A DNA stretch of 35,951 nt from contig JAYUGC010000062.1 in the NCBI GenBank assembly GCA_043767805.1, forward strand, positions 1-35,951, written 5' to 3'. This DNA is from Pseudomonadota bacterium. GTDB lineage: Bacteria > Bdellovibrionota > FAC87 > UBA2466. A program made the position numbers and the translations under genes. The notes beneath the pieces were generated by a model. It did not search any database and was not told the DNA's origin. It saw nothing but the letters and a program-made list of their open reading frames with translations. Shown here piece after piece: positions 1 through 35,951 of the stretch; position 1 is the first letter of the stretch, and each line of letters begins with the position of its first letter.

Positions 1-45
1 AGGCGCCCCGACTAACCCCGTTTTACCGTCGTAACCTTAAAACTC

Positions 46-1038
46 TTACATGCCGTAGAAGTTGATGCCGGCATCGCCTTGGTACTGGATGATTCGTCCC
101 CAGAGACCCGCGGCGTGGCTGAAGTAAGGCATGTCATAACCCTGATTCCAGTAGCTATTCGGATCATGGCCGGTCTGGTTATTAATCTTGCTGGAGAGAT
201 CCAAGTGCACCGTCTGCGGAGCGTTGCAGGGACCGACGGTGCCCGTGATGTCCAATTTCGCTTGATTCGAAGCCTGAGCGCCGCACTCGGGATAGCTGTA
301 ATCGCTGTAATCCCACCAGTTCATCGGCTGCCAGTAATTATTGTACTGGTTGTTTTGGCCGTACTGATTGTACTGGCTGTACTGGTTATATTGGCTGTTT
401 TGATTGTACTGATTGTATTGGTACTGCGGATACTGAGCGCAAGCCGACTGAAACGACTGCTGATCCTGCAGCGACAAGATGACCGTACCGATGCGCTTGA
501 CCTGGGCCTGAATCTTAACCGTGTTCGTGCCCGAGCCGCTCACTTGCGCCTGTCCGCGACGGAGCACCTGAATCGTGCCGCTCGAGACGATGGACAAGTT
601 CACGCAAAAGGGCTGCTGAATTTGGCTCGCGATGGCGACCGCGAAAGGATCGAAAGCCGCAATCACCGGAGGCGTCACGACGCGAGAACCGAAGTTCAGG
701 TTCATGGTGTGGGTGATGGCCGGGTTCCAGGACCGCGCCATGTTCGAGTAACCAAGATAATAAGAATAAGGATTGGAGGCGCAACCGTAGACCGAGTCAC
801 AGCCTTGGCCGTAGTAGTTGGTTGCGGTTTGGCTCGTGAAACCTTTCGCGGAAGACGACGAGGAGCCGACCTTCATCGGATTCAACAACACGCCTCGTCC
901 GGTATCGGAGGCGAGAGCGAGGTTCGCTTCGCTAAATTGCTTGCTGAAAACTTCGTCCTTCTGAAGTTGAAGGCTCTCCTGTTTGCCGCAGGCAGAGAGT
1001 ACAACGATGAGAGCAAATCCAAAGCTACGGTAGTTCAT
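46..1038 (-). CDS. Hypothetical lipoprotein with a Q/Y/N-rich tandem-repeat segment
   Basis: Start moved to ATG 1038 (AGGAGA SD at 1045-1050). N-terminus MNYRSFGFALIVVLSA-C is a lipobox. The C-terminal half has QYN/QYS repeats. Confidence 0.8.
   Translation of the reverse strand: MNYRSFGFALIVVLSACGKQESLQLQKDEVFSKQFSEANLALASDTGRGVLLNPMKVGSSSSSAKGFTSQTATNYYGQGCDSVYGCASNPYSYYLGYSNMARSWNPAITHTMNLNFGSRVVTPPVIAAFDPFAVAIASQIQQPFCVNLSIVSSGTIQVLRRGQAQVSGSGTNTVKIQAQVKRIGTVILSLQDQQSFQSACAQYPQYQYNQYNQNSQYNQYSQYNQYGQNNQYNNYWQPMNWWDYSDYSYPECGAQASNQAKLDITGTVGPCNAPQTVHLDLSSKINNQTGHDPNSYWNQGYDMPYFSHAAGLWGRIIQYQGDAGINFYGM
334..435 (-). repeat. Degenerate 9-nt tandem repeat encoding (Q-Y-N/S/G)n
   Basis: Repeated ttgtactg/ctgtactg/ttgtattg units; protein QYPQYQYNQYNQNSQYNQYSQYNQYGQNNQYNNY. 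Confidence 0.85.
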
Positions 1039-1101
1039 ATGGTGTCTCCTAGTTGACCAAACCAAAGTTGCGTTCGTTTGATGCGTCTGCCCTGGTACTA
1101 G

Positions 1102-1117
1102 TGCAAGGGCGGGGCCA
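1102..1117 (-). promoter_or_regulatory. sigma54 (-24/-12) promoter of the lipoprotein gene
   Basis: Minus strand TGGCCCCGCCCTTGCA = GG-N10-GC, ~65 nt upstream of ATG 1038; 15 nt identical to 7986-8000. Confidence 0.75.
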
Positions 1118-1234
1118 CCCGTTTCCAAGCACGGGGTGTATTCTGCAAGCGTTCACCTACCCCCCAATCGGTTGACACTGCCCTTTCTCCCGACGCGCCA
1201 AGACTCAAAGATACCCAGCACTTAGAGCGAAACG

Positions 1235-1255
1235 CACAGGCTGTATACAGCTGTG
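1235..1255. promoter_or_regulatory. Palindromic operator or candidate enhancer site
   Basis: cacaggctgtatacagctgtg with perfect core gctgtatacagc, ~120-140 bp upstream of the sigma54 promoter, between divergent genes. Confidence 0.4.
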
Positions 1256-1296
1256 GAACTGTCCAACAGGGGGACAGGGGGTTAGAATGAAAGGGA

Positions 1297-2355
1297 ATGA
1301 ATATCCTCTACTTCGGCTCCATGGACGGCACCTCCAGCGCCCTCAATTACTTCACTTCCCTGGGGAAACTGGGCGGTACCACCCTGCCCTTCGATCCTCG
1401 CTACTTCGATAGCAGCAGTCCTTGGGAAAGACTCGGCATGCGAATCCGCAAAGAGCCGGGCCAAGCGCGGCGGCAGGCGGCGGCCGATCAACTTTTGCGT
1501 CTTTGCAAAGCGAGCCGCTTCGATCTCGTCTTCGTCATGTCGGAAAACTTTCTCTCTGGAGACACGATCCGCGCCATTCGCTCGCAGGTCCCGAATCCCC
1601 CGAAGTTCATTTACCACTCCCACGACAATAATTATTCCTCCGGCATCTTGAAGCCCGCGGACTTTTTTACCAAAACGCTGGTCGAGTACGACCACGTCTT
1701 CACCACCAAATCTCAAAACGAAGCGCGCTACCGCGCCGATGGCGTGCGCTCCGCGCACTATATTCCTTCCGCTTACGAGCCCGCCGTGCATCGGCCCCTC
1801 TCTCCGGAAGAAAGCCGTCTCGGCAAAAGAGAGTACGAAGCGGTGTTCGTCGGAACTTACGATCGCTCCCGGGAAGCCTACATGGCGGCTCTCGGCTGGG
1901 ACCACTTGAATGTCTGGGGCTCGGACTGGACGCGCTACTCGCAGTTTGCGAAGCACCGAGATCGCATCATCCCGCATGCGATCTACTATCTCGAGTTCGC
2001 CGACGTCATGAGCCACAGCAAGATGGCCCTTGGCATCTTGAGAGAGGAAGCGGAAGACCGCCACACGCAACGCACCTTCGAGCTTCCCGCCTGCGGCGTC
2101 TTGCAGCTCGCCCCTCGCAACGAAGAGATTCTCGGCTTCTTCGAAGAGGACCGTGAGATCGTCTGCTTCAGCTCACCCCAAGAGCTCAGCGACAAGGTTC
2201 ACTACTACTTGCAGCACGATAAACAGGCGCGCAAGGTCGCGGACGCGGGCCATAAGCGCTGCCTTGCCGGCGGCCATGCCTATGACGATCGAGTCACCAC
2301 GATCTTGAAGATCGCGGCGGGCGCGAAGCAGACAGCGACGCGGGCGCGCGCTTAG
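1297..2355 (+). CDS. CgeB/DUF3880-like glycosyltransferase (Glyco_trans_1_2 C-terminal domain)
   Basis: Motifs FVGTY..SRE, RTFELPACG, FFEEDREIVCFSSPQEL..KVHYYL..D, H.YDDRV. Confidence 0.85.
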   Translation: MNILYFGSMDGTSSALNYFTSLGKLGGTTLPFDPRYFDSSSPWERLGMRIRKEPGQARRQAAADQLLRLCKASRFDLVFVMSENFLSGDTIRAIRSQVPNPPKFIYHSHDNNYSSGILKPADFFTKTLVEYDHVFTTKSQNEARYRADGVRSAHYIPSAYEPAVHRPLSPEESRLGKREYEAVFVGTYDRSREAYMAALGWDHLNVWGSDWTRYSQFAKHRDRIIPHAIYYLEFADVMSHSKMALGILREEAEDRHTQRTFELPACGVLQLAPRNEEILGFFEEDREIVCFSSPQELSDKVHYYLQHDKQARKVADAGHKRCLAGGHAYDDRVTTILKIAAGAKQTATRARA

Positions 2356-3515
2356 TCCTTCGCGGCCAGGTCGTCGGCGACGCGGATGAGGTGGAGCTTC
2401 GGATCCATCGCGAAGGCGAAGTGGCGATAAGCCGCCTCGCACGCTTCCGCGGAATCTCTCGATAGCTTCAAGGCGGCTTCCGTGCAGCTCTGCAAATCAC
2501 CCACGCGCGGGAAGAAGCGCCCTATCTCTTCCGTTTTCGGAGTGACGGTGGCGACACAGCCGGCGCCGAAGAAGACGGACTCCAAAATCTTCGTCGCGAA
2601 GGCGCCGTTCTGCCGCCAGGCGCCGCGGTAGAGCAAGAGTGAAACGTTAATGCGTTCCCAAATCGCCCGGAGCTGTTCGCGCGGCACCCAGGGGACGTAG
2701 TGGAAGTTCGGATAGATGGACTTCATCTCTTCGACTTTGCCCATGCCGTAGAGATTGGTCCGGCCGGCCAGAATGAAGCCGTAATCGGGAAGCGAGTGAA
2801 CGAGGTTTTCGAACAAGACGAAATCGAAATCTTCGCTGCCGAAGGAGCCGATGTAGCCCATGACTTTTTCGGGAAAGTTCTTGGGAAAATCGTAGGGCTT
2901 TTCGGAATCGAATACCGGCGCGAGATCCATGGGCGGAAGCGCGAGGCTCACCTTTTGCCCAAGGCCCTGCATTTGATCGAGAGCGTTCCGATTCTGGCAG
3001 AAAACGAGTTTCGCCTTCTGGCAGAGCGCTCCTTGAGGATGGTTGCGCGTCGGATCGTCAAAGACCGAGTAGACGTCCACGTACGGGAGCTTTTCGGCAA
3101 TGACGTCCGGAAGACCGGACTGAATCCAAAGGACGGATTTCTTTCCCTCGGACGAAAGACGGCGGCGAATTTCGGCGGCCTGCGAGGACGCGACGATGTG
3201 ATTGACCGCCGTGAAACGCCGGCCCGGGAACGAGAAGAGCTGACGGACTTCTAGGCTCAGCGGAATGTTTTTGGTGACGGGACGGCGCGGCCGCCAGTCC
3301 ATGCCGTCGAGCCAAAGCACGGGAACTCTTTCGGCGGCGAGCGCGCGAGCCAGACTCTGCTGCACGAAGCCATGACGGCCCCAGAACGGACAATCGCTCA
3401 CGAAAACCACGCCTCCGCGGGCGCGGTAGTAACGAACGGCGCGGTCCCATCCCTTAGCCACTTCGGCTTGGAGTTCGTCGGCCACGGTTTGACGTTTTAG
3501 AGCTAGATTTCGCAC
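2352..3515 (-). CDS. GT-B fold glycosyltransferase (GT4-like); start uncertain
   Basis: MGYIGSF...DFVLFENLV...PDYGFILAG, VPWVPREQL, TKILESVFFG..CVAT; convergent overlap with the neighbouring GT. Confidence 0.75.
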   Translation of the reverse strand: MRNLALKRQTVADELQAEVAKGWDRAVRYYRARGGVVFVSDCPFWGRHGFVQQSLARALAAERVPVLWLDGMDWRPRRPVTKNIPLSLEVRQLFSFPGRRFTAVNHIVASSQAAEIRRRLSSEGKKSVLWIQSGLPDVIAEKLPYVDVYSVFDDPTRNHPQGALCQKAKLVFCQNRNALDQMQGLGQKVSLALPPMDLAPVFDSEKPYDFPKNFPEKVMGYIGSFGSEDFDFVLFENLVHSLPDYGFILAGRTNLYGMGKVEEMKSIYPNFHYVPWVPREQLRAIWERINVSLLLYRGAWRQNGAFATKILESVFFGAGCVATVTPKTEEIGRFFPRVGDLQSCTEAALKLSRDSAEACEAAYRHFAFAMDPKLHLIRVADDLAAKD

Positions 3516-3645
3516 GAATGAATGAGAGCGTTCTGCTCCTCATATCGGCGAAAAATGAAGTTTTCTGAAGGGCCAGGAAAGGAAAAATTAACCGGCCGAT
3601 AAACGGCGCCGCACTGCCCGCCGGCAGGCACGTTTACGCTTGGTG

Positions 3646-5004
3646 TTACCCACTTTTGTCTGTGTCCATGGGCTCTTCGGCGGGCTCCGCTTCTTCCTCG
3701 GGCAAGGTTAGGCGATCGATCTTCGCGTCATAAGACAAGATCTCGGCATAACGGCCGAAGGCCACGAGCGTATCGAAAAGGCTATCGAGGCGCTCGTTGG
3801 GGAAATAACTCTGCAATCTTTCGATGACCGTCTCACGCTCGATCTCGTGCTCTTCGGACTCTTCGAGCCAGGTAAGCAGCGTCTGGAAAATGCGCAGCCG
3901 CCGCACCTGATCCGAGAACATGTCCTTCTTCTCGCTCGGCTCCGCGCGGATGTAGCGCTTGCCCAGCTCAGTGAAGATGACGTTCTGTTTCGGCGTATCG
4001 ACGAAGTCCAGAAGCTCCGCGGTTTTCGCGACGGCGAGCGAGCGGCCGAACTCCATCTCGACTTCGGTGGCGAGCTTGAACATGTCCGCTTTGCCGCCGA
4101 AATTATCGAGCACTTCCAAAAGACCGATCACTTCCGAGGGGAAAACTTCCGGAAGCAGCTCGAGACCCTGATACCAAGCCGGCTGCGCGACGGTGGTCGC
4201 TTCCTTCTCTTCGGGAATCAGCGCTTCGGTCAGTACCGAGTGAATGACGTTGACGAGATCTTGAATCTTCGGATCGTTCGGCTCACGCGGGTACGGAAGC
4301 GGATTGGTCAAAACGGTGCGCACGTGTCCCGGATCATCTCCGAACACGATGATCCTTTGGGCCATGACCACGGCCTCGAAAATATCGTGAGTCACGAGGA
4401 CGATGCTCCTCATGGACTTCACCTTGTCGCTCCAAAGGGCCACGACTTCCGCGCGCATGTGCTCCGCGGTCAAGACGTCGGACGAGCTGAACGGCTCATC
4501 GAGACAAAGGATCTCGGGCTGAACAGTCAGCGCGCGCGCGATACCCACGCGCTGGCGCATGCCGCCTGAAAGCTCGCGGGGATAGGCTTCCTCGAAACCG
4601 GCGAGGCCCACCAGATCGAAAACCTGATCCAGCCGCTCCTTCTGCTCCTTCGCCGTGAGGCGGAGGCCTTGCAGCGCGAGGCCCACGTTCTGCTCTGCCG
4701 TAAACCACGGGAGCAGCGCGAAGTTTTGAAACACCATGGCCATCTTGTCGTTTATCCCAACGAGCTTCTTGCCCCGGGAATAGACGGTGCCTTCCGTGGG
4801 GGGAACGAGACCCGACATGATCTTCAAAACGGTGGTTTTTCCGCAACCCGAAGGACCGAGGAACGCCACGATCTCGCCATCGTTCACGGCGATGTTGATG
4901 TTCTTCAGAACCTGAATGACGTGACCCCGCCCCATTTGGAAGCTCTTGGAGACCCGTTCCAGGACCAGAAGCGGCTCGCGAGTTGTAGATGTCGTTACCG
5001 TCAT
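3646..5004 (-). CDS. NitT/TauT-family ABC transporter ATP-binding protein with C-terminal AAA-associated domain
   Basis: Walker A GPSGCGKT, signature LSGGMRQR, Walker B LCLDEPF; long C-terminal extension. Confidence 0.92.
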   Translation of the reverse strand: MTVTTSTTREPLLVLERVSKSFQMGRGHVIQVLKNINIAVNDGEIVAFLGPSGCGKTTVLKIMSGLVPPTEGTVYSRGKKLVGINDKMAMVFQNFALLPWFTAEQNVGLALQGLRLTAKEQKERLDQVFDLVGLAGFEEAYPRELSGGMRQRVGIARALTVQPEILCLDEPFSSSDVLTAEHMRAEVVALWSDKVKSMRSIVLVTHDIFEAVVMAQRIIVFGDDPGHVRTVLTNPLPYPREPNDPKIQDLVNVIHSVLTEALIPEEKEATTVAQPAWYQGLELLPEVFPSEVIGLLEVLDNFGGKADMFKLATEVEMEFGRSLAVAKTAELLDFVDTPKQNVIFTELGKRYIRAEPSEKKDMFSDQVRRLRIFQTLLTWLEESEEHEIERETVIERLQSYFPNERLDSLFDTLVAFGRYAEILSYDAKIDRLTLPEEEAEPAEEPMDTDKSG

Positions 5005-5006
5005 AC

Positions 5007-6746
5007 CTATACGTCCATCTTGTACTTAGTTTCGGCCTGATGGTAGAGCCATCCCCACAAAAATCGATTAATCAGCACCACCGTTACTACCAGAACCGTA
5101 ATACCCGAAGCCAGAGCCGCGAAATCCGCCGATTCCGCATAAAAGGTAATGGCGGAGCCGATGCCTTTGGCTTGGTGCACCTGATCGCCGGTCTTTACCC
5201 ATTCAGCGACGATGCATGCGTTCCACGCGCCGCCCGCGGCCGTCACCCAGCCGTTCACGAGCGACGGATAGATGGCGGGAAAAATGATCGACTTCCAATA
5301 AGCCACGCCGCGGATTCTGAGAAGCTCCGCGAGCTCCATGACGGACGCCGGAATGGCGCTCGCCCCGCTGATGATGTTAAACAGGATGTACCACTGAGAG
5401 CTCAGCATCAGCAGCACGATGGAGCCCAGCTCCAGCCGAATGCCCATTTTCGCCATGACCAAAACGATGAGCGGGAAAAGCATGGGGAACGGAAACGCGG
5501 CGACGATTTGCACCACGGGCTGAAGTCTTCGGGTGAGCGCGGGCCGCGTGCCGATGAGAACGCCCACCGGAATGCACCACAAGCTTCCAAGTACTACCGC
5601 GATGCAGACCCGGATTAACGTCAAGCCGGTCTCGGCCAGCAGCTTCACCCACATCCCGCCCGTGGTGGCCGCGACGAATTGGTACATTTTCCAGGTGCCG
5701 CCCACCAGAATCAAAGCGAGGAGCGCGAAACCGGCATAACGCAGCGTCGTTTTCCACGACGGCGTCACTCGCGCGACGAAACGCACGGGAGCCGGAGCTT
5801 TCTCTAGACGCAGAAGGGCGTCTCGGCGCTCGCCGAGCCGATCCTTCAAAGTCTCCACGAGCTGGAAGTACTTGGAGAGCAGATCGGACTTCATGACGAG
5901 ATCGAGCACGAAAGAACGGGGGATCGTCTCCTCCCGCTTTGACTGAAACTTAAAGCGCTCGGACCAGACGACGAGGGGCGCCCAAAGGACGCGATCCACG
6001 AGAATGATGAGGACGAACATTGCGATGACGCCCGCGAAAATCGCGCCGTAGTCGTGCCGCTCGTGAGCGACCGCCATATAGGAGCCCAGTCCCGGTAGCC
6101 GGAAACTCCTATCTCCCAGCGAGAAGGACTCGATGGTCATCAAGAAGAACCAGCCGCCCGCCATGGAAAGCATGCTGTTCCACAAAAGGCCGTTCGCCGC
6201 GAAGGGTAGCTCTACCGATCGAAGCACTTGCATGGGCGTCAGCCGAAGGAGCGCCGTCATGTCCTTCCACTCATCGGGAACGGCTTTGAGCGAAGTATAA
6301 AAGCTGAAAACCATATTCCAGGCCTGGCCCGAGAAAATCATCAGGATGGCGGCGAGCTCGAGGCCGATGTTGTTGCTAGGAAAGAGATGCACGAGGGTCA
6401 GAACGAGACCCGGCATGAAACCCAAGACCGGGACGCTCTGCAAAATATCGAGGATAGAAATCAGGAGCGGCTCGAGGCGGCGCGATTTCGCGGCCACGTA
6501 GCCATAAGTCAGCGTGAAAGCGAGGGAGCAGACGTAAGCCAGCGCCACGCGCACGAGGGAAAGAAACGAATAACCGACGAGAGAAGCGAGATTGAGCTCA
6601 ATCTGCGTGGAAGGATGGAACGGCGAAGTCCAAATCTGGGCAACCCCGACCAGCCCATACACGAAGGCCACGAGGAATAAGAGAACAAGCGCGTCCGCAA
6701 AGCTGACTGGACGCGGCAGTTTGACTCGGACGTTTTGCAGTCCCAC
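5007..6746 (-). CDS. NitT/TauT-family ABC transporter permease with two fused membrane domains
   Basis: LDILQSVPVLGFMP, GQAWNMVFSFY.SLK, SMAGGWFFL, TAAGGAWNA motifs; immediately upstream of the ATPase. Confidence 0.92.
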   Translation of the reverse strand: MGLQNVRVKLPRPVSFADALVLLFLVAFVYGLVGVAQIWTSPFHPSTQIELNLASLVGYSFLSLVRVALAYVCSLAFTLTYGYVAAKSRRLEPLLISILDILQSVPVLGFMPGLVLTLVHLFPSNNIGLELAAILMIFSGQAWNMVFSFYTSLKAVPDEWKDMTALLRLTPMQVLRSVELPFAANGLLWNSMLSMAGGWFFLMTIESFSLGDRSFRLPGLGSYMAVAHERHDYGAIFAGVIAMFVLIILVDRVLWAPLVVWSERFKFQSKREETIPRSFVLDLVMKSDLLSKYFQLVETLKDRLGERRDALLRLEKAPAPVRFVARVTPSWKTTLRYAGFALLALILVGGTWKMYQFVAATTGGMWVKLLAETGLTLIRVCIAVVLGSLWCIPVGVLIGTRPALTRRLQPVVQIVAAFPFPMLFPLIVLVMAKMGIRLELGSIVLLMLSSQWYILFNIISGASAIPASVMELAELLRIRGVAYWKSIIFPAIYPSLVNGWVTAAGGAWNACIVAEWVKTGDQVHQAKGIGSAITFYAESADFAALASGITVLVVTVVLINRFLWGWLYHQAETKYKMDV

Positions 6747-6870
6747 TGAGCGCTCCGATTAAAATTCTAGGGCTAGGGTCCAAAAGAGAAACCTCTATTT
6801 TCACTATGGTTTTTTGGCCAAAGTAAGTCCAGGCAAAAAGGCGGCGGGACGGGAGAAAACCCGGCGCTGA

Positions 6871-7056
6871 CGCGCGCTCGATCCGGGCAGTGACTGGTTG
6901 CTGGATGCTGGTACGAGGTAGGCCATTAGATCTCCCCCTCTCGTACTTCTCATTAACGGCGACCCGTCGTCATAGAGGAGTGCGGGAGGAGAAGATCAAA
7001 TAGCCTACCTCGTACCAGCATCCAGCAACCAGTCACTGCCTTGGATCGAACGCGCG
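6871..7056. repeat. Long inverted repeat forming a ~186-nt hairpin with a 38-bp perfect stem
   Basis: 6886-6923 is the exact reverse complement of 7003-7040; pairing continues outward to 6871/7056 and inward to a 3-nt loop near 6962-6964. Confidence 0.95.
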
Positions 7057-7165
7057 GGACGCGCGGGTTCCCACCCCGAAAACCAAAAACCCCAATCTTG
7101 GGAGCGAATTTTTAGCTTCGCTGCCAGGACTGAGGTCTCAGTTTTGTCTGAGATTTTAAAACATA

Positions 7166-7202
7166 GGGATTCCGAGGAGCCCCGGTGCACCCTCGGAATC
7201 CC
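7166..7202. repeat. 12-bp perfect hairpin
   Basis: gggattccgagg ... cctcggaatccc. Confidence 0.8.
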
Positions 7203-7243
7203 ATTAGAAAGCGATGACACCGCACCGCCCCCCAATCTAACTA

Positions 7244-7274
7244 TTAAGGATTAACGTTAAGGGTTAATCCTTAA
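7244..7274. terminator. 12-bp AT-rich perfect inverted repeat; terminator or operator candidate downstream of the 7339-7941 gene
   Basis: ttaaggattaac-gttaagg-gttaatccttaa. Confidence 0.45.
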
Positions 7275-7338
7275 CCTAAACTCATCGAGAGCGTCCCCTA
7301 CCCCAGGCAACGTCCTCCCACTGCCTCGTCCCCACCCC

Positions 7339-7941
7339 TTACTCTGGCAGCTCGTTGCCGCGAAGCCACGCCATCCTTGGCTCTGACTTCTTCCCCCGGC
7401 GACGAAGTCCTTCCCCCGTTCGTTTTGCGAGCGCTCCATCCCCCCTCGGAGATCGGCGGGCGCTTTTGGCGGGTGTGGCCCCCTGTCCCGGCGCGGGACA
7501 GTTCGAAACCAATTGCGTCGTAACCCATTGCAAGTCTTTCCTGGCTTGAACGAGATCTTGGCGGATCATCTCGAGCTGATAGCCCTGATGGATCCAGACG
7601 GCGAACTGAGGACCGCAGTACTCCGCCATGGCCGACTCCGAGAGGTCCCCAACATTCATGGGTACCCCTTTCGTCTTCGCGCAGGTAACGAGAGACTCAC
7701 GGTATCCCTTGATCTTTGCGATCTGGGCCTCGAGAACGGTTTGGTGGGTGGAGGCGAGCTGGCGATTGTCCGTCTGAAGCTGGCGCAGGACGGAGCAAGT
7801 CTCGCCTCGTTCGGCGGCCCGGTGGCTCGCTCGCGTGGGAAGCCACTCGGGTTGCGCGGAAGCTTTCATACCCAAAGTCAGCGCCGCTAGCAGCAGGCCG
7901 GCCGCGAGAGAAAGCCCTCGGTTTTTCTTATTTCCCCTCAT
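7339..7941 (-). CDS. Hypothetical secreted protein (coiled-coil, 4 Cys)
   Basis: Start ATG 7941 with GAGGA SD; signal peptide MRGNKKNRGLSLAAGLLLAALTLGMKASA; sigma54 promoter upstream. Confidence 0.75.
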   Translation of the reverse strand: MRGNKKNRGLSLAAGLLLAALTLGMKASAQPEWLPTRASHRAAERGETCSVLRQLQTDNRQLASTHQTVLEAQIAKIKGYRESLVTCAKTKGVPMNVGDLSESAMAEYCGPQFAVWIHQGYQLEMIRQDLVQARKDLQWVTTQLVSNCPAPGQGATPAKSARRSPRGDGALAKRTGEGLRRRGKKSEPRMAWLRGNELPE

Positions 7942-7984
7942 CTCGTATCCTCTTCTTTTGCGTCGTCTTCTTGAGGATTGTAAG

Positions 7985-8000
7985 AGCAAGGGCGGGGCCA
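7985..8000 (-). promoter_or_regulatory. sigma54 (-24/-12) promoter
   Basis: Minus strand TGGCCCCGCCCTTGCT, GG-N10-GC, ~45 nt upstream of ATG 7941. Confidence 0.75.
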
Positions 8001-8195
8001 AGTTCAACACGCGTCGAAAGTCTGTACGCGCGACGAACTTTTTGGCGCTTTTTATCGACGCAATTCTAACTGCCCGGAATCTTAAGGAGGAGCCCGTCCG
8101 TTTCTTAGGCGGGCCCCCGGAATCACCCCGTATTCTAAAAGTGGGGTGCGATTTTTCGTGGCTTTTCCGGAGGGGGTGATCAAAGACTTACCGCT

Positions 8196-8834
8196 TTAGC
8201 CGTTGCTCAAGGCCTTCTTCAACCGCTCCAAGCCGCCATCGGCGGGCTTACCAAACCAGATGGACCAGAAATCATCGGCCAAGCCCTTGCCCTTCGCGGG
8301 ATAGGCCTTGCCCTGGAGCTCGTAGGTCACGCCTTGGGTGCCGTCCGCGTTTTGATAGCCCGCGAAGGTGATGGTCTGGCCCTTTTTTAGGTCGAACGAG
8401 ATTTGGCTGAGTAACGATGCCATGCCGGAAGAGGTGGGATCCACCTCATTGGCCTTGAGAGCGTCCGCGAACGCGTCCCGGATCTTTTCGGCGCTCAAGT
8501 CACGGAGCAGAGTGAGCTGAATCACCCGGTACTTCGCGGTTTTCAAAAGCGCCATCGGCTCCTCGGGAAGTTTCGGCCCCACATCGGCGTAATGGGTCGC
8601 GAAATAGACGTTCACATTCACGAAGACGATTTTCTTCTCGCGCAAGCCCGCACCGGTCGCCTTCAAACCCGCGCCCTCTCCCGCGGTTACGCCGGGAAGC
8701 TTCAGCAACGCCTCACGGTAGTAGGGAATTTGAAGGCCCGACTCCTCGAACTGCTTTAAGGGCGTGCCCCGGAACTCCAGGATGTTTCCGAGCGCCATCG
8801 CGGTAAGCGTCATGCCGAAAACCCAAAGCTTCAT
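8196..8834 (-). CDS. Chalcone isomerase-like family protein (secreted)
   Basis: LKATGAGLREKKIVFVNVNVYFA, LLRDLSAEKIRDAF..AL, FWSIWFGKPAD..LKKAL; ATGA overlap with the M48 stop at 8831-8834. Confidence 0.8.
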   Translation of the reverse strand: MKLWVFGMTLTAMALGNILEFRGTPLKQFEESGLQIPYYREALLKLPGVTAGEGAGLKATGAGLREKKIVFVNVNVYFATHYADVGPKLPEEPMALLKTAKYRVIQLTLLRDLSAEKIRDAFADALKANEVDPTSSGMASLLSQISFDLKKGQTITFAGYQNADGTQGVTYELQGKAYPAKGKGLADDFWSIWFGKPADGGLERLKKALSNG

Positions 8835-9955
8835 ACCGTGCCCCGCAACTTCGAGATGCGGCGCCAAGGAGCCGGGTGAGAGTAGGAAAAGAACTCGATG
8901 ATCGCGTTCGGCTTAAAGAGCCCGCGGTTCTGGAAGGTGAGCCGCTCGAGCGCGTCACCGAGGGGCTTAGCGACGCCGATGGTTTCGGCGCCGAACCGAT
9001 CCGCCTCCCGCTCGCGCTGGCGGGAGAAGGCCACCGTGAGCCAGCCGAACGGCGTTTGTACCACGCTCAAGGTCACGAAAAAGAGGAGCATCCCGAAAGG
9101 CGTTTCCACCGGAGTGTCGAACCAGCGCTCGACGTACGCGCCCATCACCCATTGAGCGAGATAGAAACCAAGCAGCATGGTGAACACGGAAAGCCCAATG
9201 CCTTTCCAAAGATCGTTATGCACCTGGTGGCCGAGCTCGTGAGCGAAAACCGCTTCCACCTCTTCGGCCGGAAATTTCTCGTACAAAGTATCGCCGATGA
9301 GAATACGCTTCGTACGGCCGAGTCCCGTGAACGCCGCGTTTCCCTTTTCGGTTTTGTCCGACATGCCGAGATGAAAGACGTCCTTCACTTCGATGTTGAA
9401 GCGCTTGCAAAGATCGAGAAGCCGCGTTTTCAGTGGGCCCTCCGCCATAGGCTTCAACTTGAAGAAAATCGGGATCAAAAGCACGGGCGCGAGCTGGGCC
9501 AGCAGAATGGAGAAGAGAATCAAAAAGACCGCGCAAATCAGCCACCAGTAAGGCCGCCACAGATGCACCGCCACGAAAATGAACGAAAGCACGATACCGC
9601 CGAGGACGATGCCGACCGCGTAGCCCTTCAGCCGATCGAGAAACCAGGAGCCGTAAGATTGCTTGGAGAGCTGGAACTTGCGCTCGACCCAATGACTCGC
9701 GAGCGACAAAGGAAGCGAGACCACTTCCAAAATAGCGCCCAAACTACCGAAATAGGCGAGCCACACTAAGTAGGAGCTCGAAATACGTTCGCGCAACGCG
9801 TGCTGCAGAGCTTGCCCGCGAGAATCGAGCAGCAACGCCGCTAAAAAGAGAAGCCCCAGAATCCGGCTGGCCCAGCCGACCGCGCGGTGACTCCATAGAT
9901 AGGGTTTGATGGATTGATCGTGAGCGGTCCAGGGAGCGGGAAACGATGGCAACAT
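8831..9955 (-). CDS. M48 family (Ste24/CAAX-like) membrane zinc metallopeptidase
   Basis: NAAFTGLGRTKRIL, AVFAHELGH (HExxH), EREADRF, YSHP...RI; several TM segments. Confidence 0.93.
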   Translation of the reverse strand: MLPSFPAPWTAHDQSIKPYLWSHRAVGWASRILGLLFLAALLLDSRGQALQHALRERISSSYLVWLAYFGSLGAILEVVSLPLSLASHWVERKFQLSKQSYGSWFLDRLKGYAVGIVLGGIVLSFIFVAVHLWRPYWWLICAVFLILFSILLAQLAPVLLIPIFFKLKPMAEGPLKTRLLDLCKRFNIEVKDVFHLGMSDKTEKGNAAFTGLGRTKRILIGDTLYEKFPAEEVEAVFAHELGHQVHNDLWKGIGLSVFTMLLGFYLAQWVMGAYVERWFDTPVETPFGMLLFFVTLSVVQTPFGWLTVAFSRQREREADRFGAETIGVAKPLGDALERLTFQNRGLFKPNAIIEFFSYSHPAPWRRISKLRGTV

Positions 9956-9962
9956 GGGCGCA

Positions 9963-11321
9963 CTATAGCGCGGTGGGCCCGCCCGGGGAAGCCGGACGAG
10001 CGGCCTCTTTGCCTCTTTTGCGTAGGTCCCCGAGCCAGCGGACCGTGGCGTAACTAGTCAGCGAGGCCACCATGAGTGGGAAAATCGCGGAATGACGATC
10101 GGTCATTTCCATGACGATGACCCAGGCCGTGAAAGGAGCGCCGATCACGGCCGATAACCCCGCGGACATTCCGACCAGGACCAGTAAATTATGGCCGGCA
10201 TAGGAGGTGAGTACCGCGATCTTCGATCCGATGGCCGCCCCGAGAGCGAGGGACGGAGCCAAAAAGCCACCCGCCGTTCCCCCCAGGGCCGAGACGGTGG
10301 TACCCAAGAATCTCGACAAAATGAGAAGCCAATCGGCCTTCTGATTGCCGAACAGAAGGCTGTTCAGCTCGTAAATACCGCCCCCGATATTGGCGGGATG
10401 CACGAGGATCGCGAGCGACGCCGTCAGCAATCCCACGGCGAAAGCGATGGCCGTGGGCGTTTTGAAATAGCTTTTGAATCTTTTTTGGAACTCCGGCGAC
10501 GTCATCACGTGAAAAGGGAAAGCGATGGCCCCCACCAAAACCCCGACCAGAAGCGCCCAGGGCAGCGAGCTGAAAGGCACTTCCCCGATGCTGGGATACC
10601 CCAGAAAAAGATAACGGCCTGACACGCCTTGCGACACCACTCCGGCGACGATGGCGGCCCAGAGCACCACCGTTTTAAAACGATGAAAATGCTGCTGCGA
10701 TAATTCCTCGAGAACGAAAACCACTCCGGCCAGCGGAGCATTGAACGCGGCGGCGATTCCCGCCGCCCCTCCCGCGACGATCCAGGAGCGGTGCTCGAAC
10801 TTGGGCCAGAGCCGCTGAAACATCCGGCCCGTCATATAGAAGATACAGGCGGCAATCTGCACCATGGGCCCTTCGCGGCCCAAGGACCCGCAACCCAGGA
10901 TGGCCAGTAGTGAGCTGAGCGCCACCACCAGGGCCACGCGCAAATTGAGGATCTCGTAAATTTTCGCGTCTTGGGTTTGCGGATCTAGGGCGAGAGCCCG
11001 GCCCACTTGAGGGACGCCAGTGCCCCCCGCGTTGGGAGCGAATCGAGTCACGACATAGCTCGCCAACGCGAAGAACAGAGGCGAGGTGACAAAAAGTAAG
11101 TAGGGATGATCCGCGTGCAGCTTTTGCACGAGCACGACCGCGCCCGAGAACAACGCCGAGTAAATGACGGCGACGAAACCGACGAGAATCGCCGCCAGCA
11201 CGTAGGGTACCGCTTGCAGTGTCGGCCGGAGCTCGAGCTGAAGGAGCAGCGTCGCGCGCCAGGCGCCGGAGCGCCATTGCGTCCCGCCCCAGTCATACAA
11301 TCGCCTCAGCTTTTCGAACAT
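9963..11321 (-). CDS. ClC family chloride channel / H+:Cl- antiporter
   Basis: GTGVP, GREGPMVQI, AAFNAPLAG..F.LEE, GG.LAPSL motifs. Confidence 0.93.
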   Translation of the reverse strand: MFEKLRRLYDWGGTQWRSGAWRATLLLQLELRPTLQAVPYVLAAILVGFVAVIYSALFSGAVVLVQKLHADHPYLLFVTSPLFFALASYVVTRFAPNAGGTGVPQVGRALALDPQTQDAKIYEILNLRVALVVALSSLLAILGCGSLGREGPMVQIAACIFYMTGRMFQRLWPKFEHRSWIVAGGAAGIAAAFNAPLAGVVFVLEELSQQHFHRFKTVVLWAAIVAGVVSQGVSGRYLFLGYPSIGEVPFSSLPWALLVGVLVGAIAFPFHVMTSPEFQKRFKSYFKTPTAIAFAVGLLTASLAILVHPANIGGGIYELNSLLFGNQKADWLLILSRFLGTTVSALGGTAGGFLAPSLALGAAIGSKIAVLTSYAGHNLLVLVGMSAGLSAVIGAPFTAWVIVMEMTDRHSAIFPLMVASLTSYATVRWLGDLRKRGKEAARPASPGGPTAL

Positions 11322-11360
11322 CCGACGATTAAATCAGTGTTCGAACCCCTACTCAACCTC

Positions 11361-11831
11361 TTAGTACGCCCAGTACTGAGGATAAGGTTGCGCGAAGTAT
11401 TGCACGACCGAGATGCGCGATTGCACCTGTTGCAACGCCGAGTCTGCCATTGCCTGGAGTACCGGATCGCCGAACTGCTCAATGAGTTGCTTGAATTGCA
11501 CGATCTCATCTTTTTGGCGATTCAAGTCTCGAAGCAAGGATTGGAGATAGAGCTGATCCGGGCCGTAAGACGGAAAGAACGGGCCGTAATAGAGCGGAAC
11601 CCCGTAGTTCGTCGCGGGCACGCTGCCGACTCCCGGAGAGACCGGATAAATGTCGGGCTGAGAAATACTGCAATACGTTTGCTCGCACTGGGCCCGGCAG
11701 GAAGAGGCCGAGCAGCTATTCACGCAGCTCGTGCGCGCGGGCTCGGCGCATTGATAATTCGCGGCCAGAGAGCTCTTGGGAAAGAGCGTGATGAAAACCA
11801 AGAAAAGAAAAAGAGAATGATGTTGCTTCAT
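11361..11831 (-). CDS. Small secreted Cys-rich, Tyr/Pro/Gln-rich protein
   Basis: Signal peptide; C-x7-CxxxCxxxxCxxxCxxxxC; SD-like GGGGGA upstream; sigma54 promoter. Confidence 0.75.
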   Translation of the reverse strand: MKQHHSLFLFLVFITLFPKSSLAANYQCAEPARTSCVNSCSASSCRAQCEQTYCSISQPDIYPVSPGVGSVPATNYGVPLYYGPFFPSYGPDQLYLQSLLRDLNRQKDEIVQFKQLIEQFGDPVLQAMADSALQQVQSRISVVQYFAQPYPQYWAY

Positions 11832-11862
11832 GCTGTTGTCCCCCGTTGCTGGGAACTAGAAG

Positions 11863-11878
11863 AGCAAGAGGGGTGCCA
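11863..11878 (-). promoter_or_regulatory. sigma54 (-24/-12) promoter
   Basis: Minus strand TGGCACCCCTCTTGCT matches the consensus TGGCAC-N5-TTGCW, ~32 nt upstream of ATG 11831. Confidence 0.85.
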
Positions 11879-12128
11879 GATTTTCCCGCAGGGAAAAACG
11901 AAAGGGTTCGATCAAGAATGGAACGCGGGAGTGGCGGGCCGCGCCTGGCGGGTGTCACAAGAACGCTAAACCTCACTAGAATTCGTGCACCCGTCGAAGC
12001 TTGGTACGATCGACTGGGAGTTGAACGCCTTTTTCAGACCAGAGCGAGGCAGGCGGAGAAGAGGGCTGCCAGGTAACACACGATCATCCAGAGACGGGCG
12101 GGACTTTCGGTGGCGCGATCCATGACTA

Positions 12129-12174
12129 CCCCCTATTACCTTTATCGGAAGGCCCGCCTTTTCAGGTAATGGGG
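12129..12174 (-). terminator. Hairpin downstream of aconitase, possible terminator
   Basis: cccc(t)attacct ... aggtaatgggg enclosing aaggc/gcctt; no clear U-tract. Confidence 0.4.
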
Positions 12175-12198
12175 CGCCGCGTTCTTCCGCCTGCAGCC

Positions 12199-14463
12199 TT
12201 AAGCCATCAAGTTCAGCGCGGAACCCGCCTTAAACCATTCGATCTGATCCGACGTCATGGAATGGGCAAGCGTCAGCCGATCCTCGCGGCCGTCCGTGTG
12301 ATGGAGGACCATCGTCACTTCCGACTTAGGTCTCAGATCCTTCAGATTGAGCAAGCTCACCCGATCGGTCTCCAAAACCTTGTCGTAATCCGCGGGCGAC
12401 TTGAAGGTCAGCGGCAAGAGGCCTTGCTTTTTCAAGTTCGTCTCGTGGATACGCGCGAAGCTTTTCACGATGATGGCGGCCGCTCCCAGGAACCGAGGCT
12501 CCATGGCCGCGTGCTCGCGGCTCGAGCCTTCGCCGTAGTTATCATCGCCGACCACCAGCCAGCGTAGTCCGTCGGCTTTGTAATGGCGCGCAATCTTCGG
12601 AATGGGTAAGCCCCGCTCGCCGGAGAGCTGATCGAGGCCTTTGCCCGCTTCCCCCGTGAACGCGTTGATGGCGCCCGTGAACATATTGTCGCTGATGTTA
12701 TCCAAGTGACCGCGGAAGCGGAGCCAGGGCCCCGCCGGCGAAATATGATCCGTGGTGCATTTGCCTTTGGCTTTCAAAAGAAGCGGAAGGCTCAGGAAGT
12801 CCTTGCCGTCCCATTTCGCGAAAGGCTTCAGAAGCTGAAGGCGCTGGCTCGCCGGATCGACCCGCACTTCGACGCTGCTGCCGTCGAGTGGCGGCTCCAC
12901 GTAACCCGCATCTCCCGCGACGAATCCGTTTTTAGGAAGATCCGGAGCGGGGGCCGGAGCATTCAGCTTCACCGTCTTGCCGCCGGGAGCCGCGAGGGTG
13001 TCTTTTTCGGGATTGAAGGACAATTTCCCGCCAAGGCCCAGCGCGATCACCACTTCGGGACTACCGATGAAAGAAAGCGTCTCCGCGTTTCCGTCGTTTC
13101 TCGCCGGAAAATTGCGGTTGAAGGAGCTCAAGATGGAGTTCGACTCGCCTTGCTTGATGTCGTGGCGTTTCCACTGGCCGATGCATGGACCGCAGGCGTT
13201 AGCAAGAACGCTCGCGCCAATGGCTTCAAGATCCGCCATCTGTCCGTCCCGCTTGATGGTGTCGTAAATCTGAATGGAGCCGGGAGAAACGAGCAGCGGA
13301 ATGTTCAGCTTGAGGCCGGCCGCTTTAGCCTGGCGCGCGACATCCGCCGCGCGCGAGATGTCTTCATAAGAAGAGTTCGTGCAACTTCCGATGAGCACCG
13401 AGGAAAGCTTGTCGGGGTAGCCCTTCGCCTTCACTTCAGCTCCCAATTGAGAGAGCGGGCGGCAGGCATCCGGAGAGTGCGGTCCGACGATTTGCGGTTC
13501 CAGCGTCGAGAGATCGATCTCGATGACCTGTTCGTAATACTTCTCGGGGTGCTTCTCGACCTCCGGATCGGCCTGGAGCCAGGCCGCGTTTTTCTCGCCG
13601 AGCTCCGCGAGAGCCGCGCGGTTCGTCCCGCGCAGGTAACGGGCCATGGGAACGTCGAAGGGGAAAACGGAAGTCGTCGCGCCGAGCTCCGCGCCCATGT
13701 TCGTGATGGTGCCCTTGCCCGTGCAAGAGATGGTACGGGCGCCGGGGCCGAAATATTCGATGATGCGGTTCGTGCCGCCGCGAACGGTGAGAATACCGAG
13801 GAGCTTTAAAATGACGTCTTTCGGCGCCGTCCAGCCCTTCATCTCTCCGGTGAGCCGCACGCCGATGATTTTCGGGTTCTTCACTTCCCAGGGAAGCCCC
13901 GCCATCACGTCCACCGCGTCCGCGCCGCCGACTCCAATGGCCAGCATGCCGAGACCGCCGCCGTTTGGCGTGTGGGAATCGGTTCCGATGATGAGAGCGC
14001 CCGGGAACGCGTAGTTCTCGAGAACGACCTGATGGATGATCCCCGAGCCGGGCTTCCAAAATCCGATGCCGGCCTTCTGGCAGGCGGTTTCCAAAAACTG
14101 ATAGACCTCTTGGTTCTCGTCGAGAGCCGTCCTCATGTCGGCTCCGGCCCCCCGTTCAGCGCGTATCAAATGATCGCAATGTACGGTGGTCGGTACCGCG
14201 GTCTGTTTGCGGCCCGCGCTCAAGTACTGAAGGATAGCCATCTGGGCCGTGGCGTCTTGCATGCAAACCCGGTCGGGGTGCAGCTGCAAAATGCTCTCTC
14301 CGGCGGTCAAATCCTGACCGTCCGGGTCATGAAGGTGACCGAAGAGAATCTTCTCGGCCAGCGTCAATTTCCGATTGAGACGCTTGGAAGCGCGCGTGGC
14401 GCGCCCCTCCAGCTGCTGATACGCTTTAACCACTAGTTCTTTACTTGTTGCGATTCGACTCAT
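12199..14463 (-). CDS. acnA: Aconitate hydratase (mitochondrial-type, ~754 aa)
   Basis: DRVCMQDATAQMA, HCDH, GTDSHTPN, IGSCTNSSYED, NACGPCIGQW, TTDHISPAG, GEGSSREHAA; start at ATG 14463. Confidence 0.95.
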   Translation of the reverse strand: MSRIATSKELVVKAYQQLEGRATRASKRLNRKLTLAEKILFGHLHDPDGQDLTAGESILQLHPDRVCMQDATAQMAILQYLSAGRKQTAVPTTVHCDHLIRAERGAGADMRTALDENQEVYQFLETACQKAGIGFWKPGSGIIHQVVLENYAFPGALIIGTDSHTPNGGGLGMLAIGVGGADAVDVMAGLPWEVKNPKIIGVRLTGEMKGWTAPKDVILKLLGILTVRGGTNRIIEYFGPGARTISCTGKGTITNMGAELGATTSVFPFDVPMARYLRGTNRAALAELGEKNAAWLQADPEVEKHPEKYYEQVIEIDLSTLEPQIVGPHSPDACRPLSQLGAEVKAKGYPDKLSSVLIGSCTNSSYEDISRAADVARQAKAAGLKLNIPLLVSPGSIQIYDTIKRDGQMADLEAIGASVLANACGPCIGQWKRHDIKQGESNSILSSFNRNFPARNDGNAETLSFIGSPEVVIALGLGGKLSFNPEKDTLAAPGGKTVKLNAPAPAPDLPKNGFVAGDAGYVEPPLDGSSVEVRVDPASQRLQLLKPFAKWDGKDFLSLPLLLKAKGKCTTDHISPAGPWLRFRGHLDNISDNMFTGAINAFTGEAGKGLDQLSGERGLPIPKIARHYKADGLRWLVVGDDNYGEGSSREHAAMEPRFLGAAAIIVKSFARIHETNLKKQGLLPLTFKSPADYDKVLETDRVSLLNLKDLRPKSEVTMVLHHTDGREDRLTLAHSMTSDQIEWFKAGSALNLMA

Positions 14464-14473
14464 GATGGCGGGG

Positions 14474-14520
14474 ATTATCCTGCCGGTAGCGTTGCCAGTC
14501 AATTTGTCGGCGGCTATTAT
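14474..14520. promoter_or_regulatory. Overlapping divergent sigma70-type promoters
   Basis: Minus: TTGACT-17-GATAAT (14502-14474) for aconitase. Plus: TTGCCA-17-TATTAT (14492-14520) for the 14537 gene. Confidence 0.75.
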
Positions 14521-14536
14521 ATGAGGAATTTCTCCT

Positions 14537-15484
14537 ATGAAACCAATCTGGTTCACGGTCGCGGTCTTAGCCACGGCTCTTGCGATGGCACTGGCTGCGT
14601 TTCCGTCTCTGGCGGAGGACGCGCCATTGTCTCAAGCCGGCTTGGTCCAATACCAGGAACAGCTCCAAAAAATCATCCAGGACGATTACGCCAAAAAGGT
14701 CCAGGAGTTCGCCAATCAGTACGGCGGTAAGCCCGACCCGCAAAAATATCAGGAATACCAGCAACAACTCGGCGCTCAGTACCAGCAGCTCTACCAGCAA
14801 AAGGTTCAGGAATATCAGACGCTGATGCAGCAACAACAGGCCGCCGCCGCGCCCGCTCCCCAGCAAGCCACGCCCGAAGTACCGCCGCCCCCACCGCCTC
14901 AGACGCAGCGTCTGTTACCTGAAATTATCGCCGCGCCGCAAAATTCTCCGCCGCCGCCCGCTCCTTCTGGGAGCACGCAGAAATCCGGGGAAGCGCCCCG
15001 CGGCCTAGGTTTGAGTCTGCTCGCGGCCACGCCGCTTGGCTCCTCCAACCAGTACGATGCTCCCTTTAAAGCCTTCGGCGCGTTGGGGCTTCTTTCCATT
15101 CCCTTGGGACGATGGGGCGCCTCGACTTGGATCCAAAGCGAAGTCGGCTTTGGCGGCGTCTTCACGACCCTCGTCCCCGCCATCGGAAAGAGCTTCAATC
15201 ACGCGACTTTCGATTTCCCGATCCGCTTCAAGCTGATCTTCCCCCTGAACGAAAAAGGCCTGGTGGGGGAGCTCATCGCCGGCGGAACGCTGCGCTTCTT
15301 TCAATACAACGACAACCCGCACATCCTGAACGCGGGACTTCTCAAAGACGATACGGGCATGTTCCATCCGGAAGTCGCCCTGGGAATTTCCATCCCCCTC
15401 TCCGCCACTCTCCGCGGCCGAATCATCGCCGGGTTGATGTACCTTTCGTTCGGGCTCGAGCTGGGGCTCGATTGCAGACCCTGA
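14537..15484 (+). CDS. Secreted or outer-membrane protein: Gln-rich helical N-domain, Pro-rich linker, probable C-terminal beta-barrel
   Basis: Signal peptide; QKYQEYQQQLGAQYQQLYQQ; PPPPPP; alternating beta-strand pattern ending YLSFGLELGL; GAGG SD. Confidence 0.75.
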   Translation: MKPIWFTVAVLATALAMALAAFPSLAEDAPLSQAGLVQYQEQLQKIIQDDYAKKVQEFANQYGGKPDPQKYQEYQQQLGAQYQQLYQQKVQEYQTLMQQQQAAAAPAPQQATPEVPPPPPPQTQRLLPEIIAAPQNSPPPPAPSGSTQKSGEAPRGLGLSLLAATPLGSSNQYDAPFKAFGALGLLSIPLGRWGASTWIQSEVGFGGVFTTLVPAIGKSFNHATFDFPIRFKLIFPLNEKGLVGELIAGGTLRFFQYNDNPHILNAGLLKDDTGMFHPEVALGISIPLSATLRGRIIAGLMYLSFGLELGLDCRP

Positions 15485-15508
15485 GGGATGGCGCCGAAAG
15501 GCGTTCCC
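15485..15508 (+). terminator. Probable intrinsic terminator with GAAA tetraloop
   Basis: gggatggcgcc-gaaa-ggcgttccc followed by atttagtt immediately after the stop codon. Confidence 0.6.
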
Positions 15509-15562
15509 ATTTAGTTAATCTTATGTCGTAATGAGGTACGACTTTTTTTGGATTAAAACACC

Positions 15563-16225
15563 GTGACACACTTTTTCTGCACGACCGTAGGACGTAAAAC
15601 CCTCGTCGCCGTAACGGGATTCGCCATCTCCGGGTTCGCGCTGCTCCACATGAGCGGGAACCTGCTCCTCTTCGCAGGAGCGGAAGCCTATAACAAGTAC
15701 TGTTATCAGCTGACCCACAATAAGGCGTTCGCTTACACGGGCGAGGTCATCCTCGGATCGCTTTTCCTGGTCCACATCCTCGTCGCCCTCCGCCTCGCTT
15801 GGTTGAACCGCCAAGCCAGGTTCGTGAAGCCGGTCTGTGCCGGTAGCGGCGAGAAACGGGCCACGTTCGCTTCGCGCACCATGGTGTACACGGGCCTGCT
15901 TCTGCTCGTGTTCCTAGTCTGGCATTTGAAAAGTTTCCGCTTCGGCGAAGAGACCACCGTCGTTTACGACGGCGTCACCATGCGCGATCTCTACTCGCTC
16001 GTGGTGCACGAGTTCCAAGAGACCGGGGAAATTATCTTTTACTGCTTCTCAGTCTTGGTGCTGGGCCTACATTTGAGTCACGGCATCTCGGCGCTCTTTC
16101 AATCCTTGGGTCTCGCGTCTTCGGGGAGCTGCAAGCTCCGGCTCTTCGCCTACGGCTTTGCTCTCATCGTCGCGGGTGGTTTTCTGAGCCAGCCCCTCTA
16201 CCTTTACTTTGCGGGAGGGCGCTAA
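15563..16225 (+). CDS. sdhC: Succinate dehydrogenase/fumarate reductase cytochrome b subunit
   Basis: TTVGRK.LVAVTG, HMSGNL, HI, WHL, HLSHG.S..FQSLG heme-ligand pattern. Confidence 0.93.
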   Translation: MTHFFCTTVGRKTLVAVTGFAISGFALLHMSGNLLLFAGAEAYNKYCYQLTHNKAFAYTGEVILGSLFLVHILVALRLAWLNRQARFVKPVCAGSGEKRATFASRTMVYTGLLLLVFLVWHLKSFRFGEETTVVYDGVTMRDLYSLVVHEFQETGEIIFYCFSVLVLGLHLSHGISALFQSLGLASSGSCKLRLFAYGFALIVAGGFLSQPLYLYFAGGR

Positions 16226-16228
16226 GCC

Positions 16229-18172
16229 ATGGCTGAAACCACGACGCCTTCGTCTACTTCCAAACTGAACGCGAACACGCCTTCGGGCCCCATCGAAAAA
16301 GCGTGGAGCACTCGAAAATTCGAGAACAAGCTCGTCGCCCCCGGCAATCGCAAGAAGTACCGGGTCATCGTCGTTGGTTCCGGCCTCGCGGGCGCTTCCG
16401 CCGCGGCGACTTTGGGCGAGCAAGGGTACTCGGTCAAATGCTTCACGTTCCATGACAGCCCTCGCCGCGCGCACTCCATCGCGGCCCAGGGCGGAATCAA
16501 CGCCGCGAAGAACTACCAAAACGACGGCGATTCCATTTACCGGCTTTTCTACGACACCGTTAAGGGCGGCGACTTCCGTGCCCGCGAAGCGAACGTCTAT
16601 CGTTTGGCGGAATTGTCGGTGAACATCATCGACCAGTGCGTCGCCCAAGGAGTGCCCTTCGCCCGTGAATACGGCGGTACGCTGACGAACCGCTCTTTCG
16701 GCGGCACCCAAGTTTCCCGAACGTTTTATGCTCGCGGCCAGACGGGTCAGCAGCTTCTGCTCGGCGCTTACAGCGCTTTAATGCGGCAAGTGGGCCAAAA
16801 GGCCGTGGATCTGTACCCGCGCCACGAGATGCTGGACCTCGTCGTCATCGATGGCAAAGCGCGCGGCATCGTGGCCCGCAATCTCATCACCGGCGAAGTG
16901 TCGACCCATGTGGCCGACGCCGTGGTGCTTGCGAGCGGCGGCTACGGCAACGTCTTCTTTCTTTCGACCAACGCGAAAAAATCCAACGCGACGGCCATCT
17001 GGCGCGCGCACAAGCGCGGCGCTTTCTTCGCCAATCCCTGCTTCACTCAGATTCACCCGACCTGCATTCCGGTGACCGGCGAGCATCAGTCGAAGCTGAC
17101 GTTGATGTCGGAGTCGCTTCGTAACGACGGCCGCGTCTGGGTTCCGAAGAAGACGGGCGACAAGCGCCCCGCGGATCAGATTCCGGAAGGCGAGCGCGAT
17201 TACTATCTCGAGCGCCAGTACCCGAGCTTCGGCAATCTCGTCCCCCGGGACGTGGCGAGCCGGGCGGCCAAGCGCATGTGCGACGAAGGCCGTGGCGTGG
17301 GTTCCTCGGGCCTCGCCGTGTTTCTCGATTTCGCGGACGCCATCAAGCGTCTCGGCGAGCCCACCATTCGGGCTCGTTACGGCAATCTTTTCCAGATGTA
17401 CGACAAGATTACCGACGAGGATCCATACAAGCTGCCCATGCGCATCTACCCGGCCATTCACTATGTGATGGGCGGTCTCTGGGTCGACTATCAATTGATG
17501 AGCACCATCCCCGGCCTATTCGTCGCGGGAGAAGCGAACTTTTCCGATCACGGCGCGAACCGCCTCGGCGCCTCCGCCCTCATGCAGGGCTTGGCCGACG
17601 GCTACTTCGTCCTTCCCTACACGCTCGGCAACTACCTCGCCTCGACTCCATTCAAGCCGGTGGAGCTCAGCGCTCCGGAGTTCAAGAGCGCGGCGAACGA
17701 AGTCCAAACGCAGATCGATCGCCTCTTTAAGATCAAGGGCAAGCAGCCGGCGGACATCCTTCACCGGCGCCTGGGAAAAATCATGTGGGACCATTGCGGC
17801 ATGGGCCGCACGGAAGAAGGCCTAAAAGCAGGCATCTCGCAGATCCAAAGCCTGCGCGAAGAGTTCTGGAACGACATCAGCATCCCCGGCGAAGGCAATC
17901 GCTGGAACACGGAGTTCGAGAACGCGGGCCGCGTCGCCGACTACATCGAGCTCGGTGAACTCATGTGCCGTGACGCCTTGGAGCGTAAAGAGTCCTGCGG
18001 CGGTCACTTCCGCGAAGAGATGCAGACGCCGGAAGGAGAAGCCCTCCGTGACGACGATAATTTCGCGCACGCGGCCGCCTGGGAGTACACGGGCGACAAG
18101 AAGCCCGAGATTCGCCACAAAGAGCCTTTGAAATTCGAGTACGTGAAGCTCGCTCAGCGTAGCTACAAATAA
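16229..18172 (+). CDS. sdhA: Succinate dehydrogenase/fumarate reductase flavoprotein subunit
   Basis: [51 protein letters not shown]. Confidence 0.96.
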
Positions 18173-18187
18173 GAAAGGAGACGAGCC

Positions 18188-18934
18188 ATGCGATTTAACC
18201 TGAAGATCTGGCGCCAGACGGGCCCTAAAGCCCCCGGCAAGTTCGTCGACTATTCGATTGATAAGATTTCCTCGGACATGTCCTTCCTGGAGATGATCGA
18301 TGAGTTAAATAACGGGCTCGTCGCCAAAGGCGAAGACCCGGTCTCCTTCGATCACGATTGCCGCGAAGGCATCTGCGGCTCCTGCTCCATGATGATTAAC
18401 GGTAACGCCCACGGGCCCGACAAGGGCACGGCCACCTGCCAGCTGCACATGCGGCGGTTCAAGGACGGAGACTCTCTCACTATCGAACCTTGGCGCGCGA
18501 AAGCGTTCCCGATCGTCCGCGATCTCGTCACCGATCGCTCGGCGTTCGATACCATCATCGCTTCTGGCGGCTATGTTTCCATCAATACGGGAAACGCGAC
18601 CGAAGCGAACGCAAACCTCGTCGGCTACGACCGAGCGGAGAGCGCCATGGATTCCGCGGCCTGCATCGGCTGCGGAGCCTGTGTGGCGGCCTGTAAGAAC
18701 TCTTCCGCCATGCTTTTCGTCGGGGCGAAAGTGGCGCATCTCGCGAAATTGCCTCAAGGCCAGCCCGAGCGCTCCAAGCGCGCGGTTGCCATGGTGAAGA
18801 CCATGGACGAAGCCGGCTTCGGCGCCTGTTCCAACACGGGTGCTTGTGAGGCGGCTTGCCCCAAGGAAATTACGCTCGACAATATCGCGCAGTTAAACCG
18901 CGAGCTGATGCGCGGCTCGCTCTGCGGCAAGTAG
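18188..18934 (+). CDS. sdhB: Succinate dehydrogenase/fumarate reductase iron-sulfur subunit
   Basis: [40 protein letters not shown]. Confidence 0.96.
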
Positions 18935-18937
18935 CCT

Positions 18938-19243
18938 CTACCGCCGAGACAGGCTTCCCATCTCGGCGCGTATTTCCGCGCGGATGTCTTTTAGGGTCAG
19001 GGCTTCGTCCGTGGCAGCGCCGTTCACTGTCTTTAGCTTTTCGACGCCCAGAATTCGCCACGCTTCGAACCGATCTCTCCAAAAGAAATCTTCCTGAATG
19101 CGGTAAGAGAGCTCGTTTTTCGAAAGCAGTCCGTTTCTCTCTAGGGCGACGAGATCTCGCACATACGCATCCGTTTCGAGCTCCGGATAAGCCTTTCCTG
19201 GCGTGTGAATAGGCCGTCTAGATTCAGTGACGATCGAGCGCAA
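18938..19243 (-). CDS. Small hypothetical protein (start uncertain)
   Basis: Fills the gap between the sdhB stop and the KH gene stop; plausible composition; likely co-transcribed with the KH gene. Confidence 0.5.
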   Translation of the reverse strand: MRSIVTESRRPIHTPGKAYPELETDAYVRDLVALERNGLLSKNELSYRIQEDFFWRDRFEAWRILGVEKLKTVNGAATDEALTLKDIRAEIRAEMGSLSRR

Positions 19244-19246
19244 GAC

Positions 19247-19495
19247 TCATTCAATGATTTCGAGAACCGAGCGCTTGCGCAGCTTCGTGGAAGCGGCGGT
19301 GAGAATGGTGCGAAGCGCTTTCGCCGTCTTACCTTGCTTGCCGATGATCTTACCGAGGTCGGTTTTCGCGACCACCAGCTCGAACACCGTGGTTTGCTCA
19401 CCGATGATTTCGGAGATGCGGACATCTCCCGGAAGATCCACGAGAGCCCGGGTCATGCATTCGAGTAATTCTTTGAGTGTCGGTTCCGCGGCCAT
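19247..19495 (-). CDS. khpA: KH-domain RNA-binding protein (KhpA/YlqC family)
   Basis: LKELLE.MTRALVD.P..V.I, DLGKIIGKQGKTAKALRTIL, VLEIIE; start ATG 19495. Confidence 0.9.
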   Translation of the reverse strand: MAAEPTLKELLECMTRALVDLPGDVRISEIIGEQTTVFELVVAKTDLGKIIGKQGKTAKALRTILTAASTKLRKRSVLEIIE

Positions 19496-19651
19496 CTTTC
19501 GCTCCCAAAGCAACGTTGAGTAATGGCGCCCTCTCCCCCGAAAGCGGGGCGCCGTAACATGGTGCAACAAAAACAGGGGGAGCCTAAGTAGAAATTTATC
19601 AATCCCGAGCCTGCAACTCAATCGCTTCTTACTTTAAGTGAAACAAACTCC

Positions 19652-19678
19652 TCATCTTTGTCTTCGTTCCTCCGATAA
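19652..19678 (+). promoter_or_regulatory. Possible sigma28/FliA-type promoter
   Basis: TCATCTTT-N11-TCCGATAA upstream of the FHA-GGDEF gene; good -10, weak -35. Confidence 0.35.
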
Positions 19679-19705
19679 GTAGAGTGAAACTTTGGGAGCT
19701 CTTAA

Positions 19706-20623
19706 GTGTCCAACGATCCTAAAAATCGCGACGAGCACACAGTCATAGTGACCGAGAAAGCGGAGCTCTCCGAGCGCCCTTCCGCCTATGAGCCGTACCT
19801 AATCCAGATCTCCGGCCGGGAAACGGGTCAGATGTATAACCTCGCTGGCCGAACGGTCCGCCTGGGCCGTGACGCTACGTGCCAGATCGTCATCGACGAT
19901 CCGCATATCTCCCGTGTTCACGCCGAGATCACCTGCCGCACCGGCAACACCATCGTCATTAAGGACGCGGGCAGCACGAACGGGATTTTCGTTAACGGCA
20001 AGCGCGTCACCGAGCAGCAGTTAAACGACGGGGATAAAATCCTCATCGGTACCCGTCTCTATTTCAAGTTCGAGTACCAGGACGCGGTCGATCAAAGTTA
20101 CCAGCAGAATCTTTTCCGCGCGGCCAACATCGACGGCCTCACCCAGCTTTATAACAAGAAGTACTTCGTCGACGTCCTCTCGAAAGAGTTCAGCTTCAGC
20201 CGCCGCACCAAGCAGGCTTTGTCGCTTTTGATGATCGACGTGGATCACTTCAAGAAGATCAACGATACGTACGGTCACATGGCGGGAGACCTCGTGCTGA
20301 AAAGCATCGGCGTCTACCTACACCAGCACCTTCGTCTCGAGAACATCGCCTGCCGTTATGGCGGCGAGGAGTTCGCCATCATCCTTCGTAACGTGCCCGG
20401 CGACTTGGCCGAGCACATCGCCGAGCGCCTCAGAAAGGCGATGGAAGGCGAGAAAATCGTGTACCGCAACCAGCCCATCCAGATCACCATCAGCATCGGC
20501 ATCGCGACCTTCGACACGAATAACTTCGAGACGATCGAAGACTTCATTCGCAAGGCCGACGAGCATCTCTACGAAGCGAAGCAGACGGGCCGCAACAAGA
20601 CCGTCTTCCGCAAAGCCGCCTAA
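19706..20623 (+). CDS. FHA-GGDEF diguanylate cyclase (DgcB-like architecture)
   Basis: FHA motifs LGR..CQIVIDDPHISRVHA, DAGSTNGIFVNG; GGDEF domain with D.DHFKKIND.YGH.AGD and RYGGEEF. Confidence 0.92.
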   Translation: MSNDPKNRDEHTVIVTEKAELSERPSAYEPYLIQISGRETGQMYNLAGRTVRLGRDATCQIVIDDPHISRVHAEITCRTGNTIVIKDAGSTNGIFVNGKRVTEQQLNDGDKILIGTRLYFKFEYQDAVDQSYQQNLFRAANIDGLTQLYNKKYFVDVLSKEFSFSRRTKQALSLLMIDVDHFKKINDTYGHMAGDLVLKSIGVYLHQHLRLENIACRYGGEEFAIILRNVPGDLAEHIAERLRKAMEGEKIVYRNQPIQITISIGIATFDTNNFETIEDFIRKADEHLYEAKQTGRNKTVFRKAA

Positions 20624-20628
20624 AGCTA

Positions 20629-21201
20629 TCAACCGCCCTTGGTGGATTTCCAGTGCGGGATGGGATTGGGATACGTCGACGGAGGCAATGACGAGCCTTT
20701 CGCTTCGGCCCTCGCCTTTTGCGCGTCCTCGAGATCCTTCTTCAGCACGAAGCCCAGCGTATCCGTGTACGCCTCGCTGGGCCCGCAGAACATTACCGGC
20801 ACGATGAGCGGAGCGGTCTCGCCAATCAGAGAGAGCTGCTTGCCCTTCCTGTTCTTTACCGCTTCGGGAGAGACCTTGAGCCGCGGATCGGAAAGGCCAT
20901 AGAGTTTCGAGAGAAAACCGAAGCTCTTGTACGGCTGATCGGGACCGAGGCGCATCAAGTTCACGCGGCCTTTCACGGTGGTGAGCAGCGGGCTCTCCGA
21001 GAAAATCCCGCTCCAGCCCAGCTTATCGCCGTACTCTTCTTTCAGACGGGAGAGAAAAATCGTCGGGTCTTTGTAGACGGGAAGCTCCCGGTTCAACCGG
21101 TATTCTTCGCAAGTGCCGCCGCCCTCGGTCACAACTTCCACCGCCCGAGTGGGAGTGGCGAGGAGCAGTCCTAAAATACAGGCGAGGCCCAGGGCTCTCA
21201 T
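20629..21201 (-). CDS. Hypothetical secreted protein
   Basis: Signal peptide MRALGLACILGLLLATPTRA; GGAG SD; directly downstream of the DHH gene. Confidence 0.75.
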   Translation of the reverse strand: MRALGLACILGLLLATPTRAVEVVTEGGGTCEEYRLNRELPVYKDPTIFLSRLKEEYGDKLGWSGIFSESPLLTTVKGRVNLMRLGPDQPYKSFGFLSKLYGLSDPRLKVSPEAVKNRKGKQLSLIGETAPLIVPVMFCGPSEAYTDTLGFVLKKDLEDAQKARAEAKGSSLPPSTYPNPIPHWKSTKGG

Positions 21202-21212
21202 GAAGGACTCCG

Positions 21213-22235
21213 TTACGATCCGCCAACAACCTTTTGCAAGCGGCTCAAAACCAATTCCACGGCTTTTTCCAAGGGCAGCGCGAAGTTCGCGCCCGCCGCC
21301 TTGCGGTGGCCCCCGCCTCGCTCGGTCAAGGACCGCGCGAACTCGGCCACGTCGACCGGACCCTGGGAACGGAAGGAGACTTTCGTCTCGCCCCCACCCA
21401 AGTCTAGAAATAGCACGGCTACCTCGATTCCTTGGGTTAAAAACAGCTGATCGATGATGCCTTCTCTGTCGTCGGGCGTTGCACCGAACTCACGCAGAGT
21501 CGCCTGGGAAAGACTCGCCCAGATGACCCTGCCGTCGGACAGAAGCTCCGCGCGGCCCAGCGTATCCGACATAAGACGTTGGCTCGGGTAAGTCCGTGCC
21601 AACATCCCTCTCTCTCCCACACGCGTAAAATCGAACCCGGTTCGGATCATTTTGGCGCCCAGCTCCATCACTTCGGGCGTCGTATTCGAATGACGGAAAA
21701 AAGCCGTGTCGAAAATGAGACCCAGATAGATGTGCTGAGCGAACTCTTGAGTGAGGGGCGTCTGGAAAAAGGAATGCTGCGACACATGCCAAATGAGCTC
21801 GGTGGTCGCCGAAGCGTTCGCTTCGACGATGCGGATGTCGTAATTGCAGCTCGCGCTCACCGCGTGGTGATCGATGAAAACCCGAGTCTTCGCGGCGTCG
21901 AAAGAGGCGCGTACCCGGCCCGCGCGATCGACGCCCCCATCGACGACGATGGCGACGTCGAAGTCCCGGTTCCATTTCGCGTAAGTCTCCGGCGTGAGCG
22001 CGTGCTCGACTTCCGGAATGAAAAGATAGCGGGGCGGCAACGGCTCGTCGTTGACGATGGCCACTTCCATCTTAGGGAACTTGTGGAGAATCATCCGGCG
22101 GAGCGCGAGCTGGCTGCCGACCGAATCCCCGTCGGCCGCGCCGGGCGCGGTGATGAGAACGGTCTTCGCCGTCGACAGCGCTCTGGCGAAGCGGTCCAGA
22201 TCCGGATTGAATCTTTGTAAGTCTTTTGGGGTCAT
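21213..22235 (-). CDS. nrnA: DHH/DHHA1 phosphoesterase (NrnA-like oligoribonuclease / pAp phosphatase)
   Basis: DGDSVGS, IVVD, IDHH, D.AFFR, KVSFRS, GGGHRKAAG. Confidence 0.88.
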   Translation of the reverse strand: MTPKDLQRFNPDLDRFARALSTAKTVLITAPGAADGDSVGSQLALRRMILHKFPKMEVAIVNDEPLPPRYLFIPEVEHALTPETYAKWNRDFDVAIVVDGGVDRAGRVRASFDAAKTRVFIDHHAVSASCNYDIRIVEANASATTELIWHVSQHSFFQTPLTQEFAQHIYLGLIFDTAFFRHSNTTPEVMELGAKMIRTGFDFTRVGERGMLARTYPSQRLMSDTLGRAELLSDGRVIWASLSQATLREFGATPDDREGIIDQLFLTQGIEVAVLFLDLGGGETKVSFRSQGPVDVAEFARSLTERGGGHRKAAGANFALPLEKAVELVLSRLQKVVGGS

Positions 22236-22328
22236 CGCCTATCTCAAAAAGCTCCCCTCTCTTAGCATAAAACTAACCCTAAAGGTATGCCTCGGGCCCC
22301 CCTTGAAAGCCACCGATATTTCAAGGGC

Positions 22329-23357
22329 TTAGCTCACCTTCAGAACAGCCTTTCCAAAGACCCGTCTTGCCTCCAAAGCCTCATGGGCCACCCGCGCCTC
22401 GGAAAGCGGCAGCTCGAGGCCCACGGCGGCCTGTAAACGGCCTTCCCCGAGATGGCCGAGGATGGCCGGGAAGTCTCCCTTGGAGCCCATGGTGGATCCC
22501 AGAAGGGAGAGTTGGCGGAAGAAGATCTGGCGCAGATCGGTCTTGGCCTCAAAGCCGGTGGTCGCGCCGCAGACGACGACTTTGCCGCCCCACCGCGCCG
22601 CTTTCAGATTGCTCTCCCAATGGTCTTTGCCGAGGTGATCGATGACCACGTCGACTCCCTTGCGAGAGATCTTCTTAACGGCGTCGAGGAAGTTCTCCTT
22701 GCGGTAGTTGACGGTGAACTTCGCGCCCAAAGCTTTCGCCGCTTCGCACTTCTCGTCATCACCCGCCGTCGCGATGACGTCCGCGCCGAAGAGGCGGGCG
22801 ATTTGAATCGCCGCGGAGCCGACGCCGCTCCCCGCTGCTTGCACCAAAACCAAATCGCCGGGCTTCACCTCACCGCGGCGCACGACCATCTGCCACGCCG
22901 TCGTAAAAACCAGAGGGACGGAGGCGGCCTCGGCAAAAGAAAGTGAAGCGGGCTTCGCAAAACAATTGGCCGCCGGCACTTTCACGAGCTCCGCATTGGT
23001 GCCATTGGTGGTCTCTCCAAGAATCCCATACTTCGAACAGAGGCTTTCCCACCCCGACAAACACTTCGGACATTTCAAACAGCTGAGACCCGGATGAACG
23101 ACGACTTCGTCTCCTGATTTGAGGTCGGTAACGCCAGCGCCCAACTTATCGACGACGCCCGCCGAGTCGGCACCCAGAATGAACGGATAAACGTACTTCA
23201 TATTGGGAAGCCCACGCCGATTCCAAAGATCGAGATGATTGAGCCCCGAGTAACGAACCCGAACGGTAACTTCACCGGGGCCCGGAGAGACGTCGGGAAG
23301 CTCGCCGAACTCCACCACCTCGGGACCGCCATGACCATTAATGAACGCCGCTTTCAT
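22329..23357 (-). CDS. Zinc-binding alcohol dehydrogenase / quinone oxidoreductase family (MDR)
   Basis: MKAAFINGHGGPEV, LNHLD, ILGAD.AGVV, CLKCPKC...C, AAGSGVGSAAIQ; start ATG 23357. Confidence 0.92.
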   Translation of the reverse strand: MKAAFINGHGGPEVVEFGELPDVSPGPGEVTVRVRYSGLNHLDLWNRRGLPNMKYVYPFILGADSAGVVDKLGAGVTDLKSGDEVVVHPGLSCLKCPKCLSGWESLCSKYGILGETTNGTNAELVKVPAANCFAKPASLSFAEAASVPLVFTTAWQMVVRRGEVKPGDLVLVQAAGSGVGSAAIQIARLFGADVIATAGDDEKCEAAKALGAKFTVNYRKENFLDAVKKISRKGVDVVIDHLGKDHWESNLKAARWGGKVVVCGATTGFEAKTDLRQIFFRQLSLLGSTMGSKGDFPAILGHLGEGRLQAAVGLELPLSEARVAHEALEARRVFGKAVLKVS

Positions 23358-23418
23358 GAAGGCCAGAATACCTGAAGGCAGGGGAATAGGAAGCAGCCGC
23401 ACTCCGGATCTACGGCGT

Positions 23419-23451
23419 TCCCCGGGGAATCCCCGGGGAATCCCCGGGGAA
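23419..23451. repeat. Three perfect tandem copies of the 11-mer tccccggggaa
   Basis: Units at 23419-29, 23430-40 and 23441-51; each has a palindromic ccccgggg core, and the whole 23416-23453 is quasi-palindromic. Confidence 0.95.
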
Positions 23452-23481
23452 CGTGGGGGTGGGTGGGTTACTGGACGCCCT

Positions 23482-23835
23482 TGCCTTCCGACGCTGGGGA
23501 AGTGACCGATGTCCAGCCGGGACAGCGGAATCTCAAGGAGGAGTCCGCGCCAAACGGCCCCCGCTGCCTTTTGTCCCGGCCCGATCTGGCGCCTAACTTA
23601 TTAGAGGGCGCAGCCGCCGCTCCCGTTAGAAGACATATTTAAATTAGGTTTTCGGATCCGGATCCCCCAAACCAAATTTACTCTTATGACAGGAGCGTAA
23701 TTTCGGACTCCGCAACAAGCCGGCCGACAAAGCGGGCCGGCACAAAAAGCACCTCGATCAAGTCGGCTCGAACTTCAAAAGACAAAAAGAGCTGACCATC
23801 CTCGACCCGCGAAACTGCACCAGCGTCGGAAGGCA
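23482..23835 (-). ncRNA. Candidate ~354-nt rod-like structured RNA (degenerate inverted repeat) beside the HNH gene
   Basis: 16-bp perfect terminal IR; 17/19 IR at 23565-83/23733-51; cgctcc/ggagcg, taaatt/aattta and ggttt/aaacc all centred near 23659; transition mismatches favour G-U on the minus strand. Transcription not shown. Confidence 0.55.
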
Positions 23836-24057
23836 CGCGCTCCCTAAATGTCTCGATCATTCCGCTTTTATTCTTGACGCTTTTTTGCGCCGCCGTTCGC
23901 GGGGATAATTTTTGAGATTCAACGTGCGCTAATTTCGCTTTATTTGCCCTCAGACGCCCGCTTCCGAATTAAACGTGGATGCGGTTTGCAATGACTGACG
24001 CCGATCGACTGGGGCCCTTCCTGCTTGGCCGTATTTTCCCATGCTAAAAATATTTTC

Positions 24058-24909
24058 ATGAAAGACCTAAGCCAATTCAGAGACGAAGAAATTCTCACTC
24101 AAACCAAAACGCTCATTGCGACGGAGAGGAAGGCACACGCCGAGTTCTTGATCTATCTCGCGGAAGTAGACGCACGAAAGCTCTATCTCCCCGAGGGCTA
24201 CAGCTCGTTGTTTAGCTTTTGCACGGGGGCTCTCGGACTTTCTGAAGCTTCGGCATCGAAGCGCATTCAACTCGCGCGATGTTCGATTAAGTTCCCAGTC
24301 GTTCTCGGGCATATTGCTCGCAATGAACTGACTCTGAGCAATGCTTCCCTTCTGGCACCCGCTCTGACTCAGGATAATCACGAAGCACTTCTGGGCGCGG
24401 CACTTCATAAGCCGAAACGTACGGTCGAGAAAATGATGGCGACTCGCTTTCCGAAGCCAGATGCGCCTGAGAAGATTAGGCCCCTCAGCGCAACTCGGAC
24501 AAAGTTCGAGTTTTCTGCCGACGATGAAGTCACGGCTCTGTTTCGTACTTTGCAGGATCGGTTGCGGCGCAAATTTCCCGAGGGGCGGATGGAAGACATC
24601 GTCCGCGAGTCGTTCCGGCTCTTGGTCGAGCAGACAAATCCCGCGCGTGAACCTTCTAGGGAAATGACGCCTCGCCCGGTGAAGCACAGGCGTCGTTCCC
24701 CGGCGAATGTGGCTCGGGCGGTGTGGAAGAAAGATGGTGAGCGTTGCACTTTTGTTTCCGCGAGCGGGAGACAATGTGAAGGCACCGCCTTCTTAGAGCT
24801 CGACCACGTCATCCCCTGGAGTCTTGGCGGTAGCTCTCAAGAGGCGGCCAATCTCACCGTTCGTTGCCGAGCCCATAATGCGTGGCGAGGAGGGGCGGTT
24901 AGGGCGTAG
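24058..24909 (+). CDS. HNH endonuclease with a DUF222-like helical N-terminus
   Basis: N-terminal L.EVDARKLYL..GYSSLFSFC...LGLSE..ASKRI; C-terminal VWKKDGERC.F.....RQC....LELDHVIPWSLGG.....NL..RCRAHN (Zn-HNH). Confidence 0.9.
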   Translation: MKDLSQFRDEEILTQTKTLIATERKAHAEFLIYLAEVDARKLYLPEGYSSLFSFCTGALGLSEASASKRIQLARCSIKFPVVLGHIARNELTLSNASLLAPALTQDNHEALLGAALHKPKRTVEKMMATRFPKPDAPEKIRPLSATRTKFEFSADDEVTALFRTLQDRLRRKFPEGRMEDIVRESFRLLVEQTNPAREPSREMTPRPVKHRRRSPANVARAVWKKDGERCTFVSASGRQCEGTAFLELDHVIPWSLGGSSQEAANLTVRCRAHNAWRGGAVRA

Positions 24910-25110
24910 CCAACCTCATTTCGAATCACTCCCTATCCCATAGAATCGATTGCGGTGACGTTTCTCGTCACGCTGCCTACCCAATGAAGCCCTCCCCCAC
25001 CCCATTTAGCCTCAACCCCCCCCGCACACTCCCGGCATCCACCTTGCACACAGAACTGTGCCCAACGAAGGCGAACGTGCGCCCGTGGGACTTAGAAAGG
25101 ATTTGGACCG

Positions 25111-27204
25111 ATGAGGAGATTGCGCATGGCTCTGGAGCTCCTGCTCCAGCGGCAAATGAGCCCAGACGAAGATCTAGGGCTTGCGCTCGACCGCATGGCT
25201 CGCGAGATCAAGGGCACTCTCTTGACCCTCACGACCCTTTTCCTTTTGATCGCGTTCACGTCCTATCTCCCGCTCGATAGCTTGAGCATCTTCCAGGGCC
25301 GTCTTTTGAACGTGAGCAATCTCGCGGGCATCATCGGTGCCTTGGTCAGCGAATGGTTTCTCGGCACGGTAGGTATTACCGGTTATTCCCTCGTCCTTCT
25401 CACGGGCTGGCTTTCCTTTTTCGCATTTCGCGGAAAGCCCCTGAAAGATAGCCTGCTCAAGATTTTGGGCGTCGTCATCTCGACGCTGCTTCTCGCCATC
25501 ACGATTCACCTGATTTTCAAAGACGAGTACCCCGAGGCGAGCCTCCTTCAGGGCGGCTACGTGGGCAAAAGCGCGGGCGAGTTTCTGCAGCGGTATTTCA
25601 ATACGACCGGAGCGCTCCTTCTCGTAGGCGGCGCTTTCCTGGTTACTTTCATTTTGACGACGGGTCTCTCCATGACCCAGGGCGTGCGCTCGCTTCTTGG
25701 CGGCAAGGCCAAGGACGGCGAAGAGGACTGGGAATCGGAAGAAGCCGAGGAAGCTCCCGCTCGCAAAGCCGCACCTAAGGCCAAACTGGCTCCGGTTGCG
25801 AAGAAAGCGGCGCCCAAAACGAAGCCCGCGAAAAAAGCCGTCGTGGAATTCTTGGACGAGGCCGACGACGAGACAGACGAAGACGAAGAGAAAACCGACA
25901 TTCTCGAACTCCCGAAGAAGAGCGCCAAAAAGGCGGCTGTAGCCGACGACGGCGTGGACGAGGAAGAAGAGACCGACGAGGAAGACGCGGGCGAAGACGA
26001 AGGACCGAAAGGATTCCAGGAGCTCATTCAGTACTCGGGCGCCGTCGAGCTTCCCACGACCCGGCTTTTGAAGAGCCACGATAGCGGGGCGAAGAAACAG
26101 AGCGCTTCGGAAATCAAGGCGGGCTCCAGAAAACTTTGCGAGCATTTGCTCTCGTTTCAGATCACCGGCGAAGTGACGGCAGTCACCCAAGGCCCCGTGA
26201 TCACGACGTATGAATTTAAACCAAGCGCCGGTATCAAGCTGAGTAAGATCGCCGCCCTTCAAGACGACTTGGGCATCGTGCTCGGCACGAGCGAGCTCCG
26301 TATCGTCGCGCCCATCCCGGGCAAGACGGTCGTGGGCATCGAAGTGCCTCGCCCTCAGGCCGAGACCATTTCGTTCAAGGATATCGTCAGCTGCGACGAG
26401 TTCTATAACAAGAAGCTTAAATTACCCATCGCCATCGGCAAGAGCACGGACGGCGTTCCGGTGTTCGGCGATTTGGCCGCCATGCCTCACCTGCTCGTCG
26501 CGGGCGGCACGGGTAGCGGTAAATCGGTTTTCATCAATACGATGATCATGAGCTTCCTCTATCGCATGACGCCGCAGCAGCTGCGCCTCATTTTGGTCGA
26601 TCCCAAGATGCTCGAGCTCAATGCTTTCGACGGCATACCGCACCTGGTAACGAACGTCATCACGAAGAGCGAGAAGGCCACCGCCGCCCTCAACTGGGCC
26701 GTGGAAGAGATGGAGCGCCGTTACGATCTGATGGCGCAGACCGGATCCAAGAACATCGAATCTTTCAACGAGAAGATGAAAAACGCGGCAAAGAAGCTTC
26801 CCTTCATCGTCATCGTCGTCGACGAGCTCGCGGACCTCATGATGTCGGGCGACCGCGAATCGGTGGAGATTGCCATCACGCGCCTCGCGCAGAAAGCGCG
26901 CGCCGCCGGCCTTCACCTCGTGATCGCGACCCAGCGTCCGAGCACGGACGTCATCACCGGCTTGATTAAAGCGAACTTGCCCTCTCGTTTGGCGTTCCGG
27001 GTCCCGTCGGGCGTCGACTCTCGGACCGTACTCGATTCCTCGGGCGCGGAAGGCCTCTTGGGCCGCGGCGACGCCTTGATGATTCGTCCGGCCATCCCGA
27101 TGCAGCGCCTGCACGGTTGCTTCGTCTCCGAGGAGGAGCTCGCGCGCGTCGTAAAAAACGTGCGCGGCACGAAGAGCCACAAGGGCATCTACATCGACTT
27201 CTAG
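25111..27204 (+). CDS. ftsK: DNA translocase FtsK/SpoIIIE (4TM + acidic linker + alpha/beta motor), no gamma domain visible
   Basis: GPVITTYEFKP, RIVAPIPGK..VGIEVP, MPHLLVAGGTGSGKS, VDELADLMM, LAQKARAAGLHLVIATQRPS, GAEGLLGRGD. Confidence 0.92.
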   Translation: MRRLRMALELLLQRQMSPDEDLGLALDRMAREIKGTLLTLTTLFLLIAFTSYLPLDSLSIFQGRLLNVSNLAGIIGALVSEWFLGTVGITGYSLVLLTGWLSFFAFRGKPLKDSLLKILGVVISTLLLAITIHLIFKDEYPEASLLQGGYVGKSAGEFLQRYFNTTGALLLVGGAFLVTFILTTGLSMTQGVRSLLGGKAKDGEEDWESEEAEEAPARKAAPKAKLAPVAKKAAPKTKPAKKAVVEFLDEADDETDEDEEKTDILELPKKSAKKAAVADDGVDEEEETDEEDAGEDEGPKGFQELIQYSGAVELPTTRLLKSHDSGAKKQSASEIKAGSRKLCEHLLSFQITGEVTAVTQGPVITTYEFKPSAGIKLSKIAALQDDLGIVLGTSELRIVAPIPGKTVVGIEVPRPQAETISFKDIVSCDEFYNKKLKLPIAIGKSTDGVPVFGDLAAMPHLLVAGGTGSGKSVFINTMIMSFLYRMTPQQLRLILVDPKMLELNAFDGIPHLVTNVITKSEKATAALNWAVEEMERRYDLMAQTGSKNIESFNEKMKNAAKKLPFIVIVVDELADLMMSGDRESVEIAITRLAQKARAAGLHLVIATQRPSTDVITGLIKANLPSRLAFRVPSGVDSRTVLDSSGAEGLLGRGDALMIRPAIPMQRLHGCFVSEEELARVVKNVRGTKSHKGIYIDF

Positions 27205-27210
27205 TTCCGG

Positions 27211-27396
27211 TTAGTGGGGTGGAATGGCCCGGATGGCGGCGTGAAAGCGCTCCAGCTGTCCGAACTCTATGACCCTCCGATCGCCTTCGTCGAGTAGCTT
27301 TAAATGCGCCCGGTGGCTCCTGTCGTCGATGGTGGTCACATGCTGGCCGTTGGCCTCGAAGATGTGCTCCCGCCCGTTCTTGCCCCTAACACGCGC
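27211..27396 (-). pseudogene. Possible gene remnant: 62-codon open frame with no upstream start
   Basis: Hand translation ARVRGKNGREHIFEANGQHVTTIDDRSHRAHLKLLDEGDRRVIEFGQLERFHAAIRAIPPH*, preceded by an in-frame TAG at 27397-27399. Confidence 0.35.
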
Positions 27397-27487
27397 CTAC
27401 CCACGGACCCAAACCTCCCCACGGCATTGTGGTTGTAGACAAAGGGGGGCCCTAGCAAGTTTTCAAGAGCGCGTAGACTGGAGGAGT

Positions 27488-28267
27488 TCAGTTCCAGTAC
27501 GAGGGCGGTCCGCCCTGGGTCTTTTCCTTGTCGCCGCCTTCGGGCTTCTCGTTCACGATGAGCGTGAACTGGCGTTTCAACTTCTCGCGCTCGTAATCAC
27601 GCTTCTTGCCAGGGCCGCCGAAGCCGGAGGGCCGTTTGTAGCGGAGAAAGATGTAAGTCGCTCCCACGAACATGCCGCCGATATGGGCGAAGTGGGCGAC
27701 GTTGTCTTGGGCGCTCGACTCGACTCCCATGACGAGCTCGATGCCGGCCATGACCAGCACGAAATACTTCGCCTTCATAGGGAACAAAAAGAAGACAAGG
27801 AAATAGCGGTCACCGAAGAAAATACCGTACGCCGCGAGAATCCCGAAAATCGCGCCGCTCGCTCCGATGATGGGATGGACGAGACGCGAGGGATCGGTGA
27901 AGAGCACGTTCACGCCGTAATTGAAAAGCCCCGCGCCAATGCCGCAGATCAGGAAGTATTGCAGGAATTGCCACTTCCCGAGCCGCATTTCGATTTCCGA
28001 TCCGAAGTACCAGAGGATCAGCATGTTCAGCAGAATATGCAGCGGGTGACCGTGCATAAAGATGTAGGTCACGAACTGCCAGTACCAATGCTTGTCGTTG
28101 ATGAACTTCGGCACGAGACCCAGGATCTCGTTCAAGTTCAGGCCCCAGGGCTGAAAGCCCAAGTGGTAGAGAATGAAGTCGATGAAATAGGTGGCGGTGC
28201 AGATGATAATCAGCTGCTTCGTGACGGCCGTCAGCGGCGGGATGGGGCTGATTTGATCGTAGCGCAT
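27488..28267 (-). CDS. Rhomboid family intramembrane serine protease
   Basis: WQFVTYIFMHG..HILLNM, GASGAIFG, AHFAHIGG. Confidence 0.93.
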   Translation of the reverse strand: MRYDQISPIPPLTAVTKQLIIICTATYFIDFILYHLGFQPWGLNLNEILGLVPKFINDKHWYWQFVTYIFMHGHPLHILLNMLILWYFGSEIEMRLGKWQFLQYFLICGIGAGLFNYGVNVLFTDPSRLVHPIIGASGAIFGILAAYGIFFGDRYFLVFFLFPMKAKYFVLVMAGIELVMGVESSAQDNVAHFAHIGGMFVGATYIFLRYKRPSGFGGPGKKRDYEREKLKRQFTLIVNEKPEGGDKEKTQGGPPSYWN

Positions 28268-28280
28268 AGAGTCTACCGAG

Positions 28281-28685
28281 CTAGGAAATCTCTTCCAATT
28301 CGACGAGAACGCCGCCCACGCTTTTAGGGTGGATGAAAAGCGCGCGCCCTCGCGCGGCTTTGCGGATGCCAGGAGGAAGGACTTCGAGCCCTCCCTTTTT
28401 CAAAGTGTCGAGCCAACCTTCTAGGTCGGTCACTTCAAAACTCAGGTGGTGGATCCCGCTGCCTCGCTTGTCGAGGAATTTGGAAATGGGCGAGTCTGCG
28501 GAGGTGGGCTCCAGCAACTCGATCCGCAAATGCTCGGAGACTTCGACCGGGAGCATGGCGGCTCTTACCTTTTCCGTGGGGACGTCGTGGCGCTCGGCGA
28601 CTTTGAACGAGAGAGCTTCCAGCTGGCGCTGAACGGCGGCAATCTCGGGACACGCGATGGCGATGTGTGACAATCGAAGCGGCAT
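28281..28685 (-). CDS. mce: Methylmalonyl-CoA epimerase (VOC family)
   Basis: HIAIA, IELLEPTSADSPISKFLDKRGSGIHHLSFEV, FIHPKSVGGVLVELEE. Confidence 0.9.
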   Translation of the reverse strand: MPLRLSHIAIACPEIAAVQRQLEALSFKVAERHDVPTEKVRAAMLPVEVSEHLRIELLEPTSADSPISKFLDKRGSGIHHLSFEVTDLEGWLDTLKKGGLEVLPPGIRKAARGRALFIHPKSVGGVLVELEEIS

Positions 28686-28732
28686 AGAGCCATCACTTAA
28701 CGAACACCGAGAAATTGTTCAATTATATTATT

Positions 28733-29200
28733 TTACTCTTCCGTGCGCTCGACTGTCGCGTCGAACGCGGGATTGCGCTGGGCTTCGCTGTCGTACATCG
28801 GGATGGGAATGTTGCGAGCCGGCAAAGCGGACCGCCCTTCCACTTCCGCCCGGCTTTGCTGAAGCGACTCACCGGACTTCAGCTTCTGTTTGGCGAAGCA
28901 ATCCCGGTAAGCCCTCAAATCGTTTCGGAGCGATTCGCAGGTTTGCAGCCACTCGGCCCGCTGCCCGCTGTTGTAATCGGGCTCGGAGCCCAAGTAACGT
29001 TCCTGGCCGCTCGCGCCTTTGCGCGTCGTCGGCGGCGGATCTTTCTGACCCAGCTCAAAGACGCGGTCGTCCCAAATCTGCACGGCGCTACTCGCCTTTG
29101 CGGGACCCTGCGCTTGCGGCGCGGCATTTTGCCCCGTCTCACCGAACGCGGCGATGGCCGCGAGTCCAAGAATGGAAAAAATCAGCAGGGAAACTCTCAT
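28733..29200 (-). CDS. Hypothetical secreted protein
   Basis: Start ATG 29200; signal peptide MRVSLLIFSILGLAAIAAFG; Cys pair C-x12-C. Confidence 0.7.
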   Translation of the reverse strand: MRVSLLIFSILGLAAIAAFGETGQNAAPQAQGPAKASSAVQIWDDRVFELGQKDPPPTTRKGASGQERYLGSEPDYNSGQRAEWLQTCESLRNDLRAYRDCFAKQKLKSGESLQQSRAEVEGRSALPARNIPIPMYDSEAQRNPAFDATVERTEE

Positions 29201-29396
29201 AGAACCACGCGAAGGGGACATTACCGGGGAGGTTCTCTTAAGGGTAACACCCGGCCCTGGAGGCCACAAGAAGCCACCCTTTGGACACCTCTGTCACCCA
29301 TTACGACAACCGGCCTGAGTAGTTGAATTTCTTGGCGATCGGCGAGCCAAAGCTTAGACTATTGTGAATTTAGCACGAAGCAGAAGGAGCCACAGC

Positions 29397-29831
29397 GTGA
29401 GCAAAAAAGAAGGTACCAAAGGAATTCTTGAACAACTCGACCGCATCCTCGAAGCGGAGCTTTCCGGGGTAGTCCGCTATCTCCATTACAGCTTCATGAT
29501 CTTCGGGCCGAACCGCATTCCCATCACCGCCTGGTTCCGCGGCCACGCCAATGAAGGCATGGGCCACGCGGTCACCATCGGAGAAAAGATTACGGCTCTC
29601 GGCGGCCACCCGAGCCTCAAGGTGAAGCCCGTTCCGGAGAGCAATCAGCACAACGTAATCGAGCTCCTGAAAGAATCTCTCGAGTACGAACGGGAAACGT
29701 TAAAGCTCTACTACGGCCTACTCGAAATGAGTCTCGGCGACGTGCCCCTCGAAGAGATGACCCGTAAGTTAATCACCGACGAGACCGGCCACGTCGAAGA
29801 AGTCGAAAAAATGATCCGCAACGTAAAGTAG
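29397..29831 (+). CDS. Ferritin-like / bacterioferritin family protein
   Basis: GTG start after AAGGAG; E.ELSGVVRYLHYSF, E.MGHA..IGE.IT.LGGHP, E.E.L..Y, DE..HVEEVEK di-iron motifs. Confidence 0.88.
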   Translation: MSKKEGTKGILEQLDRILEAELSGVVRYLHYSFMIFGPNRIPITAWFRGHANEGMGHAVTIGEKITALGGHPSLKVKPVPESNQHNVIELLKESLEYERETLKLYYGLLEMSLGDVPLEEMTRKLITDETGHVEEVEKMIRNVK

Positions 29832-29833
29832 AC

Positions 29834-29902
29834 CGCTCGATCCGGGCCGGTCAACAGTGACTGGGCCGGATCGAACGCGCGGGAGCGCGGGCCCCCTCCC
29901 CG
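29834..29902. repeat. Short hairpin element sharing its termini with the 6871-7078 giant hairpin
   Basis: cgctcgatccgggc (14/14), cagtgactgg (10/10), ggatcgaacgcgcggga (17/17) and a gcgcgggNNcccNccccg tail. Confidence 0.9.
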
Positions 29903-29989
29903 CCGGGTTAAGTAACCTTTCCCGACGCGTGACTGACGTAAAACGGCACTTCCAGCCTTAAATCCAGCCTGATTCCCGCACGAGATAGG

Positions 29990-30005
29990 TGGCACTTCCC
30001 TTGCT
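29990..30005 (+). promoter_or_regulatory. sigma54 (-24/-12) promoter
   Basis: TGGCACTTCCCTTGCT matches the consensus, ~57 nt upstream of ATG 30063. Confidence 0.85.
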
Positions 30006-30062
30006 TGTGTTCAGCTTGGCTTCAGCCAAAGGCATTCCTTTGGCCATAGGGGGATTTTGCTC

Positions 30063-31112
30063 ATGGGTCGCAAGAAAATCGCAGGACCGGAAGAACTTCT
30101 GAAAAGCATGAACGAAGGCACGGAAGAAAAAACGCGCCCGTATATCGACATCAAGTCGCTTGCGGCGGAAGAAGCCGAGCTCGAAGCTTTGAACGAGGCC
30201 GACGACGTCGAGCTCGATGAAGGCGATTCCGATCCGGATAAAACCACCGAGCTCGATCTCACGAGCGAGTCCAAACGCAAAAGCGCCGCCAAGAAGCCGC
30301 GCATACCCCGTAAGCGCAAAGAGCCCGCGATCGTCGACGAAGACATCACCGCGGTCCTCGAGCCGAAACTTGAAGCGGCTCCCAAAAAAGAAATTAAGAA
30401 AGAAGCGGCGGCAAAGGCCGTAATCGTCGAAACCCTGGTTACCGAGCCGGTCACCGCCGTGGTCTCGAAGCCCCAGTTTCATCACGACGACCATCTCCGT
30501 GAAGATGCGTCCATCGCGTCGGCTAGCCTCCACAAAACCATGGAGTCCATGGTGAAACAGTGGGGCTCCGTGAAAGAAATCAGCGGCAGCATTTGTTCCG
30601 AGCTCGAACGGGTCAACACCATGCTGAAGATGCCCGCGCCTCAAGCCGAGCCTGCGGACATCAAGGAATACTTGAAGCAGGCCGCGCCTCGCATCACCTT
30701 GGCCAATAAGATCGCGCTCGGCGTGAGCGCCGCCGCGGTGGTCTTCTCGATCCTGTCTCTGTCTTTGGCGAGCTCCACCCGGCACCGCCTCTTGGAGCAA
30801 AGTAGCGTTCCCGCGGTCGCCTTCGAGCGCCGTCAGGAAAAGCCTCAACCCGTGCGCCCGGTTCAACAAGCGCCCGTGGCAGTCGCGAAACCCACGGTCG
30901 TCGAAGCGCCCGTGGTCGCGCACACGACGCCTCCTCCCGTAGTGCCGGCCATCGAGAAAACGATTCCGAAAGCGTCGCCCACGGCAAAAGAATGGGCGGC
31001 CTCCGAGCTGTCCAGGCAGCCTTTGCTCTCGCCGCCCAAGGCACGCGCGAGAAAGCCGGTCGCGCTCGCAAAAGCGCACGGACGGACGTCGCACTCGCGC
31101 CGCGCCCGCTAA
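30063..31112 (+). CDS. Hypothetical bitopic membrane protein (acidic/basic disordered N-terminus, one TM, Pro/Ala-rich C-terminus)
   Basis: AGGGGG SD; TM segment IALGVSAAAVVFSILSLSLA; genome-like codon usage. Confidence 0.8.
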   Translation: MGRKKIAGPEELLKSMNEGTEEKTRPYIDIKSLAAEEAELEALNEADDVELDEGDSDPDKTTELDLTSESKRKSAAKKPRIPRKRKEPAIVDEDITAVLEPKLEAAPKKEIKKEAAAKAVIVETLVTEPVTAVVSKPQFHHDDHLREDASIASASLHKTMESMVKQWGSVKEISGSICSELERVNTMLKMPAPQAEPADIKEYLKQAAPRITLANKIALGVSAAAVVFSILSLSLASSTRHRLLEQSSVPAVAFERRQEKPQPVRPVQQAPVAVAKPTVVEAPVVAHTTPPPVVPAIEKTIPKASPTAKEWAASELSRQPLLSPPKARARKPVALAKAHGRTSHSRRAR

Positions 31113-31114
31113 GC

Positions 31115-31142
31115 TTGACACTCGACTCGGCTTGCCTAAATC
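31115..31142 (+). promoter_or_regulatory. sigma70-type promoter of the CYTH gene
   Basis: TTGACA-16-TAAATC, ~10 nt upstream of ATG 31153. Confidence 0.55.
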
Positions 31143-31152
31143 CTTGGGTGAG

Positions 31153-31758
31153 ATGCAAGAAATCGAGCTGAAGTACGCGCTAACCGTTTCCGAGTACCGT
31201 CGTTTGAGAGCAGGTCTCGGCCGCTCTAAAACCTCGCGTTTCACCAACACGTTTTTTGATACGCCGAGCTTCCTGCTCCGCAAGAAGCACATCGGCTGCC
31301 GCCTGCGCACAGCTCCCGGCAAAGCCGCCACCCTGACCGTGAAGCACGGCGGAGGCACTAAGGGCGGGCTCCACCGACGCACCGAAATCGAGTGCGAGGT
31401 TTCCACTTTGCTGGCGAGACGAATCATCGCCGGCAAGGCGTCGCTCGCGGAGCTCTCGGACACGGAGCCCATAAAAGCGCTCCTGAAGCTTACGAACCCC
31501 CAGGCCGTCGCCTCTCTCTCCCGCCTGGGAAGCCTCACCACCGCGCGGACTAAGTTTAAGTTCCTGGGCCTCGTGGGAGAGCTGGACGCTTGCCGCCTAG
31601 GGCGCGCTTCGTTTCACGAGCTCGAGGTGGAGAGCCACCGACCCAAACAGGCGGACGCCCTCACTCGCGGCTGGCTCGAGAAGCGCGGCATCGCCGTCCG
31701 GCCCGAAGGCCGGACGAAACTGGGTCGATTCTTCGAGAGCTTGAATAAACGGCGTTAG
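31153..31758 (+). CDS. CYTH domain protein (triphosphate tunnel metalloenzyme)
   Basis: EIELKY, NTFFDTP.FLL......RLR, LTVK, RTEIE, HELEVE, TKLGRF. Confidence 0.88.
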   Translation: MQEIELKYALTVSEYRRLRAGLGRSKTSRFTNTFFDTPSFLLRKKHIGCRLRTAPGKAATLTVKHGGGTKGGLHRRTEIECEVSTLLARRIIAGKASLAELSDTEPIKALLKLTNPQAVASLSRLGSLTTARTKFKFLGLVGELDACRLGRASFHELEVESHRPKQADALTRGWLEKRGIAVRPEGRTKLGRFFESLNKRR

Positions 31759-34700
31759 ATGGGTTGAACCGGCGCGGTTTTACCGCGAGCCGCCACGCGA
31801 TCTTGCGCTTCGTCGTCGGCTTTCGCCGTAAAAAGGCGTTTCATCAGACCGAGCGACCAGAGCCGGAACCGGTCGATGTAAGCAAAGGACGCCGGTACCA
31901 CTACTAGCGTAAGTAACGTCGAGCTCAAGACACCGCCGATGACGGCGATACCCAGACTGGTTCTCTGCTTCGAAGCTTCGTTTAGTCCGATGGCTAACGG
32001 AATCATGCCCGCGACGAGCGCGAAGCTCGTCATGAGAATGGGACGGAGCCGAGTCCGGCCCGCTTCCATCATGGCCTCGCCTCTTTCCATGCCTTCCGCG
32101 ATCTTCTGATTCGCGTAGTCCACTAGCAGAATTGAGTTTTTAGTCGCGATACCGAGGAGCATCACGCAACCGATCATCGAGAAGAGATCGAGAGTCGCTC
32201 CCGTGAGCGCCAGCGCGTAGAAAGCACCGCAAGCCGCGAGAGGCAGCACGAGCATGATGGTGAACGGAGTCACGAACGACTCGTAAAGGCTCGCCAGCAC
32301 CAGATAAATGAAAACGATACCCAGGCCCGCCGCCACCGCCATGTTGATGGCAAGCTCCTTGAAGTTCTCCGCTTGGCCGGTGAACGAGTACCGGTAACCG
32401 GGCGGAAGCTTAATCTCGTTCTCGAACATCTTCGAGACTTCCGAGATGGCGCCTCCCATTCCCGGGCCACCCGGCGCGACGTCCGCTCCGATTTGCACGA
32501 AGCGGCCGCGATCCAGGCGATCGATATTTGACGGGCCTTTGGTCCGGACCGGGTTGGCGACGTTGGAGAGCTTCACCAGGGACTGGTTTACGTTCGGGAC
32601 GTAAATGTCCGGGAAAGACGTCTCCAGATCGCGCTGCTCTTCTTTCAGGCGGATACGAATGTCGTACTCCTCACCATGTTCGCGAAAGACCGCGGGCGTA
32701 GTGCCCTCCAAAAGGTTACGCACTTCCTGACCGACGACCGCGGAGGAAACGCCGAGGCGTTCCGCGCGGCGGAGATCCATGGCCACCTGAAACTCAGGTT
32801 TTCCGGGACGGAAGCTCACGTCGACGTCTTTGAGCGCGGGGCTCTTCTTCAAGCGCACCAGCACTTCGCTGCCGATCCGTTCGAGCTCCTTCAAGTCAGG
32901 ACCGATGATGTTCAGCGTGAACGGGCGCATGCCGCCGCCCACCGCATCGAAGTCTTTCACTTTAGGAGTCGCCTGAGCGTAGGCCTTTAGCTGCTCGCGG
33001 AGCTTATCCTTGAACTGGCTGGTATTGCCCACGCGTTGCTTAGACGGCACTAGGCTGACGAAGAAGCTCGCCTTATTGGCTTGGCCGTCGCGATCACCGA
33101 CGACGAGTACGGCGAGCGCGACTTCTTTATTGTCGCGAATCGTCTTGTCCACCTGAAGGGCGAGATCGCCCATGGCGGTGAGACTCGTTCCGGGCGGCAA
33201 GTCGATATCGACGGTGAACTCGCCGTTGTCTTGAGGCGGCAAGAACGTTTTTGAAACGTGACCGAGGGCCACGAAGCTCAAAGCAACGACGCCGAACGAA
33301 AGGCCCAAGGTCGCCCACGGGCGGCGGATGGTCCACCGAAGCACCGTCAGGTACACCTTCTCGAGCCAATCCTGGAAGCGCCCGAAACCGACGACGAGAC
33401 GCCCGATGGTATGGTCGAATAGGCCCTTCTTCTGATTGCCGTGCCCGTGTCCTTGGGTCCCGACGAAATACGCCGAGAGCATGGGCGCGATGGTGAGCGC
33501 GTCGAACAGACTAATCATCATCGCAAAGCAGATGGTGAGACCGAACTCTTTAAAGAACTGGCCGACCACGCCCTGCAAGAAAGCGATGGGTGCGAAGACT
33601 GCGATTACGGTCAACGTCGTCGCCACGACCGCCAGCGAAACCTCTTTAGTTCCCGCGAGCGCCGCCTGAATCGGCGATTTTCCCATTTCGATGTGACGGA
33701 AGATGTTCTCTCGCACGACGATGGCGTCATCGATTAGGAGACCTACGGCGAGGCTCAGCGCGAGTAAGGTCATCAGATTCACGCTGAAACCCATGAGGGA
33801 CATCAGAATGAAGGAGCCGATGAGCGAGTTCGGAAGCGCGAGACCGGTAACGATGGTCGAGCGCACCGAGCCGAGAAAGAAAAACACCACGATGATGGTG
33901 AGGATGACGCCGAAGAGAATCGACTCACGCACGTCGTCCACGTTGGCGCGAACGGGCTTCGAGCCGTCTTGGACGATGGAGAGCTCGGGCTTACCGGGAT
34001 CGTTCTTCATGCTCTCATTGAGCAGTTCCACGCGCTTCTTGATGCCGTCCGCCACTTCGATGGTATTGGAACCGGCCTGGCGGTAGACGAGCAAAATCAT
34101 GCCGCGCTTACCGTTCACGAAGGCTTGGGTCTTCTCGTCTTGAAGGGTGTCTTTGACCTCACCGATGTCGGTCACGGTCACGGGCACTTCGTTGCCCGCG
34201 AAATTGAGAACGGTGTTCTCGACGTCTTTCAGGCTCCGGAACTCACCCAAGGTACGAACCACGGTCTCGTTCTTGGGGTTCTCGAGCTTACCCGCCGGAA
34301 TATTCATGCCGGCCGCTTTGATCCGGGCGGTGACTAGGCTCGCGGAGAGCTCGCGCTCTTTCAGCTTTTTGCGATCGAGCTCGATGCGGATCTCGCGCTT
34401 TCTTCCCCCGTACACGTCGACCAGACCGACCTGGTTCACCTGCTCGATTTTGGGACGCACGACGCGGTCGGCGAGATCGAAGAGCTGAGCCGGAGGCAAG
34501 TCCGCGCTCACCGAAACGCGCAAGATCGGCTGATCGGCCGGATCGATTTTGCGGATGGTCGCTTCCAGCGCTTCGTCCGGCATCTTTTTGCGGGCCGTCG
34601 ACGTACGGTCCCGGATCTGCTGCTCGGCGTACTTGATGTCCATGCCGAGGTTGAACTCGGCGACCACGATGCTGACGCCTTCGCGGTTATAAGAAGTGAG

Positions 34701-34937
34701 GCGCTTTACGCCGCCAAGCGAGCTGAACTCTTCTTCGAGAGGCCGGCTGATGAGGGTTTCCACTTCTTCCGGACCCGCGCCTGGGTAAGGCGTGGTGACG
34801 GTCACTACCGGGAAAGTTACGTCGGGGAAAAGGTTCACGGGCAGCTTGAAGAGGGAGAGAAGTCCCACCGCCAAGGAGGCCAGAACGATACAGGTTACGA
34901 AAATAGGACGCTTAATGGAAAGTTCAGCGAGATTCAT
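31755..34937 (-). CDS. RND efflux transporter permease (AcrB/HAE1 family)
   Basis: MNLAELSIKRPIF, GLLIDDAIVVRENI, GIATKNSILLVDYA, RLRPILMTS; 1060 aa. Confidence 0.95.
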   Translation of the reverse strand: MNLAELSIKRPIFVTCIVLASLAVGLLSLFKLPVNLFPDVTFPVVTVTTPYPGAGPEEVETLISRPLEEEFSSLGGVKRLTSYNREGVSIVVAEFNLGMDIKYAEQQIRDRTSTARKKMPDEALEATIRKIDPADQPILRVSVSADLPPAQLFDLADRVVRPKIEQVNQVGLVDVYGGRKREIRIELDRKKLKERELSASLVTARIKAAGMNIPAGKLENPKNETVVRTLGEFRSLKDVENTVLNFAGNEVPVTVTDIGEVKDTLQDEKTQAFVNGKRGMILLVYRQAGSNTIEVADGIKKRVELLNESMKNDPGKPELSIVQDGSKPVRANVDDVRESILFGVILTIIVVFFFLGSVRSTIVTGLALPNSLIGSFILMSLMGFSVNLMTLLALSLAVGLLIDDAIVVRENIFRHIEMGKSPIQAALAGTKEVSLAVVATTLTVIAVFAPIAFLQGVVGQFFKEFGLTICFAMMISLFDALTIAPMLSAYFVGTQGHGHGNQKKGLFDHTIGRLVVGFGRFQDWLEKVYLTVLRWTIRRPWATLGLSFGVVALSFVALGHVSKTFLPPQDNGEFTVDIDLPPGTSLTAMGDLALQVDKTIRDNKEVALAVLVVGDRDGQANKASFFVSLVPSKQRVGNTSQFKDKLREQLKAYAQATPKVKDFDAVGGGMRPFTLNIIGPDLKELERIGSEVLVRLKKSPALKDVDVSFRPGKPEFQVAMDLRRAERLGVSSAVVGQEVRNLLEGTTPAVFREHGEEYDIRIRLKEEQRDLETSFPDIYVPNVNQSLVKLSNVANPVRTKGPSNIDRLDRGRFVQIGADVAPGGPGMGGAISEVSKMFENEIKLPPGYRYSFTGQAENFKELAINMAVAAGLGIVFIYLVLASLYESFVTPFTIMLVLPLAACGAFYALALTGATLDLFSMIGCVMLLGIATKNSILLVDYANQKIAEGMERGEAMMEAGRTRLRPILMTSFALVAGMIPLAIGLNEASKQRTSLGIAVIGGVLSSTLLTLVVVPASFAYIDRFRLWSLGLMKRLFTAKADDEAQDRVAARGKTAPVQPI

Positions 34938-35951
34938 TGTCGCCTCCGAAAGTCTTCATCTGAGCAATCAAGCCCAGGATTTCCCCTTCCACCTTCAAGC
35001 GCATACGCCGGGAGTTTGCGTAGTCTTCTTCAAACTGGAGCACCTGATAGGTATTGGTCTTCGCTCGTCGCAGCCGGTCCCGCTCGTAGTCGACCTTCTG
35101 CTTCTGCGCGTTTTCCATTTGCCGGGACAAGTCGAGCCGGATGCGCCGATCGCTTAGCTGATCGACGAGGCTCTTCCAATCGGAGTCCTGCTCGACGACC
35201 TTACGCTTGAAATTGAGCTCGGCCCCGAGCCTTTCTTTTTCGTAACCGGCTTTGTTGCGCTTGATGAGGCTGAAATCGAGAGGTGTGGCGAACTTCACGC
35301 CCACCAGCGCATAAGGATGCTTGGTGCTGTAGGCTTCACCGAACGCATCGCCGAAGGCGGGGTCGCGGCCGTTCAGGGACAAGTTCAACTGTAAGTCCAA
35401 AGTCGGTGAGTTCTTCTGTTTACCCGCTTCGGCATTGGCCGCGGCAATGCGCTCTTGCTGCTGGGCCGCTTTCACGTCGTCTCTGAGCGCGGCGCGCTTG
35501 GGCACGTCGAGGTTTTTCAGCACTTCCGCGTCGAGCGGCTCGAGCTCGTCTTTCACTTCGTCGGAGTCGAGGCCGCGAGACAAATTGAAAGCGCGGCTGG
35601 CGAGTCGCAGATCATCCAGGAAGCCTTTGAGCTCCAGCTCCCGGAAGCGGTAGGCGGCGTCGGCTTGCAGGAAATCCGCTTTATCGGCGAGATCGAGCTT
35701 CGCCCGGCCCGACGCCCAGTCCTTCAGCTTCGCCGCGCGGGCCAAACTGTCCTTTTGAATGTCGACCAGCTCACGCGCGAGAGCAAGACGCCAGTAAGCG
35801 CCTTCCGCCGACGAAACCATGCCTTTTACTTTGTAGGACTCGACGTAGCGGCTAGCGAGCAAGGACGCCTGAATGAGATCGGCCTGCGCCTTTGTCTCCG
35901 CGCCGAAGCCGTTTCTCCAAAGGGACTGAGTTAATTCCAAGTTGGGCGCGG
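34924..35951 (-). CDS. TolC family outer-membrane efflux protein (5' end outside the window)
   Basis: ELTQSLWRNGFG, AYWRLALA..L..I, LQA.A...RE, helical repeats; overlaps the RND start. Confidence 0.85.
   Translation of the reverse strand, partial: APNLELTQSLWRNGFGAETKAQADLIQASLLASRYVESYKVKGMVSSAEGAYWRLALARELVDIQKDSLARAAKLKDWASGRAKLDLADKADFLQADAAYRFRELELKGFLDDLRLASRAFNLSRGLDSDEVKDELEPLDAEVLKNLDVPKRAALRDDVKAAQQQERIAAANAEAGKQKNSPTLDLQLNLSLNGRDPAFGDAFGEAYSTKHPYALVGVKFATPLDFSLIKRNKAGYEKERLGAELNFKRKVVEQDSDWKSLVDQLSDRRIRLDLSRQMENAQKQKVDYERDRLRRAKTNTYQVLQFEEDYANSRRMRLKVEGEILGLIAQMKTFGGDNESR

Follow-up and report, generated by a model that had tools for sequence, protein, structure and literature searches.

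The window, a stretch of 35,951 nt from a bacterium of the Bdellovibrionota lineage, carries a lone HNH nuclease gene between a zinc-type alcohol dehydrogenase (ADH) gene and ftsK (25111-27204). FtsK domains were found in the ftsK product by Pfam. The HNH gene is preceded by a long imperfect palindrome, which we call the rod. The features of this locus are collected in Table 1.

Table 1 Features of the rod and HNH gene locus in the window
Feature	Positions	Strand	Basis
Zinc-type alcohol dehydrogenase gene, left neighbour (likely ATG 23353-23355)	22329-23355	-	Pfam ADH_N and ADH_zinc_N; syntenic in the sister species G001
Left-terminal segment: palindrome CGTTCCCCGGGGAA and start of the threefold tandem TCCCCGGGGAA (23419-23451)	23396-23441	+	Homology, depth, repeats
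G-run GTGGGGGTGGGTGGG, G-quadruplex-like as read from the sequence, and spacer left of the rod	23442-23481	+	Conserved in C62, C181 and C126
Rod	23482-23835		Watson-Crick pairing at 111 of 172 aligned positions; z about -5 for either strand
Terminal inverted repeat at the left, TGCCTTCCGACGCTGG; the box in inverted form	23482-23497	+	Sequence and repeat search
Right terminal inverted repeat, the conserved box CCAGCGTCGGAAGGCA	23820-23835	+	Sole strongly conserved block in a 13-sequence module alignment from three genomes
Leader from rod to HNH start; opens with CGCGCTCCC and contains a conserved TTGACGC block	23836-24057	+	Conserved in C62, C67, C102 and C160
HNH nuclease gene, 283 aa from ATG 24058	24058-24909	+	Pfam HNH, AF2 model, VIA-align
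Right unit end, no more than 3 nt from the stop codon	24910-24912	+	End of the homology with C67, C102 and C160; depth single-copy after 24915
Host intergenic DNA, orthologous to the sister species, into ftsK	24945-25110	+	G001 alignment

The initial annotation described the rod as one imperfect palindrome of 354 nt. A repeat search bore this out: the nested inverted repeats I1 (arms 23477-23526 and 23791-23840), I4, I6 and I3 (central ggatccggatcc) share a single axis. The perfect 16-bp terminal inverted repeat was likewise found, the left end tgccttccgacgctgg having its exact reverse complement at the right end. When the left arm was aligned globally with the reverse-complemented right arm, the centre fell at rod position 178, and the columns comprised 111 Watson-Crick pairs, 4 G:T, 15 A:C, 42 other mismatches and 10 gaps. 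An A:C mismatch is a G:U pair on the minus strand, and these numbers confirm the asymmetry of about 15 against about 4-5 that had been counted by hand. The rod was also said to be free of ORFs; this holds loosely, as mechanical ORFs of 59 and 58 aa overlap it.

To compare the fold with shuffled controls, as had been suggested, the region 23470-23850 and 100 dinucleotide shuffles per strand were folded. The plus strand gave -152.4 kcal/mol against -118.9 ± 6.3 for the shuffles (z -5.4), and the minus strand gave -173.1 kcal/mol against -145.0 ± 5.6 (z -5.1). None of the 100 shuffles was as good on either strand. Because the z-scores are alike on both strands, the lower folding energy of the minus strand is compositional.

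The HNH ORF occupies 24025-24909 on the plus strand. Its likely ATG lies 222 nt past the rod end, in agreement with the earlier estimate of about 220 nt. The two had been called divergent; the gene is plainly downstream of the rod on the plus strand, and there was no sign of divergent transcription. No sigma-70-type promoter met the scan criteria in the leader or rod of the window, in L134 or in L021. Against the Pfam HNH profile, the window protein scored 18.6-18.7 bits, below the cutoff of 21.4, and the profile matched 7/7 paralogues (best E 3.1e-7). In an AF2 model (mean pLDDT 90.3) compared by VIA-align, residues 22-132 resemble the DNA-binding domains of ParB, KorB and Spo0J (Z 6.0-7.2), residues 146-201 resemble ribbon-helix-helix proteins (Z 4.3-5.0) and residues 206-283 resemble the HNH domains of McrA and IscB (Z 6-7.2; IscB 5.9-6.7), where the N-terminal matches are middling (Z 4.3-7.2) and the program warns that Z < 8 may mean a common arrangement only. 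A Foldseek search of the PDB gave no match at E <= 0.001; the domain assignments rest on VIA-align. As modelled, the product looks like a sequence-specific DNA-binding nuclease with a ParB/KorB-like HTH domain, a ribbon-helix-helix-like segment and an HNH domain.

The statement that this protein is not IscB holds: the NCBIfam guided_IscB profile gave 18.5 bits against a cutoff of 175 and covered residues 219-274 of the HNH domain only. The unit also lacks an HUH protein, as had been stated. In contrast, the label "DUF222-like" was not supported, since PF02720 was found in only one of the seven paralogues (E 0.19) and in none of the 120 listed homologues according to precomputed Pfam assignments. 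The HNH family is highly expanded, being present in 24 of 34 family genomes. The closest paralogues of the window protein (52-54% identity) have no rod.

The rod, the 222-nt leader and the HNH gene form one repeat unit of about 1.5 kb (about 23396-24912). When 23000-25400 was compared with the genome by blastn, homology extended over 23442-24913, and at least three intact and three internally deleted copies were found. The intact copies are C62, C67 (1-1307, 88%; its left arm is at the end of C181) and C102 (89%). The deleted copies are C126 (23442-23689 joined to 24541-24689), C160 and C189. In the assembled contigs of four DNA runs, from which all depth and joint data come, the summed depth of metagenome contigs climbs from 7.5 to 25-54 over 23404-24915, and the joints of the known deletions recur. 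Divergence is similar for the rod and the HNH gene, rod halves being 85-93% and whole units 88-89% identical. Thus, the copies, the joint homology and the contig depth support the earlier proposal that the rod and the HNH gene belong to one selfish, multicopy unit.

The left edge of the unit was placed near 23396, where homology with the left flank of C135 begins; depth steps up in the 23404-23487 bin. Palindromes are present at this end; at the right end, by the stop codon, no hairpin is obvious. For the unit of this genome, no target duplication, convincing terminal inverted repeats or vehicle transposase was found. The sequence CTACGGCG near the left end resembles the reverse complement of the right end; the similarity is weak and we judged it unconvincing as a terminal repeat. 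In C181 and C126, an IS is inserted inside the CCCCGGGG palindrome of the left-terminal segment. Similar G-runs precede the left inverted repeat in C26, C126:2131, C193 and G001 L134-L137, and in the paralogues without a rod (C57, C182 and C168) the leaders open with CGYGCTCCC-like motifs.

The 16-nt motif of the left end has 16 matches in the genome with up to two mismatches, most of them at rod ends. A second rod type (C26:71-430) has 16-nt ends identical to those of the window rod and shows no wobble asymmetry (15 versus 13). In C86 and C151, half rods lead into a Y1 gene leader. Rod centres are interrupted by the ends of other ISs in C160 and C151, and the deletion in C126 begins in the rod centre. 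By eye, local hairpins within the arms vary yet keep pairing (CCGC...GCGG in C62, CCTCA...TGAGG in C67 and C102).

We then considered the family, 34 genomes that include a sister species (G001) and a member of another genus, g5 (G005). A blastn search of the rod and leader against 40 relatives gave no match, and related modules emerged only via the 15-nt motif. Their conserved core is a box of 15-18 nt, CACCAGCGTCGGAAGG(C/T)A, located 200-450 nt upstream of an HNH gene. Among the 34 family genomes, more than three matches to the box 15-mer (at most one mismatch) were present only in G000 (14), G001 (8) and G005 (9). Each of the nine G005 matches is followed at 200-450 nt by an HNH homologue that has the same orientation. 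In G001, there are three inverted-repeat pairs 310 nt apart, of which two are followed by HNH genes and one by an HNH remnant. The box-bearing HNH proteins are merely 23-35% identical between subfamilies. Apart from the box, the 13-sequence alignment shows conservation solely in a short ATCCGAA block.

The claim that the rod is a conserved structure under selection is not sustained by these homologues. The G001 modules share the bounding inverted repeats but their interiors are not palindromic: self-to-reverse-complement identity is 0.48-0.52, against 0.60 for the window rod, and rod-type pairs number 17-50 of 85-105, against 70-103 of 116-126 in this genome (the z-scores of this comparison, from 25 mononucleotide shuffles, are rougher than those of the window folds). 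The G005 modules have a single box without an inverted partner. Because this homologous DNA carries one box, the two-ended form with inverted repeats is derived. Upstream of 20 distant HNH-homologue loci (23-40% identity), a crude self-blast, which does pick up the window rod, detected no long inverted repeats except for a 23-nt pair in L036. In metagenomes, none of 30 matches to the 18-mer box was beside an HNH or Y1 gene, and we treated them as chance occurrences; therefore, the module is known from three genomes of one family. Likewise, the single-mismatch motif was found at 11 loci in seven other family genomes, none of them beside an HNH or Y1 gene.

We regard the rod as the palindromised state of non-coding cis DNA, a 5′ module that accompanies selfish nuclease genes within this Bdellovibrionota family, and give this reading a little less than an even chance. 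Under a different reading, the rod is a structured RNA, either a minus-strand antisense or antitoxin RNA or a plus-strand omega-RNA-like partner, which acts with the HNH protein. Consistent with this, both strands fold strongly and the 15 A:C mismatches, against 4 G:T, would pair as G:U on the minus strand. Moreover, in IscB elements a long conserved non-coding region precedes the nuclease gene, as a long conserved non-coding stretch does here, and the IscB HNH domains are among the nearest structural neighbours of the HNH domain. However, the homologues keep the box and not the rod, and the z-scores do not distinguish the strands. The asymmetry, which had been taken as a mark of selection on a minus-strand structure, is absent from the second rod type and is matched by strand composition: A+C makes up 64.6% of the right arm of the window rod and 62.6-65.8% of the homologous G005 module, which is not palindromic. 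Thus, the 15 A:C against 4 G:T are explained by an A+C-rich strand, whose composition is common to non-palindromic homologues.

Covariation, a further sign that had been looked to, was not seen among the copies. The cognate C62 arms formed 78 Watson-Crick pairs, against 71-83 in 11 non-cognate combinations (three left and four right arms; the true partner is known for C62 only). In 22800-25400, Rfam cmscan at E <= 1 gave only a chance mir-145 match on the palindrome next to the rod (23416-23453, 18.4 bits against 50) and no HEARO; five related loci gave no Rfam match at E <= 0.1. The protein, moreover, has a ParB/KorB-like DNA-binding domain and no RuvC, and its IscB match is limited to the HNH domain. 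The initial annotation had named rod-less HNH homologues, rods independent of HNH genes and a housekeeping RNA in Rfam as findings that would speak against an RNA-associated element. The closest paralogues are indeed rod-less, and identical rod ends also precede a Y1 gene; no known housekeeping RNA was found in Rfam. The rod does not constitute an RNA gene of its own and is unlikely to act as an RNA guide, and the RNA reading as a whole is decidedly improbable. Since folding exceeds chance and most copies have perfect 16-nt ends, pairing of the ends, as DNA or RNA, may be under some selection. As a caution, a 354-nt rod with strand-asymmetric wobbles can come from inverted duplication and skewed composition, without a conserved RNA.

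Several observations suggest that the rod might instead be an independent foldback or MITE-type element with 16-62-nt inverted repeats, inserting either way round at a preferred site in HNH and Y1 leaders and later amplified together with them. In G001, the rod of L135 and the reverse complement of the L134 rod are 93-96% identical, and the adjacent HNH remnant is only 85% identical; from these values, the two rods share more recent ancestry than the neighbouring genes. HNH and Y1 genes, although unrelated, both have these ends next to them. Three of ten Y1 genes in G013 are preceded by a 208-nt element whose inverted repeats are 27 nt long and perfect. The outer 10-nt flanks of this element vary from copy to copy but are themselves inverted repeats, as if the element had inserted into palindrome centres; other ISs in the present genome do insert into palindrome centres. 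Features of a MITE are present in that there are terminal inverted repeats of small elements (16 bp, perfect, and 354 nt here; 45-62 nt and 310 nt in G001). In contrast, among the rods of this genome and G001, neither flanking target duplications nor solo copies at unrelated sites were found: each rod or half rod examined adjoins an HNH or Y1 gene, a remnant or a contig end. Furthermore, the two-ended form is derived, as the single-box G005 DNA indicates, and rods and whole units diverge alike in this genome. We consider this explanation unlikely.

The same G001 pair bears on the idea of an inverton, in which the inverted repeats would bound an invertible segment that switches expression of the downstream nuclease gene on and off. 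The interior between the 45-62-nt repeats is inverted in L135 relative to L134 while the outer flanks and the HNH remnant are not, and the L135 repeats (45 nt) are perfect. An "opposite strands" joint from 23497 to 23697 was also seen in one contig in each of three runs of one study; however, this joint derives from contigs and its shorter side spans only 31 nt, and we did not rely on it. L135 is the single inverted case found. In the present genome, 4/4 C62-type and 3/3 C26-type right arms are oriented alike relative to the gene. No promoter-like site lies inside the rod, and no recombinase gene was noticed beside any copy, although the search was not systematic. An inverton is thus very improbable.

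The Y1 genes raise a further reading, in which the cassette is of IS200/IS605 type, the box or rod is a single-stranded DNA hairpin end for the Y1 (HUH) transposase of sister units, and the HNH gene occupies the TnpB/IscB slot. The identical 16-nt end and a similar leader precede the C86 Y1 gene, and Pfam Y1_Tnp matched the C86 and G001 proteins with 23.4 and 25.9 bits (cutoff 23). The Y1 units are IS200-sized (inter-copy homology 530-810 nt) and are multicopy in 20 of 33 other family genomes. An 11-bp palindrome, TATCGNCGATA, is found in 18 of 30 Y1 leaders, where about 0.13 would be expected per 400 nt, and also in the HNH leaders of G005 and G001. As in IS200/IS605 elements, the unit of this genome shows no target duplication or terminal inverted repeats. 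Moreover, the site between ADH and ftsK holds a Y1 unit in the sister species and the rod-HNH unit here.

Against this reading, only one intact rod-linked Y1 gene (C86) is present in this genome, the others being truncated. No right end common to HNH and Y1 units could be defined, three left flanks differ without a conserved target tetranucleotide, and TATCGNCGATA is missing from the C62-type leader. The Y1 proteins are far under the equivalog cutoffs (IS200, 22.4 against 55; RAYT, 23.1 against 80), and the G005 cassette demonstrably moves with ISL3 ends instead. Therefore, we hold an IS200/IS605-type cassette to be quite unlikely. A bolder form of the idea is that the HNH cassettes are a new passenger class of IS200/IS605 (Y1 HUH) elements, with the box or rod as a single-stranded DNA hairpin end or cis-RNA scaffold. 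In that case, TnpB/IscB would have a protein-guided counterpart in the ParB-HTH/HNH protein, which would cut emptied or naive sites and thereby keep or spread the element. Taken as a whole, this proposal is quite unlikely; if true, it would explain the multiplication of lone REP13E12-type HNH genes.

A clear case of movement was found in G005. Its unit of 1.87 kb is present in seven copies of 94-98% identity, and flanking direct repeats of at least 8 bp (8-bp target duplications) were found in 7/7 copies. Four of the seven have internal deletions with both ends kept. These ends also flank an eighth copy, which encodes a DDE_Tnp_ISL3 transposase (150.4 bits) and is the autonomous partner. Thus, in genus g5 the HNH cassette travels as a passenger between ISL3 ends.

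Returning to the palindromised cis-DNA module, we propose the following course. The functional unit would be a cassette of about 1.5 kb, composed of the left palindrome and G-run, the rod, the leader and the HNH gene. Box-proximal DNA may have been duplicated in inverted orientation in this genus, giving inverted repeats of 16-62 nt around about 300 nt. In the lineage of the window, the inverted duplication would have covered the whole arm and since decayed to about 65% pairing. The module probably acts as cis DNA, combining a putative protein-recognition site with a leader or regulatory region for the nuclease gene, and may also be a site for copying or capture of the cassette. The long hairpin could be a by-product that destabilises the locus. 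The cassette would spread as a passenger, for which the ISL3 ends serve as the vehicle in g5.

Multicopy lone HNH nuclease genes are common, and the 13E12 repeats of mycobacteria are the textbook case. To our knowledge, the mode of spread of REP13E12 has not been described, and our literature search found no account of how multicopy lone HNH genes spread. The present family offers three handles on this problem. First, a non-coding module with an invariant 15-18-nt box stands beside HNH genes that are 23-35% identical. Second, the same module precedes IS200-like Y1 transposase genes. Third, G005 provides a clean example in which ISL3 ends flank an HNH cassette that has been amplified. With these three handles, the spread of lone HNH genes becomes testable by simple binding, cleavage and transposition assays.

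The unit can be compared with several known systems. Like an inverton, it has a segment of about 300 nt between inverted repeats directly upstream of a gene, with one inverted instance in G001; it differs in that neither a promoter nor an invertase was identified, and in this genome every copy keeps a fixed orientation. Like IS200/IS605 elements, including IscB/HEARO and the HNH-only IshB, it has a small nuclease gene after a long conserved non-coding region, hairpin-forming ends and no visible target duplication, and its sister units encode a Y1 HUH transposase. In contrast to IscB/HEARO, the window protein has neither RuvC nor PLMP, its N-terminal domain is ParB/KorB-like, and there is no HEARO or other Rfam match; the unit itself carries no Y1 gene, and its 354-nt hairpin is not conserved. 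REPINs and RAYTs (REPtrons) resemble it in forming long hairpins from inverted doublets and in their association with a Y1 HUH gene. However, there are a handful of copies here instead of hundreds, the arms are about 170 nt instead of about 20-40, the Y1 genes occur in multiple, divergent copies, and the rods go with a gene instead of being dispersed. The REP_Tyr_transpos profile gave 17.6 and 23.1 bits for the Y1 proteins (cutoff 80). Transposase-less ISL3 derivatives that carry passengers and are mobilised in trans match the G005 cassette in ends, duplications, deletions and an autonomous copy; for the window unit, no such ends, duplications or partner transposase were found.

The REP13E12 elements (13E12 repeats; DUF222-HNH) are multicopy dispersed repeats of about 1.3-1.5 kb in Mycobacterium and other Actinomycetota, with decayed or deleted copies, and their sole gene encodes a helical N-terminal region and a C-terminal HNH domain. 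The window unit is also a multicopy repeat of about 1.5 kb with a lone C-terminal-HNH gene and deleted copies. REP13E12 is named as a repetitive element in a published article (PMC10589994). The window family differs in lacking Pfam DUF222 and in belonging to another phylum. Furthermore, its gene has a defined upstream module, composed of the box, the inverted repeats and the rod, which it has in common with Y1 genes.

The left end of the 354-nt imperfect palindrome upstream of the HNH gene (hereafter, the rod) reads tgccttccgacgctgg (23482-23497), and its exact reverse complement lies at 23820-23835. A repeat search placed the inverted repeats I1, I4, I6 and I3 in nested order around a single axis. 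When the left arm was globally aligned to the reverse-complemented right arm, we obtained 111 Watson-Crick, 4 G:T and 15 A:C columns, 42 other mismatches and 10 gap columns; the hand counts of the initial annotation (~15 mismatches becoming G-U pairs on the minus strand against ~4-5 on the plus strand) were therefore correct. The region 23470-23850 was predicted to fold at -152.4 kcal/mol on the plus strand (z -5.4) and at -173.1 kcal/mol on the minus strand (z -5.1), and 0 of 100 dinucleotide shuffles was as stable in either case. Because the z-scores are equal on both strands, the lower energy of the minus strand reflects composition.

The same asymmetry had been taken as the mark of a selected minus-strand structure, and this interpretation was not supported. 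We combined the left arms of three copies (C62, which is the window's own contig, C181 and C126) with the right arms of four (C62, C67, C102 and C160), the cognate partner being known for one pair. All combinations gave 71-83 Watson-Crick columns and the cognate pair gave 78. The differences between copies are therefore not compensatory. A:C columns were in excess in all 12 combinations (7-13 vs 1-5). The A+C content is 64.6% in the right arm and 50.9% in the left arm, where a perfect palindrome would need 35.4%, and it is 62.6-65.8% in the homologous, non-palindromic module of G005, a genome from another genus of the same family. The A:C excess thus matches base composition. Rfam returned only a chance miRNA match on a neighbouring palindrome and nothing at five related loci, and no sigma-70-type promoter meeting the scan criteria was found. 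A cis-encoded RNA nevertheless keeps some probability. By eye, one variable segment of the right arm retains local hairpin potential with sequences that differ between C62 and C67/C102, which counts against our main reading of the hairpin as a by-product.

The rod belongs to a cassette that is present in multiple copies. In the organism's own assembly (204 contigs), the rod was matched in part at five further sites, several of them at contig ends. With 23000-25400 as the query, homology spanned 23442-24913; on C135 the match begins further left, at 23396. The right end is visible in four copies, and in each it coincides with the HNH stop codon. Summed contig depth in three runs of a single sediment metagenome study was ~7.5 on both flanks vs 25-54 across 23404-24915, and the deletion joints of the copies recur in contigs of these runs; because the runs may include the source sample, they are no independent support. 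By tblastn, the genome encodes three HNH genes of 93-100% identity, three paralogues of 52-54% (C2, C57 and C182), one of 28% (C168) and several fragments. In the paralogues of 52-54%, the leader is related and starts CGTGCTCCC, and there is no rod.

Coordinates of the cassette, its copies, associated sites and protein domains (C, contigs of the window's genome; L, loci in relatives)
Feature	Position	Detail
Inverted repeat I1 (repeat search)		50-nt arms, 70% complementary
Inverted repeat I4 (repeat search)		16 nt, 81%
Inverted repeat I6 (repeat search)		12 nt, 92%
Inverted repeat I3 (repeat search)		central palindrome ggatccggatcc
HNH ORF	24025-24909	likely start ATG 24058
Neighbours of cassette		zinc-type alcohol dehydrogenase (minus strand); ftsK
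Copy	C67:1-1307	88%; left half = end of C181 (93%)
Copy	C102:4565-3259	89%
Internally deleted copy	C126	23442-23689 joined to 24541-24689
Internally deleted copy	C160	23684-23979 joined to 24796-24903
Internally deleted copy	C189	24047-24075 joined to 24532-24687
CGTTCCCCGGGGAACG/IS loci	C181:20780-20860; C126:27040-27126; C170:21680-21790; C69:1-100; C123:6050-6150; C135:1-120	
G-triplet runs	window 23453-23470; C26:20-45; left flanks of G001 L134-L137	
HNH protein, residues 22-132		DNA-binding domains of ParB, KorB, Spo0J; Z 6.0-7.2 (VIA-align)
HNH protein, residues 146-201		ribbon-helix-helix proteins; Z 4.3-5.0 (VIA-align)
HNH protein, residues 206-283		McrA, phage and IscB HNH domains; Z 6-7.2 (VIA-align)

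In relatives, the box (the conserved motif that also forms the right end of the rod) is kept and the rod is not. Blastn with rod and leader against 40 relatives gave no match. We searched 34 family genomes with the 15-nt end motif, allowing at most one mismatch, and obtained 14 matches in the window's genome (G000), 8 in G001 (a sister species in its genus), 9 in G005 and 1-3 in each of seven others; in these seven, none of 11 examined loci adjoins an HNH or Y1 homologue. In G005, each of the nine matches precedes a co-oriented HNH homologue by 200-450 nt, and none has an inverted partner. G001 has three motif pairs 310 nt apart; an HNH gene comes after two of them and a 108-nt HNH remnant after the third. 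Their interiors are non-palindromic: identity to the own reverse complement is 0.48-0.52 vs 0.60 for the window's rod, and rod-type predicted pairs number 17-50 of 85-105 vs 70-103 of 116-126 (25 mononucleotide shuffles). Homology to the left arm of the window's rod can be recognised in the left half of the G001 elements but not in the right half; therefore, the rod looks like a secondary inverted duplication. Across 13 aligned modules from three genomes, conservation is confined to the box CACCAGCGTCGGAAGG and a short ATCCGAA block, and the HNH proteins that carry the box form four subfamilies with only 23-35% mutual identity.

In G001, element L135 is flipped with respect to its own flanks and HNH remnant; it matches the reverse complement of L134 at 93-96% identity, and its inverted repeats are perfect over 45 nt. 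That the rod is an inverton retains a share of the probability. Directly to the left of the left inverted repeat there are always runs of G-triplets (G-quadruplex-type), which lie on the same strand as the downstream gene. At G005 locus L143 (oriented), a 57-nt direct repeat of 88% identity (1806-1861 / 2137-2192) flanks the box up- and downstream.

Besides divergent HNH genes, Y1 transposase genes are also preceded by the rod ends and parts of the rod sequence. The rod-end 16-mer occurs 16 times in G000 (at most two mismatches). A second rod at C26:71-430 has identical ends and a different interior (108 Watson-Crick, 15 G:T and 13 A:C columns), and half rods of this type are present at C86 and C151. 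About 90 nt after the C86 rod, an ORF scores 23.4 bits against the Pfam Y1_Tnp cutoff of 23 and passes; at C26 and C151 the Y1 gene is reduced to its first ~50 nt, and at C193 and C51 the left rod end is fused to Y1 genes truncated at the 5' end. Among the 33 other genomes of the taxonomic family, 20 carry the Y1 family in multiple copies; its units are IS200-sized and homology between copies extends over 530-810 nt. We still assign some probability to the rod being an IS200/IS605-type end on which the Y1 protein acts. An 11-bp perfect palindrome, TATCGNCGATA, was found in 18 of 30 Y1 leaders family-wide, where ~0.13 occurrences per 400 nt would be expected. It stands 40-130 nt before many Y1 genes and some HNH genes; it occurs in HNH leaders of G005 (L139/L140) and G001 (L134) and is absent from the window's leader. 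It looks like a shared operator or recognition site. In G013, a further genome, 3 of 10 Y1 genes have upstream of them an element of ~208 nt whose terminal inverted repeats are perfect over 27 nt (L081:1032-1239, L106, L098). Its outer 10-nt flanks are copy-specific, yet inverted repeats of each other, which looks like insertion into the centres of pre-existing palindromes or a mechanism creating inverted flank duplications.

The alcohol dehydrogenase (ADH) and ftsK genes are syntenic in G001, and orthologous DNA resumes at about 24945. No empty allele was seen in the sister species. The G001 interval holds a Y1_Tnp gene (minus strand), its leader and long C-runs, and the two species thus have different selfish cassettes at one and the same intergenic site. 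At this locus (L067, G001:C18, 2522-3100), Y1_Tnp lies directly upstream of ADH on the same strand, its TGA stop overlapping the ADH ATG (ATGA), as if the two were translationally coupled; a run of N stands beside the long C-runs on the ftsK side.

At the left edge of the cassette, the palindrome CGTTCCCCGGGGAACG (23416-23453) is an insertion hot spot of a different IS with ends starting CTCATCATTGATCACTTATCGC. The palindrome in C181 holds two IS ends back to back, and the flanking CCCCGGGG / CCCTGGGG resemble an 8-bp duplication. At the corresponding position the window carries a threefold tandem of TCCCCGGGGAA, which may be an IS footprint. The centres of a C26-type rod (C151:24453-24538) and a C62-type rod (C160:9579-9674) are broken by one foreign IS end containing GGCGGGACCCCTTGCGGGGCCCGCC, which suggests that this IS targets the centres of these palindromes.

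The HNH protein has 398 homologues at E <=1e-5, and the named ones are HNH or McrA-like. Among the 120 homologues listed, the precomputed Pfam domains are PF01844, a few PF14279 or PF07499, or none; DUF222 was not among them, and it matched one of seven paralogues at E 0.19. A profile search of PDB sequences gave HNH domains only. The AlphaFold2 model (49-sequence alignment, mean pLDDT 90.3) gave nothing at E <=0.001 in Foldseek. It was also compared with 48,161 chains by VIA-align; because the Z values are middling, the resulting domain calls are leads, and they are more consistent with protein-guided, sequence-specific cleavage than with RNA guidance. Within this bacterial family the HNH family has undergone strong expansion: 24 of 34 genomes gave matches, many per genome and up to ~48 half-gene matches in a single one, whereas in genus g7 no match was found in five of five genomes. 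Many of these genomes also carry the Y1 family in multiple copies.

We propose that the module is cis DNA, a putative recognition site plus leader, and that the box-proximal leader was duplicated in inverted orientation to give the rod. The hairpin would then be a by-product that attracts IS insertions (C151, C160) and deletions (C126). Against this reading, the 16-nt rod ends are perfect in most copies. A target-specific foldback element also keeps some probability.

How such cassettes may spread is illustrated by G005, which has seven copies (94-98% identical) of a 1.87-kb HNH unit. The unit ends are imperfect inverted repeats starting GGGTTCTTTC; direct repeats of at least 8 bp flank all seven, reaching 14 nt at L147, and four have internal deletions with both ends retained. 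An eighth copy, with the 29-nt left end and the final ~320 nt in common, carries the gene for a DDE_Tnp_ISL3 transposase of 428 aa (L154:96-1382, minus strand; 150.4 bits); it is an autonomous ISL3-family IS. The right part common to the copies is the 3' end of its transposase gene. In G005, most of the ISL3 transposase gene has given way to the HNH cassette, which spreads between ISL3 ends as a passenger. For the window's unit, comparable ends, target duplications or a partner transposase were sought and not found. In the available excerpt of PMC10589994, REP13E12/HNH/DUF222 is listed among repetitive elements, and the available excerpts on DUF222-HNH repeats and REP13E12 describe no mechanism of spread; the ISL3 passenger of G005 represents one way in which such HNH cassettes can multiply.
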